Shown in pieces: positions 1 to 63,529 of a stretch of DNA of 63,529 nt. The DNA comes from an uncultured bacterium (GTDB taxonomy: Bacteria > Schekmanbacteria > GWA2-38-11 > J061), in the NCBI GenBank assembly GCA_964549305.1, contig CAZJVM010000005.1:10524-74052 (forward strand), given 5' to 3'. Under the pieces are notes generated by a model that saw only the letters and a program-made list of their open reading frames with translations, was not told the DNA's origin and ran no database searches. Both the position numbers and the translations under genes were made by a program. Each line of letters opens with the position of its first letter. Positions within the stretch are counted from its first letter, which is position 1.

Positions 1-2324
1 ATATTGTTCTGCTTATCGCGCAGATTACCATTGTTTTCCTTACAAAAAGCAGAGGTCCCGCAATAGGTTTCATGGCGGGGATTCTCTTTTTTATTCTGTT
101 GTACGGTAAAATTTCCGGCAGAAAAACGATACGTTATATCTCCGTATTTGTCATTGTCATCGCTTTAATAGGCTCAGTTTTTGTGCTCAATTCCCTTATG
201 AGCAGGCAAAACGATGTCAATACAACGACTCTTTCAGGCAATGATAACCCCGAAAGAATTTTAAATATAACCGCCGTAGAATCAGGTACGGGAAAGGTCA
301 GGGTGCTTATATGGAAGGGAGTTATAAACCTTCTGAAAAGCAGCTCGCTTTTCAGGATTTTTACCGGTTACGGTCAGGAAAGCATGTATGTATCCTACAA
401 CAAGTTTTATTCACCGGAACTTTCAAATATCGAACAAATTGCGGCAGTACCGGACAGATCGCATAACGCTCCCTTTGATGTAATATCAACGAAAGGAGTC
501 ATCGGACTTCTCGCGTATATTGGCATAATATTGGCTGTTTTCAGCTTCGCCCTTCGTAAAACAAATATTGTCCAATCACCTTCCAAGAGGCGACTTTTTT
601 GGATTGCGGGTATATCCCTGCCCCTCATACTTCCTTTGTTTGTTTTTATCTTTACCGTTTATCAGGAGTATTCCGGAATTGCCATAGGAATGGGAATCCT
701 CCTCGCGCTGACAATTGCTCTTTTAACAGGCAAAAATAAGGAAGAGGAAGAAAGGAATAATAATCCTTTTTATCTTTATGAACTTTATGCGATAGGTCTT
801 CTCTCGGGAATTGCCGCGCATATCGCGGAAACTCAAACAGGAATTCCCATTGCAACAACAAAGCTTTATTTCTGGATATATGCAGGGGCAATCGTATCTA
901 TTTTATCCGCTAATTCAGGCAAAGGGGAAAGCAAAGACGGAATGGATAAAGAAACGACGTCTCCCGACATAAAAGGCCTTTCCTACTGGTTTGCCTTCTT
1001 AGTCAATATATTCATGATTACGGGAGGTTTTGATATCATAAGCAGTGATGTGGGTTTGAAAAGGGCTCCGGGTTTATATATAGGATTTATTGTGGCTATC
1101 TGGTTTTTCACGGCATCTCTTTTTATTCTGTCATTCATATCCGATAAACCTGCCCAAGAGGGGAAGAAGAACAAAAAAGCGAGCTGGACACCATTTGTTC
1201 TGAATATATATGGTTTTTCAGCGGCAATATTTATAATTATTTCTCTAATTTATTTTTTCATAATAAAGCCCGACACCTCTCTCAACCATTTTGCAATAAC
1301 CGAAAAAATCGCAAATTTTGAAGCTATATTTACCGCTTTTTTGGTTATTATTTCAGTCATAATGGCAGTTTTAAAAGCAAAGACCGAAAAAACAACGCAG
1401 ACTCTCACGGTTAACAAACTTTTCTTTCCTCTTTATGCCGTTGCCCTTGTTTCAGCAGTTTTTTTTATTGTTAAGATAAATGTCAATCCCATTAAAGCGG
1501 ATTCCTACTTTTCAATGAGCTCAGTGATGAAGAAATCTCCCAATCAGGATGCAATGATTCCATACCTTCAGAAAGCAGTAGATTTAAACTTCGGAGATGA
1601 AAACTACAGAAAGGCATTCGCCCTTCTCTATATGAGAAAGGGGATTTCGGAAAAACCCGGAAACAGGAGAAAAATGTTCAGAAAAGCAGTGGATCAGGCA
1701 CTTGTTGCCTGCAGGACAAATTCCGCGAACTCCCACAATTTTTACATTCTCGGTTTAATTTATAAAAGATGGGCTTTCATTGAAAAAGACAAAGAAAGAA
1801 AGGACTCTCTCTATAAAAAAGCTTTTGAAGCTTTTGACACTGCCATCGATTTGAGTCCTGGCAGAGGATACATTTTCAGAGAAGCGGGAGAAGGGTATGC
1901 ACTTTCCGGCGACTTGACCAAAGCAAGGAATTTTTTCCGAAAAGCTACGCGGTTGACTCCAAAAGATGTCATTGCCTGGACAATGCTCGGTGACAGTGAA
2001 AGGAAATTGAAAAACTTCGACAAGGCTATCGAAGCGTATGAGCAAGCCATTAAGGTAAAACCAAAATTTATCAGAGCATACAGTTCGATAGCGTATATTT
2101 ATGCCGTAACGGGAGAAAACGACAAGTCCATTGAATACAACCTGAAAGTATTGAAAATCTCGCCTAATGATTATGATGCCCACAAAAATATGGCGATTTT
2201 ATACAACATTAATGGAAATTATAATAAATCCCTCGAAGAAGCCCGGAAAGCATTGGATTTAGCCCGCGACAAAGACAAAAAGAAGATGACCGATTTTATA
2301 GAGAGACTTAAAAGAAAATTATAA
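1..2324 (+). CDS. O-antigen ligase (Wzy_C/O-OTase)-like polytopic membrane protein with C-terminal TPRs; 5'-truncated by the window edge
   Basis: The frame is open from nt 3 (IVLLIAQITIVFLTKSRGPAIG) upstream of the ATG at 72. It has the ligase-type TxSRG, R..IW, GxG and DRSHNxxxD motifs, many TM helices and about 6-7 TPRs at the C-terminus. Confidence 0.8.
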   Translation, partial: IVLLIAQITIVFLTKSRGPAIGFMAGILFFILLYGKISGRKTIRYISVFVIVIALIGSVFVLNSLMSRQNDVNTTTLSGNDNPERILNITAVESGTGKVRVLIWKGVINLLKSSSLFRIFTGYGQESMYVSYNKFYSPELSNIEQIAAVPDRSHNAPFDVISTKGVIGLLAYIGIILAVFSFALRKTNIVQSPSKRRLFWIAGISLPLILPLFVFIFTVYQEYSGIAIGMGILLALTIALLTGKNKEEEERNNNPFYLYELYAIGLLSGIAAHIAETQTGIPIATTKLYFWIYAGAIVSILSANSGKGESKDGMDKETTSPDIKGLSYWFAFLVNIFMITGGFDIISSDVGLKRAPGLYIGFIVAIWFFTASLFILSFISDKPAQEGKKNKKASWTPFVLNIYGFSAAIFIIISLIYFFIIKPDTSLNHFAITEKIANFEAIFTAFLVIISVIMAVLKAKTEKTTQTLTVNKLFFPLYAVALVSAVFFIVKINVNPIKADSYFSMSSVMKKSPNQDAMIPYLQKAVDLNFGDENYRKAFALLYMRKGISEKPGNRRKMFRKAVDQALVACRTNSANSHNFYILGLIYKRWAFIEKDKERKDSLYKKAFEAFDTAIDLSPGRGYIFREAGEGYALSGDLTKARNFFRKATRLTPKDVIAWTMLGDSERKLKNFDKAIEAYEQAIKVKPKFIRAYSSIAYIYAVTGENDKSIEYNLKVLKISPNDYDAHKNMAILYNINGNYNKSLEEARKALDLARDKDKKKMTDFIERLKRKL

Positions 2325-2330
2325 AACCTC

Positions 2331-3341
2331 TCACCCCTCGCCTTTTTTTATATAGAGTCGCTCAAGATAAATTATCATAGAAATCATCACAAGCAGTACA
2401 CCGAAAAAAATCGAATATCCCACTGTGCCGGGAAAATAGAATATGGTAACTCCGAGAAGTCCGAAAATTCCTGAAATACAATAGACCAAAAGCGCGACCT
2501 TTTTGTGCGATAAGCCAAGAAGGCAAAATCTGTGAGTTGAATGGTCGGTTCCCGGAGTCGTAAAGGGATTTACGCCCCTTCTCAGTCTTGAAAATGTTAC
2601 AAGAGTGGTATCGGTTATGGGAAAAGCGAGAATTACCACGGGAATCATCCACGTATAAACATATGAAAGTTCGGGAAATCTTATTTTAATCCCCGTTACC
2701 GACAAAAGAAAACCTATGAAAAGACTCCCCGTATCTCCCATAAAAATTCTCGCGGGATTAAGGTTATATCTTAAAAAACCGAGACAGGCACCAATCATTG
2801 CGGCAGAAAGGGCACCTACGAGATACTGTCCGTTTAAAGCCGAAAGCACGAAGAAGAAAAGAGAGGCAATTGCGCCCACACCTCCCGCAATGCCGTCCAT
2901 ATTGTCAAGAAGGTTTATGGCATTTGTAATACCAACCACCCACAAGAAAGTTATCAGGACATTGAGAATATATGAGTTGAATATCTCCACCATAACGCCC
3001 GTTGACACCAGTACCGCGACAGGAATGACCTGCCCTAAAAATTTGAACGCAGGAGAAAGTTCGCGCCAGTCATCGTAAAGCCCGAAAAAGGAAACAAGTG
3101 ACGCGCCTGCAACGATACCTACAAGCTGATGAAGTTTAAACTCTCTGCCGAAAATTAGAAGGGCAACGAAAAAGGATATATATATGGAAGCGCCTCCAAG
3201 AAGTGGAATGGCTTTTCTGTTTATCCTTTTGGAAGAGGGAGCGTTTATGATTTTATACTTTATCCCTATTTTTTCCGCTACGGGCGTAAGCGCGAGGGAA
3301 AATATCAATGCGCAGCAAAATATAAGAATAAAATAACTCAT
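2331..3341 (-). CDS. MraY/WecA/TagO-family undecaprenyl-phosphate HexNAc-1-phosphate transferase
   Basis: P..GG, GLYDD, NAINLLDNMDG, FMGDTG and D-H-x-x-H-R motifs; about 11 TM helices. Confidence 0.9.
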   Translation of the reverse strand: MSYFILIFCCALIFSLALTPVAEKIGIKYKIINAPSSKRINRKAIPLLGGASIYISFFVALLIFGREFKLHQLVGIVAGASLVSFFGLYDDWRELSPAFKFLGQVIPVAVLVSTGVMVEIFNSYILNVLITFLWVVGITNAINLLDNMDGIAGGVGAIASLFFFVLSALNGQYLVGALSAAMIGACLGFLRYNLNPARIFMGDTGSLFIGFLLSVTGIKIRFPELSYVYTWMIPVVILAFPITDTTLVTFSRLRRGVNPFTTPGTDHSTHRFCLLGLSHKKVALLVYCISGIFGLLGVTIFYFPGTVGYSIFFGVLLVMISMIIYLERLYIKKGEG

Positions 3342-3343
3342 TA

Positions 3344-4324
3344 TTAGGCGAGTTTTTTAAGGGAAACCGATTTAAACCATTCTACGGTTTTATTAAGCCC
3401 CTCTTCAAGCGGAATTTTTCCTTCAAAACGGAGTTCTTCCTTTGCCTTGTTTATATCTGCGCAGCGCAAATTTATATCTTCGAAATTGTTACCGTACATT
3501 TCTTTCGCCGGCATCAGCCTAATCGAAGAATCTGACGAAACTATATCTCTTATCCTCTGGGCAAGGTCGAGAATGCTTATCTTGTTGTTGCTTCCGATAT
3601 TGTATATTTTTCCCACAGCGCTTTCGGACATTCCCGCAAGCATTGTGCCCCTTGCTATATCCTTAACAAAAGTAAAAGAGCGCACCTGTGAACCATCGCC
3701 AAAAACCGTAATCGGTTCACTGTTTATTGCCTGAACGGAAAACTTCGCAACGACACTTCCGTAACCGTCAGGTTTTGATTTAGGCCCGTAAGCATTGAAA
3801 TACCGTATAACAGTGGAAGCAAGCCCCTCTCTGCTTAAAGCGATTGCAAGATGTTCGCCGAGCGCTTTTGAAACAGCATATGACCATCTCGGTGTATATG
3901 AAGACCCCAATACCATATTGCCTTCTTCATTGAACGGCGAATCAGTGCTTTTACCATAGACCTCCGAAGATGAAGTAAAGACAACCCTCTTTTTATGCTC
4001 GTGGCAGAAACGCAAAACCTTTTCCGTTCCGTTGTAATTTACATAAATACCTCTTATGGGATTGTCGACTACGTGCTTCACCCCCACAAGCGCTGCAAGA
4101 TGAAATACAATGTCCGTCTCGGCAATTAATTTCCCGAGAACATTCCCATCGAGTATGTCGCCTCTAACAAATTTTATAAGCCCGTTTTCGAGAAAGTCCT
4201 TGAGATTCTCAAGAGACCCTATGGAAAGGTCATCCAAAACAGTCACATTATGCCCGTTTTCAAGAAGAATTTCGCATAAATGAGAACCTATAAAACCTGC
4301 ACCGCCCGTTACAAGACAATTCAA
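3344..4324 (-). CDS. NAD-dependent nucleotide-sugar epimerase/dehydratase (extended SDR)
   Basis: TGGAGFIG, SSSEVYG, YxxxK (YAVSK), RYFNAYGP; TTG start. Confidence 0.92.
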   Translation of the reverse strand: MNCLVTGGAGFIGSHLCEILLENGHNVTVLDDLSIGSLENLKDFLENGLIKFVRGDILDGNVLGKLIAETDIVFHLAALVGVKHVVDNPIRGIYVNYNGTEKVLRFCHEHKKRVVFTSSSEVYGKSTDSPFNEEGNMVLGSSYTPRWSYAVSKALGEHLAIALSREGLASTVIRYFNAYGPKSKPDGYGSVVAKFSVQAINSEPITVFGDGSQVRSFTFVKDIARGTMLAGMSESAVGKIYNIGSNNKISILDLAQRIRDIVSSDSSIRLMPAKEMYGNNFEDINLRCADINKAKEELRFEGKIPLEEGLNKTVEWFKSVSLKKLA

Positions 4325-4386
4325 TTTATTAAATCTCCCAAAAAAATAAGTGATTATACTTTGAAATGTTTTTTTTACAATTACTT

Positions 4387-5484
4387 TTATATTGATTCAT
4401 ATAAATCAATGATTCTTTGTACCATAATATCCAAAGTAAAGCTCTCATTGACCCGTTTTAAGGCATTCATGGCATATCTTTTCATAAGAGAAGAATCGCT
4501 CAAAATCATGTTTGCGGCAATGGCCAGTTCATTGGAATCGGCGGGCGTAACCACTGCTCCCGTTTCCCCGTCAACATTGACGAATGAGGTCCCGGTTTTC
4601 AACTCCGTGGAAATTACCGGTTTTGAAGATGCCATTGCCTCGAGAATGACGGTGCCGAAGGCTTCACTTTTTTCCGTCGAAGGCAATACAAACAGATCAC
4701 ACGCCCTGTAATAATCAGGAAGATATCTGTAGTCTATATCTCCGGTAAATTTTATTTTCCTTTCAAGCTCAAGCTCTTTCACCAGATTTTTAAGTTCTTC
4801 TTCCATGGGACCGGTACCAACAATAATAAGATTTGCATCGATATCTTCCATTGCTCTAATGAGATATGGAAGTCCTTTGTAGTAACGAAGCTTCCCTACA
4901 AAAAGTAAAAGCGGTTTTCCATATTGGTCTCTGATTTCAGCGCTTTTTTCCGTCTCCCCCGGTGCAAAATCTTTTACGTCTATTCCCAGAGGTATCACTC
5001 TGCATTTGTTTTTAAAATTTGAGAGCACCGGTGACTGCCTTATATAGTTATCACTCGTTGCGACAATTGCATTCGCTTTTTTCAACACTCTCGTTAAAAA
5101 GGGCTTATAAACCTTTGCAATATACTTCTGCTTTACAATATCGCTGTGATAAGTAATCACCGTCTTTGACTTTCTGCCGGCAAACAGATATGAAGTTTCC
5201 CCTACGGGATAGGGAAAATGCAGGTGCGCAATGTCAGGATTTTCCTTAATGAGATTGAAAAAAAGGGAAGTGCTTAGGGGAGTCGAAGCAACGGTGGCAA
5301 ACCTCGATGCTTTAATTATTTTTACTCCGTTGATATTTTCGGTAACACTTCCTCCCTTCTCACTTGTAACAAGCACAGTCACGTCATGCCCGAGAGTGTT
5401 TTGTGCTTCGGCAACCATTTTTATATGGTTTTCTATCCCTCCGAGCACTGGATAGTAATCTTTATAAATATGAAGAATTTTCAT
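4387..5484 (-). CDS. GT4 glycosyltransferase
   Basis: N-terminal GGIE; FVGKL..YKG; EAFG.VILEAMA (ExxxxxxxE). Confidence 0.92.
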   Translation of the reverse strand: MKILHIYKDYYPVLGGIENHIKMVAEAQNTLGHDVTVLVTSEKGGSVTENINGVKIIKASRFATVASTPLSTSLFFNLIKENPDIAHLHFPYPVGETSYLFAGRKSKTVITYHSDIVKQKYIAKVYKPFLTRVLKKANAIVATSDNYIRQSPVLSNFKNKCRVIPLGIDVKDFAPGETEKSAEIRDQYGKPLLLFVGKLRYYKGLPYLIRAMEDIDANLIIVGTGPMEEELKNLVKELELERKIKFTGDIDYRYLPDYYRACDLFVLPSTEKSEAFGTVILEAMASSKPVISTELKTGTSFVNVDGETGAVVTPADSNELAIAANMILSDSSLMKRYAMNALKRVNESFTLDIMVQRIIDLYESI

Positions 5485-7027
5485 TTTTGGGATACTGAGC
5501 TTTCTTAAAAGTTCTTACAACGAGCTTATACCTGTAGCATTTTCTCTTTAAAAGATATTCTTTGAGTTTAAGGTATAACGGGTCAATCTTTGAAAACTTT
5601 TTTTCATCATAAAGGAAATATCCCATTGCTGAAAGTTTTTCGGCAGGGTTGTCCGAAAAGAGCTCTTTTGTCCTGTCCCTTCCAAAATATATCACCGTTA
5701 CAAATTTGGGCGCCTGCGACGCGGCATATTTCAAAGCATTTTCTCTTTCCTTATAGAGATATAAATGACTTTGATCGGAAATTCTCGACATATATTCCGG
5801 GATGAGGGTATCTGACGGCGAAATAACGATGCTCTCCTCTTCGCCGTATCTTGTACAAATTGATTCGGCAACCTCCCGCGAAGGAACATCATAAACGGGA
5901 TTTAGAAAAGATTTTCCCGAGAAGTAATTGTTCAGGGGAATAAAATCCGCCAAAAGAATGATAAAAACAATCATCATTCCCCTTCTCTTCAGACTATCCA
6001 GTCCACAAGCAATTATGAACACAAAAACAGGATAAATAAAGAAACATCTCGACGCAAAAAAGACAAATGAATGCTCTGTCGCCACAAAATTAAAAACGGC
6101 AAGCATACCCAAAAGAGATATGGAAAAAACCGATATAAGGAAGAAAAATTCCTGAGATTTTCCGGAAAACATTTTTTTAATCCCGAAAAAAAAGAAAAAG
6201 CAATTAAAAGCAAAGAGGAGAAATCCGGCAATTTCCCACGCAAAGACTGTACCCCCTGCGGAAAATTCATAAAAGAGGTCTCCCACAGACGCAATAACTC
6301 CCAACATCGATGACGAAAAATCCGCGGTGATATCAGTTTTAAATCTTTTTGACTGTTCTATCGCCTTCAGAAAAAACGGAAAAACCGAGGCCAAAAGTAG
6401 AGTCTGTCCGCAAACCCATATTTTCCATCCTTCATTCCTCTTCTTGTAAAAAAGAAAATAAAAGACATTCTGCCCCGCAACGGCAAAGACGGAAGGATAG
6501 AAGGAAAGAATCATAAAACAGGAGGAAAGGAGATACATAATTGATGAAAAAACAGAATTTTCATTCCTTGTAATTTTTAAAAAAAAGAAACAACTCAGGC
6601 AAAAGAGCATTGCCGTAAAGGAGTAATATCTTGCCATCCTTGAATAAAGAATGAAGAAGGGTGACACTGAAATAAGAAGGGTCGATATAAGCGGTATTCT
6701 GCCATCAAAACATTTTCCCGCAAACAAATAAGAAAAACAGAGCGTCAGAAGCGAGCAAATCACCGAAAAAAATCTTATCGATGCATCGCCTTTCCCCGCC
6801 ACCGACATCCATCTGCCGAGAAGATAAAAATAAAGGGGGGGATGGACATCGGCGTCTAAAAAATTATCAAACTCCTCAAAGGAAATTAAAAGTTTTTCCC
6901 CTGCCTTTAGTGAAAAAAGCTCATCTGCCCAAAGACTTTTACTCTCAAGTTCAAAGGAAAGAAGAAACGCGGATAAAAAAACCACAAACGCTATCATAAC
7001 AAAAACGCTAGTTTTCTCTTTACTCAT
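5462..7027 (-). CDS. GT-C fold (GT39/GT83, PMT/ArnT-like) membrane glycosyltransferase
   Basis: SLWADE loop after TM1, DVHPPLY, YSRMARYY; about 11 TM helices and a soluble C-terminal domain. Confidence 0.85.
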   Translation of the reverse strand: MSKEKTSVFVMIAFVVFLSAFLLSFELESKSLWADELFSLKAGEKLLISFEEFDNFLDADVHPPLYFYLLGRWMSVAGKGDASIRFFSVICSLLTLCFSYLFAGKCFDGRIPLISTLLISVSPFFILYSRMARYYSFTAMLFCLSCFFFLKITRNENSVFSSIMYLLSSCFMILSFYPSVFAVAGQNVFYFLFYKKRNEGWKIWVCGQTLLLASVFPFFLKAIEQSKRFKTDITADFSSSMLGVIASVGDLFYEFSAGGTVFAWEIAGFLLFAFNCFFFFFGIKKMFSGKSQEFFFLISVFSISLLGMLAVFNFVATEHSFVFFASRCFFIYPVFVFIIACGLDSLKRRGMMIVFIILLADFIPLNNYFSGKSFLNPVYDVPSREVAESICTRYGEEESIVISPSDTLIPEYMSRISDQSHLYLYKERENALKYAASQAPKFVTVIYFGRDRTKELFSDNPAEKLSAMGYFLYDEKKFSKIDPLYLKLKEYLLKRKCYRYKLVVRTFKKAQYPKNENSSYL

Positions 7028-7123
7028 TTTATCTTTTCCATAACTATTATAATTTACAAAATCATTGTAATATGATTACAGGCAGGCTTTAATAAGTAAA
7101 CAGTATTTTGAAGAGGTTGACCT

Positions 7124-8299
7124 GTGGATGATAACAACGGAAAAAAGAATATAATATTGTGGGAAGCATTGTCTGATATTGCGGGCGGTCAAAGAGTATG
7201 CCTCGATGTTCTGCGCGCCCTGAAGGATGACTACAATATCGGAGTAATAGGCCCCTCGAAGGGAGGATTCTCAGAAGCGGTTGAAGAAGAAGGGGCGTCT
7301 TTTTTCGAAATTCCCTTCCGTTCCTATTCGCTTATTAAAAAAAACTATAGGGACCTTCTGAAATTCTGCACAGACACGCCCGCAGTTGTAAAAAAAGCCG
7401 TAGATATTATCAGGCAACATAAGGCATCTGCAATTTACGCAAGCAGTACGCGTGTGTTCCCGTGGGCAGCTGCTGCAGGTGATAAGGCGTCCGTGCCGGT
7501 CATATGGCATATTCACAATATGCTTGCAGACTGGAAAACAAAAACCTTAATAAATTTCTATTCCGGTAAAAAAAGCATAAAGCTCATTCTTTCAGACTCC
7601 GCGGCAACGGGAGCTCAATACGGAAAACTTTCCGAAAGGGTAATCCCCGTCTATAACGGAGTAGACTTGTCGAGGTTTTACCGTGACAGTGATTCAAGAA
7701 GTTCCTTCAGAAAAAGTTTTAATATTCCCGAAGACGCAATCGTTGCAGGCACCATAAGCGATATTATTCCCCATAAGGGTCAGGTAACATTTTTGGAAGC
7801 AATGTCACGGCTTTGCAAAGAGAACAAAAATCTTTACGGAATTATCGTCGGCAGGGCGAGAGAAGGGTTTGAATGGTACGAAAACCAATTAAAGGTGCAG
7901 GTTAAAAAAGCGGGAATAGAGGAGAAAATAGTTTTTATCGGATTTAGGAAAGACATAGAAAAAGTTCTGAACGGAATGGATATGCTGGTAGTGCCTTCAT
8001 ATTCTTCCGAATCTTTCCCTCTAATAATACTTGAGGGGCTTGCATGCGGCACGGCAATACTCGCCTCGGCATTCAGCGGAATGCTTGAAGTAGTTGAAGA
8101 GGGAGAAAACGGATATCTCTTTCCCATATCGGACAGCGATGCTCTCGCCTCCAGGATTTCGCTTCTCGCCAATGATTCACAACTCCTCGATCGAATCAGA
8201 AAACGCTCAATTGAAATTGCAAAAGAACGCTATGATATGAAAATATTCGATAATCAAATCAGAAAACATTTTATGGCAATCACAGGAAAAGAATCCTAA
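7124..8299 (+). CDS. GT4 glycosyltransferase
   Basis: GGQ, WHIH, YNGVD, KGQ, ESFP.IILE motifs. Confidence 0.9.
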   Translation: MDDNNGKKNIILWEALSDIAGGQRVCLDVLRALKDDYNIGVIGPSKGGFSEAVEEEGASFFEIPFRSYSLIKKNYRDLLKFCTDTPAVVKKAVDIIRQHKASAIYASSTRVFPWAAAAGDKASVPVIWHIHNMLADWKTKTLINFYSGKKSIKLILSDSAATGAQYGKLSERVIPVYNGVDLSRFYRDSDSRSSFRKSFNIPEDAIVAGTISDIIPHKGQVTFLEAMSRLCKENKNLYGIIVGRAREGFEWYENQLKVQVKKAGIEEKIVFIGFRKDIEKVLNGMDMLVVPSYSSESFPLIILEGLACGTAILASAFSGMLEVVEEGENGYLFPISDSDALASRISLLANDSQLLDRIRKRSIEIAKERYDMKIFDNQIRKHFMAITGKES

Positions 8300-8313
8300 A
8301 CTGACCGGATAAT

Positions 8314-9462
8314 ATGAAAATATGTTCTCCTTCAATGGGTATTTCTCCCAACTCCGACCTCGGAGGAGAAGTATACGAAAGAGAACTGCTCTCCAGACTT
8401 CCGAAATACGGAGCTAAAATAGGGCTTATTCTCCCAAAGGAAAGCAAAATTCCCGAAACCCTCGATTACCATTATATTTACCGTCTGCCCCTTAAAAGAA
8501 GACTGCGTTGGTTCATTTCCAATCCGCTTTTTTTACAATCCCTGAACAAAGCATATTCCGAAAAGGGAATCGAGTTGTTAAGGATACATTCTTTCAGATT
8601 CACGGGTCCCGCCATCCTGCTTTCGAGGAAGACAAACAAAATCGACGCGCCAGTAATCGCTCATCATCATCATATTGACCCTGAAAATCTTAATTGGTTT
8701 GTGGATAAAAGAGTGGCAAAATTGGTTGATAAAATTATAACGGTAAGCGAATTTTCAAAAAAACAGCTTCACGATGAATGGGGAATACCTGAAAACCGTA
8801 TCGATGTAATCTATGACGGAGTAAGCGAAACTTTCCTGCCTGAAGAAAAAGACAAAGTTTTGAAGGAGAAATACGCAGTTGAGGGAAAAAAAGTGCTTCT
8901 CTATCTTGGCGCCTTAAAAAAAAGGAAAAATCTTTTTTTTCTGCTCGAGTGCTTGAAGGGTCTGTCTGAAATATCTAAGGACATCGATTGGGTTTGCCTC
9001 ATTTCAGGCAGAGGCGAGGATTCGCAAGCATTAATCAGAAAATCGAAAAGCCTCGGTATTTCAGATAGAGTTAAATTCTGCGGTTATATTCCGGAATCGA
9101 AAAAACTTTCTATGCTGAATCTTTGCGATGTTTTCCTGTTTCCTTCCGTGCTTGAAGGATTCGGTATGGCAGCAGTTGAGGCAATGGCTTGTGGCAAACC
9201 CGTAGTGGCACTTAACAATGCGTCTTTGCCGGAAATCGTGAAAAACGGCGAAACCGGATTTCTGGTTTCACCGGGAAATAGAAAAGAATATATCTCCTCT
9301 CTGTTCTCCCTTGTCAAAGATGATAAAATGCGAAGGGAGATGGGGCTTGAAGCGTCTTCCTGTGTCAAAAGAAAATTCAACTGGGACAGGTGCGCCGAAA
9401 AGGTAATGAATTCCTACAAAAAACTTGTTGACTCATACAAAAGGGAAAGAAAATTTAATTGA
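8314..9462 (+). CDS. GT4 glycosyltransferase
   Basis: GGE, RKN, FPS..EGFGMAAVEAMACG. Confidence 0.9.
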   Translation: MKICSPSMGISPNSDLGGEVYERELLSRLPKYGAKIGLILPKESKIPETLDYHYIYRLPLKRRLRWFISNPLFLQSLNKAYSEKGIELLRIHSFRFTGPAILLSRKTNKIDAPVIAHHHHIDPENLNWFVDKRVAKLVDKIITVSEFSKKQLHDEWGIPENRIDVIYDGVSETFLPEEKDKVLKEKYAVEGKKVLLYLGALKKRKNLFFLLECLKGLSEISKDIDWVCLISGRGEDSQALIRKSKSLGISDRVKFCGYIPESKKLSMLNLCDVFLFPSVLEGFGMAAVEAMACGKPVVALNNASLPEIVKNGETGFLVSPGNRKEYISSLFSLVKDDKMRREMGLEASSCVKRKFNWDRCAEKVMNSYKKLVDSYKRERKFN

Positions 9463-10745
9463 ATATTCTTTTCACAAGTGAATATTTTTACCCATTTGAG
9501 CCCGGAGGCACGGAAAAAAGCGCATTTCTTCTTGCTAAAGGGCTTGTCGATGAAGGCCATAAAGTTTCCGTTTTAACGCCGGGTTACGGAGCAAAGGAAA
9601 GGGAGTCGCTCAAAGGTATTGATATCATAAGATACCCTTTCCCCGTAAAACTAAAACAGGGGGAAAGACTTCGCGACCGTCATATCATAACGCCTTTTTT
9701 TGACTCAAAGATGTCATTTCATCTTCAAAAAGTCGCCAGAGAAACTAATCCGGAAGTGATCCATTCCCAAAACACATTTTCATTATCCCCATCAGTAACA
9801 ATAGGACTTAAAAACAATATACCGGTGATTCATACGGTAAGAGACTATGCTCTTTTGTGCCCTTCGGCAATGTGCCTGGTAGATAATCCATCTATTACGC
9901 CGCAATGCGGACATTTCCTTCTTTGGAAGGAATGCTCACTGAGAGTTATGCCCGACGGGAAAAGAATCGGATTCTTTGACAAAACAAGAATCAAACTGAA
10001 TCATCAGATTCAGTTTTCATTAATGAAAGCAAAAAGAGAAAAACTCAAAAAAGCGTCCAAAATTATTTTCGTAAGCAACGCCATAGCGGCTATTTTCAGA
10101 AAAGCCCTAAACATCAATTCCGGTGATTTTGAAGTGATTTACAACTTCAGGGAACCTCCTTCCAACATTAGCGAAAGGGAATTATTGAATATATCGCGCA
10201 AATACGGACTGGAAGGCAAAAAAACGATACTCGTTCCCGGAGGACTAACAGAAAAGAAAGGTACCATTACTGCGATTGAATCTGCAAAAAAAATTCTCAC
10301 CGAGCACAGGGATGTAATATTTATATTTGCCGGCAGAAAGGAAATGGCCGTAGATGAAGATAATAAATCTATTCTTTTCCCCGGACACATTTCCCACGCG
10401 GAGCTTGAAGGGTTATACCGGATAGCCTATGCCGTCATATGCCCTTCGATTTATCCCGAACCATTCGGCAGAACCGCAATAGAAGCATTTTCACATTCCG
10501 TTCCGGTTGCGGCAAGCAACACAGGCGGCTATAAGGAAACAGTCGATAATGGCAAAAACGGTATTCTCTTTCCCCCGGGCAATGCAGACGCTCTCGCAAA
10601 TGCTATTGCATCTCTCATAAAAGATAAAAGCGCTAAAGAAAGGATGGGAGAAGAAGGATTAAAAAAATTCAAAAAGGAATTTATTTCCGAAGTTTCGGTT
10701 TCAAAAACTCTATCAGTTTACGAAAGTGCCCTTAAAGTCACTTAG
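9459..10745 (+). CDS. GT4 glycosyltransferase
   Basis: GGTE, RDY.LLCP Cys-rich insert, KG, PS..PEPFGR..IEA; TTG start overlapping the upstream stop. Confidence 0.9.
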   Translation: MNILFTSEYFYPFEPGGTEKSAFLLAKGLVDEGHKVSVLTPGYGAKERESLKGIDIIRYPFPVKLKQGERLRDRHIITPFFDSKMSFHLQKVARETNPEVIHSQNTFSLSPSVTIGLKNNIPVIHTVRDYALLCPSAMCLVDNPSITPQCGHFLLWKECSLRVMPDGKRIGFFDKTRIKLNHQIQFSLMKAKREKLKKASKIIFVSNAIAAIFRKALNINSGDFEVIYNFREPPSNISERELLNISRKYGLEGKKTILVPGGLTEKKGTITAIESAKKILTEHRDVIFIFAGRKEMAVDEDNKSILFPGHISHAELEGLYRIAYAVICPSIYPEPFGRTAIEAFSHSVPVAASNTGGYKETVDNGKNGILFPPGNADALANAIASLIKDKSAKERMGEEGLKKFKKEFISEVSVSKTLSVYESALKVT

Positions 10746-11553
10746 AACCGTAAATATTGCTTTTTAGGATTTTCTGCCTTATAAATTTTTTAAGAGGACC
10801 GGGCATTGAATATGCCGCGAAGGGTTTTAGCAAATGTCTGTATGAAAAAGCGGAATAATATCCTTCCCCTATATATTTGATTCTCAGTTTCATCCCCTTA
10901 AGAAGCAATTCGTCATTAGATTCCAGACTCATATTTTCCTTGTGGAAACGTCTTTTCAATAATGGTTCATCGAGGTTTGCCATTTTACACCTCCTTGACA
11001 TTCTGAACCACAAATCCCAGTCCTCAACCGTTTGCCTTATGGATTCGTCATAATAACCGGATTCTTCCAGCGCGCTTCTTTTCATCATTATTACAGAATG
11101 AAAAAAAGGGTTTGATTTAATGAGAAGCTTTTTTATTCTCTCATCACTCTGCGGTACTTTCTTTACTCCAAGCATATTTCCCGATTCATCTATTTCATAA
11201 ACAGCGCTTCCCAGGACATCTGTTTCGGGATGAGATGCAAAATAGTTCATCTGCTTGTCAAAGCGATGAGGCAGGGACACATCGTCTGCATCCATCCTTG
11301 CAATGTACCTTCCCGATGCCTTCTCTATGCCTCTGTTCAACGCGAAGGAAAGCCCTTTGTTTTCATCGAGGTTAATTAATTGTATGCGGGAATCGGTAAA
11401 AGAACGGATTATCTTTTCGCTTTCGTCAGTTGAACGGTCATTGACGATTATGAATTCAAAATCATTGTATGTTTGCGAAAGAATACTTTCTATTGCTTCA
11501 GCTAAAAAGCTCGCCGCGTTATAAACTCCCATTACTACACTTATTTCAGGCAT
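10738..11553 (-). CDS. GT2 glycosyltransferase (GT-A fold)
   Basis: ISVVMGVYN, DxSTD, RMDADD, EDWDLW. Start set at ATG 11553 (MPEISV), where the domain begins, rather than the ORF-track 11604. Confidence 0.92.
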   Translation of the reverse strand: MPEISVVMGVYNAASFLAEAIESILSQTYNDFEFIIVNDRSTDESEKIIRSFTDSRIQLINLDENKGLSFALNRGIEKASGRYIARMDADDVSLPHRFDKQMNYFASHPETDVLGSAVYEIDESGNMLGVKKVPQSDERIKKLLIKSNPFFHSVIMMKRSALEESGYYDESIRQTVEDWDLWFRMSRRCKMANLDEPLLKRRFHKENMSLESNDELLLKGMKLRIKYIGEGYYSAFSYRHLLKPFAAYSMPGPLKKFIRQKILKSNIYGSK

Positions 11554-11698
11554 TTTTCCCAAACTGTTTTTAATTAAAATTCCTATTGTAAAAGAAGAAA
11601 GCAAAGCTTTTAATAGTATGAAACTATATCAATTGATTATTTCATAATCCACAGAGAAAAATATTATACAATGCGGCAATTTTAACGGTGCAAAACAG

Positions 11699-12481
11699 AT
11701 GAATGATATCAATACGATAAAAGTCATTATTTTCTGGTCAGGGCTTTTGATTTTTCTACTGCTTGAAATCATCAAACCTTACCGCACGCCTTCTCTCTCA
11801 AAGGGCAGAAGATGGATAATCAACTTAACTCTCTCCATTTTCAACGGAATAATTTATAATTTGATTTTTTTTAATATCATTTTACATCTTCTCGGTAAAA
11901 ACACCCCCGGCGCTTTTCTCTCATCTGTTAACCTGCAAATACCTTATGCCGTCAATGTTGCCGCGGGAATAGTTGTATTGGATCTTTCCCTGTACATCTG
12001 GCATTTAATGAATCATAAAATACCTCTTTTATGGCGTTTTCATCAGATACATCATTCTGACCTCAATATGGACGTTTCAACGGCGACGCGATTTCATCTC
12101 TGCGAGTTTCTCTTATCGGGAATCGTTAGAATCCTGATTATTACCACTTTCAGGATAGATTTTTTTTCATACTTTGCCTTCGAAATATTGGCAAACCTTT
12201 CGATTCAGTTTCATCACAGCAGCGTAAAAGTTTATCCTCTTCTCGATAAATTCTGGATTTTTTTATTTGTTCCGCCGTCAATGCACAGAATTCACCACTC
12301 CCTATCGATGGATGAATACAACTCAAACTACGGGGTAATATTTTCTTTTTGGGACCGTTTATTGGGAACATTCAGGAAAAATGTCAATCAGGATAAAATT
12401 GAAATCGGGCTTGACTATTGTCAGGATTTTGAAAAACTTGGATTCTTTCCTCTCCTTGTAATGCCTTTCAAAAAAATGTAA
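11699..12481 (+). CDS. Sterol desaturase/fatty-acid hydroxylase superfamily membrane di-iron protein
   Basis: His boxes HLMNH, HQIHH, FHH and HRIHH, plus NYG..FS.WDRL.GT. Confidence 0.88.
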   Translation: MNDINTIKVIIFWSGLLIFLLLEIIKPYRTPSLSKGRRWIINLTLSIFNGIIYNLIFFNIILHLLGKNTPGAFLSSVNLQIPYAVNVAAGIVVLDLSLYIWHLMNHKIPLLWRFHQIHHSDLNMDVSTATRFHLCEFLLSGIVRILIITTFRIDFFSYFAFEILANLSIQFHHSSVKVYPLLDKFWIFLFVPPSMHRIHHSLSMDEYNSNYGVIFSFWDRLLGTFRKNVNQDKIEIGLDYCQDFEKLGFFPLLVMPFKKM

Positions 12482-12509
12482 ATTACACATACTAAGGAAA
12501 AATGAAAAA

Positions 12510-12890
12510 ATGCTTTTTAAATTATTTTTATTCTTCACCATTATACCTATAATCGAACTTGCAATTTTGATTAAGGCAGGTTCCGTAATCGGAACGCTCA
12601 ACACAATTATAATCGTGGTAATTACCGGTTTGACAGGCGCATATATGGTAAAGCTTGAAGGAATCGGCGTAATGTACAGAATTCGCTCTAATCTTTCACA
12701 GGGCATTTTCCCCGCAGAGGACCTTATAGACGGATTAATGATTTTTGTGGCAGGAGCATTTCTCCTGACTCCTGGTTTTATAACTGACACTGCGGGATTT
12801 ATAATGGTATTCCCATTTTCAAGAAACATGGTAAAATCAATTGTTAAGAGAAATCTGAAAGAAAGATTGTCCATAAACGATTTCAGGTAG
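12510..12890 (+). CDS. fxsA: FxsA family membrane protein
   Basis: P.IELA.LI..G and LL.PGFITD..G signatures; 126 aa. Confidence 0.88.
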   Translation: MLFKLFLFFTIIPIIELAILIKAGSVIGTLNTIIIVVITGLTGAYMVKLEGIGVMYRIRSNLSQGIFPAEDLIDGLMIFVAGAFLLTPGFITDTAGFIMVFPFSRNMVKSIVKRNLKERLSINDFR

Positions 12891-13085
12891 CGCAATTCTG
12901 TGAGTTGAAAACAAAACAGTATACCAGTCCATTTTTTTATCAGCAGAAGTCGGCTAAACTTGAAGCAAGCAGGCGTTTAACACCTGAATTCATTTTCCAT
13001 TTCATTGTTGACACAAAAAGGATAATTCCATAGAAGGATAAAAACCTTAAAGAGCAATCTGACAGATTTTCAAAAGGAGATATCG

Positions 13086-13655
13086 ATGGAACCGACAAAA
13101 ATAAAAATGGGTGAAGAAACGATAGAAATTCCAAAATTTCCCTACGACTCTAAAATTGCCGGCATTTTAAGAGGTCTTCATACGATTTACGCCCTTACGA
13201 TTGTTCGCCTTTATGAAAAATACGGAGAAGGCGTGCTCGAAGAATCTTCCAAAGTCTGGTATGAAATGGGCCTTCAGGCAGGAGAAGAAATAAGACAGCT
13301 TGCAATTAAAAAAAGCGGAAAAAAGGAAATGGGAATAGAGGAATACTTCAGATACGGTCCCTACTCCATTGAAGGAATGGGTTTTTTCGATATAGGTCTC
13401 GAACTGAAATGCATTGAAGCATCGGAAAAGAAAGCGATAGGCAGAATGATTCACTGTCCATTCCTTAAAATATGGAAGTCTGCGGGAATAAAAGATGACA
13501 AGATGATCGCAAAACTTTGCAAGACACTCTACCCATTCGACGAAGCATTCATCAAAGCTTTCAATCCTAAAATGAAAGTGCTTTACAGTTGCGACAAACC
13601 TGGGTTTGAGGAAGGGAAAGACTACTGCCAGATTGAAATTGAACTAAACGATTAA
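13086..13655 (+). CDS. L-2-amino-thiazoline-4-carboxylate hydrolase-like / V4R-fold protein, function unknown
   Basis: Helical N-terminus (E.YGE..L....WYEMG), CP....W...G, C...D......FNP and a C-terminal G...C pattern; good RBS (AAGGAG). Confidence 0.55.
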   Translation: MEPTKIKMGEETIEIPKFPYDSKIAGILRGLHTIYALTIVRLYEKYGEGVLEESSKVWYEMGLQAGEEIRQLAIKKSGKKEMGIEEYFRYGPYSIEGMGFFDIGLELKCIEASEKKAIGRMIHCPFLKIWKSAGIKDDKMIAKLCKTLYPFDEAFIKAFNPKMKVLYSCDKPGFEEGKDYCQIEIELND

Positions 13656-13704
13656 TTTTATCCTTTAACGTTTTATTTCCAAAGGGAAAGATTGCAGAAA
13701 AAAA

Positions 13705-14787
13705 ATGGCTGAAATAAAGGTTAACCTTAAGGAAAGAAGTTACAAGATTCATATAGGCCATGGTATCATTAAAGATACGGGAGAGATAATCGCTCCCTTT
13801 TCGCCTCACAGAATCATAATAATAACCAATCCTCTTGTTTATAAAATTGCCGGGAAAGCTGTTGAATCTTCACTGAAGAAAAAAAAGATTCCCTTTTCAA
13901 CACAGATAATCCCTGACGGCGAGCGATACAAAAATCTTACTACGGCAAAAAAACTCTACGATGCGCTTGTCAAATCAAAAGCGGAAAGAGATTCGATGAT
14001 AATCGCGCTCGGAGGCGGAGTAATAGGTGATATATCCGGATTTGTAGCTTCCTCTTTTATGCGGGGCATTCCTTTCGTACAGATTCCAACTACGCTTCTC
14101 GCTCAGGTTGACGCAAGCATAGGAGGAAAAACGGCAGTCAATCACAGTGCCGGGAAAAATCTCATAGGCGCCTTTTATCAGCCAAAAACCGTTATCTCCG
14201 ATTGCTCGCTTCCAAAATCCCTCAATGAAAAGGAGTATAAAAACGGTCTTGCGGAAGTTATAAAAACAGCTGCGATTCTCGATGCAAAATTCTTCAAGTT
14301 CATAGAGGATAATTTAGAAGGCATCTTCAAAAGGAAAGATGAACATCTTTTTCATATGGTAAAATCATCATCCTTCCATAAGGCGCGGATAGTTTCAGGA
14401 GACGAAAAGGAAGGAGGAAGGCGGGCCATACTCAACTACGGACACACATTTGGCCATGCTTTTGAAACATTAGGCAGATACACACGATTCAGCCACGGTG
14501 AAACGGTTATGGCCGGAATGGTTGTTGCCGCGAGACTTGCCCAAAACCTAAATATATGCAATAAGAATACGGCATTGCGTCAGGAAGATTTGATAAGAAG
14601 CGTGGGATTGATAAAAGGCCTCTTTTCCTTCAAACCGGAAGACCTTTACGACGCAATGGGAAGCGATAAAAAGAAGAAAGCAGGGAAGCTTCGATTTATA
14701 TTGACAAAGAAAATCGGGTCTGCGATTATTAACGATACTGCAAAAAGAAAAGACATACTTTTCGTGCTGAAACAATTCACCAGATGA
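13705..14787 (+). CDS. aroB: 3-dehydroquinate synthase
   Basis: [36 protein letters not shown]. Confidence 0.97.
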
Positions 14788-16019
14788 CTAAAAAAGATAT
14801 TCCCGTCAATAACTTAGAACTCCAGCTGGAAACAATTAAAAAAGGCGCTGACGAGATTATCGACTCCGACGAGCTTGAGTCCAAGGTTAAACAATCCATT
14901 GAAACAAAGACCCCTCTTAACATTAAAACGGGGTTTGACCCAACATCGGCAGACCTCCACCTCGGACATACCGTTTTAATGTATAAGCTGAAAGCTTTTC
15001 AGGATCTTGGGCATAAAGTTTTTTTCCTTATCGGTGATTTCACTGCAGGCATAGGCGACCCTTCCGGCAGAAATGAGATGAGAAAACCCCTATCTCAAGA
15101 GCAGATACTTAAAAACGCAAAAACTTACAGCGACCAGGCATTTAAAATTCTCGACAAAGAAAAAACTACCGTAGTCTTTAACAGCTCATGGATGAATTCA
15201 CTTAAACCTTCTGAATTTATAGACCTTGCTTCAAAGCATACCGTTGCAAGAATGCTCGAAAGAGATGATTTCAGCAACCGTTTCTCAGAAAAAAAACCGA
15301 TAGGTATTCACGAGCTTTTTTATCCCATAATTCAGGGATATGATTCGGTGGCAATCAAATCCGATGTGGAACTGGGAGGCACGGACCAGAAGTTCAACCT
15401 GCTTGTGGGCAGAAATCTTCAAAGAGTCTATGGTCAAAGGCCTCAAACTGTAATCACGATGCCAATTCTTGAGGGCCTTGACGGTGTTGCAAAAATGAGC
15501 AAAAGTCTGAACAACTACATCGGCATAACGGAAAGCTCCAGGGAAATGTTCGGGAAAATTATGTCCGTAAGTGACGAACTGATGCTGAGATATTACGAAC
15601 TGCTCACCGATTTAAAAATAAGTGAAATCGAAAAACTAAAAAAAGACATTGCCGGCGGAATTGTCCACCCAATGGACGCGAAGCAGTCTCTTGCAAAAAC
15701 AATTGTAACCCGTTTTCACAACGCAGACGAGGCGAAATTTGAAGAAAAGGAATTCATCAGGCAGTTCAGAGAAAAAAAAGTTCCCAAAAAAATAGAAGAA
15801 ATCGCAGTAGAAACCGATGACAACCCGATCTGGATTTGCAAACTTCTCAAAGAGATAAACGCCGTATCATCCACATCTGAGGCAAGAAGAAAAATCACCG
15901 AAGGCGCTGTTAAAATAGAAGGCGGCAAAGTAACGGACCATAATTTATCCATTCGGGCGGAAGGTGAGATTTTGGTACAGGTTGGAAAAAAAAGGTATTA
16001 TAGGGCTGTTTTTAATTAA
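14784..16019 (+). CDS. tyrS: Tyrosine--tRNA ligase
   Basis: GFDPT..DLHLGH, GG.DQ, KMSKS and a C-terminal S4 domain. Confidence 0.97.
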
Positions 16020-16058
16020 CAAATGATTAAAATAGTGATAATTTGTAATTTATATTGA

Positions 16059-16424
<366 letters not shown>

Positions 16425-16442
16425 AATGATTCACTTCCTTAT

Positions 16443-17222
16443 TTAGCCGCATAAACTCTTTAAAAGTTCTTCTCTTTTCTCGGAAAGCATAAGTGTTTCA
16501 CCAATGAGAAAAGCGCGTACTCCCGAGTTGCTCAATCTGAGAATATCCTGTCTATTCTTAATTCCGCTTTCGCTAACAACAATCTTGTCATCCGGAATAG
16601 AGCTTACAAGCTTTTCAGTAACCGCAATATCGGTATTCAAAGTTTTTAAATTTCTGTTGTTAACACCTATTATTTTTGCTCCCGAATCTATGGCTATATC
16701 AACTTCCTGCCTGTCGTGTACCTCTACAAGGCAGTCCATCCCCATTTTTTCCGCAATGCTTCTGAAATGTTCAAGCTTTTTTCTGTCAAGTTGAGACACT
16801 ATGAGCAGAATCGCGTCTGCCCTGTAAGCGCGTGCTTCATAAATCTGATATTCGTCGATTATGAAGTCTTTCCTTAACACGGGAAGAATGGAGCCCTTTG
16901 CTACAAGGTGCATCATATTCAAAGAGCCCTTAAAATATTCCTCTTCGGTCAAAACCGAAATCGCTGCCGCGCCTCCCTTCTCATACTGTTTGGCAATCGA
17001 GAGGGCATCTACTTTCTCCGCTATTACGCCCGCACTGGGAGATGCCGGCTTTATTTCCGCAATAATTCTGAACCTGCTCTTTTCCGATGAAAGAGACGAA
17101 GAGAAACCAAAAAGCGGATTGCATTTGTCAATGAGGCGCTCAATCCCTTTTAAAGGAATTGTTTTTTTTCTTTTTTCAACTTCAAGGCGTTTTAAATGAA
17201 GGATATTTTCTATTACTTTCAA
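16443..17222 (-). CDS. trpC: Indole-3-glycerol phosphate synthase
   Basis: IAEIK.ASPS.G, SVLTE, LRKDFI, GVNNRNL, SESGI. Confidence 0.96.
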   Translation of the reverse strand: MKVIENILHLKRLEVEKRKKTIPLKGIERLIDKCNPLFGFSSSLSSEKSRFRIIAEIKPASPSAGVIAEKVDALSIAKQYEKGGAAAISVLTEEEYFKGSLNMMHLVAKGSILPVLRKDFIIDEYQIYEARAYRADAILLIVSQLDRKKLEHFRSIAEKMGMDCLVEVHDRQEVDIAIDSGAKIIGVNNRNLKTLNTDIAVTEKLVSSIPDDKIVVSESGIKNRQDILRLSNSGVRAFLIGETLMLSEKREELLKSLCG

Positions 17223-17239
17223 AAGATTTCCAAATTGAT

Positions 17240-17458
17240 TTACTTACAGGTGGAACAATTTGTGGATGAGCAACTACCGCAACCGGTTGTGCCCGAGGAA
17301 GGGGCAATCTTGTCCCCTGATGCAAAACCGCATAAAGACATCTTCTTATTTATATTCTCGCCATTGCACTTTGGACAATTGATTTTGCTGTCCTTTGACA
17401 AAAGAAGATATTCAAATTCTTCTTTGCAATCCTGGCATTCATATTCGTAAACAGGCAT
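17240..17458 (-). CDS. FmdB family zinc-ribbon protein
   Basis: MPVYEYECQDC...CPKC plus a C-terminal CxxC..CxxC; RBS AGGAG. Confidence 0.85.
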   Translation of the reverse strand: MPVYEYECQDCKEEFEYLLLSKDSKINCPKCNGENINKKMSLCGFASGDKIAPSSGTTGCGSCSSTNCSTCK

Positions 17459-17484
17459 CTCACACACTCCTTAAAAGCACTTCT

Positions 17485-18132
17485 TCACTTTTTAGGGATG
17501 CTTTCCCAATCATCAAGGAATTTCTTAATTCCTATATCAGTCAAGGGGTGGCTAAAGAGTTTATCGATTACCGACGGGGGAATCGTTGCCACATCACATC
17601 CCGCAAGGGCAACGTCAACTACATGCATAGGATGACGCACGCTTGCCGCTATTATCTTGGTATCAATTCCGTAATTGTCATACATTACCCGTATCTGTCT
17701 TATTATTTCTACTCCTTCGTGGCTTATATCGTCCAGTCTTCCTATGAAGGGAGAAACATATGTCGCCCCTGCCTTTGCCGCGAGAAGCGCCTGAGATGCG
17801 GAAAAAATAAGCGTCACGTTAGTCTTTATTTTTTTCCCCGACAGTATTTTTACCGCCTTCATCCCTTCCCGCGTCATCGGTATCTTTACTACGATGTTCT
17901 TGTGAATTTTAGAGAATTCCTCTCCTTCCTTTACCATACCTTGGGCATCGACGCTTACCGCTTCGGCGCTGATAGGTCCGTCAACTTCCTGTGAGATTTC
18001 CTTCAAAACTTCATTGTAATTCCTGCCCTCTTTTGCCACCAGAGAAGGGTTTGTCGTAACGCCGTCAAGGATGCCGATGGAATTTGCTTCTCTTATTGCT
18101 TCAATGTTCGCTGTATCTATAAAAATTTCCAT
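17485..18132 (-). CDS. tal: Transaldolase (small TalC/FSA subfamily)
   Basis: [18 protein letters not shown] (Schiff-base Lys), SPFIGRLDD. The Glu (SAE) and Phe (SPF) residues point to transaldolase rather than FSA. Confidence 0.9.
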
Positions 18133-18248
18133 AAATATCTCCGTATGCCAATTCTTAAAACAGGCTTCTGAAAAATAATTAAGCTAAAAGCCGTTGCATG
18201 TCAAGAATATTTAAATTTGGCGTTAATACCCGGTTATTTTGTCATTTC

Positions 18249-18276
18249 TTGACATTTGCAACTATCACTTCATAAT
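18249..18276 (+). promoter_or_regulatory. Candidate sigma70 promoter for priA
   Basis: TTGACA (18249-54)-N16-CATAAT (18271-76); supports the ATG at 18302 as the priA start. Confidence 0.5.
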
Positions 18277-18301
18277 GATTTCAACTTTAAAGAATATAAA
18301 A

Positions 18302-20740
18302 ATGAGCAATTCATTACAATATATAGAAGTTGCCGTAGAGTTTAATTCGCGAAATCTTTATACATACTGCATATCCGCCGACGCCGCAGGAAAAATAAAA
18401 AAAGGGAGCAGGATTCTTGTACCTTTCGGCAGAAGGGAGTTGACAGGATATGTGGACAAAATAACAGTCCTGAAGAAACCCGCTGAATACAAAATCAGGG
18501 AAATTTCCTATATCATAAATGAAAAACCGTTGATTTCAGAAAGCATTATCCGGTTGTGTCTGTGGGCATCAAATCATTATCTGTCTCCCCCCGGTTATCT
18601 TTACCGGTGCGCTTATCCTCCGGGCACCAACATTACATCTAAATTAATGGTCTCCGTAAACGAAGAACGCCCGCGCGATGAATCAGCGCCTCCGCTTTCC
18701 GAAAAAGAAAAAGATATTCTCAGATTAGTAGAAGAAAAAAAGAATATGTCCGTAAAAGCTTTAAAGAAGATATCTTCATCAAAAAGTATCTACTCTCTTA
18801 TTTTAAAGCTTAAAGAAAAGGGCTTTATCAAAACTTTCCAAAAAATAGAAAAACCGCAAACTTCCGGCAAATTTAAAAGAATCATTCACAGAGTCAACAG
18901 TTTTGACTTTCTCCGGGAAGATGTGGGAAAAAAACTTGGCAAAAACCAGTCAGCTCTTCTTGAACTACTCGAGGCAAAAGGAAAAGTTAGTCTGGAGTTT
19001 GCCGTTAAAAAAACGTCTATAGGCAGTAGTTCTCTCAAAAAACTCGAGTCTTCGGGTTTTATAAAAATAACAAAGGAAAGGGAATACAGGACACCTGAAT
19101 ATATCATCGATAAAGACGCTTCCCACCCTCACACGCTGAATCATCACCAGGCAGTGGCAACGGAAAAAATACTCGACGCCGTAAAGGAAAAAAGGAGCGA
19201 AAAATTTTATCTTCACGGAATAACGGGAAGCGGAAAAACTGAAATATATATGCACATAATCCGCTATTTACTGTCAATAAACAGACAGGCGCTTCTCCTC
19301 GTTCCAGAAATTTCCATCACCCCGCAGACGATGGCGAGGTTTAAATCGCGTTTTCCCGGCAAAACAGCAGTGCTTCACAGTTCCCTTTCGGCAGGTGAGC
19401 GATACGACGAATGGTTCAGAATTTACGAAGGCAAAGCACAAATTGTAATCGGCACGCGCTCGGCAGTATTTGCGCCTCTTAAAGATACGGGAGTTATTAT
19501 AATGGATGAGGAACACGATGACTCATACAAACAAAACGAAATTCCCTCCTATGATGCCAGAGATATTGCAGCAAAAAGGGGAGAGCTTGAATCAGTGCCT
19601 GTCGTATTTGCTTCGGCAAGCCCTTCCGTGGACTCTTTTTACAAAGCAAAGACGGGAGAATATACATACCTTCATCTGCCCGAACGGGCAACGGGGATAC
19701 CTTTGCCGTCGGTCAATATCATAGATATGAAAAAAGAAAAAAATAAAAACATATCCGCAGAACTTATAAAAGAGGTTCAGGGCGCCTGTGATAAAAAAGA
19801 ACAAACCATACTCTTTCTCAACCGCAGAGGTTTCCACAGGACTATTCACTGTACGGGATGCGGAACGACTCTAACCTGCAAGGACTGTTCCGTATCTTTG
19901 GTACTGCACCGCTCGGACAATCTTATGCATTGTCACTATTGCGATTCGGTAACGAAAATGCCGCCCCTTTGCCCCAGTTGCGGACAAAAAAAGCTCAAAG
20001 GCGCGGGCAGAGGTACGGAATCCCTTGAAGAAGAGATTCAAGGTTTTTTTCCTGAAAGGATTATTCAAAGATTTGACAAGGATTCTTTAAAAGGCAACAA
20101 AACTCTTCCGGAAATTCTCGATGAATTTAAAAAAGGCAATATCGATATTTTGGTGGGCACTCAGATGCTTTCATTGGGGCACGATTATCCCAATGTATCG
20201 GTTGTTGGAATAATAGCAGCGGACCAGGAACTGAATTTCCCCGATTTCAGAGCGGCAGAGCGGGCTTTTCAGATACTTCTTCAGGTTTCGGGAAGGTGCG
20301 GAAGAAAAAATATCAAGGGGAAAAGCCTTGTGCAGACATATCAGCCAAATCATTATATTCTCGATTCACTGAAAAATCATGATTACGAATCTTTTTATGA
20401 AAATGAACTCCTTTTCAGAAAGAAGTTCAATTATCCTCCTTTTTCCAGGCTGATAAATATCACCTTTTCCGGAAAGAAACAAATCGATGTGAAGAAATGC
20501 GCTTTCTCGTTTTTGCCCCTTCTTAAAAAAAACATTTCATCGCAGAGCGTGAAGATACTCGGTCCCGCAGAACCGTTACATTGGAAAATCAGGGGGAAAT
20601 ACCGGCGGCAAATCATAATTAAATATAATTCCGGTCACAGGGAAATAATATCGGCTATAGAAAAATCATTGAATTCGGCATCCCATTTCAGAAGAAGCGT
20701 TTTGGTCAATATCGATGTAAATCCTTCAAACCTGCTTTAA
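18302..20740 (+). CDS. priA: Primosomal protein N' (replication-restart helicase)
   Basis: VPFG, Walker A GITGSGKT, DEEH, four CxxC motifs, GRCGR. The ORF-track start is 18239; the domain begins at 18302. Confidence 0.96.
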   Translation: MSNSLQYIEVAVEFNSRNLYTYCISADAAGKIKKGSRILVPFGRRELTGYVDKITVLKKPAEYKIREISYIINEKPLISESIIRLCLWASNHYLSPPGYLYRCAYPPGTNITSKLMVSVNEERPRDESAPPLSEKEKDILRLVEEKKNMSVKALKKISSSKSIYSLILKLKEKGFIKTFQKIEKPQTSGKFKRIIHRVNSFDFLREDVGKKLGKNQSALLELLEAKGKVSLEFAVKKTSIGSSSLKKLESSGFIKITKEREYRTPEYIIDKDASHPHTLNHHQAVATEKILDAVKEKRSEKFYLHGITGSGKTEIYMHIIRYLLSINRQALLLVPEISITPQTMARFKSRFPGKTAVLHSSLSAGERYDEWFRIYEGKAQIVIGTRSAVFAPLKDTGVIIMDEEHDDSYKQNEIPSYDARDIAAKRGELESVPVVFASASPSVDSFYKAKTGEYTYLHLPERATGIPLPSVNIIDMKKEKNKNISAELIKEVQGACDKKEQTILFLNRRGFHRTIHCTGCGTTLTCKDCSVSLVLHRSDNLMHCHYCDSVTKMPPLCPSCGQKKLKGAGRGTESLEEEIQGFFPERIIQRFDKDSLKGNKTLPEILDEFKKGNIDILVGTQMLSLGHDYPNVSVVGIIAADQELNFPDFRAAERAFQILLQVSGRCGRKNIKGKSLVQTYQPNHYILDSLKNHDYESFYENELLFRKKFNYPPFSRLINITFSGKKQIDVKKCAFSFLPLLKKNISSQSVKILGPAEPLHWKIRGKYRRQIIIKYNSGHREIISAIEKSLNSASHFRRSVLVNIDVNPSNLL

Positions 20741-20751
20741 GCTTTACGTTC

Positions 20752-23700
20752 TCAGGCGGAAATTTTTTGAAGATGAGTTTCCAGCTCTGAAAATGTGAAA
20801 GGTTTTAACAAATAGGGACGGGTGTTTGATTTCAGAAAATTAATGGTATTATCATTGCTCGTGTCTCCCGTCATAAAAAGAATTCTTCCGGAAAGGTTGG
20901 GAAACTCCTTCGTAATTCTGTCATACAATTCCTCGCCGCCGATTTCCGGCATTTTTATATCGCTGATTATGTAATCAAAATTTTTCATTTTTCTTATCAT
21001 TTTCAGGGCATCTGTTCCGTTTTCCGCTTCAAAGACATTAAATTGTTTCCTTTTGAAATATTCTTTTACACATTCCCTTAAGTCATCTTCATCATCTATT
21101 ACGAGAACATTCTTAGATTTCTCTTTCTTTGCGGGAGGTTTGAACTCAATAATATTGTCCTTATAGGACTTTCCGCCTTCAGAAACAGGAAGGTCAATAA
21201 GGAACTTCGCTCCGCCTTCCTTATTGTTTTTTGCATATATGCTTCCGCCATGCTCGAGGACAATACCGTAACTTATAGACAATCCTAATCCCGTTCCTTT
21301 TCCCACTTCCTTGGTCGTGAAGAAAGGATCAAAAATTCTTCCTGTTATATCTTCGGAAATGCCTCCTCCGTTATCGGAAACGCAAATTTGCACAAAGTCT
21401 TTCGCGTCTTTCTCGATTAAAGATGAAGTCACGTCTATCTGACCCGACTCAATACTGCGTTCATTAACGGAATGCTCGGCATTGACGAGCAGATTCAGCA
21501 ATACCTGCTGAATCTGCATAGGGTCTATGTTAACATCAGGCAGGGTATCATTTAAATTTACCGTAACATTTACTTTCTTTGCTTCTAACTCATATTGCTG
21601 AAGTTCGATGCTCTTCATTATAACTTCATTAATATCGCAGTTAACTCTTTCCGGTTTCTTTTTTCTTGCAAAAGCAAGAAGGTTTTGCACAATCTTTGCA
21701 GCGCGCTCGGACTGAGCCTTTATTCTTTCGATTTTATTCCTTGCATCCTCGCTGAGATGATTCTCCAAAAGAAGTTGAGAATATCCGTTAATTCCCGCCA
21801 GAGGATTGTTGAGTTCGTGGGCCACACCCGATACCAACTGCCCTATGGAAACCATCTTTTCCGCATGAAAGAGCTGTTCCTTGAGTTTTTTTTCTTCGGT
21901 TATATCACGGGCTATATGTAAAGCTCCCGTAATTTCCCCTTCAGGAGACTTAACGGGAGATACGGAAATCAAAAACCTTGTTTCATATCTTTCGTCTATC
22001 ATTTCCCCTGTTTCCGTTCTTCCGCTTTCCTTCATTTTAGAGTGGGGGCAACTGTTTTTACAGGTTTCTGAACGATATAAAACTTCGTGGCACTTCTTTC
22101 CCACAAGTTCATTAGGTTCCTTATTCAAAAACTTTGCCAAGCTTCTGTTCACTTTTATTATGATATTATTCCTGCTGATAATACAAACGTGGTCGTTAAC
22201 GGAATCAAAAGTCACTTCCCATTCCTCACGGGATTTTTTTATGGTTTTAAATAACATGGAGTTTTCGATTGCCACTCCTATTTGTTCCGAAATAGGTTTG
22301 AGAATCTGAATTTCTTCATTTGAATAATAATTCTTTGTTTTATTGTAAAAACTCAAAACTGCCGCTTTTTTCCCTTTGCTCCATACGGGATATGAAATGT
22401 ATGCTCCTATTCCCATACTTGTACAGGCTTTGTCCTCAGCAAAATATTGTTCCTTAGAAGTATCGCGTCTTAGGAAGGGTTGCCCCGTTTCAAGTACGAT
22501 ATCTATAGATGTGTTTTCCCTGTTAAACTCTCCCGATTTATCAACTTCAAAAGGAAGTCCTGAAAATGAAGAAAGAATCCTGGCTTTCTTCCTGTTTTTT
22601 TCAGAAGGCACAATAACAGCAAAGGCATCGAAGTCGATAATTTCTCTTATTGCCTCATTTAATTCTTCAAAAACATCTTCTAAATCAAGGCTCGAAGCGA
22701 GGATTCTCGTTATTTTAAAAATAGATGAAAGTTCCTTTTTACTCTTTGTCAAAGACTCCATAAGTTTCGAGTTTTGAATGCTTACGCAAACATTTTCACA
22801 GAGAAACTCGATATATTTGATTTTCTCTGGGGTAAATGACTTTTCATCCTCAGAAAGAAGCGTTAGAAATCCCACATTCCCCTTTTCATTAAATATAGGC
22901 GAATAGCAGATAGTGCATATTCTCTCTTTAATCATAAATACGTCTTCCGCATATTCGGCATCGGGACCTGACAGTACTTGCCTGATTGTAGTAGATTGTT
23001 TGTCGATGATGGCATCAAAGTAGGTTTTTTCCACTGAAATTCTTCCCCTGTTTGCGACTTTAAAACTTATCCCTTTGCTGTCAAAACTGTAGACTTCGGA
23101 AACATTTCGCTCCGATTCGTCGAAAATCCAGACACAGGCTCTTTTAAAATTTATGAGACGGGAAATATATTCCGCGAGACAATCTATCTGCTCTTTGATA
23201 TTCGAGCTTCTGTTCAGTGACCCCATAAAGACATTTAAATATTCCAACCCCTTATTCTGCCTGATTATCCTCTCTTCTCTTTCGTTTATTGCCATTGCCA
23301 GTGAATCAAGTTTCTCCCCCACCCCCTTATATTCATCAGCCAACTTATAGGGAATTCTGTCGCCACGGCGATTTTGAGATATTTCTCCGACTTTCTCTTC
23401 GATTTCCCGCAAAGACCGTCTTCTTCTTAAATTGAAAATTAAAAGTGTAATTGAAAGGCCTGCCACAAGGAAAAATATTTTAATGAAAGCTCTCTTTACA
23501 CTTTTGCCGCTCAGATATCCGGAAATCAGATTATCAGGTATTCCAAAGGAAAAATAATATGCTTCTTTTTTGCCCGCCTTTGAAGGCACGGCAAATTTAA
23601 AATTAATTTGGATATATTTTTGCAAATCACTGCTGAAAAGATTTTTTATTTCTCCCGGATTACGCTCGTTAAATAGTGGCAAAGAGCTGCCGAATTTAAC

Positions 23701-24078
23701 GATTTCGTCATTTTCTCCTATTAGCACCGCCTGAAGGGAATTTTTCAATTTACCGTAGAATACACTGTCTTCTTTGCCGGACCATTCGGAATGACACACA
23801 TCGCACTTTTTAAAACCGGAATATTTTTCTCCCGATATTTTCCTGATATCTTCATAGCCTGACACAGAAGACTTAAGTTCAGCAACGGTGGGATTTATAA
23901 AAAAAGCTATAAAGTGTTTTTTCAGCCTGTTAACGAGATTTTTTTTGGAATGTTCATATCCCCGGTATTCATCGGCAACGATAAAACAAGAAAGTATGAA
24001 AAAAAGACTGAGGAAAATTTTTAAAAAAGTGTTTTCAGAAATATTTTTTTTTAATTTATAAATCATTTTTGAATACAT
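20752..24078 (-). CDS. Hybrid sensor histidine kinase: TM-periplasmic(CxxCH)-TM-HAMP-GAF-GAF-PAS-HisKA-HATPase-REC
   Basis: H-box [32 protein letters not shown]; receiver IDDE...SDIKMP...KPF; CDVCH in the periplasmic segment. Confidence 0.9.
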
Positions 24079-24156
24079 AATAACGTTTCCGGCAGTCTTA
24101 CTATTCGGAATAAGAAGCGTATAGTAGAGATATTTTCTCCATTAAAACAGCTTTCC

Positions 24157-24200
24157 TTGACTTAATAAAATCGGTAAATTATGATTCAATTCATATTGAA
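24157..24200 (+). promoter_or_regulatory. Candidate sigma70 promoter overlapped by inverted repeats (possible repressor operator)
   Basis: TTGACT (24157-62)-N17-TATGAT (24180-85); palindromes TATGA-N6-TCATA (24180-95) and TTCAAT-N4-ATTGAA (24185-200). Confidence 0.5.
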
Positions 24201-24242
24201 ATGCTTATTAATTTAACTAAATGTCCATAATTTCAGGAGCTA

Positions 24243-25529
24243 ATGATGAAAAAAGATTTGATTATTATCGGTGCCGGACCTTCGGGACTGATGTCGGCAT
24301 TAAGAGCGTCAAGACTGGGGTTAAGCTGTTATCTCATTGAAAAAAAATCAAAAATCGACACTTATAAACGCTCCTGTTGTTCTATGATTTTAACCGAACC
24401 GGGCATGCATGGAGAATACCTCGCCTTTGAAAAAGAGAGAATCTGCTTTCTCAAAAACGATTTTTCCATAAAATACACCGGAGGGTATACCGACCTTTGG
24501 CAAAGCATCAGAATTTCTCCTTCAGGCAATACTTTAAAACTCGGCAAAAAATCATTTCCCATTGCAAAGGTAATCGACAAGGCACAGCTTTTAAGAAATC
24601 TGGTAAATGAAATAGATTCATCATCGGTTGAAATCATTACCTCGACTGTTGCCGGAAGTTTGCGCGAGGATATGGACGGAGTTTCGGTAGATGCCGTAAA
24701 TAAGGGAAAAAAGATTTCATTAAAAGCTAAAATCGCTCTTGTCTGTGACGGAGTGAATTCCCATATTGTCGATTCGCTCGGTTTAAACAAAGACAGGAAG
24801 CATTTTTTCACTTCAAAGGTCGTATCCTATGTACTTGATAACACAAATATACCCTATCCGAACTCCTGGATTACATTTATGGGAAAGTCCGCTTCACCTA
24901 CAGGGGCAATTTATATGCTTCCGAAACCCATAGGTGAAGAAGGAAAAATATTATATGAAATCAGCCAGGGTCTTCCGCTAATAGGGAAAAGCAGTTACAG
25001 CGCAAAAGCACTGCTTGATAATTTCATAGAGACGAGCAACTTCAAAGACTGGTTTAAGGATTCCCATATAGTCGATGTGCACGGCACAACTCATATTATG
25101 CGCTCACCCATTAAAAAACCTTTTTTACAAAAAACACTTTTCGTGGGAGACAGCGCCGCTTTTATGGAAGTTGACAATCAGGGCGCTTTAATGTGTGGAT
25201 TGAACGCGGCAAACGCCGCAGTGAAGGAAATCAGAGGTGAAAATGGTTTTGAGGATTATTATAATTTCTGGAATGACTTTTTTGAATTTAACGATGAGTC
25301 ACTTTTAAGCCCTATCATCAAGGGATTCGGTTTCAGCGCATTCAGCGACGATGAAATCGACTATCTGTTCTCACTGACAAAAGGCGAGTTTCACAGCGGA
25401 TATGTAAATCATTTCACAGTAGGAAGGGTAATTTTGAATATTTTCATTGATAAACTTCCGCAAATAAGGAAAGAAAAACCGCAAATAGGGGAAAAACTGG
25501 AAAATTTTGTCAAAAAAATCAATGAATAG
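24243..25529 (+). CDS. FAD-dependent oxidoreductase, geranylgeranyl-reductase/FixC-like family
   Basis: IIGAGPSG...EK Rossmann motif, DG motif (CDGVNS), FVGDSA. Confidence 0.8.
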   Translation: MMKKDLIIIGAGPSGLMSALRASRLGLSCYLIEKKSKIDTYKRSCCSMILTEPGMHGEYLAFEKERICFLKNDFSIKYTGGYTDLWQSIRISPSGNTLKLGKKSFPIAKVIDKAQLLRNLVNEIDSSSVEIITSTVAGSLREDMDGVSVDAVNKGKKISLKAKIALVCDGVNSHIVDSLGLNKDRKHFFTSKVVSYVLDNTNIPYPNSWITFMGKSASPTGAIYMLPKPIGEEGKILYEISQGLPLIGKSSYSAKALLDNFIETSNFKDWFKDSHIVDVHGTTHIMRSPIKKPFLQKTLFVGDSAAFMEVDNQGALMCGLNAANAAVKEIRGENGFEDYYNFWNDFFEFNDESLLSPIIKGFGFSAFSDDEIDYLFSLTKGEFHSGYVNHFTVGRVILNIFIDKLPQIRKEKPQIGEKLENFVKKINE

Positions 25530-26114
25530 TTATAACTTATTGTTTTTTCGTATAATTTTGAGGCACATTTTCCCCGCAGATTCAGAGATGTTTTTAAGAG
25601 GCATTACATTATTTCCAACAATCCTGCTCCGGCATATTTCTCTCACCATACCAAACATTGCACGCACAGCAAGCTCATCATCGATATTTTCATCAAAAAT
25701 TCCGGTTTCCTTGCCGGTCCTGATAATATCCCTTGTTGTTTCGTAAATAATCCCTGTCTGTCCGTATTCGGGACGCATAAGGGCATCGACTTTTTCAGGA
25801 AGTTCCTGGAAAACTATTTTAAAAAGCGATTTATTGGTTTCGATTTCTCTGAAATGAAAATCAATTATTTTTTTTATCTTTTCTTCAGGAGTAGTGCATT
25901 TTTTAATGGAATTTAAAAATTTGCCTACAAATCCTTTCATTTTTTCCTCAAAAGCCCTCAGGAAAAGTTCTTCTTTGCTTGAAAAATAGTGATATATAGT
26001 TCCCTCTCCCACGCCGGCTTCCCGGGCAAGGTCCGCAGTGCGCGTTTCATGAAAACCTTTCTCAGCGAAAAGTTTCAACGCGCTTTCTATTATATTGTCC
26101 TTTTTTGTCTTCAA
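25530..26114 (-). CDS. TetR/AcrR family transcriptional regulator
   Basis: A.KLFAEKGF...LAREAGVGEGTIYHYFSSKEELF HTH. Confidence 0.93.
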   Translation of the reverse strand: MKTKKDNIIESALKLFAEKGFHETRTADLAREAGVGEGTIYHYFSSKEELFLRAFEEKMKGFVGKFLNSIKKCTTPEEKIKKIIDFHFREIETNKSLFKIVFQELPEKVDALMRPEYGQTGIIYETTRDIIRTGKETGIFDENIDDELAVRAMFGMVREICRSRIVGNNVMPLKNISESAGKMCLKIIRKNNKL

Positions 26115-26393
26115 CTCTTATAACCTGATGATTTATTTTTTTTCGAACAGATAATATTCATGATTCAGATAAAGTCAAGAATTAACATATTGAAAGATTT
26201 ATAAAACTATCGCTTTTTAAGCATTTTTAACTATCGAAAAAGTAAATTATTTCATTTGATAATATTCTTCAAATAGGTATAGTATTTCAGCTGTTAAAGA
26301 TTTTTCAGTAGGCAGAACCTATCTGACAACACAGTAAAGCATCCAAAACCTTTTTTATCAGGAATAATTAATAAAGTTACGGGAGAGAAAACA

Positions 26394-28223
26394 ATGTATG
26401 GATGGAGAGGTCTTGTATTACGCATTAACTTGACAACAGGAGAAATTAAAGAAGAGAAAGTCGATCCAAAAGTCGCAAAGGACTATATCGGTGGCAGAGG
26501 GTTGGGAATATATTACCTTAACCGCGACATGGATCCAAAAACCGACTCTTTTTCTCCGGAAAATATTATTGTTATGGCAGTCGGACCGCTTTCGGCAACG
26601 AGAATTCCCACAGGATCCCGCTATATGATAATGACCAAATCGCCTCTCACAGGTTCCGTAACCTGTTCAAACTCAGGAGGAAAATTTCCAAAAGAGATGA
26701 AAAAAACCGGTTATGACGCTTTAATATTTACCGGACGTTCGGAAAAACCGGTTTATCTTTGGGTCAATAACGGAAAATATGAACTTCGTTCAGCGGAACA
26801 TCTCTGGGGAAAAACGGTCAATGAAACAACGGATATCCTGAATAAGGAAACCCTGCCTGACGCAAAAGTTGCGTGCATAGGTCCCGCGGGAGAACGCCTC
26901 GTGCTTTTTGCCGCAGTTATGAACGACAAGGACAGGTCTGCCGCGCGATCAGGCGTGGGCGCCGTTATGGGTTCAAAAAACCTTAAAGCCGTTGTAGTCA
27001 AAGGTGACAAGGATGTACCTTTATACGACGAGAAAGAATTCAAGAAACTGCGCTCTGAAGCTCTAAATAAATTCAGGGAAGCGAATAAAGATATAACTCC
27101 CGTGCTTCGCATGTACGGGACATCATATGCCGTAGGTTCAAACCAGAAAGTCGGAATTCTCCCCACGAAAAATTTTCAGCACGGAACATTCGACAAATGG
27201 GAAAGCGTAAGCGCGGAAACTATGGTTAAAAAATATCTTGAAAAACCAAAGTTTTGCGCCGACTGTCCGATCGGCTGTGGAAGAGGAACAAAGGTAACCG
27301 ATCCCGGTTTCGAAGGCGAAGGGGAAGGTGCGGAATATGAAACAATTTACGCCTTAGGCCCCGACTGTATGAATGACAATCTCGGTGCGGTTCTCAAAGC
27401 AAACTATGTCTGTAACAACCTTGGGATGGACACTATCTCAATGGGCTCTGCAATTGCCTGCGCCATGGAGCTTTACGACAGAGGTTATATCTCGCAGGAA
27501 GACATCGGACAATCTCTTGAATGGGGAGATTCAAAAGCCATTGTCGATTTCACTGAAAAAACCGCATATCGCGAAGGATTCGGAGACATATTGGCTCAGG
27601 GAAGTTACAGAATGGCAGAACAATACGGACATCCTGAGCTTGCAATGGTATCCAAAAAGCAGGATTTAGCGGGATATCATCCCGCGGGAATCCAGGGTTT
27701 GGGACTTGCCTATGCAACTTCTCCTATTGGAGCGTCCCATATGCGCGCCCAGACCGCTTATTTCGAAGTTTTCGGCGTTCCCACATTGGTGGACCCTCAC
27801 GACTGGAAAACGAAACCTAAACTTGTAAGGCTTCATCAGGAGATGTCCGCAATTACCGATTCCACCGGTGTGTGTTATTTCTTTGCAATTCGTTACTATG
27901 TTCGCCCCGAGTTGGAGGTAACGCCTGAAGGTTTCTGTAATTTTTTAAACGCCGTTACAGGCGCGGGATATACTATCGAAGAAGTGCAGAAGGCGGGCGA
28001 AAGAATATTCAATGCGGAAAGACAGTTTATGGTCAACGCCGGATTTTCCCGCAAAGATGATTCTCTTCCCGACCGCCTGACTAAAACGCCCCTGCCCGAC
28101 GGCCCTTCAGAAGGACTTACGGTTCATCTTGACGATATGCTCGATGAATATTACAAACTGCGGGGATGGGATGAGAACGGAATCCCTAAAAAGGAAAAAT
28201 TAAAAGAGCTTGGGTTGGAATAG
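26394..28223 (+). CDS. aor: Aldehyde:ferredoxin oxidoreductase (tungsten/pterin AOR family)
   Basis: IGGRGLG, KSPLTG, IGPAGE, RSGVGAVMGSKNLKA, CADCPIGC (4Fe-4S), EYET, GMDTIS, YY.LRGWD..GIP. Confidence 0.95.
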   Translation: MYGWRGLVLRINLTTGEIKEEKVDPKVAKDYIGGRGLGIYYLNRDMDPKTDSFSPENIIVMAVGPLSATRIPTGSRYMIMTKSPLTGSVTCSNSGGKFPKEMKKTGYDALIFTGRSEKPVYLWVNNGKYELRSAEHLWGKTVNETTDILNKETLPDAKVACIGPAGERLVLFAAVMNDKDRSAARSGVGAVMGSKNLKAVVVKGDKDVPLYDEKEFKKLRSEALNKFREANKDITPVLRMYGTSYAVGSNQKVGILPTKNFQHGTFDKWESVSAETMVKKYLEKPKFCADCPIGCGRGTKVTDPGFEGEGEGAEYETIYALGPDCMNDNLGAVLKANYVCNNLGMDTISMGSAIACAMELYDRGYISQEDIGQSLEWGDSKAIVDFTEKTAYREGFGDILAQGSYRMAEQYGHPELAMVSKKQDLAGYHPAGIQGLGLAYATSPIGASHMRAQTAYFEVFGVPTLVDPHDWKTKPKLVRLHQEMSAITDSTGVCYFFAIRYYVRPELEVTPEGFCNFLNAVTGAGYTIEEVQKAGERIFNAERQFMVNAGFSRKDDSLPDRLTKTPLPDGPSEGLTVHLDDMLDEYYKLRGWDENGIPKKEKLKELGLE

Positions 28224-28249
28224 TTAACGGAAAAAATCTTGGGCAAATT

Positions 28250-28483
28250 ATGAGGATAAAAGTGAACCTTTTTGCATATTTGGCAAAATATTCTCCCGAA
28301 GGGAAAAGCGCTTTTTCTATGGAATTGAATGAGAATGCCATGATTGAGGATTTAATGGAACACCTCGGAATTCCCTCTGAAGAAAGCAGGACGATTCTCG
28401 TTAACGGCAGGCACTGCAAGGAAAACAAAGTTTTAAAAGAAGGAGACGAAGTTGTTCTAATGACTCCTGTTGAAGGCGGATAA
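28250..28483 (+). CDS. MoaD/ThiS family sulfur carrier
   Basis: 77 aa, ubiquitin-like, VNG...L.EGD.V....PVEGG C-terminus; directly after aor. Confidence 0.9.
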   Translation: MRIKVNLFAYLAKYSPEGKSAFSMELNENAMIEDLMEHLGIPSEESRTILVNGRHCKENKVLKEGDEVVLMTPVEGG

Positions 28484-28536
28484 TAGAATTGACATTTTAA
28501 AATTTTATACAAACAAAATAACTTTCTGTATATTGA

Positions 28537-28929
28537 GTGACTTGTACTTTTAAGATGATTCAACAAATCGTAGAAATGAAAACCTGTTCAAAACGCCGAT
28601 TATGTATTTCCCCATGTCCTGAAAATGCCATAGTTTTTGATACTCTTCATACTATCATCGTAAATGAAAAATGTTCATCCTGTGGAATTTGCGTTGAAGT
28701 ATGCCCGGGAAACAAATATTCCTTCGAAGCAATCAAAAAAACATACGCGGAAAGCAACAAATCCCCAAAGGGAAGAAGAGCTTTCAGGCCCTTACTGCGA
28801 TATCTTTGGGGAGATAAACAGCTTAAGGTTAATTCAGATGAAAAAAGAGATCCTTTTTTAAACATAGTGAGAGAAGAAGGGGCAAAAAGAGGAATTTTCA
28901 ATCCTTCCTCTGGTTACGCTAATCTATGA
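28537..28929 (+). pseudogene. Degenerate 2x[4Fe-4S] protein, probable remnant of an FrhB-family (F420 hydrogenase beta-like) gene
   Basis: The first ferredoxin motif is broken (CSKRRLCISPCP) and the second is intact (CSSCGICVEVCPG). An FrhB-N-like GPY..IF segment occurs only in another frame. The ORF is too short for a full FrhB. Confidence 0.5.
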
Positions 28930-28942
28930 CGGAGGTATTGCC

Positions 28943-29818
28943 ATGATTTTACTTGCGGGCGGCGCAGGGCAACTCGGTAGCGCAGTTTACAGAGTTTTGA
29001 GGAAAGAATACGATAGGGATTTCAGATGCCTGGATATAAAATCCGAAAAGCTCAATGAGTACAGAAAAGACGGAGTCGAAGTCTTTGAAATCAATCTATC
29101 TAAAGGAGAAGGAATTACAGAAGCCCTCAAGGGAGTCAAAGCGGTTATAAGCGTGGTCGGACTCCAGCGCGAATCGGAAACGGTCACTTATATGGATGTT
29201 GATTACGGAGGAAACAAAAATCTTTTATATGCGTCCAAAGAAGCCGGAGTTGAACATTTCAGCTATGTAAGTGCTCTTCAGACAGCCGAAAACGCTCCCA
29301 GAAAAGTACACAGAGCAAAATGGCTTATGGAAGAGGAATTACGAAAAAGCGGAATGAATCACACCATATTCAGGCCTTCCGGTTTTTTCTCGGATTTCAT
29401 CTATTACTTTGGGAAAAAATGCAAAGATGGAAACACGTTCACTATCATAGGTGACGGAAATATGAAAATTCAACCTATAAACATCGATGAGCTCGCACTC
29501 TGCCTTGTAAAATCTCATCAGACGCCTGGGGCTTTTAACAAAGTTTTTACGGCAGGCGGACCGGAGGTCATTACTCTAAACGAGCTTATTGAGTTTTACG
29601 CGGAATTCTTCAGGAAAGAAATTAAAATCAGGCATATTCCAATGGGGCTTATGAAATTTTTCGCAACAATCACCTTTAACAAGGTTATATCCAAAGATTT
29701 TCTCACACGTCTCGAAACAGACAGTATTTGCGATATTTCGGAGATAAAATCGGCGTTTGGGATAGAATTTACGTCATTAAAGGACTATATAAGAAAATTT
29801 GACTGGTCAAAGGTTTAG
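28943..29818 (+). CDS. Atypical SDR / NmrA-like NAD(P)-binding protein (NDUFA9-like)
   Basis: GGAGQLG, VDYGGN.NL...A, K..ME..L..SG, RPSGF. Confidence 0.85.
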   Translation: MILLAGGAGQLGSAVYRVLRKEYDRDFRCLDIKSEKLNEYRKDGVEVFEINLSKGEGITEALKGVKAVISVVGLQRESETVTYMDVDYGGNKNLLYASKEAGVEHFSYVSALQTAENAPRKVHRAKWLMEEELRKSGMNHTIFRPSGFFSDFIYYFGKKCKDGNTFTIIGDGNMKIQPINIDELALCLVKSHQTPGAFNKVFTAGGPEVITLNELIEFYAEFFRKEIKIRHIPMGLMKFFATITFNKVISKDFLTRLETDSICDISEIKSAFGIEFTSLKDYIRKFDWSKV

Positions 29819-29829
29819 GCACAAAAGAG

Positions 29830-30243
29830 CTAACGCATAAAGGCAAAAGAGCGGATTTTTATTATCACTCCTGAAATCATTATTCCGACGGAATCTATCA
29901 TTACGTCTATATAACTGCCGTGTCTTCCCATGACAAATGTCTGATGCATTTCATCGCTGATTGCAAGAGAGAGGGTGATAGCAAAGGCAATTAATATTGA
30001 CTGTCTGAAGTAAATTTCCTTTTGACCTTTAATTCTCCTCTTTCCCCACACCGCATTAAAAATCAAAAAACCCAAAACGGTAAATTCAAAAATATGGGCG
30101 CATTTCCTCAGTAAAAAGTCGTAAGTCAGTCCGGAATTAAGATTAGGCTGGTTGGACAAGTAAAACATAATGCCATACCAGATGATGACAGGTCCCCAGA
30201 GCCTTATAAAGCTAATATTGTTTCCATTTTCATTATTGGGCAC
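29830..30243 (-). CDS. VanZ family membrane protein
   Basis: RK.AH.FEF..LG and DE.HQ.FV.GR.....D...D. Confidence 0.88.
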   Translation of the reverse strand: MPNNENGNNISFIRLWGPVIIWYGIMFYLSNQPNLNSGLTYDFLLRKCAHIFEFTVLGFLIFNAVWGKRRIKGQKEIYFRQSILIAFAITLSLAISDEMHQTFVMGRHGSYIDVMIDSVGIMISGVIIKIRSFAFMR

Positions 30244-30256
30244 ACAACACCTTATT

Positions 30257-30829
30257 TTATTTTTTTTCAGAAACAGATTTATATTGTTCTAAATATTTTT
30301 CTGAGGCGGATTTGTCTCCCCTTTGGGAGTTTATTAAACTCATATTAAAAAGAGCGACTGCGTTTCCGGAGTTTTTTTTCAAAACACCCTTAAAGATTTC
30401 TTCCGACATTTCTAAATTTCCTGCTTTTCTGTATGAAATGCCCAATGCTTCCATTGCCGTTTCATTATTCGGAAATTTTTCAAGGAAACTCTTAAATGCG
30501 GTTACCGATTCTTTCCACTTCATCAATGTCTGATAGCAATAACCCAACCTCAAATAATATTGAGGATTGAGCAGTGACGCTTTCTTATAAAAAAAAGACG
30601 CCTTTTCATAATCCAATTTATTTTCCTCTATTTCTCCCAGGTGAAAATAACATTCCCCACAATTTTCATTTCCCTTTAATACATCCATAAACCGTTTTGC
30701 GGAATTGTCCCAATCGCCGATTTTTTTATATTTCAGAGCATCGTCCATCAGTGTGTTTCCGGCAAATGAAGAATATGTAAAAACAAATATAATAAAAACA
30801 CAGAAAACGGCTATTCTTGATTTATCCAT
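30257..30829 (-). CDS. Secreted tetratricopeptide-repeat protein
   Basis: Signal peptide ending SFA; about 4-5 TPRs. Confidence 0.8.
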   Translation of the reverse strand: MDKSRIAVFCVFIIFVFTYSSFAGNTLMDDALKYKKIGDWDNSAKRFMDVLKGNENCGECYFHLGEIEENKLDYEKASFFYKKASLLNPQYYLRLGYCYQTLMKWKESVTAFKSFLEKFPNNETAMEALGISYRKAGNLEMSEEIFKGVLKKNSGNAVALFNMSLINSQRGDKSASEKYLEQYKSVSEKK

Positions 30830-32438
30830 TATTTTTCTCTCTAACCATTAAAACAAGGTCTTCATTTTCCCCTTTTTTAACGAGTTTATGGTCTGAAATT
30901 ATTTCGAACACATTATCCAAGTCTCTTTTTCTAAAAAGGTAGTACTCGTCATTTGCCGGATTTACATTATTCAAACGATAGGACAGCTGAAATATATGGT
31001 CAATCCGCTTTATTTTTCTTTCACTATAATAAATGAAACTTGCTTTGAAGAATTTATAAAAAATTATTTCATCTTCAGGCAAAGCTGATTTTTTCATGAG
31101 CAGGGCAAGAGATTTATTTGATTTATAATTATTGAAAGTATTGACGTTTGAAATTCCCACTAAGAAAAGCGCGATTATAAATACCAACAGCATTACGAAT
31201 ATTGCCGTCTTCTTTTTTAGATAAGTAAAAACTATCAGTGCTAAAATCCATATATTTAAAAAAATCAAGACTGAAAACACCAAAGGATCGCTTACATAAT
31301 TCATCACTTTGGAAACTATATCCGGAAAAAAAGTGAAAGAGGAAAAAACAAACAGGTTAATTGCAAGCAGGACAACGATCAGTCCGTATATGCTTCCTCT
31401 CACATACTTTATATCTTCCTTTTTAAGAAAATCCCTCCATCCTTTTCCGGCAAGTATTGCAAGAGGAGGATATATTGAAAGAATGTAGCTTGGAAGTTTT
31501 GATTTTGAGAGAGAGAAGAAAATAAAAATAGCGCAAACCCACACAATAAACGCCTTTATTTTGACAAACTCTGATTTGTCAGAGAAATTTCTTTTATTTA
31601 TGTGAAAAGGCAGAAAAATACTCCAGGGGAAAAAACCTCCAAGAATTACGGGAATATAATAAAAGATATTTCCGCTTCTTTCATGGACATTGGTAAAATA
31701 CCTCATTACATTTTCATAAATCAAATTGTCGTAAAGAAATCCCGGAGTTTTAAATGCGGAAATAATATACCAGGGCAAAATCACAACAAGGGCAAAAAGA
31801 ACTCCCGAAGGTCTTAAAAAATCTTTTATAAGGTTATAATCCCTGCAAAAGGCCAAATAGGCAAATATTACCAATCCGGGAACGATTATTCCGAGAGGAC
31901 CTTTTGACATAAAAGCAAAACCGATTGAGAGAAAAGATAAATATCTGAACAAATTACGGTTACCGGAGAGTTTAAAGGCAAAAATGAAAAAACATACTAT
32001 TGAAGATGTAACAAAAAAAGTAAGAACCATATCGGTAATAATTGCCCTGGAAAGCGCCATAAACTCCAGGCACGTTGCAAGAGTGAGAGCGGCAAAAATT
32101 CCCGACTCAAAACAGAAAAATTTTCTCCCCGCAAAAAATACTATAAGTACGCATCCTGCCCCAAAAAGAGCGGAAACATAACGAGGAGCATAATCCGCAC
32201 CGGAAAAAATTTTATAAGAAATTGCCGATAGCCAGAAAAAAAGAGGCGGTTTTTTGTTATAATCCTCATAATTGAGATTCGGAGTTATATAGTCTCCGCT
32301 TTCTATCATTTCTCTTGCTATTTCTGCATATCTTCCCTCATCGGGATCCCACAAATCTCTTTTTGACAACCCGAAAAAGAAAAGAAGAAAGACAAGAGAG
32401 ATCATAACAATTACAAGCAATAAACGACTTTTATTCAT
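30822..32438 (-). CDS. ArnT-like (GT83) lipid-linked glycosyltransferase
   Basis: LWDPDEGRYAEIAREM, KPPLFFW, KGP, SKSKLPSYI; about 13 TM helices. Confidence 0.9.
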   Translation of the reverse strand: MNKSRLLLVIVMISLVFLLFFFGLSKRDLWDPDEGRYAEIAREMIESGDYITPNLNYEDYNKKPPLFFWLSAISYKIFSGADYAPRYVSALFGAGCVLIVFFAGRKFFCFESGIFAALTLATCLEFMALSRAIITDMVLTFFVTSSIVCFFIFAFKLSGNRNLFRYLSFLSIGFAFMSKGPLGIIVPGLVIFAYLAFCRDYNLIKDFLRPSGVLFALVVILPWYIISAFKTPGFLYDNLIYENVMRYFTNVHERSGNIFYYIPVILGGFFPWSIFLPFHINKRNFSDKSEFVKIKAFIVWVCAIFIFFSLSKSKLPSYILSIYPPLAILAGKGWRDFLKKEDIKYVRGSIYGLIVVLLAINLFVFSSFTFFPDIVSKVMNYVSDPLVFSVLIFLNIWILALIVFTYLKKKTAIFVMLLVFIIALFLVGISNVNTFNNYKSNKSLALLMKKSALPEDEIIFYKFFKASFIYYSERKIKRIDHIFQLSYRLNNVNPANDEYYLFRKRDLDNVFEIISDHKLVKKGENEDLVLMVREKNNG

Positions 32439-32674
32439 ATCCGGTGAATTTTCCGTGAAAAATATTTTAAAGCTTTGAATCTATTTTAAAAGTGTTTTTC
32501 AGTCAAATCAAATAAAGCTTTTCTCCTGTATTTTGGTTCAACTGCAAATTATTTCAAAAAAAATATACGGTCTTAAAACCCCCGAAGAGGAAATCTTTTT
32601 TGTCAGTAAAGGGAGAAATAAGACGATGAAAATACTGCCCAAGGCGGCAATAATTATCAAATAAATCTGAATGT

Positions 32675-32702
32675 TAAACATAAAGCGATGAAAAACCGAT
32701 TA
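32675..32702 (+). promoter_or_regulatory. Candidate sigma28 (FliA) promoter upstream of cheY
   Basis: TAAA (32675-78)-N16-ACCGATTA (32695-702), against consensus TAAA-N15-GCCGATAA. Confidence 0.35.
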
Positions 32703-32781
32703 ATAATGTCCAGTTTTTGAAACAAGAGGAATCTACAGGACTGCAATTGTGAAATAAATATAAATTTTCAAGGAGGAAAAA

Positions 32782-33153
32782 ATGAATGTAATGATAGTTG
32801 ATGACTCCTCTGTGATGAGGAAAATACTGACAAGGACATTAAGGCAATCTGACCTGGTAGTAGATGAAATCCTTGAAGCATCAAACGGAGAGGAGGCACT
32901 TGAAAAACTGAAACAGCAACCCGTTGAACTTGTCCTTTGCGACGTAAACATGCCAAAACTCAACGGACTTCAGTTTGTTCAAACCGTAAAGAAAGAAAAT
33001 ATATCGCCGGCCACTAAAATAGTAATGGTAACAAGCGAAGGCGGACTCGACACTGTTAACGAAGCGGTGGAAAACGGAGCGAAGGGATTCATCATAAAGC
33101 CTTTTTCCGCTGACGATTTTAAAAAGAAAATCGAACATCTATGTGCCGCCTGA
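32782..33153 (+). CDS. cheY: Chemotaxis response regulator
   Basis: Stand-alone receiver (VDDS, CDVNMP, VTS, KPF) heading a che cluster; RBS AGGAGG. Confidence 0.9.
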   Translation: MNVMIVDDSSVMRKILTRTLRQSDLVVDEILEASNGEEALEKLKQQPVELVLCDVNMPKLNGLQFVQTVKKENISPATKIVMVTSEGGLDTVNEAVENGAKGFIIKPFSADDFKKKIEHLCAA

Positions 33154-33208
33154 AAAAGAAAATCATAAACTATTAATTTTAACGGCGATTTAAAAAAGGT
33201 ATTTTCAA

Positions 33209-33694
33209 ATGGAAAATATTTTCAAAATGCTTTCTGAATCAACTAAAGAAGTTTTCCACACAATGATGTCTCTCGAGATAAACGTGCATAACGAACAACT
33301 TGCCGAATTATCAGAAAAAATACATTTAAGCTCAATAATCACACTTGACGGTACAGTTAAAGGAGCAATTGTTTTTCACTGCACCAATAAGCTTGCCCTT
33401 CAAATAACCTCATCACTTCTCGACGAAGAAAAACCCGAGTCTCTCAATGAAATGGATATTCGGGACGCAATCGCGGAAGTAACGAACATCATCGCGGGAA
33501 ATTTAAAAACCAAAGTGTCCGATCTTGGACATTCCTTTTCGATTTCCCTTCCCAAAACAATGAATTGGCAGGAGTATCTCGATGAAACGAAATACATATC
33601 AAAAGAGAGAATAATTAAGTTTAAGTCAAAGGAAGAATATTTCTTTCTCGAACTTCTATCGGAAAACAAAGAAAAAATGAAAAAAGCTTCTTAA
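33209..33694 (+). CDS. cheX: CheX family CheY-P phosphatase
   Basis: EVF..M, G...G, and DAIAEVTNIIAG (ExxN) followed by SISLP. Confidence 0.85.
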   Translation: MENIFKMLSESTKEVFHTMMSLEINVHNEQLAELSEKIHLSSIITLDGTVKGAIVFHCTNKLALQITSSLLDEEKPESLNEMDIRDAIAEVTNIIAGNLKTKVSDLGHSFSISLPKTMNWQEYLDETKYISKERIIKFKSKEEYFFLELLSENKEKMKKAS

Positions 33695-33704
33695 AGGTAC
33701 CCAT

Positions 33705-34709
33705 ATGGATAACGATTTAATTGAAAAAATTGAAGACAATATATCCGACACGTTGGAAGGGTTTAGCAACGACCTGGATGAAATATTTAAAACTTTCACG
33801 GACAAACCCTTTAAGTCAACGCATATTAAAACAAAACTCATAACCGGCAGTGAATTCCTAAGTGCCGAAGACAACAGCAAAGCGGTAATACTCAATCTTG
33901 ATTCCGATGATGAAATCAAAGGAAATATATTCGTCACATTCAGCTTTAAAGAGGTTTGCACCATATCGGGACTTGTAAACGGGCTTTCCGAATCTTCAAT
34001 AAAGGAAAAACTCGAAAGCGGCAACTATGACGATAACGACATCGATACTGTTTCGGAAATTGCAAATCAGGTTGCATCAAAATTAAATAACAGCTTCAAC
34101 CCCTCAACCAAAAAAAAGATACACTTAGTCAAAACAGAGCATATTATCAATGGTGACGGGGAAGAAGGCAAAAGCAATCCCGTTGAAAGCGACACGCAAT
34201 ATTTTTCCACAAATTTTTCCGTGACTCTTGAGGGCAAAGAGCTCGGTTTCGTATTTATCCTGATGCCTCTCGAAATATCGGCTGAAATAGCGGGAGTATC
34301 GGAAGAGGGCACGGAAAAAAGCGAATCCACAAGCCCCGGCAAGATAAAAAAAATTATTGTGTTAGCAAAGGAGCTTGATTCAGAGTCTGAAAGTTCATAC
34401 AGCGAAGCGGCAAACAACATGAAAGCGGAAATGGTATCATGCCCGCTGGAGTCGAACATCGATGAGAATAGTGAATTGAAGGAAGCTGACATTATCTTCG
34501 TAGATTTCGAAGAAGACCCGGAAAAAGGAATATCAATCTGCAAAGAATTGATAAGTGCATCGGGAAAGAGCAAAAAGATAATCTTATCCTCTAAAAACAT
34601 CACTAAAGAAATACTTATGCAGGCTCTATCAACAGGAGTTTCCGATATCATTGTCAAGCCGGCTTCAAGCGAAACCATTTTAAAAAAAGTCAAAATGAAC
34701 GCGGAGTAA
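33705..34709 (+). CDS. CheC/CheX-like phosphatase domain fused to a C-terminal atypical receiver domain
   Basis: DTVSEIANQ (ExxN). The C-terminal ADIIFVD...ILSS...A...GVSDIIVKP lacks the acidic pair after beta1. Confidence 0.65.
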   Translation: MDNDLIEKIEDNISDTLEGFSNDLDEIFKTFTDKPFKSTHIKTKLITGSEFLSAEDNSKAVILNLDSDDEIKGNIFVTFSFKEVCTISGLVNGLSESSIKEKLESGNYDDNDIDTVSEIANQVASKLNNSFNPSTKKKIHLVKTEHIINGDGEEGKSNPVESDTQYFSTNFSVTLEGKELGFVFILMPLEISAEIAGVSEEGTEKSESTSPGKIKKIIVLAKELDSESESSYSEAANNMKAEMVSCPLESNIDENSELKEADIIFVDFEEDPEKGISICKELISASGKSKKIILSSKNITKEILMQALSTGVSDIIVKPASSETILKKVKMNAE

Positions 34710-34712
34710 TTT

Positions 34713-37358
34713 ATGCCTGACGATTCAAAAGAAAATATAGAAAGAATTTTAAATCAAATTAACGCTCTTATGCTTGCATCAGATACAGATGACGCACTTT
34801 TTCTGAGCAATGAGTTTGCGGAAAAGTTAAAGGAAATGGGCGGTCTCCTTGAAAAGAGCGATAAGGATGCTCTGAGGACTTTGTCAAAGGATATTACTGC
34901 TGTTGTCAAGCAAGTTGAGCAGTCTAATCCTCCCGATACCATCCCGGAGGATTTTGTAAAGAAAACGAAAGCTAAAATTTCAGAAATAGAGTCAATTATT
35001 CAGGAAAAAGCGCTTCAAGAGGATAATAGTAAAAGCACAAACGGTGAATCAATATCTATTTCCGAAGAAGACCTTGAACTGTTCGACGATTTTTTAACTG
35101 AAAGCAGAGAGCATCTGCAAAAAATAGAAGAAGTAATCATAGAGCTTGAAAATAACACCGATGATAAAGAGCTTATTAACGGTGTTTTTCGCGCATTTCA
35201 CACAATCAAGGGAAATTCTGCGTTTCTTGATTTGAAGTCAATAAATGTCCTCTCTCACAGGAGTGAAAACCTGCTCGATGCCCTGAGAAACGATAAAATT
35301 CAATTCACTCCGGAGTTGACAGATATTATTTTGGAGTCCGTTGACCTGCTGAAAAAGATGCTCATCTCCCTGGAAGAATGCATCGGCCAAAAAAAAACTT
35401 ACAAAAACGAGGAAGACATAAATAGTATTTTAGAAAAAATAGAAAAAGCTATTAGTCCTTCCCCTGCTGAAAAAATAGCTGAAGTCAAATCCTCTGAATC
35501 AATAAAGGGAGAAAAAACCGCAGATAAGAAAGAGGAAATATCGTCGGATAAACCGTTTATCCTTTTTTCAGAAGATACGGACAAAAGCTTTCTCCCGGAT
35601 TTCGTAACGGAATGCAGAGAATATTTGGAAAATGCCGAATCCGCTCTATTGGAGCTTGAATCAGACCCTAAAAACTCAGATGCCGTAAATACGGTTTTCA
35701 GGGCATTTCACACCATAAAAGGTACTTCATCCTTTCTTGGAATAATACCTGTATCTGAACTTTGCCACAAGGTCGAATCTCTTCTGATACCGATTAGAGA
35801 CGGCCTTATATCGTTTACGGAAGGATATGCGGACCTTTCGTTAAGAGGAATAGACCTCCTTAAAGAATTAATCGCATTGGCGGAGAATCCGGAACCGGAA
35901 ATCGCTGAACCTGACGACTTCGGGCAATACCTGAAAGACCTCGATAATCTTGACAATGTATTGTCAAAAAATGACGATGATGACGCGCATATTCCTAAGA
36001 TAGGCGAAATACTTCTCGGCGAAGGTAAAGTTTCAAAAGATGACATTGAAAAAGCGTCATCCTCCCCGTCAAACGAACCTATCGGCGTAAAACTCATAAA
36101 AAACGGATTGGCATCCACCCAGGATGTTGCCAAGGCATTGCGCAAGCAAAGGAAAATAGCCAACAACAATCATCACGAATCATCGGTGCGCGTGAGAACT
36201 GACCGGCTCGACAAACTCATAGATATGGTCGGAGAGCTTGTAATCTCCCATTCAATGATCGCGCAGGACTCCTTTTCCGTAGATTCGGGCGACAACGGCT
36301 TTCAAAAGAAGGTCTCCCACTCAGGAAAAATTGTGAGAGAACTTCAGGATTTAAGCCTTGCAATAAGAATGGTCCCTATGAAGCCGACTTTCCAGAAAAT
36401 GGTCAGACTCGTGAGAGACCTTTCGAGAAAAAGTGACAAAACCATCAACTTCATTACAAATGGCGAAGAAACGGAAATTGACAGACATATGGTTGATGTC
36501 ATCAACGACCCCCTTGTACATCTTTTAAGAAATTCCGTTGACCACGGAGTGGAAAACAGTGAGGTGAGAGCGCAGTGGGGAAAAAAAGCCGAAGGCACAA
36601 TATCGCTCTCCGCCTACCACTCAGGAGGCAATGTGGTCATTGAAATTCACGACGACGGCAAAGGCCTTGACCGGGACAAAATACTCGAAAAAGCCATAAG
36701 CAAAGGATTTGTAAAACCAGGAATGAATTTGACAGACCAGGAGATATTCGATTTCATTTTTATGCCCGGTTTCTCAACTGCCGAAAAGGTCACCGAAATA
36801 TCCGGACGGGGAGTGGGTCTCGATGTGGTGAAAAAAAACATAGAATCCCTTAAAGGCAAAATTCATTTACTCTCGGAAAAGGGCAAAGGATCTACCTTTG
36901 TAATATATTTGCCTCTCACGATGGCGATTACCGACGGTATGCTGGTTAAGGTAGGCAATCAGAGATTTATAATCCCCACTATTAACATATCCATGAGTTA
37001 TCGCCCGGAAAAGAACGCAATATCAACGATTGCCGGAAAAGGCGAAATAGTGAAGTTTAAAGATAAGATTTTACCTCTTTTCAGGCTTTCTACAATTTTC
37101 GGAATTTCCAATGGCACTGAAAATGCTTCAGAGAACATATTCGTAATAATTAACGACAATCAAAATTCCTATGTGCTGGCAGTTGACGAACTTCTCGGTC
37201 AACAGCAGGTTGTGGCAAAGTCCCTTGAATGCGGATTAGTAAAGATACCTGTAGTTTCAGGCGGAGCAATACTTTCTGACGGAAAAGTAGGAATTATTCT
37301 TGACCCGACAGGAATCTATAAGATGGCCACTAACTACAAAGCTAAAGAAATAGCATAA
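34713..37358 (+). CDS. cheA: Chemotaxis histidine kinase with two Hpt domains and an MshEN-like insert
   Basis: Two FRAFHTIKG motifs, VRV..DRLD.LIDMVGELVI, RNSVDHG, DDGKG, SGRGVGLDVV and a C-terminal CheW domain. Confidence 0.95.
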   Translation: MPDDSKENIERILNQINALMLASDTDDALFLSNEFAEKLKEMGGLLEKSDKDALRTLSKDITAVVKQVEQSNPPDTIPEDFVKKTKAKISEIESIIQEKALQEDNSKSTNGESISISEEDLELFDDFLTESREHLQKIEEVIIELENNTDDKELINGVFRAFHTIKGNSAFLDLKSINVLSHRSENLLDALRNDKIQFTPELTDIILESVDLLKKMLISLEECIGQKKTYKNEEDINSILEKIEKAISPSPAEKIAEVKSSESIKGEKTADKKEEISSDKPFILFSEDTDKSFLPDFVTECREYLENAESALLELESDPKNSDAVNTVFRAFHTIKGTSSFLGIIPVSELCHKVESLLIPIRDGLISFTEGYADLSLRGIDLLKELIALAENPEPEIAEPDDFGQYLKDLDNLDNVLSKNDDDDAHIPKIGEILLGEGKVSKDDIEKASSSPSNEPIGVKLIKNGLASTQDVAKALRKQRKIANNNHHESSVRVRTDRLDKLIDMVGELVISHSMIAQDSFSVDSGDNGFQKKVSHSGKIVRELQDLSLAIRMVPMKPTFQKMVRLVRDLSRKSDKTINFITNGEETEIDRHMVDVINDPLVHLLRNSVDHGVENSEVRAQWGKKAEGTISLSAYHSGGNVVIEIHDDGKGLDRDKILEKAISKGFVKPGMNLTDQEIFDFIFMPGFSTAEKVTEISGRGVGLDVVKKNIESLKGKIHLLSEKGKGSTFVIYLPLTMAITDGMLVKVGNQRFIIPTINISMSYRPEKNAISTIAGKGEIVKFKDKILPLFRLSTIFGISNGTENASENIFVIINDNQNSYVLAVDELLGQQQVVAKSLECGLVKIPVVSGGAILSDGKVGIILDPTGIYKMATNYKAKEIA

Positions 37359-37381
37359 TTTTTTTTTGAAAGGAAAATACA

Positions 37382-37930
37382 ATGGAAAAAAATGTAAACG
37401 AACAGTCATTGAAAAATTCCGGCATCGAAAATAATAACGCAAAGGGCGGAAAGTTTCTTACATTCTTTCTCGGCAATGAAGAATACGGTCTTCCGATACT
37501 TTCCGTTCAGGAGATAATCGCCCTTCTTCCCATTACTCCCGTGCCGCGAACTCCGGATTTTTTTAAAGGTCTTACAAATCTTCGCGGAAAAATCATTCCC
37601 GTAATGGATCTGAGAATTAAATTCGGAATGGAAGCGAACGAACCTACAGAGGAAACATGCATAATCGTTGTCAGAACGGCAAACCATCTAATCGGAATTA
37701 TTGTAGATAAGGTGTCGGAGGTTAAAAACATTCACGATGAACAAATAGATGAACCTCCCGAATTCGGTAAAAATGCCATCTCGGAATACCTGTTTGGAAT
37801 AGGAAAATCAGATGATTCGGTAATTCTTCTTGTCAATATCGAAGAAGTGGTAAGCACTGCCGAGATTTCAGAAGTCAATTCCGACAGGGTTGATGATGAT
37901 TCTCTCGAAGCGGATGAAAATATTTCTTAA
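37382..37930 (+). CDS. cheW: Chemotaxis coupling protein
   Basis: FLTF.LG.EEYG, TPVP..P.F.KG..NLRGKIIPVMDLR, IVD.V.EV. Confidence 0.95.
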   Translation: MEKNVNEQSLKNSGIENNNAKGGKFLTFFLGNEEYGLPILSVQEIIALLPITPVPRTPDFFKGLTNLRGKIIPVMDLRIKFGMEANEPTEETCIIVVRTANHLIGIIVDKVSEVKNIHDEQIDEPPEFGKNAISEYLFGIGKSDDSVILLVNIEEVVSTAEISEVNSDRVDDDSLEADENIS

Positions 37931-37951
37931 CCGTATAATCAGGAGATTTCC

Positions 37952-38278
37952 GTGAAGCCGAAAGGTATAAAACTTACGGTAACGAAAAAAATAGGGGGTT
38001 TTTTCCTGTTGGCATCTCTTCTCCTCGCTCCTTTTGCAATATACAATTATGGGCTTTTTTATAACCGGCACGATATTGCATCCAATACGCAAACATGCGT
38101 TGCGGCGACAGAGGGGTTATCGAGTTTTTCCCATGAAACTCTGTCCATAATATCCGATTTTAAACTCTCCGAAGATAACGGCAAAAACGAAAACTCTTCT
38201 GACTCATCACGGACGGGCAATTCCGCCACAATATCGTTTAATGAATTCAAGTATGACAAAAATAAGAAAGCCTCCTGA
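37952..38278 (+). CDS. Truncated 'mini-MCP' (TM1 fused to the MCP C-terminal helix); possibly a pseudogene
   Basis: MCP-type N-terminus (KLTVTKKI then TM). Its segment ...ATEGLSSFSHETLSIISDFKLSE aligns with the C-terminus of the MCP at 41751. It sits in the MCP slot between cheW and cheR and has an AGGAG RBS. Confidence 0.6.
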   Translation: MKPKGIKLTVTKKIGGFFLLASLLLAPFAIYNYGLFYNRHDIASNTQTCVAATEGLSSFSHETLSIISDFKLSEDNGKNENSSDSSRTGNSATISFNEFKYDKNKKAS

Positions 38279-38295
38279 AAAAGAGTTGTGAAATA

Positions 38296-39138
38296 ATGAA
38301 AGATTTGACTTTTAACAGATTCGAATACGAAAAGCTGGTTAAAACCGTAAAGACAATGAGTGGTATTAACCTGATTAAAGACAAAGACTCTATGGTCAAA
38401 TCAAGACTCCTGAAGCGCCTGAAAATCCTTAAATTCAACTCATTCGCAGAATACATCCATTATTATGAAAGCGATAAAAGCGGTGAGGAAATGCAGAAAA
38501 TCGTAGAAATTCTTACCACAAATAAAACGGATTTTTTCAGGGAAATTCAACATTTCGATTTTCTGGAAAAGAAGTTAATGCCTCTGATGAAAAACAAACC
38601 TTATCGCATTTGGAGCGCGGGATGCTCTTCGGGAGAAGAGCCCTATTCGCTTGCCATGCATATTCAAAGCAAAATGAATATGATCGAGCGCGCCGATATA
38701 AAAATACTCGCCACTGATATCTCCTCAAAAATGCTCGAGAAAGCGAGAGAAGCAATTTATGAAAAGGAACAAACCAAGGACATCCCCGAACCATTTTTAA
38801 AAAAATACTTTTCTCAAATAGAAAACGATAAAAACGAACGATATCAGATCTCAAAAGACTTAAAGGAAATGATTTCCTTTGCAAAATTAAATCTTGTTCA
38901 GCAATGGCCAATGCGCGGCAATTTCGATTTAATTTTATGCCGCAACGTTATGATCTATTTTGACAGAGAGACAAGGGAAGATTTAATCAACCGGTTCTGG
39001 AATATGCTTGGAGACGGCGGATTTTTATTCGTAGGACATTCCGAGAATCTTACGGGAATTACTTCATCCTTCGCCTATGAAGCACCGGCAATATATCAAA
39101 AATATGAAAACAGGGAACATAAAAGGACCATTAAATGA
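38296..39138 (+). CDS. cheR: Chemotaxis protein methyltransferase
   Basis: TTNKTDFFRE..HF, RIWSAGCSSGEEPYS, ATDIS, CRNVMIYFD, GHSE. Confidence 0.96.
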   Translation: MKDLTFNRFEYEKLVKTVKTMSGINLIKDKDSMVKSRLLKRLKILKFNSFAEYIHYYESDKSGEEMQKIVEILTTNKTDFFREIQHFDFLEKKLMPLMKNKPYRIWSAGCSSGEEPYSLAMHIQSKMNMIERADIKILATDISSKMLEKAREAIYEKEQTKDIPEPFLKKYFSQIENDKNERYQISKDLKEMISFAKLNLVQQWPMRGNFDLILCRNVMIYFDRETREDLINRFWNMLGDGGFLFVGHSENLTGITSSFAYEAPAIYQKYENREHKRTIK

Positions 39139-39659
39139 TTAATACTGTCGGATTAGCGGATATGAAAATATCTTCGGCAAAAGAAGATATTATTATTACT
39201 CACGGGTTGGGAAGCTGTCTCGGAGTTACCGTTTATGACCCCCTTTCCCATGTGGGGGGGATGATTCATATAATGCTGCCCCTTTCAAGTATCAATCCGG
39301 AAAACGCAAAAACCAGACCCTATATGTTTGTAGATACGGGCATACCAAAGCTATTTATAAAGTGCTACGAACTTGGCGCCTGCAAGGAGAGAATGATAGT
39401 AACTGTCGCGGGAGGGTCAAACCCACTTGGCGCAAACGGAAGTGATTTTTTCAACATAGGCGAGCGCAACTTTGACATTCTCAAGAGACTGTTAGAGAAA
39501 AACAATATCATGCTGAGAGCTTATGATGTGGGAGGCACCCAGTCGCGGACAATGTCCATTAACATAGAAACAGGAACGGTAAATTTAAAATTAAACGGTT
39601 ATGAAAAGAAGGTTTTATATGACGGTCACGGAGAACAAAAATTAACTCAGGAACTTTAA
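39135..39659 (+). CDS. cheD: Chemoreceptor glutamine deamidase
   Basis: GLGSC, GGM.H.MLP, IGERN, DVGG..SR. Confidence 0.94.
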   Translation: MINTVGLADMKISSAKEDIIITHGLGSCLGVTVYDPLSHVGGMIHIMLPLSSINPENAKTRPYMFVDTGIPKLFIKCYELGACKERMIVTVAGGSNPLGANGSDFFNIGERNFDILKRLLEKNNIMLRAYDVGGTQSRTMSINIETGTVNLKLNGYEKKVLYDGHGEQKLTQEL

Positions 39660-39693
39660 ACGGATTAAGAATAATTTTTAAGGAGAAATCGCT

Positions 39694-40761
39694 ATGATTC
39701 GAGTCCTTATAGTTGATGACTCTTCTCTGGTAAGAAAAGTACTATCAGATGAATTGTCAAAATATGATGATATCGATGTTGTGGGGACCGCAATCGACCC
39801 TTACGCGGCAAGGGAAAAAATCGTAAAGCTCAATCCCGATGTCATCACGTTAGATATCGAAATGCCCCGAATGAATGGCCTTGACTTTCTCGAAACCTTG
39901 ATGAAGCATTATCCCATTCCCGTTGTCATAGTAAGTTCTCTTGCTCCTGAAAACAGCACTGCGGCAGTAAAAGCTCTTGACCTTGGAGCTGTTGATGTCA
40001 TATGCAAGCCAGGTTCTATGTATTCCGCTCCCGATGTATCAACGCGTCTCATCCACTCGATAAGAGCGGCAGCCATTGCGAAATTAAACGGCAAAATTGT
40101 AAAAAGAAATATTGATTCCGTAATTACCACTCCAGACATCGAAAGTTCAAAAACCTTCACATCATTGCCGAACAAGATCGTAGCAATAGGGGCATCTACG
40201 GGAGGGCCTAAAGCTCTGCAGGAACTTTTCACAACAATGCCCGCGGAATCTCCCGCCTGCCTGATTGCGCTTCATATGCCCGCCGGATTTACAAAAGAAT
40301 TCGCTAAACGGCTGGACGAAATCTGTGCCATGAAAATATGCGAGGCAGAAGACGATATGGCGGTAACTGCGGGAAAAGCCCTGATTGCTCCCGGAGACAT
40401 TCATATGAGCATAGCGAAAAATAACGGACATTACAGTGTCAAGTTAAAAACCGGGCCGCTAATTAACTATCAAAGGCCCAGTATAGATGTCCTCTTTTAC
40501 TCCGTCGCCTCTCAGGCAAAGGAAAATGCCATAGGTGTGTTATTGACGGGGATGGGTTCAGACGGAGCGGAGGGGATTCTTGCCATGCACAAAAGAGGAG
40601 CTTATACCATTGCTCAGGATGAGGAATCATCGGCAATCTTCGGGATGCCTCAGGAGGCAATAAAATTGGGCGGGATAAATGAAATATCGCATATTGAGGA
40701 AATCGGCAAGGCAATTGTGAAAGCATCGTCAAAGCAACTTATCGCGGCATCGGGAACCTGA
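39694..40761 (+). CDS. cheB: Chemotaxis response regulator methylesterase
   Basis: Receiver domain plus GASTGGP, HMP and LTGMGSDG. Confidence 0.96.
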   Translation: MIRVLIVDDSSLVRKVLSDELSKYDDIDVVGTAIDPYAAREKIVKLNPDVITLDIEMPRMNGLDFLETLMKHYPIPVVIVSSLAPENSTAAVKALDLGAVDVICKPGSMYSAPDVSTRLIHSIRAAAIAKLNGKIVKRNIDSVITTPDIESSKTFTSLPNKIVAIGASTGGPKALQELFTTMPAESPACLIALHMPAGFTKEFAKRLDEICAMKICEAEDDMAVTAGKALIAPGDIHMSIAKNNGHYSVKLKTGPLINYQRPSIDVLFYSVASQAKENAIGVLLTGMGSDGAEGILAMHKRGAYTIAQDEESSAIFGMPQEAIKLGGINEISHIEEIGKAIVKASSKQLIAASGT

Positions 40762-40781
40762 AAGGATGAACTATAAATTTC

Positions 40782-40808
40782 TAAAAGATAATGCTTTTTT
40801 GACGATGA
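40782..40808 (+). promoter_or_regulatory. Candidate sigma28 promoter upstream of the HDOD-MCP pair
   Basis: TAAA (40782-85)-N15-GACGATGA (40801-08): canonical spacing, 6/8 match at -10. Confidence 0.45.
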
Positions 40809-40850
40809 TTATTTGTTGTCTATTTTAATTTTTAAACATTTACGGAAAAT

Positions 40851-41696
40851 ATGAACTGCGCTACCGACATAATGGAAAGGGTTGAAACACTTCCAACTCT
40901 GCCCACGGTTTTTATGAAAACAGTATCTCTTCTCGATAAAAAAGAGATAGAAATCAGCGAAATAGTCAATGTCATAAAATACGACCCTGCAATCACGGCA
41001 AACACTCTCAAGATTTGCAACTCCGCATATTACGGCCTTATGAGAAAGGTTTCATCCCTAAACGAAGCGGCAGTTTATGTGGGGACAAACGAACTTTTGA
41101 AGATAGCCCTTATGGGAAGTTCCTCGGATTTTCTCAAGGAAGAAATCGAGGGTTACAGTCTCGATGAAGGAGAACTTTTTCGCCATTCCACAGGTTGTGC
41201 CACTGCGTCGCAGCTTCTTTTAAAAAAGATGAACAGGCAAAACCAGCCGATACTCTTTACCGCCTCTCTTCTTCACGATATCGGGAAACTTGTTTTAAGC
41301 CGTTTCGTTAAAAATGACTATATAAAAATCTATAAGCTCGTTATACAAAACAAGTACACGTTCATTGAAGCGGAAAAAGAAATATTGAATATAACGCACG
41401 CCGACATAGGAGCTCTTCTTTGCGAAAAATGGAATTTCCCGCAGGAATTGTCAGAACTAATCAGATATCACCACGAGCCTGAAAAGAGCCCTGAGGAAAT
41501 CCGCGAATCCATTGAACTTATTCATCTCAGCGATTTAATGTGCCTGATAGCGGGAATAGGAATAGGCGCCGACGGAATGGCATACAAACCTGAAATAAAA
41601 AACGAAAAACTTCTTGAAATAGTCAAAAAGGATTTAAACTCCCTCATCTTTGATTTGATTACCGAAATGGAAAAAATAGGGAATGCATTTATGTAA
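40851..41696 (+). CDS. HDOD domain protein
   Basis: LPTLP, DPA.TA..LK..NSAYYG, HS, LLHDIGK, H..IG..L...WNFP, YHH. Confidence 0.92.
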   Translation: MNCATDIMERVETLPTLPTVFMKTVSLLDKKEIEISEIVNVIKYDPAITANTLKICNSAYYGLMRKVSSLNEAAVYVGTNELLKIALMGSSSDFLKEEIEGYSLDEGELFRHSTGCATASQLLLKKMNRQNQPILFTASLLHDIGKLVLSRFVKNDYIKIYKLVIQNKYTFIEAEKEILNITHADIGALLCEKWNFPQELSELIRYHHEPEKSPEEIRESIELIHLSDLMCLIAGIGIGADGMAYKPEIKNEKLLEIVKKDLNSLIFDLITEMEKIGNAFM

Positions 41697-41750
41697 TAAA
41701 GGCTATCCGCCCATAATGCTTTTATCAGAACTATGTATGGAGTTAAAACA

Positions 41751-43769
41751 ATGGCAAAAAAGTTAAAATTAAATCTTTCCTTGAAAACCGCGCTTACTGT
41801 CGCGCTGACATTATTAATCATATTAGGGATAAATACTTATTTTCAAATCAATGGAAAAAAGCATTTCTATGAAGTGGAATTGATAAAGCAATCGGAAGAT
41901 TTAGCCTCTCTTCTCAATGCCACATTGCGAAACAGAATGATAAACAGCGACCCTGAAAGCATTCAGGTTGCCCTGGACGATACACAAAAGATTAAATCAG
42001 TGAAAAAAATCTCTATATTGACTCCTTCAGGCAAGGTTTTTCTATCATCGGACAAGAGCGACTTCCGCCCGGGCAGAACTGAAAATGAAACAATAAAAAA
42101 CATTGCAAAAAACAAAAAAAAATTTTTCTATTTAAACGGTTCAGCAAAAGGTGGAGAATTTGTGGAAGGATTGATTCCAATAAAAGCGGACAACCGATGC
42201 ATAGGATGCCACGATAATGTGAAGGAGGGAGGCATTATAGGGTATCTTTCAACGCAAATATGGGCAGTTGATGAGCTAAAAAACTTAAGAGCGAAACTTT
42301 CACGAGACATAACCACAAATATTTCACTTATAGCGATTCTTATCATAGCGGCTTCCTTCCTAATCAACAAAATGATCAAACCAATAAGTGAAATCGCCAC
42401 AAAGGCAAAAAATATATCAAATGGCGATACGGAACAGATAATCGAATATAAATCGAATGATGAAATAGGAATACTCGCGGATTCTTTCAGAGAGCTAATA
42501 AATTATATTAAAAACGCAAGCGAATCGGCATATGATTTGTCAAATGGCAAACTTAAGATATCCGCATCGGAAAAAAGCGACAAGGATATTATGAATCGCT
42601 CTTTTCTCAAACTTCAAAACACGGTAAAATACTTTATAGAAGACATGGAAGGGCTGATTAAATCAGCGAAGGAGGGAAACCTTCAAAAAAGAGCGGATGT
42701 GACGAAATACAGTGGAGGTTTCAGAAAAATCGCCGTTTCTACCAACGACTTGCTGGATTCCATTGTCAATCCCATAGATGAGTCGGCAAATGTCTTGGAA
42801 ACCATCTCTGATTTCGATTTATCTGTAAGAATGAAACAAAACTACGCAGGCGAATTTGACAGAATAAAACAATCTCTGAATAAAGCTGTTTCAAGTCTCG
42901 ATGACATTCTTCTGCAGGCAAAACATTCTGCAGAGCAGGTATCCGAAGCATCCAAACAAATCTGCGAAAGCAGTCAGGTGCTTGCCGGAGGCGCATACGA
43001 ACAGACACAGTCTCAGGAAAACATCTCAAAAAACCTTGCGGAAATGACCGAAGTTACAAAGAAAAACACCGATTCCGCCGAATCCGCTATGAAGATATCC
43101 GATACAGCGAAAAATATTACCGCTGAAAGCGTATCAAAGATGAATATTCTTTCAGACGCTATAATAAAAACCAAGGACTCATCAGATGCCACAGGCAAAA
43201 TCGTAAAAACAATCGATGAAATTGCTTTTCAGACAAATCTTCTCGCTCTAAACGCATCGGTAGAAGCGGCGAGAGCAGGAGAGGCGGGAAAGGGATTCGC
43301 CGTAGTTGCCGAAGAGGTTAGAAACCTCGCCATAAAGAGCGCCGGAGCGGCAAGAAGTTCCGCGGAACTTATAAAGGAATCCATTGAAAACGCAGAAAAC
43401 GCAGTGAAAATAAATTCGAGCGTCATAGAAAAGATGAGCGAAACTCTCGAGCATATAAACAAGGTAAATATGGGTGTAATGGAAATTTCGGAAGCTCTCA
43501 TTCAGCAAAACGAGAGAGCATCTAATATCTATGCGGAAGTTGACCAGTTGAATATGATAACACAGCAAAATGCCGCAAGTTCACAACAACTTGCAAGCGC
43601 CTCACAGGAACTTGCGGGACAATCTGTCGAAGCAAGGGATATGATTAGTCAGTTTAAGCTTACGGAACAAGAACCTGCATCAACAACATCGATTATTGAA
43701 GAAAAAAATCCCGAAAACATTATACCTTTTAATGCAAGTGACGATGACAGCATTTTACAGTCATTTTGA
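41751..43769 (+). CDS. Methyl-accepting chemotaxis protein with a periplasmic c-type haem (CIGCH) sensor and multiple HAMPs
   Basis: TM-periplasmic-TM, then DEIG.LA HAMP, further HAMP-like segments and [34 protein letters not shown]. The ORF-track start is 41733; 41751 follows GGAG. Confidence 0.93.
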
Positions 43770-43885
43770 CATTCTTTTTCGCATATAATTTCATCATAGA
43801 GCGCAGAGGGGGAGGAACGAAGAGTAATGTCACAATACCAATCTTTTCACAAACCTTTTTATGCCTTATTCAAATTCCAAATTTC

Positions 43886-43894
43886 TGATATAAT
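43886..43894 (+). promoter_or_regulatory. Candidate extended -10 promoter for the pilin gene
   Basis: TGnTATAAT about 26 nt upstream of the ATG at 43921. Confidence 0.4.
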
Positions 43895-43920
43895 AATTAT
43901 CAATTTAAAGCCGGGTTGAA

Positions 43921-44535
43921 ATGAAGATTAGAGACTCAAAAGGATTTACGCTTATTGAAATTATCACTGTTGTGATAATAGTGGGAATAGTTTCAACCGT
44001 TGCGGTTTTCAATCTTGTGAATATGCTTCCACAGTTTCGCGTCAACAGCAGTGTAAGGGCACTGGCGTCAAAATTGCAATGGGCAAGACTAAAATCCGTT
44101 TCGGAAAACAATAATTTTATTGTTTATTTCTTTTCCCCCGACAATGACGGAAAATACAGATACGAAATACTCGATGACGACGACAATGACGGACAGCAGG
44201 ATAACGATGAAACAATGTACACCGGCGAAGAATACTATCTTGAAAAGGGAATTAGGTTTGGAAGGGCGAAGGCATCGGTCAAAAGGACAACCTGCGGGGG
44301 AGATATAGACGCCGACGGACTTCATTTCAACAATGACAAAGTTACATTTTTACCTACGGGAAGACCAACTACAAACGGCTCGATTTACCTAATACCCATT
44401 GAAGACGACGAGGACAACAATGCTAAAACCATTCACTGGAGAGCTATCAGCGTAACTACAAACGGCAGAATAAAGGCGTGGATATATGATGCTACCGTTC
44501 AGAAATGCAGTGATTCGCGAGGTCCCTGGAAATGA
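43921..44535 (+). CDS. FimT/GspH-like minor (pre)pilin
   Basis: Class III signal KG|FTLIE with a hydrophobic helix, L..AR..SV, F.PTG, and a Cys pair. Confidence 0.88.
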   Translation: MKIRDSKGFTLIEIITVVIIVGIVSTVAVFNLVNMLPQFRVNSSVRALASKLQWARLKSVSENNNFIVYFFSPDNDGKYRYEILDDDDNDGQQDNDETMYTGEEYYLEKGIRFGRAKASVKRTTCGGDIDADGLHFNNDKVTFLPTGRPTTNGSIYLIPIEDDEDNNAKTIHWRAISVTTNGRIKAWIYDATVQKCSDSRGPWK

Positions 44536-45064
44536 CATTTTAAAGGGGAAAATCATTTCCGCATTCTATACGTCTTTTCCTTCTCCCATCGGACAAATCT
44601 ACATTGCTTCAATCAAAGGCAAAATATGTAAAGTTTCAATCGGGCTTTCCGCAAAAAAAGGTCTTGCCAATTTTTTTTCCCCATACCCGCACGTTAAACT
44701 GCGTCAATCACCGGAAAAATTGAAAAGCGTTACGGCAAACATTGAGAGCTATTTTAAGTCCGGCACCAAACTTTCCGCAGAAAATATTGCCATATTGGAT
44801 GCAACACCTTTCCAAATATCCGTATGGGAAGAAACCGCAAATATTCCCCCGGGCAAAACAAGGACATACAAATGGATTGCGGACAAAATAGGCAAACCTG
44901 ATTCGTCGAGAGCAGTGGGAAATGCACTTGGGAAAAATCCCGTCCCTCTTCTGATTCCCTGCCACAGAGTTATCAGGTCAAACGGAGAAATAGGAGGGTT
45001 TACCGGAGGAAAAAAAACAAAAGAAAAACTTCTTTCAATTGAAAGAAGCATAGAGGCAGTTTGA
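44486..45064 (+). CDS. ogt: Methylated-DNA--protein-cysteine methyltransferase (start uncertain)
   Basis: SPIG, FQ..VW, RAVG.A...NP, IPCHRV active site. Confidence 0.92.
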   Translation: MMLPFRNAVIREVPGNDILKGKIISAFYTSFPSPIGQIYIASIKGKICKVSIGLSAKKGLANFFSPYPHVKLRQSPEKLKSVTANIESYFKSGTKLSAENIAILDATPFQISVWEETANIPPGKTRTYKWIADKIGKPDSSRAVGNALGKNPVPLLIPCHRVIRSNGEIGGFTGGKKTKEKLLSIERSIEAV

Positions 45065-46221
45065 AGTTGAAAAGAAAATTCATTCCCGATGAAAAAGTAT
45101 TGTTCATAGCTCAATTCGGCACGGCATTTTCATTAAGTTCCATAATCGTGCTTCTCCCCTTTTACATTCAATCCATAAGCGAATATTCCGCGGGAAAAAC
45201 GCTTTTGTGGACAGGACTCATATTGTCTGCGTCAAATATCGGCGCCGCAATTTTTTCACCTGTGTGGGGAAAGCTTTCTTCCAGAGTCAATCCCAAGATT
45301 CTTTACGCAAGAGGCATAATGTCCCACGCAGTCATTCTTCTTGTAATGGGTTTCACGCAAAACCTCACATCTCTTCTAATCCTCAGATTTTTGCAGGGGA
45401 TAATGGGCGGGATATCTACAATCGGGCTAATCATTCTCAAAAAATCCGTGCCGGAAAACAAAATATCCCCTGAAGTGGGAAAATTTCAGTCATCTATTAC
45501 CCTGGGACAGCTTTTCGGTCCTGCCACAGGTGCTTTTATTGCGTACAAAATAAACTTTTTTTCCGCATTCATTTTTTCATCTGCAATTATGTTCATTATC
45601 CTCACCTACACCACGGTCTTTCTCAGGAAAAGCGAAAAAATAGATGAAAAAGAAATCAAAAGTAAAAGAACAAAAACGAATTTTCTGGATTTATGGTTTT
45701 TATCATTTGCCGCAACGGTCCATTCCGTCTATCTGCCGGCAGTGCTTCCGGACATTCTAAAGTCATTTGAGTTCTATAATGAAAAGGCGGTAATGTCTGC
45801 GGGCATAATAGTATTCATATACGGAACATCGGCATTTGCAGGCGCATATATTCTTCCATCTCTCTTCTCCGGGGAAAAAACCTATATCGTGCTTTTTTTT
45901 CTCGCAGGCATATCATCCTTTTTTCAGATTATGCACATTGCAGCAGACAATGTAACACTGTTTACACTCTTTCGCCTGCTGCAAACATTCTTTATCGCGG
46001 CAATTATGCCTCTTTGTCTCGGAATTGTCGCAAGAAGATACTCGGGCACACAAATAGGGATTCTCAATACAGCAAGATTTACAGGAAACGCAAGCGCTCC
46101 TATTTTGTCGACATTTATTCTTTCATACTTCGGGTTGAAAAGCGTTTATCTTTTTCTTTCCATACTTACGCTTGTTCCGCTTCTGTCGATTGCAAAAAAT
46201 AAAGACAAGCACCACCAATGA
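45061..46221 (+). CDS. MFS transporter (DHA1/MdtG-like)
   Basis: 12 TM helices; P.WGKLS, LRFLQG..GG, G..FGP..G. Confidence 0.85.
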   Translation: MKLKRKFIPDEKVLFIAQFGTAFSLSSIIVLLPFYIQSISEYSAGKTLLWTGLILSASNIGAAIFSPVWGKLSSRVNPKILYARGIMSHAVILLVMGFTQNLTSLLILRFLQGIMGGISTIGLIILKKSVPENKISPEVGKFQSSITLGQLFGPATGAFIAYKINFFSAFIFSSAIMFIILTYTTVFLRKSEKIDEKEIKSKRTKTNFLDLWFLSFAATVHSVYLPAVLPDILKSFEFYNEKAVMSAGIIVFIYGTSAFAGAYILPSLFSGEKTYIVLFFLAGISSFFQIMHIAADNVTLFTLFRLLQTFFIAAIMPLCLGIVARRYSGTQIGILNTARFTGNASAPILSTFILSYFGLKSVYLFLSILTLVPLLSIAKNKDKHHQ

Positions 46222-46237
46222 GAAAATACCGGTAAAA

Positions 46238-47254
46238 TTAAAGAGATCTTTCAGCCGCTTTTACGAAGGGCTTTATTACCTTCATCAATTCCGCAAATTT
46301 TGAAGGGTTGAGAGATTGCTGTCCGTCCGAAAAAGCTTCTTCCGGTTTTGGATGTACCTCTATCATAAGCCCGTCCGCGCCTGCGGCAATAGCTGCTTTT
46401 GCCATAGGAGGCACATATTCCACTAACCCCACACCGTGGCTCGGATCCACTATAATTGGAAGATGAGATTTGCTTTTCATAACCGGGACACAGCTCAAAT
46501 CGAGAGTGTTGCGCGTTTCCGTCTCAAAGGTCCTGATACCTCTTTCGCAAAGCACGACTCTGTTGTTTCCTTCTGACAGGATATATTCGGCAGACATAAG
46601 AAATTCGGACATCGTGGTCATCATTCCCCGCTTGAGAAGAATCGGCTTTTTTATCTTCCCGAGCTTCTTCAAAAGAGCGAAATTCTGAACATTCCTTGCC
46701 CCTACCTGAAGCATATCGGAGTATTGCGCGACCATATCCACATCGGTTGTATCCATTATTTCCGTTACGAAAGGAAGCCCTGTCTTCTCCCTTACCTTGG
46801 CCAGTATCTTAAGACCTTCCTCTTCAAGCCCCTGAAAGCTGTAAGGAGACGTGCGCGGCTTGAAAGCTCCTCCCCGCAAAATCGATCCCCCGGCTTTTTT
46901 AACGGCTTTTGCCGATTCAAGCATCTGTTCATAGGATTCTACAGAGCAGGGACCCGCAATCACCGCAATCTTTTTTGAACCAATTGAAACATTGCCAACC
47001 TTTATGGTCGTATTTTTGTATTTAAACTCACGGCTTGCAAGCTTGTAGGGCTTGAGTATGGGCATTACGGATTCAACACCCGGCAGAGAGTCGAGAGACT
47101 GCAGTCTCGCTTTGCCCCTCTCATCGCCCACTGCGGCAATTACGGTGCGTTCCACACCCACTATTTTATGTGTTTTATATCCCAGTGATTTGATTTTTTT
47201 AACTACCGCGTCAACATTGCTCTTAGACGCGGAAGTATTCATTACGATAATCAC
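46238..47254 (-). CDS. aroF: DAHP synthase type I-beta with an N-terminal ACT-like domain
   Basis: IAGPCSVES, RGGAFKPRTSPYSFQG, QVGARN, LKRG, DPSH; GTG start with GGAGG RBS. Confidence 0.96.
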   Translation of the reverse strand: MIIVMNTSASKSNVDAVVKKIKSLGYKTHKIVGVERTVIAAVGDERGKARLQSLDSLPGVESVMPILKPYKLASREFKYKNTTIKVGNVSIGSKKIAVIAGPCSVESYEQMLESAKAVKKAGGSILRGGAFKPRTSPYSFQGLEEEGLKILAKVREKTGLPFVTEIMDTTDVDMVAQYSDMLQVGARNVQNFALLKKLGKIKKPILLKRGMMTTMSEFLMSAEYILSEGNNRVVLCERGIRTFETETRNTLDLSCVPVMKSKSHLPIIVDPSHGVGLVEYVPPMAKAAIAAGADGLMIEVHPKPEEAFSDGQQSLNPSKFAELMKVIKPFVKAAERSL

Positions 47255-47452
47255 CGCTAACCTCCCCCTATAGATTTATCTTTGATGCTTTATTCAATAA
47301 AACCAAGCCGGTAGATTGTCAAGAAGATAAAAAAACAGGAGACTAAAGAGCTTTTTAGCGATCTTAATATTTGTATTGATTTAAAGTCCTCTTTAATTTA
47401 AATTAAGCTTCCTTTGTGATATTTTAACTCTTTAACCTTCAAAACTTAAATT

Positions 47453-48400
47453 ATGAGAGCGCTTGTTACGGGAGTTGCCGGTTTTATAGGGTCGCACCTT
47501 TCCGAAAAACTTATATCTGAAAATATAGATGTTACGGGAATAGATTCCTTTCTCGATTATTACCCGAGGGTGTATAAGGAAAAAAACCTTTCAACCCTTA
47601 AACAATCGGACAAGTTTCGCCTTGTGGAAGGGTGCATTACAAAAACGGATATTTCAGAGCTTTTGAAAGATGTTGATATTGTATTTCATCTTGCCGCGCA
47701 GGCAGGTGTGAGAAGCAGTTGGGGAAGCCAGTTTTCGGTCTACACTCATAACAACATTACAGCAACACAGGTGTTGCTCGAAGCGGTTAAAGAGAAAAAA
47801 ATAAAACGCTTCGTTTATGCTTCTTCCTCTTCAGTTTACGGAGATACATTGAAACTTCCAATGGAAGAGGACGACAAACCCAATCCAGTATCTCCCTATG
47901 GAGTATCCAAGCTCGCAGGAGAGCATCTTTGTCTGCTTTACAACAAAAATTTTTCGGTTCCTTCAACTGCGCTCAGGTTTTTTACTGTCTATGGTCCAAG
48001 ACAGCGCCCTGATATGGCATTTCATAAATTCCTTAAAAACATAATGGAAGACAAACCAATAGACGTTTTCGGAGACGGCAATCAGACACGCGACTTCACT
48101 TATGTCGCAGACATAGTGCAGGCAACATTCAATGCGGCATTTTCCGAGGGCGCCCAAGGCAGGGTATTCAATCTCGGCGGAGGAAGCAGGTTAAAGCTGA
48201 AAGAAATACTCGATATAATGGAAGACTTGAGCGGGAAAAAAATAAAAGTCAACTTTTCCGGAGAGCAGAAAGGGGATGTAAGGCATACCTATGCCGATAC
48301 CACAAGAGCGAAAAACATTATCAATTTCAGTCCTGCCGTATCGGTTGAAAAAGGAATCGGAAAGGAACTTGAATGGATAAAAAGTTTTTACGGTTTCTGA
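47453..48400 (+). CDS. NAD-dependent epimerase (UDP-glucuronate/UDP-hexose 4-epimerase-like)
   Basis: TGVAGFIG, HLAAQAGVR, YGVSK, FFTVYGPRQRPDMA. Confidence 0.9.
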   Translation: MRALVTGVAGFIGSHLSEKLISENIDVTGIDSFLDYYPRVYKEKNLSTLKQSDKFRLVEGCITKTDISELLKDVDIVFHLAAQAGVRSSWGSQFSVYTHNNITATQVLLEAVKEKKIKRFVYASSSSVYGDTLKLPMEEDDKPNPVSPYGVSKLAGEHLCLLYNKNFSVPSTALRFFTVYGPRQRPDMAFHKFLKNIMEDKPIDVFGDGNQTRDFTYVADIVQATFNAAFSEGAQGRVFNLGGGSRLKLKEILDIMEDLSGKKIKVNFSGEQKGDVRHTYADTTRAKNIINFSPAVSVEKGIGKELEWIKSFYGF

Positions 48401-49096
48401 TTAATCAACAAAGTGGTATTTAATGATGCACCAAATCGCTACAAATCCGTCTTTCCAGGTAATCTTCTTGCCTTCGCTGTAGTCTCTTCCGTGATAGGAG
48501 ATAGGCACTTCGTATATTCTGAAATGGTTTTTCGCTATTTTTGCCGTAAATTCCGGTTCGAATCCAAAACGGTTTGATTTGATTTTTACCTTATTCAGCA
48601 CTTCTCTTCTGAATACCTTGTAGCAGGTTTCCATATCGCTTAAGTTTAAGTTTGTCATCATATTTGAAAATGTAGTCAACAGTTTGTTGCCCACATAGTG
48701 CCAGAAAAAAAGAACTCTGTGGGGACCCGATAAAAATCTCGAACCGTAGACAACATCGGCTTTATCTTTGAGAATCGGGGAAATCAGAACAGTGTATTCG
48801 GCAGGGTCATATTCAAGGTCGGAATCCTGAATCATAACAATTTCACCGCTTGTATGCTCAAATCCTGTCCTCAGTGCCGCGCCTTTCCCCATATTTACAT
48901 CGTGGTAAAATATCTTGTACTTATTCTCCCGCTCCAATTCTTTGAGTATGTCCCTTGTACCGTCAGTAGAACAATCGTCTACCAGAATTATTTCCTTCTC
49001 CTCCTTTATGACATCTTCCACTTTCGCAATAATTTTCAGCAGAAGTTCCCTTTCGTTATAAACGGGAATGACTATGGAAAGTTTTATTTCACTCAC
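48401..49096 (-). CDS. GT2 polyprenol-phosphate glycosyltransferase (DPM1-like)
   Basis: [51 protein letters not shown]. Confidence 0.9.
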
Positions 49097-49108
49097 TCTG
49101 TTTTCCTC

Positions 49109-49972
49109 TTAACTAACGAAGTAAATAATATACACGCAGAGAAGACCCCATATCGTAATATTGACAAGCAGTGGAATATCCGTAAGCAGAATCAATTCAG
49201 GTCTTCCTCCCTTTCCTTTTTGATGTACAAGATAAAGATAGCGAAAAATACCATAGACGACAAAGGGAACGGTGTATTCCAGGTTTTTGCTTATGGCGTC
49301 GGGCGAAAGAGTATAAATCGTATAAGCTATTATCGTTGACGGAGTTACGACAGAAATCATCTGATCAAGATAATATGTGCTGTATTCATCGAGAATCTTT
49401 CTGTGTGCCGTTGCATTATCATTGAGAAGAAGAATTTCGTGCCTTCTTTTTGCAAGGGCGAGGAAAAGCGAAAGAAGAAAAGTGCAAACCATAAACCAGG
49501 GAGAGTATCTCACATCTATTACCACCGCGCCTGCAATCGCCCGCATTACAAAACCGCAGGAGATTACAAGGACATCGACAATGACCACATTTTTAAGAAA
49601 AAGCGAGTAAACGATAAAGGTTACAAAGTATATAACGCAGATTCTGAAGAATACTGGATTCAAATAATAGGCGCAAACAAAAACAAAAAGAGTGAGGACA
49701 ACACCCAATATGATTGCGCCTTTAACGGGAATCAACCCTGCCGGAAGAGGTCTTTCCTTTTTCAGAGGATGTTGTCTGTCATTTTCAAGGTCGCATATAT
49801 CATTAGCTATGTAAATCGACGACGAGAGGAAACAGAATAAAATAAACGCGGCAATGCTCTTTTCGATAAGCAGGGAATGAAAGAGGTTTTCAGAAAAAAT
49901 AAGCCCCGAAAAAATAATGAGATTTTTCGTCCACTGCTTAACCCTTATGAGCTTTATGTAGTGAGATAACAT
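49109..49972 (-). CDS. UbiA family decaprenyl-phosphate phosphoribosyltransferase-like (DPPR synthase) protein
   Basis: R..QW.KN, ND..D...DR.HP.K..RPL.AG, YS..LK, D...I..GF..RA..GA, KR..E, G.P...L..D. Confidence 0.85.
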   Translation of the reverse strand: MLSHYIKLIRVKQWTKNLIIFSGLIFSENLFHSLLIEKSIAAFILFCFLSSSIYIANDICDLENDRQHPLKKERPLPAGLIPVKGAIILGVVLTLFVFVCAYYLNPVFFRICVIYFVTFIVYSLFLKNVVIVDVLVISCGFVMRAIAGAVVIDVRYSPWFMVCTFLLSLFLALAKRRHEILLLNDNATAHRKILDEYSTYYLDQMISVVTPSTIIAYTIYTLSPDAISKNLEYTVPFVVYGIFRYLYLVHQKGKGGRPELILLTDIPLLVNITIWGLLCVYIIYFVS

Positions 49973-50050
49973 AGTAAATAGTAACTTTAATTTTATTCAG
50001 CTTTTATTTTAATTTTAAAGAATAATCATCGTCAACAAACATTATCGTCT

Positions 50051-51295
50051 TTACAAACAAGAATACACTTCTTTGCCTGCGATTATGGAGAGATTTACCT
50101 CCTTTGCATAATCTATTAAACCGTCTAACACTCTTTGTCCGCCTGATTCAAAATCCAAAGGGACCGAAATCATATCAGCGCAAAATGCCGGCGCAATAAT
50201 ACCCAGTTTCTCTTCCATTCCAAATGCCAAAGCGCCTTTTACAGTTGCAGAGGCAATTAAATCCTCAGAGGAAAGAGAAGGGTATATTTTCCTCAAATGC
50301 CGCAATTCATCAAACATATTAATTGCGTCATTGCTCGCACAACTGTCTGTGCCCACTGCAAGATTTATACCCTTGTAAAAACAATCTTCCACGGGCGAGG
50401 TCTCTCTGCCAAACCAGTAATTATTAGATAATGGGCAAACCACAACTGATATGCCGGAATCTGCCACTATATCCAAATCTTTCGCGGAATAAAAATTCAG
50501 ATGAACAAGGGTGTTGTTTTCCTTCAGCAAGCCCAATTCCTTTAAAAATTCCACAGGAGATTTTCCCTCTGCCTGCCAGTTTTCATCAATCTGACCGAAA
50601 AAAGACAAAAGCGAAAAAAACGGCCCTTCCCCGAACTGAAGAAAATCACATTCTTCTTTCGTTTCCGCGCAATGTATCTGCACCGGAAGTTTTTCAGTAA
50701 CTGAAAAGTCAGAGCATTTTTTAAAAATTTCTTTTGACACCGAATAGACAGCGTGAGGGCTTATGGCAGGCAATATATTTCTATAATTCCTCTCTTTATG
50801 TATTTTGATGGTTTCCTTTAATTGCCCAAAAACCCTGGCTGAGTCTTTTTTGCCGTAACCGATTGCCTCATAAAAAACCATTCCTCTTGCCCCAGTCCTT
50901 TCAAGCGCCGACGCGCTTGTAAAACTGCCGGATATATCGGCAAAAAAGGTACATCCGCCTTTTATTCCTTCTACGATTCCTGTCTCCACGAATTGTTCAA
51001 AATCCTCCTGTGGAGTTTTCAATTTGAGGCGGATTATATCTTCAACCCAACGGGAGAATGAAGAATTGCGGTTTAGAAGATTTCTGAAACCGGTAAGCTC
51101 AAGATGGCAGTGGGAGTTAATGAAACCGGGAAGAAGTATGGAGTTTCCGATATCATAATCAACGGAATCCCCGGCACTGTTTGAGGAACTAACAGACTTT
51201 ATTACTCCCTCATCAAAAGTCACAAGAAAGTTTTCCAAAAGACCGCATTGAGGAGAATAGAGATATTTCCCCTTTATCTTTTTTTCCGAAGACAA
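50051..51295 (-). CDS. Metal-dependent amidohydrolase (deaminase; aminofutalosine-deaminase/SsnA-like)
   Basis: PGFINSHCHLE, SPHA.YS, H.AET..E, VH, CP.SN, GTD. Confidence 0.8.
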   Translation of the reverse strand: MSSEKKIKGKYLYSPQCGLLENFLVTFDEGVIKSVSSSNSAGDSVDYDIGNSILLPGFINSHCHLELTGFRNLLNRNSSFSRWVEDIIRLKLKTPQEDFEQFVETGIVEGIKGGCTFFADISGSFTSASALERTGARGMVFYEAIGYGKKDSARVFGQLKETIKIHKERNYRNILPAISPHAVYSVSKEIFKKCSDFSVTEKLPVQIHCAETKEECDFLQFGEGPFFSLLSFFGQIDENWQAEGKSPVEFLKELGLLKENNTLVHLNFYSAKDLDIVADSGISVVVCPLSNNYWFGRETSPVEDCFYKGINLAVGTDSCASNDAINMFDELRHLRKIYPSLSSEDLIASATVKGALAFGMEEKLGIIAPAFCADMISVPLDFESGGQRVLDGLIDYAKEVNLSIIAGKEVYSCL

Positions 51296-51313
51296 TGATT
51301 TTTGGGGATATTC

Positions 51314-52432
51314 CTATTTTTCAGGCGCTTTTTTCTCTTTCACTTTTTCCTCTTTTACCACGCCGTAAACATTTGCTATAAATTCAGGATAATCCTTACT
51401 GTCGGTAATAATTTTTACTGTACTTTTGAAACTTCCCTCCTCAAGCTGTGATGAAGGTGTTAAGATTATCTTTGCCGATTCTCCCGACTTTACCGTATAT
51501 GGTGTTTTGAATTCAGTATTTACCACTTTATTATCATACTCTACCTTTACAACTTTCAGATTTTTTTCTCCGAAGTTTTTTACACTTATCTTTCTTCTCG
51601 CCTTTTTCCCCTTCTTCACCACATTGAATCCCACATTCTTCGGGATAAACTGTATTTCTCCAGTAAGCTGACCTGAAAAAGGTATTAGCACCTTTTCCTT
51701 TTGTCCTTTTACAGTAACTTCCACATTTCCGAATACCCCTCTGGGAGATGTAATCAATTCCTTATCGGGAGTGTATTTGAAGGTGATATCCGATGACTCA
51801 TTCGGATTTAAAAGTTTTTTGTAATCTCCGATTGCCAAATGCTTGTCCGAAGAAAAAACCTTTTCCAAAGTAACGGGTACGGCCATCATATTTTTAATCT
51901 TAATGGTCTTTTCGGCAACTTTCTGTCCGATTATTTTTCCGAAGGAAATGTATTGGGGCTTTGCCTCGAGAAGGGCTTTTACCCGGGCTTTTATATTTAA
52001 TGTCGTATTTTTTTTCTGTGGGTCATTTGATGAAAATCTTATCTGCCTGTGGACTTCACCATTAAACCTCTTTGAAGAAAAAATTATTCTTAAATCCCCT
52101 TTTTGCCCCGGTTTGATTACGCTTGAAGATGCCATTGCCGCTGTACAGCCACAGGATGTCTTTATATCTTTTATGTTAAGGTCCGCATTGCCTTCGTTTT
52201 TAATTTTAAATACATGCTCCGCTTTGCTTTGCTGAAGCATTTCGCCGAAATCAAAGGATTCCTCTTCCATTACGAGCTTAGGCAGTTTTTCGCTCTTTTG
52301 TGTTGCAGACACCTCGGCTTTCTTTACCTCCGCTTTTTCCCCGGCGACAGCGCCCATGGGCAAAACAAGAAGTGGAGCAACAACAAATAAAAGGAAAAAC
52401 AACGCCGCATTCGAATATATTTTTTTCGTCAT
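51314..52432 (-). CDS. Secreted DUF1573 / multi-Ig-fold protein
   Basis: Signal peptide, FDFG, F...N.G...L.I....SCGCT....I.PG, SND, then two further Ig-like repeats. Confidence 0.8.
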   Translation of the reverse strand: MTKKIYSNAALFFLLFVVAPLLVLPMGAVAGEKAEVKKAEVSATQKSEKLPKLVMEEESFDFGEMLQQSKAEHVFKIKNEGNADLNIKDIKTSCGCTAAMASSSVIKPGQKGDLRIIFSSKRFNGEVHRQIRFSSNDPQKKNTTLNIKARVKALLEAKPQYISFGKIIGQKVAEKTIKIKNMMAVPVTLEKVFSSDKHLAIGDYKKLLNPNESSDITFKYTPDKELITSPRGVFGNVEVTVKGQKEKVLIPFSGQLTGEIQFIPKNVGFNVVKKGKKARRKISVKNFGEKNLKVVKVEYDNKVVNTEFKTPYTVKSGESAKIILTPSSQLEEGSFKSTVKIITDSKDYPEFIANVYGVVKEEKVKEKKAPEK

Positions 52433-52568
52433 TTCTTCATATCCTCCAAAAAAATTTTATAGTTAATTTATAACAGTTTTAAGCTATTAATAAAGTTATT
52501 TTTTTGTTATATTTAATTTTCACAGGGCTTTATTTGTCTAATATCAACTTAAGTAGGAAAGTTTTAAA

Positions 52569-53081
52569 ATGGTCAATAGGAAAAATATCGATGTGGAAAT
52601 AGTGATGGGAAGTGACTCCGATTTGCCCGTTATGGAAGAGACAGGAAAGATTTTAAAGCAAATGGGAATATCTTTCAGGTTGAATATCATCTCCGCCCAC
52701 AGAACTCCTGACGAATGCGCTGAATTCAGCAAGTCCGCCGAAAAGCGAGGCGTAAAAGTCATAATCGCAGGCGCGGGATATGCCGCACATCTTGCCGGTG
52801 TGATTGCCGCCTATACAACACTTCCCGTAATAGGCATTCCCCTCGAAGGGTCTTCCTTAAATGGTATGGACTCCCTGCTTTCCACAGTGCAGATGCCCGG
52901 AGGCGTTCCCGTTGCGGCAATGTCCATAGGAAAGGCAGGCGCAATGAACGCCGCATTTTACGCGGCAAGAATAATAGCCCTTAATGACGCGAAAGTTTCA
53001 AAAAAGCTCCGCAATCACATTGCCCATATGAAAAAGGGCGTCATCAAAAAGAATCATCTCGCAAGGGGAAAAAAAGCATAA
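52569..53081 (+). CDS. purE: N5-CAIR mutase
   Basis: MGSDSD, SAHRTP, AAHL.G, VQMP.GVPV. Confidence 0.96.
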   Translation: MVNRKNIDVEIVMGSDSDLPVMEETGKILKQMGISFRLNIISAHRTPDECAEFSKSAEKRGVKVIIAGAGYAAHLAGVIAAYTTLPVIGIPLEGSSLNGMDSLLSTVQMPGGVPVAAMSIGKAGAMNAAFYAARIIALNDAKVSKKLRNHIAHMKKGVIKKNHLARGKKA

Positions 53082-53107
53082 CGAAAAAGTATTTTTCCCG
53101 CGCAATT

Positions 53108-53926
53108 CTATTCAATGTAAGGGTCAAGGATATCCCTCAGGTTTTCCCCCACAATGTTAAAACAGAGAATTGTTACGAATATAACCGCTGAAGGGAAAAG
53201 AATTAGATGGGGAAAGAAACTCAGCGATTCCCATCCTTCGTTTGCAAGAGTGCCCCAGCTTGAAAAGGGAGGCGCTATTCCAAGCCCGAGAAAACTCAAT
53301 GAAGATTCTGCAAGTATAACCTGCGGTATCCTGAAGGTTGCCGTTACGAAAAGGGCGCTCAACGTCTGAGGGAGAATATGAACAAAAATTTTTCTCACTC
53401 TGCCTGCCCCCACCATTTCAGCCGCCTCTACAAACTCCATATTTTTAACCCGCAGAAATTCCCCTCTCATAATCCTTGCCACGCTTACCCAGCTCACGAT
53501 TGAAAGGCTCAAGACTATTCCGGTTATACCTCTTCCGATTAAGATGGATATCAGAATTATTACCAGAAGGTCGGGAATCGAATAGACGACATCGACCAGA
53601 CGCATGAGAAAAGAATCGGTTTTCCCTCCCGCATATCCCGCCAAAGCTCCGTAAAAAGTTCCAAAAAAAACGGCTATGAAAGACGATATAAGGGCAACGG
53701 CAAGAGATACGCGGGCTCCGAATATTATTCTGCTTAACAGGTCTCTGCCCAGTCTGTCAGTACCCAGAAGATGTGTTTCCGAAGGCGTCTGAAGAAGCGC
53801 TTCAGTATCCTGATATTCATAGGAATAGGGCGAGACGCTTTCCGCAAAAAATGCCGCGACCGTAAGTAGCAGTATTACTGCCAGAGATATGCAAAACATT
53901 TTTCTTTTTACAATTTGCCTTAACAT
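53108..53926 (-). CDS. oppC: Oligopeptide ABC transporter permease
   Basis: HLLGTDRLGRD, EFVEAA..GA (EAA loop), ESSLSFLGLG. Confidence 0.92.
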   Translation of the reverse strand: MLRQIVKRKMFCISLAVILLLTVAAFFAESVSPYSYEYQDTEALLQTPSETHLLGTDRLGRDLLSRIIFGARVSLAVALISSFIAVFFGTFYGALAGYAGGKTDSFLMRLVDVVYSIPDLLVIILISILIGRGITGIVLSLSIVSWVSVARIMRGEFLRVKNMEFVEAAEMVGAGRVRKIFVHILPQTLSALFVTATFRIPQVILAESSLSFLGLGIAPPFSSWGTLANEGWESLSFFPHLILFPSAVIFVTILCFNIVGENLRDILDPYIE

Positions 53927-53933
53927 TCTTCTT

Positions 53934-54854
53934 TTAAATCTCCTTCCTCAGGCGCGGTTCAATCAGGAAGTAGCACAAATCAACGGCAAAATTGGCCGAA
54001 ACGAGAATCACCGCGTATACAATCGTAATCCCCATAATAAGCGGATAATCTCTGTCAGTTACGGCAAGGACAAAAAACTTTCCCATTCCGGGTATGGAAA
54101 ATATCTCCTCAACAATAAATGATCCCGTTACAAGCGAAGCTAAAAGAGGTCCCATAACCGTTATTACCGGCATTATTGAATTGGGAATGACGTGTTTTAA
54201 AAAAATGCGCGGTTCACTCATTCCCTTTGCCCTGGCCGAAACAACATAGTTGCTTCCATACACTTCGATGATGCTTCCCCTGAAAAGTCTCGCTATATAT
54301 GCCGCAGGTCCTATTGCCATAGTAAATGCGGGAAGCAATACATATTCAGGCCCCTCCCAGAGCGCCGGAGGAAGCAAACGAAAATACCCGGAAAAGACGA
54401 GGACAAAAAAAGCCGCCAGAACAAAGCTTGGAAAGGACACGGCACAGGAAGAGAAGACTTGAACGAGATAATCGGAAAACCCCCTCACTCTCCACACAGA
54501 AAAGATTCCCGCCGATATGCCCAAAAAAAAGGAAAGGAAAAAAGCCCACAAACCCAAAAGCGCCGATACCGGAAAGGCGTCTCCCACAATATCGGAGACC
54601 GACCGTCCAAGATATTTATATGACGGGCCAAGGTCTCCTCCCGACGCGCCTTTAATATAATGAAAAAATTGCTCGCTTAGCGGAAGATTGAGATTAAATT
54701 TTTCTTCAATATTGGCTTTTATCTTATCCGGAAGAGCCTTTTCTTTATCAAAAGGACCTCCGGGCACAGAATGCATTATGGCAAAAGATATTGCGATAAC
54801 CGAAAAAATGATGACCACATTCAGGAGCATTCTTTTTAAGATAAATTTTGCCAC
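53934..54854 (-). CDS. oppB: Oligopeptide ABC transporter permease
   Basis: PGGPF, GDLGPS, ARAKG, EEIFSIPGMG, RDYP. Confidence 0.92.
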   Translation of the reverse strand: MAKFILKRMLLNVVIIFSVIAISFAIMHSVPGGPFDKEKALPDKIKANIEEKFNLNLPLSEQFFHYIKGASGGDLGPSYKYLGRSVSDIVGDAFPVSALLGLWAFFLSFFLGISAGIFSVWRVRGFSDYLVQVFSSCAVSFPSFVLAAFFVLVFSGYFRLLPPALWEGPEYVLLPAFTMAIGPAAYIARLFRGSIIEVYGSNYVVSARAKGMSEPRIFLKHVIPNSIMPVITVMGPLLASLVTGSFIVEEIFSIPGMGKFFVLAVTDRDYPLIMGITIVYAVILVSANFAVDLCYFLIEPRLRKEI

Positions 54855-56441
54855 TCAGTTTTCCTCATTCCCTTTAAGCTTGCTGAAATAGAATATATCG
54901 AGAGGATTAAATCCCGCTTTTGAAAGATGCGGTTTTACAAGCAGGTTTTTTGACCCCGTGAAAAGCGGAATAATAGGTACATCTTCTTCGCAAAGAATTT
55001 TTTGCGCCTTGTCATATATTTCTTTTCTTTTCTTTTTATCATTTGTTACAACCGCCTCTTCAATTAACCTGTCATATTCTTCGCTCTTCCATCCTGTATT
55101 GTTATTACCGCTGGTTGAAGTGAAAAGGCGCATAAAGTTATCGGGGTCCGGAAAATCCGCGCCCCATCCGAGTCGAAAAAATGCAGGCGTATCCGTATTG
55201 AGACGCCCGAGATATACCTTCCACTCAAGATTATCGAGTTTTAGTCTTACATTGAGATTTCGCAAAAGCTGCGACTGAACATTTTCCGCGATTATGAGGT
55301 TTTCGGGCGATGAATTAAAAGTGAGCGTGACTTCGGGAAAACCCTCACCGTCCTTAAATCCTGCCTCTTCGAGATATTTTCTTCCTCTATGGGGATTAAA
55401 GGAGGTCCCCGTCTCTTCGCTGTATGAAAACATCCCCGGAGGTATCCACGAATCCGACGGAATTTCATTTCCCCGAAGAGCGTTCACTATCTCATCTTTA
55501 TTGATTGCAGAGGCAAAAGCTCTTCGCACAGAGGCATTGTCGAAAGGATATTTTCTTATATTAAATCCGTAATAGTAGCCCCTGAAAACAGGAAAGCTTA
55601 TAAAATCGTTTCGCTCTTTCATAAGAGAAACGGCTATGGAAGGCACTGCGGCAACATCGAGGATGCCAGATTCATAGAGAAGAAGCGCCGTATTCGGTTG
55701 CTGTACGATGAATATATTGACTTCATCGAATCCCTCATTGCCCCCGTAATAAGAAGGGTTTTTTTTCAAAATGACTTTATAATCGTGTTCCCACTCTGAA
55801 AGGATATAAGGTCCGTTTACTGCCATTTTTCCTTCCTCCGCCCATTTGTCGCCGTATTTTGCAACCAAATCCTCACGCATTGGAAAGGTAACCATAAAAG
55901 CCGTAAGATAGGGGAAAAAGGAAACCGGTTTTTCAAGCTCAACTTCCAAAACATATTCAGATAATGCCCTCACCTGGAGTTTTTCCGCATCCTTGATTTC
56001 TCCTGAATTATACCGGTAAGCATTTTTTATATCATAAAGGAAATAGGCGTATTCGGCTGCAGTTTCAGGAGAGAGAAGCCTTCTCCACGAATAGACAAAG
56101 TCCTCTGCCGTAACATTTCTGCCGTCACTCCAGCGAACATCGTCACGTAAATAAAAGCGAAACCTCGTGAATGAATCGAAGGATTCCCACCTCGAAGCGA
56201 CTGCCGGAAGAAGATTCATCTCTTCGTCAAACTTCGTCAACCCTTCCATTATGTTGTTTATAACAGCAAAGGAAACATTGTCAGTTGCAAGATTCCAGTC
56301 AAGAGTGGGCGGTTCCGACGAGAGAGAGAGCGACAGCGAATTTTGTGTGGAAGACTCCTGCGCCTTGGCGCACGAAAGCATAGAGAGAATAAGAACGAAA
56401 ATAAAAATGTTCCTTATGAACAATAAAGTTTTGATTTTCAT
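54855..56441 (-). CDS. oppA: Oligopeptide-binding lipoprotein (SBP family 5)
   Basis: Lipobox MLS-C, P.TLD, EGL, WSDG..VTAEDF.YSW.R, W.AD.PDP. The start at 56441 is preferred over 56510, which would overlap the cytochrome gene. Confidence 0.9.
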   Translation of the reverse strand: MKIKTLLFIRNIFIFVLILSMLSCAKAQESSTQNSLSLSLSSEPPTLDWNLATDNVSFAVINNIMEGLTKFDEEMNLLPAVASRWESFDSFTRFRFYLRDDVRWSDGRNVTAEDFVYSWRRLLSPETAAEYAYFLYDIKNAYRYNSGEIKDAEKLQVRALSEYVLEVELEKPVSFFPYLTAFMVTFPMREDLVAKYGDKWAEEGKMAVNGPYILSEWEHDYKVILKKNPSYYGGNEGFDEVNIFIVQQPNTALLLYESGILDVAAVPSIAVSLMKERNDFISFPVFRGYYYGFNIRKYPFDNASVRRAFASAINKDEIVNALRGNEIPSDSWIPPGMFSYSEETGTSFNPHRGRKYLEEAGFKDGEGFPEVTLTFNSSPENLIIAENVQSQLLRNLNVRLKLDNLEWKVYLGRLNTDTPAFFRLGWGADFPDPDNFMRLFTSTSGNNNTGWKSEEYDRLIEEAVVTNDKKKRKEIYDKAQKILCEEDVPIIPLFTGSKNLLVKPHLSKAGFNPLDIFYFSKLKGNEEN

Positions 56442-56488
56442 TTCCCGATTAAATTTCTGTGCATTGAAAAAAAATCCCGAACTTATCA

Positions 56489-57541
56489 ATGAAAATGACG
56501 GACAAACCATTATTTAAAAGTTTCGCATTAATTTCAATTTTTCTTTTCCAGTCACTCATAATTTTCGCAGGTGAATACCACACCGGAAGCACTCTCGTGT
56601 GCAAGGACTGCCACTCCATACACTCATCGGCAGGGCACGGCTACGGCGGCACATCGGGCGGTTATTCGAACACTGCATCGGGATTCCTGCTAAAGAGCAA
56701 CGGCGATGTGAACAAGTTATGCCTCTCCTGCCACGACGGCGATTCTTCCGCGCCCGATGTCCTGGAGTCAAATTCAGATGTGGAGGAAAGGTCTGCGGGA
56801 GCGTTGAATGATTCTTCGTCTTCAGGCGCATACTCACCGCAAAACGGCCACACGCTCGGCGCAACTTCTCGCGCGCCCGGCGGACGATGGATTCCCGCAG
56901 GTAGTTCGGGATTGAAATGCACCGACTGTCACCATCAGCACGGATATGTGCCTGATGGCTCAAAGGATATAAGCGGAAACACCGTAAACGGCACATACCG
57001 CAACCTTAAAGTAAATCCCGGCAATGCCTCACAGTCTATTGCCGTAAGCTATGCCGCAGGTTCAAATGATTCCACACGCGATGTATTCATTCAGGACGCT
57101 CAAAGCTACTCCATAGACAACACACAGTTAAACGAACCATCAAGCGACGATTCGGGAATTGCCACCTGGTGCAACGGCTGTCACGCAGAGCTTCACGGAC
57201 AGATAGGAGGTTCCGAAATCGGCGGCAGTAAAAGTCAGGGCGGATTCATAAGACATCCTTCGGCAGGCACTGACATAGGGGGAATCGGAGGCGAACATTC
57301 AAGCCTTGAAAGATTCAATTCCCTCACTTACACCACGCGCGTAATGGACCCTGACGGGATATGGTCTCCGGGCTCATACGACGGAAATGAAACGCCCACT
57401 TGTCTTACCTGCCACCGCGCGCACGGAAGCGAAAAACCCTTCGGGCTCATTTATATGACGGGAAACTCCTCTGCCACAGAAAGCGGAGACGGCGTCGAGG
57501 TTTATGACCTATGCAGGCAGTGCCACGTGCAGGCCCTATAA
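56489..57541 (+). CDS. Secreted hexahaem c-type cytochrome, OmcS-like architecture
   Basis: Sec signal peptide; six CxxCH motifs (CKDCH, CLSCH, CTDCH, CNGCH, CLTCH, CRQCH), spare His residues and Gly/Ser-rich loops. Confidence 0.88.
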   Translation: MKMTDKPLFKSFALISIFLFQSLIIFAGEYHTGSTLVCKDCHSIHSSAGHGYGGTSGGYSNTASGFLLKSNGDVNKLCLSCHDGDSSAPDVLESNSDVEERSAGALNDSSSSGAYSPQNGHTLGATSRAPGGRWIPAGSSGLKCTDCHHQHGYVPDGSKDISGNTVNGTYRNLKVNPGNASQSIAVSYAAGSNDSTRDVFIQDAQSYSIDNTQLNEPSSDDSGIATWCNGCHAELHGQIGGSEIGGSKSQGGFIRHPSAGTDIGGIGGEHSSLERFNSLTYTTRVMDPDGIWSPGSYDGNETPTCLTCHRAHGSEKPFGLIYMTGNSSATESGDGVEVYDLCRQCHVQAL

Positions 57542-57618
57542 TTATTATCTTTTTTCTTGATAAATACCCCCTATCCTGTAAATTTACGTAAATCTAAAAA
57601 CATCACTCAAGGTGAAAA

Positions 57619-58563
57619 ATGATATACAGAGAGCTTGGAAATAGCGGTATTAAGGTGTCTGCAATCGGATTGGGGACCTGGGCAATAGGAGGAATGTTTT
57701 GGGGAAAATCGAGCGACTCCGAAGCAGTTGCCGCAATAGAAACATCCATTGACTGCGGAATAACCCTCATCGACACTGCACCTGCCTACGGTACGGGACA
57801 CTCGGAAAAACTCGTGGGAAAGGCGGTAAAGGGAAAAAGGGACAGGGTTGTAATCGCCACCAAATGCGGACTTGACAGGAAAAAAGGTTTCATCATTGAT
57901 CTCAAGCCAACAAAAATCAGACAGGACCTGGAAGAATCTCTCAAGTATCTCTCCACCGATTACATAGACCTTTATCAGTGCCATTGGCCCGACCCGAAAG
58001 TGCCTGTGGAAGATACGATGGAAGAGCTTTTAAAAATGAAGGAAGAAGGAAAAATCCGCGCAATAGGCGTTTCAAACTTCGACGCGGATTTGCTTAAAAA
58101 AATTCCCGGCAAAGCGCCCGTTGCAAGCCTGCAATCTCACTACTCCCTTCTTCAGCGCGATATCGAAAAAGATATTCTTCCCCTGTGCAGGGAAAACAAC
58201 ATTGGCATTCTCGCTTACGGCTCGCTCGGAAGCGGCATCCTGACGGGAAAATACGAAAAGAAACCCGCTTTTTCAAAAAAAGACGCGCGCTCCTTTTTCT
58301 ATCCTTTTTACAAGGAACCCTTTTGGAGCAAATCTCAGATTCTTTTAAATGAAATGAAAAAAATCGCTGAAAAGCATAACAGGCCCGTTGCGCATATAGC
58401 CATAAGTTGGTTAATCGGACAGAAAGGTATAACATCAGCCCTCGCAGGCGCAAAGACTCCGCAGCAGGCAACATCCAATGCTGATGCCGCGGAATTCACA
58501 CTTAGTAAAGAAGAGCTTCATACATTGACACAAACAAGCGACAAAATCCTTAAAACTAAATAA
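57619..58563 (+). CDS. Aldo/keto reductase
   Basis: GLGTW, DTAPAYG.G.SE, ATK, IDLYQCHWPD, IGVSN. Confidence 0.94.
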   Translation: MIYRELGNSGIKVSAIGLGTWAIGGMFWGKSSDSEAVAAIETSIDCGITLIDTAPAYGTGHSEKLVGKAVKGKRDRVVIATKCGLDRKKGFIIDLKPTKIRQDLEESLKYLSTDYIDLYQCHWPDPKVPVEDTMEELLKMKEEGKIRAIGVSNFDADLLKKIPGKAPVASLQSHYSLLQRDIEKDILPLCRENNIGILAYGSLGSGILTGKYEKKPAFSKKDARSFFYPFYKEPFWSKSQILLNEMKKIAEKHNRPVAHIAISWLIGQKGITSALAGAKTPQQATSNADAAEFTLSKEELHTLTQTSDKILKTK

Positions 58564-58574
58564 CGTTCCTGCCT

Positions 58575-59468
58575 TTAAACCAAAGACTTTAAAAAATCCT
58601 TGAGATGATGGTCTCCGTAACAGGGCGCATCGAGTTCCATTCCCCCTATCGCGATAAAGAAACAAACCATATCTGAAAGGTTACGGTTGATAGGCCTTGC
58701 AATAACAGATATAAGCTTTAGCACCCACGTGGGAATATGTTTTATCTTGGGCTCCCGTCCGAGCACTTCAAAAGCAAGCAGGGCAACCTCTTCGTGAGTG
58801 AATATATCGGGACCTCCCACAGGCAGATATTTATTTTTCATATCGGGATTTGTAAAAGCGTCCACAGAAACCTTGGCAAGGTCAATGCCGTGAATGGGAT
58901 TGTATTTTGTCATTCCCGTACCAAAAACATAGGCAGTCGAACGGCTTTTTATCACTTCAAACTGCTTTCTCGTGTCATCGAAAAAACCCGTTGGCTGAGT
59001 CACCGTCCAACCCATTCCGGATTCCACAAGCGCTTTTTTAACGGCTTCCTTTGCCTCGGCAATCTTAACCGTTTTTGCCATCTCTACACTGCCAATGGTG
59101 GACGTATAGACAAAATGCTTTACACCCGCCGCTTTGGCGCGACGGACAATATTAATATTTGCCCCATAATCCACATCCCAGATGAGAGGTTTACGGTCAA
59201 ATGTCATAAAACCGATGCTTGAAAAAACTACATCTATGCCGTCGCATATACCCTCAAGCGTTGAATCGTCCGTTGCCTCGCCCTCAAAAATATCGTCGCA
59301 AAGATCCCTGATTCCTATCTTCTCGAGCTTTTGAGGATTTCTTGCAAGCGCGCGCACCCAGTAACCCTTTTCCTTGCAAATTTTAACGACATTGCTTCCG
59401 AGATAGCCAGTTGCGCCTGCAACAAGCACCCTCAAGGGTTTTTCTTTTCCTGCTCCGTTTTCCGCCAT
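58575..59468 (-). CDS. Atypical SDR / NAD(P)H-binding oxidoreductase
   Basis: AGATGYLG, VDYGAN, PTGFF, NPIHG.DLA. Confidence 0.88.
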   Translation of the reverse strand: MAENGAGKEKPLRVLVAGATGYLGSNVVKICKEKGYWVRALARNPQKLEKIGIRDLCDDIFEGEATDDSTLEGICDGIDVVFSSIGFMTFDRKPLIWDVDYGANINIVRRAKAAGVKHFVYTSTIGSVEMAKTVKIAEAKEAVKKALVESGMGWTVTQPTGFFDDTRKQFEVIKSRSTAYVFGTGMTKYNPIHGIDLAKVSVDAFTNPDMKNKYLPVGGPDIFTHEEVALLAFEVLGREPKIKHIPTWVLKLISVIARPINRNLSDMVCFFIAIGGMELDAPCYGDHHLKDFLKSLV

Positions 59469-59496
59469 TTACATCTCCTTCGCATTTTTTATTTAT

Positions 59497-60903
59497 TTAA
59501 ATGTCAAATATTTTACCCGGATTCATTATATTTAAAGGATCAAATGATTTTTTTATATCTTTTAACAGTTTTATCTGCGCTTTTTCAAGAGAAATAGGCA
59601 AGTAATTCTTTCTAATAGCGCCGATTCCGTGCTCTGCCGCTATTTGTCCGCCAAGTCCCACAGCTTTTATATAAATTTCCCTGCAAAAACCGGAATAGCG
59701 CTCAAGCCATTCGCTCTCGCTCAAATCTCCGGGAAACATCGTAAGATGAATATTGCCGTCTCCGGCGTGTCCGAAACAGGATGCCTCAAAGCCCTCTTTT
59801 TCAGAAAGCGCTTTTATGGCAGTGAGAAGTTCGGGAATCGATGCCCTGGGCACCACGGGGTCCATGCTTCTGCACAAAAGACTCCTCTCTCCTGCCGCCT
59901 CAAAAAGACATCGGCGAAATTTCCACAACCTCTCCCTGCTCGAAGTTCCCTTTGCAACCAAAACATCCGTTGCGTTATTTACATCACAACTCTCCTCGAT
60001 AGTCTGCATTTCTCTTTCAAGCTCATTTTCGTCATTCCCGTTAAGGGCAAAAAGAAGATGCGCCCTGGCATCGGGAAAAGGCGGTTTTTCCTTGAGATAC
60101 TCCTCACCAAGCTTCAGCGATGAATTGTCCATAAGCTCAACTGCCGTTGGGATGACTCTTTTCTTCAGAAGAAGCGAAACCGTGCGCGAGGCATCCTCAA
60201 CGGAATCAAAAGCAACGAGAAGGTCAATTCTTCTTCCGGGAAGAGGCAGGAGGCGAAGCGTTGCCCTGGTGATAATTCCAAGAGTGCCTTCCGAACCCAC
60301 GAAAAACTGCGTGAGACTGTAGCCCGTCGCATCCTTTACGATTTTTCCGCCTGTTCTGATTACATCCCCCGAAGGAAGCACCACCTCGAGTCCGCATACA
60401 TAATCCTTTGTGGTGCCGTATTTTACTGCATAGGGACCTCCCGCGCCTTCGGCTATATTTCCCCCGATACTGCAACTGTCAAGACTTGCCGGGTCAGGAG
60501 GATAGAAAAGCCCTTCGTTTTCCACATAGCGGTGAAAATTGCCCGTGATTATTCCCTGCTCCACTTCCGCCATAAGATTATCGAGGTCAAGGTCTATGAT
60601 ATTGCTCATTCTTTCCGTTGAAATAACCATACCACCGAAAAGAGGCACCGCGCCTCCGCTTAATCCATACCCCAAACCGCGAGGTGTTACGGGAATCTTC
60701 TCTTCATTCGCAATTTTTACGGCGCATTGGATTTGCCCGGTTTCCCTTGCCTTGATTATCACATCAGGACGTGCTTCAAGTCCCTTGGTCTGATCCCTTG
60801 AATATGTATCGAGGGCGTCTTCATCGCAGAAAACGAGGTCATCTCCGAGCTCGCTTTCAAGACGTGATACCAATTTGTCGTCAACTTTTCCGTATTGCCA
60901 CAT
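59497..60903 (-). CDS. FAD-linked oxidase, GlcD/D-lactate dehydrogenase family
   Basis: PRG.G.GLSGG, YPPDPAS, GSEGTLG, GHAGDGNIH, EHGIG, NPGK. Confidence 0.9.
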   Translation of the reverse strand: MWQYGKVDDKLVSRLESELGDDLVFCDEDALDTYSRDQTKGLEARPDVIIKARETGQIQCAVKIANEEKIPVTPRGLGYGLSGGAVPLFGGMVISTERMSNIIDLDLDNLMAEVEQGIITGNFHRYVENEGLFYPPDPASLDSCSIGGNIAEGAGGPYAVKYGTTKDYVCGLEVVLPSGDVIRTGGKIVKDATGYSLTQFFVGSEGTLGIITRATLRLLPLPGRRIDLLVAFDSVEDASRTVSLLLKKRVIPTAVELMDNSSLKLGEEYLKEKPPFPDARAHLLFALNGNDENELEREMQTIEESCDVNNATDVLVAKGTSSRERLWKFRRCLFEAAGERSLLCRSMDPVVPRASIPELLTAIKALSEKEGFEASCFGHAGDGNIHLTMFPGDLSESEWLERYSGFCREIYIKAVGLGGQIAAEHGIGAIRKNYLPISLEKAQIKLLKDIKKSFDPLNIMNPGKIFDI

Positions 60904-61111
60904 AACTTTTTCTAAATATCCAATCGAATAATTTTAAACATCGTTCAGCATTTAACCAAATTTCTCCTTATTTTCAACTATTAACTTTGTCCTTAGCGGT
61001 TAGTCAGTTTCTCCGCTCCAAAAGGGCTTTTTCAATAACTTTCGTTGCCATATGTTTCTTTTTTTACTATACGACTTCTGCCTTCTCTCTAAATTTAAGG
61101 AACGGATAAAG

Positions 61112-61849
61112 ATGGGTAATTTTTTTTGGGACGAAAGAAAAGTCGAATGGTATGACAGAGCGCTCGAGGAAAGTGATTTTTCCGAAAAGATTCTAAAGAT
61201 AGCAAAACCTCTTTTAAAATCCTTCTCAAGCATCATAGACATAGGCGCAGGATGCGGACCTCTGACAATACCTCTTGCCGAGGCAGGGTTTCAGGTAACC
61301 GCCCTTGAGCCGTCATCAGCAATGATTAATAAAATACGTCAAAAAGTTTCCTCAAAAAAACTCGAAAATGTCAGTTTCATAGAATCAAAGCTCGAGGATT
61401 GCAGACCTGGTCATCATGACGCAGTTATTGTGGCAAACGTGAGAAAGATATTTTTAAACATTGAAAGTTTTCTCGATGCCCTTAAGGATATCACTCCGAA
61501 AATAACGATTCTTGTTGTGGGTGCTGACACCAAGAACAACAAATTCTTTTTCAGCGACCTCTATCCGATACTTTTCAATAAAGAGTATCCGGAAAAAGAA
61601 AACCATCTCAGAGTTTTTGAAAAACTTACCGGGATGGGATTAAATGCCCAATCTTCAGTTATTGACCTCAATATTGACCAACCCTTTATTGACCTTGATG
61701 AAGCAGTTGAATTCTGGAAGGCATATCTTGACATAGAAGATTCTTCGCACGATGAAACACTGCGGAAGTTTCTCTCCGAAAAACTTGTAAAACGGGGAAA
61801 ATGGCTCATCGCGGAGGTAAAGAAAAAAAGCGCCGTCATATGGTGGTAA
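61112..61849 (+). CDS. Class I SAM-dependent methyltransferase
   Basis: IIDIGAGCG motif I, ALEPS..M. Start set at ATG 61112 (ORF-track 61052). Confidence 0.85.
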   Translation: MGNFFWDERKVEWYDRALEESDFSEKILKIAKPLLKSFSSIIDIGAGCGPLTIPLAEAGFQVTALEPSSAMINKIRQKVSSKKLENVSFIESKLEDCRPGHHDAVIVANVRKIFLNIESFLDALKDITPKITILVVGADTKNNKFFFSDLYPILFNKEYPEKENHLRVFEKLTGMGLNAQSSVIDLNIDQPFIDLDEAVEFWKAYLDIEDSSHDETLRKFLSEKLVKRGKWLIAEVKKKSAVIWW

Positions 61850-61903
61850 TTCCACTGAAAATATGGGCGCTTAAAAGGGTGTTTCAAAAAAAGAAGAAAA
61901 TAA

Positions 61904-62092
61904 TCAGGCAGATGCCTTCGCCATTGTTCTCAGACAACGGGTGCAGATTTTAACGGTTTTTGTCTTACCGTTAACCTCTATTCTCTTTTTCTGAAGATTC
62001 GGATTAAACCTGCGGTTTGTCACATTATGGGCGTGACTTACATTGTGGCCGAATTGAGGACCTTTACCGCATATATCACATTTCATTGCCAT
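61904..62092 (-). CDS. rpmB: 50S ribosomal protein L28 (Zn-ribbon, C+ type)
   Basis: [17 protein letters not shown]...RRF.PNLQ...CTRCLR; RBS GGAGG. Confidence 0.95.
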
Positions 62093-62297
62093 TTAAATAC
62101 CTCCGTACTTCTTTCTCTGCTTCGAGCAGGCAGAAAAATATTAAACCAAGATTTGCCTATGAAACACATTAATGGTTTTTTTGCAAGAAATTTATTTCAT
62201 AAGCGCCAAATATAAATTGTATATTTTTTGTGTTTTTATATACAATATCAATATGTGATACTTTGAATTAACATATTGTTTTTAAAAGAATATTTAT

Positions 62298-63503
62298 ATG
62301 AACAGCTTTCAGTTTATAAGACTCATAAATTCGATTTACGGCAAAGGAATGCCCGATATTGAATGGATTCAGAAACTCGGTCTTCTTGCAATCAAGATTG
62401 CGCAGGTGCACGCCCTGAGGATAGATTTTCTTGAAAGAGAAAAGTGCGAAGAGTTGGCAAAACTTTACAGGGCAAATGTCTTTCTTCCCGCAGAAAACAT
62501 AAAACAGATAATAACTGACCGTCAGGGTGCGGAATTTCTCGGCAATTTTGAATTTTTCAACGAGACTCCCGTTGCAAGCGCGTCAGTGGGACAGGTGCAC
62601 AGGGCAACTCTTGCCGATGGAAAGGATGTGGCGGTAAAGGTCGTAAAGAAAAATTTCAAAGATAATTTCATAAGGGATGTCAACTCGGTATCCAAACTAT
62701 TTAAATTCATTACATTGCTTTATCCGCGAATCAAACAGGTGGGAGACCCTATCGGAATCTTGAACGACATCCGCGAATATACCCTGAATGAGCTCAATTT
62801 AAGGAATGAGCTCGAGGGGCATAACATCCTTGAAAAAATATATGAAGAAAACAAGAACAAGTTTGACCTCTCGAACCTTCGCTTTGCAAAGATATACGAA
62901 AAACTGAGCAGTGAAAATATTCTCGTTTCAGAGTTCATAGAAGGAAAAACCTTCGATGAGCTTCTTGAAACTTCCTCTCTCGGCTATCCGGAATTGCTCA
63001 GGCTTTTTCACATTCACGGATTTTATCTATTTATAATAGGCACTTTCCACGGCGACATTCATCCCGGGAATATCATATTTCACGACAATAAAATCTATTT
63101 CATCGATACGGGATATATCGGCTATGTGGGAACTAAAATTCGAAAAGGACTATTCTCTTTTTTTGAAGGTTTGAGCAGTTACGATTATGAAAAGTGCGCC
63201 TATTCCCTCAATAAAATGTCGGAGCCCGAAATTTCAGGCAGCGCCTATAAAGAGTTTCAAAAAACTTTTATCCAATTATACGGTGATTTTACCAATAAGA
63301 CAGTTTCCGAAATATCGCTCACAAAGAAGATGATGCAAACCATAAAGCTCGGAGTGAAAAGCGGAATGGTATTCGAAAAGGGCATATTCGCCATCATAAG
63401 AAGCCTGATGTATCTTGACGGAATGGTTTTACGCTGCAATCCCGACGCGGTGCTGATGAAGGATATGAAACAGTATATCGAAGAATTTAAAAAAGTTATT
63501 TGA
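62298..63503 (+). CDS. AarF/ABC1/UbiB atypical kinase family protein
   Basis: IKIAQ (KxGQ-like), ASASVGQVH, VAVKV, HGDIHPGN, IDTG. Confidence 0.88.
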   Translation: MNSFQFIRLINSIYGKGMPDIEWIQKLGLLAIKIAQVHALRIDFLEREKCEELAKLYRANVFLPAENIKQIITDRQGAEFLGNFEFFNETPVASASVGQVHRATLADGKDVAVKVVKKNFKDNFIRDVNSVSKLFKFITLLYPRIKQVGDPIGILNDIREYTLNELNLRNELEGHNILEKIYEENKNKFDLSNLRFAKIYEKLSSENILVSEFIEGKTFDELLETSSLGYPELLRLFHIHGFYLFIIGTFHGDIHPGNIIFHDNKIYFIDTGYIGYVGTKIRKGLFSFFEGLSSYDYEKCAYSLNKMSEPEISGSAYKEFQKTFIQLYGDFTNKTVSEISLTKKMMQTIKLGVKSGMVFEKGIFAIIRSLMYLDGMVLRCNPDAVLMKDMKQYIEEFKKVI

Positions 63504-63529
63504 TTCCTTTTAAATTTTCATATCAAATC

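Follow-up and report, generated by a model that had tools for sequence, protein, structure and literature searches.

OmcS (GSU2504, PDB 6EF8/6NEF) is, according to excerpts of PMC12977616, the only one of four Geobacter sulfurreducens paralogues known to form a wire. In that account, no function is known for OmcT, OmcJ or GSU2501, and homology is stated to be unable to pick out true wires in other genera. Each OmcS subunit provides eleven of its twelve axial haem ligands itself, and a neighbour supplies the remaining one, a ligand of the fifth haem (Filman et al., PMC6584659, in part). OmcE nanowires (PDB 7TFS, 9YUQ) carry four haems per subunit and share the OmcS-type linkage, in that a histidine from the neighbouring subunit joins the subunits (excerpt of PMC9473688). 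The omcS companion (osc) cluster GSU2505-GSU2493 has been published (Shen et al. 2025, as relayed in excerpts of PMC13194489, PMC12977616 and PMC13712944), and its member GSU2495 is described in excerpted text as a protein of ~70 kDa with 26 haems. OmcJ (GSU0701) is an OmcS-family hexahaem encoded apart from the omcS operon (PMC12977616, in part). Outside Geobacter, OmcS homologues have been reported in diverse bacteria (PMC10954620, in part).

The window analysed here, meaning the whole stretch of 63,529 nucleotides, belongs to a genome (G000) of 2.94 Mb and 41.4% GC that is 100% complete and 0.44% contaminated. The matches listed include four genomes that share at least the order with G000, followed by genomes of the same domain only, and the names listed for relatives include no cultured organism. 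A genome of the same genus (G001) encodes a protein labelled Ca. Schekmanbacteria. This label and the small number of close relatives support a host outside the Desulfuromonadia that is un-Geobacter-like, as the initial annotation had supposed. In the portion cited, one paper lists a Schekmanbacteria genome among putative iron reducers, with the gene unnamed.

A compact hexahaem cytochrome of the OmcS family

The open reading frame at positions 56489..57541 (+ strand) encodes a compact OmcS-family hexahaem c-type cytochrome of 350 residues (P0001). Its sole hydrophobic stretch is N-terminal (maximum Kyte-Doolittle 15-mer value of 2.49 at residue 12, at most 0.32 past residue 30), and an Ala-Gly pair at 27/28 is near-invariant among relatives. 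A Sec signal peptide is accordingly predicted for residues 1-27 (56489..56569, +), with a putative cleavage site at the Ala-Gly boundary; the mature chain would comprise 323 residues, compared with 407 in OmcS. Six CxxCH motifs follow at residues 38, 78, 144, 228, 305 and 342 and hold all 12 cysteines, while none of 100,000 shuffles of the protein contained more than two. All lie on the + strand: haem 1 (residues 38-42, 56600..56614), haem 2 (78-82, 56720..56734), haem 3 as CxxCHxxH (144-151, 56918..56941), haem 4 (228-232, with His236, 57170..57196), haem 5 as CxxCHxxH (305-312, 57401..57424) and haem 6 (342-346, 57512..57526), four residues before the C-terminus. The signal peptide and six motifs described in the initial annotation are therefore present, and the landmarks GH, APGG, YRNL and RHP were all found in the order given there. 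Curated NCBIfam/Pfam models matched the protein as doubled-CXXCH and c7 domains only, and no family for OmcS was among them.

The distances between haem motifs are 40/66/84/77/37 in the window protein and 38/93/99/89/72 in OmcS (the latter counted by hand). The trimming of loops proposed from the length of 350 residues is thus real, and it is largest between haems 5 and 6, where 37 residues stand against 72 in OmcS.

A single-sequence phmmer search of the window protein against the PDB did not find OmcS at E values up to 10. Profiles did: OmcS was the top match of a profile of 28 relatives (E 8.3e-18) and of a profile of 140 sequences (6ef8_A, E 1.3e-24, covering OmcS 1-406), with OmcE-type chains as runners-up to the latter (E 1.3e-8 and 3.7e-7). 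The compact family scored 99.5% against a canonical-type proxy in hhalign. The structure predicted from the 140-row alignment (pLDDT 92.8), an apo model without haem geometry, supersedes an earlier one from 28 sequences (pLDDT 68.8). It matches OmcS (VIA) with Z 14.2 and an rmsd of 3.9 over 260 aligned residues spanning OmcS 1-407; the next match reaches Z 5.8, and OmcE only 4.4. Foldseek likewise aligned the model with OmcS (E 3.2e-7, TMq 0.45). Profiles and predicted fold thus bear out homology to OmcS beyond CxxCH and along the whole chain, in a distant and shortened protein of 18-23% identity. It is an OmcS-family member of a compact clade and no orthologue of OmcS (GSU2504); in the tree, a branch of ~2.5 changes per site separates this clade from canonical OmcS-type proteins. 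None of the contrary outcomes named in the initial annotation was encountered, the alignment to OmcS being significant and the host lying outside the Desulfuromonadia.

Wang et al. reportedly assigned the inter-subunit donor of OmcS to His16 in 2019. The spacing H2-C9-C12-H13-H16, noted at the outset as a shared feature, recurs as H31-C38-C41-H42-H45 and matches the OmcS chain. Conservation was assessed in the 140 rows, which comprise 138 database proteins and two from this genome; the database rows were pre-filtered for six CxxCH, so that invariance of these motifs is built in and the other histidines are free to vary. Six histidines that probably act as distal ligands are kept, including the one at the His16 position: His31 (56579..56581, +; OmcS His2 equivalent) in 139 rows, His45 (56621..56623, +; aligned with OmcS position 16) in 138, His121 of the GH motif (56849..56851, +; OmcS His110 equivalent) in 140, His151 next to haem 3 in 140, His256 of the RHP motif (57254..57256, +; OmcS His257 equivalent) in 139 and His312 next to haem 5 in 140. 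The repeat pattern suggests a haem-by-haem assignment in which the histidine three residues past each odd haem would bind the preceding odd haem. Under this pattern no haem within the chain would remain for His45, and no histidine within it for haem 5, whose OmcS counterpart is ligated by the neighbour; His45 is thus a candidate inter-subunit hook. A histidine after haem 6 is absent in 133 of 140 rows. Further histidines are His236 (133/140), His270 (60/140) and His50 (56636..56638, +; 116/140), the last being an extra residue of the compact clade that aligns with a non-histidine in OmcS; these three could alter the ligation pattern. A homodimer prediction with four free haems scored 0.00 in two runs, a result that speaks neither for nor against a linkage between subunits. 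Two of the 140 relatives, P0076 and P0141, are without the hook histidine after haem 1.

An orphan gene and the osc-like cluster elsewhere in the genome

The window gene lies outside the osc-like cluster, between a divergent upstream gene for an oligopeptide-binding protein (PF00496) among opp genes and a downstream aldo/keto reductase gene (PF00248). No terminator-like site was found near it, and no plasmid match was obtained. Elsewhere in the window, a chemotaxis-like gene cluster was recognised by inspecting translations (32782-43766). A secreted protein with three DUF1573/Ig-like domains is encoded at 51314-52432 (-), syntenic with purE and the opp genes in G002, a genome of the same family.

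Both the osc-like cluster and the maturation genes are present in the genome on other contigs. No omcT, porin or maturation gene adjoins the window gene; the reported lack of the latter two applies to the locus but not to the genome. ResB and CcsB (system II maturation) are encoded on contig C10, both above their cut-offs. The cluster on contig C14 (L001:360-13278) contains an OmcS-like gene and genes for an octahaem cytochrome, a propeller, a 710-residue putative barrel, two lipoproteins (GNA1162/CsgG), a PPIase and 25- and 16-haem cytochromes. The barrel has no Pfam match and is assigned tentatively from its nearest matches, which are outer-membrane clusters. An NHL gene precedes the paralogue on C155; the paralogue on C127 follows a kinase-like gene and a pair of regulators, of which one is sigma-54-dependent. 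The ends of C127 and C155 share 55 bases, as do the starts of C155 and C14, and these bases read like the tail of a seven-haem variant in G001. The three contigs probably represent one locus split at repeats, and G000 probably possesses two seven-haem copies that are missing from the assembly because of a collapsed repeat at the C14/C155 contig ends. The seven-haem OmcS variants of G001 (L098:406-1536, L100:1643-2674) have one more CxxCH motif, inserted between those of haems 2 and 3; similar reading frames occur in L016, L018, L056, L069, L079 and L080.

Taken together, C14, C155 and C127 share with the osc cluster an NHL gene, several OmcS-like genes, the propeller, the putative barrel, two lipoproteins, the PPIase and the 25- and 16-haem cytochromes, the 25-haem protein being comparable to GSU2495. 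The arrangement matches that described in excerpts of PMC13194489 and PMC12977616, the two being likened by description only. What sets the G000 cluster apart is the octahaem partner, together with a probable seven-haem variant of OmcS, and the window gene is not adjacent to it.

The genome encodes 31 open reading frames with at least four CxxCH motifs. Rieske/cytochrome b sets occur three times, each with multihaem partners (L106 on C77, L107 on C55, L104 on C88). Further respiratory candidates are a cbb3 oxidase, a NapA-like enzyme, a Qrc/ACIII-like set and an 11-haem cytochrome b fusion; most of the respiratory calls named here fall under equivalog cut-offs. On C77 there is also an octahaem cytochrome that scores weakly as hydrazine dehydrogenase/HAO-like, alongside a NapA-like enzyme, and on C88 an 11-haem cytochrome is fused to a response-regulator domain. 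The cytochrome-rich contig C42 (L102) combines 9- and 13-haem cytochromes with the Qrc/ACIII-like operon and with the 11-haem cytochrome b fusion, which resembles CbcL. No DsrA was found in G000 above the cut-off, and the NiFe-hydrogenase family gave a weak N-terminal match only, so that a sulfate-reducing or hydrogenase-fed lifestyle is unsupported.

Four paralogues on other contigs of G000 share 44-54% identity with the window protein. In a tree of 34 chosen rows the window gene is sister to five G000/G001 paralogues (support 100/97), a placement that also has a support of 97 with 134 rows. It stands apart from four canonical-type proteins of G002 and G004 (support 100/100), with G. sulfurreducens OmcS outside the tree. 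Its branch measures 0.48, compared with root-to-tip distances of ~0.24-0.29 in the sister group. The GC content of the gene is 52.4%, against the genome value given above, and its GC3 of 0.546 exceeds that of 99% of 1885 genes, the paralogues having 0.35-0.48. The C127 paralogue, the C14 orphan and the C155 NHL gene are each preceded by a sigma-54-like motif (background 68 of 2075 genes); none was found within 350 bp upstream of the window gene. The cluster-linked paralogues on C127, C155 and C14 are the likely main subunits. As a fast-evolving sister without such a motif, the window gene resembles OmcJ in character more than a main subunit. The likeness to OmcJ is positional only and drawn by description, and the window gene differs in having arisen from paralogues of its own genus.

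No orthologue of the window gene was found among seven matches in G001, where both flanking genes lie at contig ends, so that the gap between them may conceal an orthologue. In G002 an MFS gene occupies the corresponding place. Run X1, which yielded short contigs only, contains from a related strain the start of the window gene and its junction to the downstream gene. A chimeric assembly is unlikely, as the gene groups with G000 paralogues and the X1 contig bridges the gene end and the next gene.

Distribution of the compact clade and its partner module

A total of 258 representatives score E values up to 1e-30. The genomic context was compared in 76 related loci drawn from the best 80 of at least 302 confirmed stretches. 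These loci come from Eisenbacteria, Planctomycetota, Armatimonadota, Acidobacteriota, Ignavibacteria, Gemmatimonadota, Zixibacteria, Krumholzibacteriota and others. Their neighbours include NHL genes in 66 loci, large multihaem cytochromes in 57, barrel-like proteins in 52 (a count from an iterated, unconverged profile), lipoproteins in 50, propellers in 16 and PPIases in 12. Within the same best-80 set, at least three of these classes are found in 59 of 76 loci and none in five; orphans such as the window gene are a minority within the clade. Canonical OmcS-type genes (E 4.9e-113 to OmcS) occupy a like cluster in G002 (L096:13490-20000, L097:1-15000), and the same sort of cluster in G004 (L126, L127) also contains canonical genes. 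The two clades therefore fill the same genomic slot and appear, from this comparison of gene content, to replace each other within one order.

A partner multihaem module, in G000 the C14 octahaem (L001:1398-2864), is present in 51 of the 76 loci (best 80 of at least 302 stretches). Among its standalone copies in these loci, 45 of 46 have CxxCHxxH at the first haem. The module is fused behind a six-haem OmcS-like domain in five locus reading frames (four distinct; L018/L031, L041, L045 and L067, from the same best 80) and in three database proteins (P0154, P0166, P0172). In the fusions the first partner haem follows haem 6 by 34-35 residues, and the hook histidine is kept in all of them. These partner and fusion counts include kin and are hence non-independent. 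As a control, seven of 75 multihaems with at least 14 haems in the related loci (best 80 of at least 302) start with CxxCHxxH. The 25-haem cytochrome of G000 also begins in this way, so that such a start alone is not diagnostic. The fusions suggest that the partner places its hook where the next subunit would stand, at a cap or base of the wire. The hook-bearing partner lends indirect support to a linkage of subunits head to tail by histidine, and it might be the end-cap. On contig C57 of G000 (L005:1544-4817), the gene for a 14-haem cytochrome lies behind an NHL gene, and the C-terminal half of this cytochrome is similar to the C14 octahaem.

Literature matches listed for OmcS paired with four other phylum names include, in the text they display, no paper on the compact clade; Shen et al. 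2025 may cover it. The novelty claimed in the initial annotation is diminished by the published OmcS homologues beyond Geobacter, the published osc cluster and the statement that OmcS is the one known wire-former among the four G. sulfurreducens paralogues.

Possible roles and significance

The reading favoured here, as slightly more likely than not, is that the window protein is secreted, has histidine as ligand on all its haems and is an accessory or alternative subunit of an OmcS-type extracellular filament, served by the C14 cluster and working like OmcS. The protein would be exported by Sec, receive its haems from the ResB/CcsB pair on C10 and be folded and exported by the osc-like cluster acting in trans. 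His45 of one subunit would ligate haem 5 of the next, yielding a linear haem chain, and the filament may consist of the window protein alone or of a mixture with its paralogues. The 25- and 16-haem cytochromes might relay respiratory electrons from quinol-oxidising complexes, and the chain would deliver them to solids or partner cells. In favour of an accessory wire subunit are the first rank of OmcS in profiles and fold, the kept distal histidines, the partner module, the C14 cluster, ResB/CcsB and the 59 of 76 loci (best 80 of at least 302) with several neighbour classes. The gene's off-cluster position, missing sigma-54-like motif, high GC3 and long branch count against this reading, as do the single wire-former among four Geobacter paralogues, His50/236/270, the identity of 18-23% and the short haem 5-6 segment.

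That segment, half as long as in OmcS, would also suit a hook used in an assembly that is short and finite, formed for instance with the octahaem partner or at the outer-membrane barrel, the protein being an adaptor or surface cytochrome and no micrometre wire. The natural fusions of an OmcS-like domain with the partner module point the same way, and OmcT, OmcJ and GSU2501 are not known as wire-formers (PMC12977616, in part). We regard this as a distinctly weaker prospect, given a plain six-haem subunit with hook and unfilled haem 5, as in the cluster-linked paralogues, and its grouping with the main paralogues away from divergent cluster members.

The atypical GC3, long branch, housekeeping neighbours and lack of a sigma-54-like motif could also mark a duplicate that was displaced, came under relaxed selection and is seldom if ever expressed, in line with the missing orthologue among the seven G001 matches and the MFS gene at its place in G002. 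This is improbable: the frame is intact, 12 cysteines and all conserved histidines persist after ~45% divergence from the paralogues, the G001 gap could hold an orthologue, and the related strain in X1 has the gene start and downstream junction. Most doubtful of all is a monomeric periplasmic electron carrier whose haem 5 is filled from within the chain by a histidine specific to the clade. His50, present in 116 of 140 rows and without an OmcS counterpart, would be available for this, but His45 (138/140) would be left without a role and the co-occurring barrel, lipoproteins and hook-bearing partner would go unexplained.

More speculatively, the compact clade may be a second OmcS-type wire family, about one-fifth shorter, across many uncultured phyla. 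Its wires would contain mixed, interchangeable subunits, with the orphan separately regulated, and a hook-bearing partner (the C14 octahaem or an OmcS-partner fusion) would end the wire by filling the last haem 5; we hold this broader proposal to be unlikely as a whole. Taken alone, the window gene is one more copy of an already recognised family, and the gain from it is modest. A subunit of 323 residues, if it polymerises, would show which OmcS loops assembly can spare. Polymerisation of the compact clade would extend cytochrome-wire transfer to Eisenbacteria, Zixibacteria, Krumholzibacteriota, Armatimonadota, Planctomycetota, Schekmanbacteria and others, phyla in which a single-sequence search with OmcS would miss these proteins. 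How a wire ends or is anchored has been raised for OmcE in the discussion of PMC13712944, in the part cited. The hook-bearing partner would offer a direct way into this question and, if the proposal is true, would be the cap or base of an OmcS wire.
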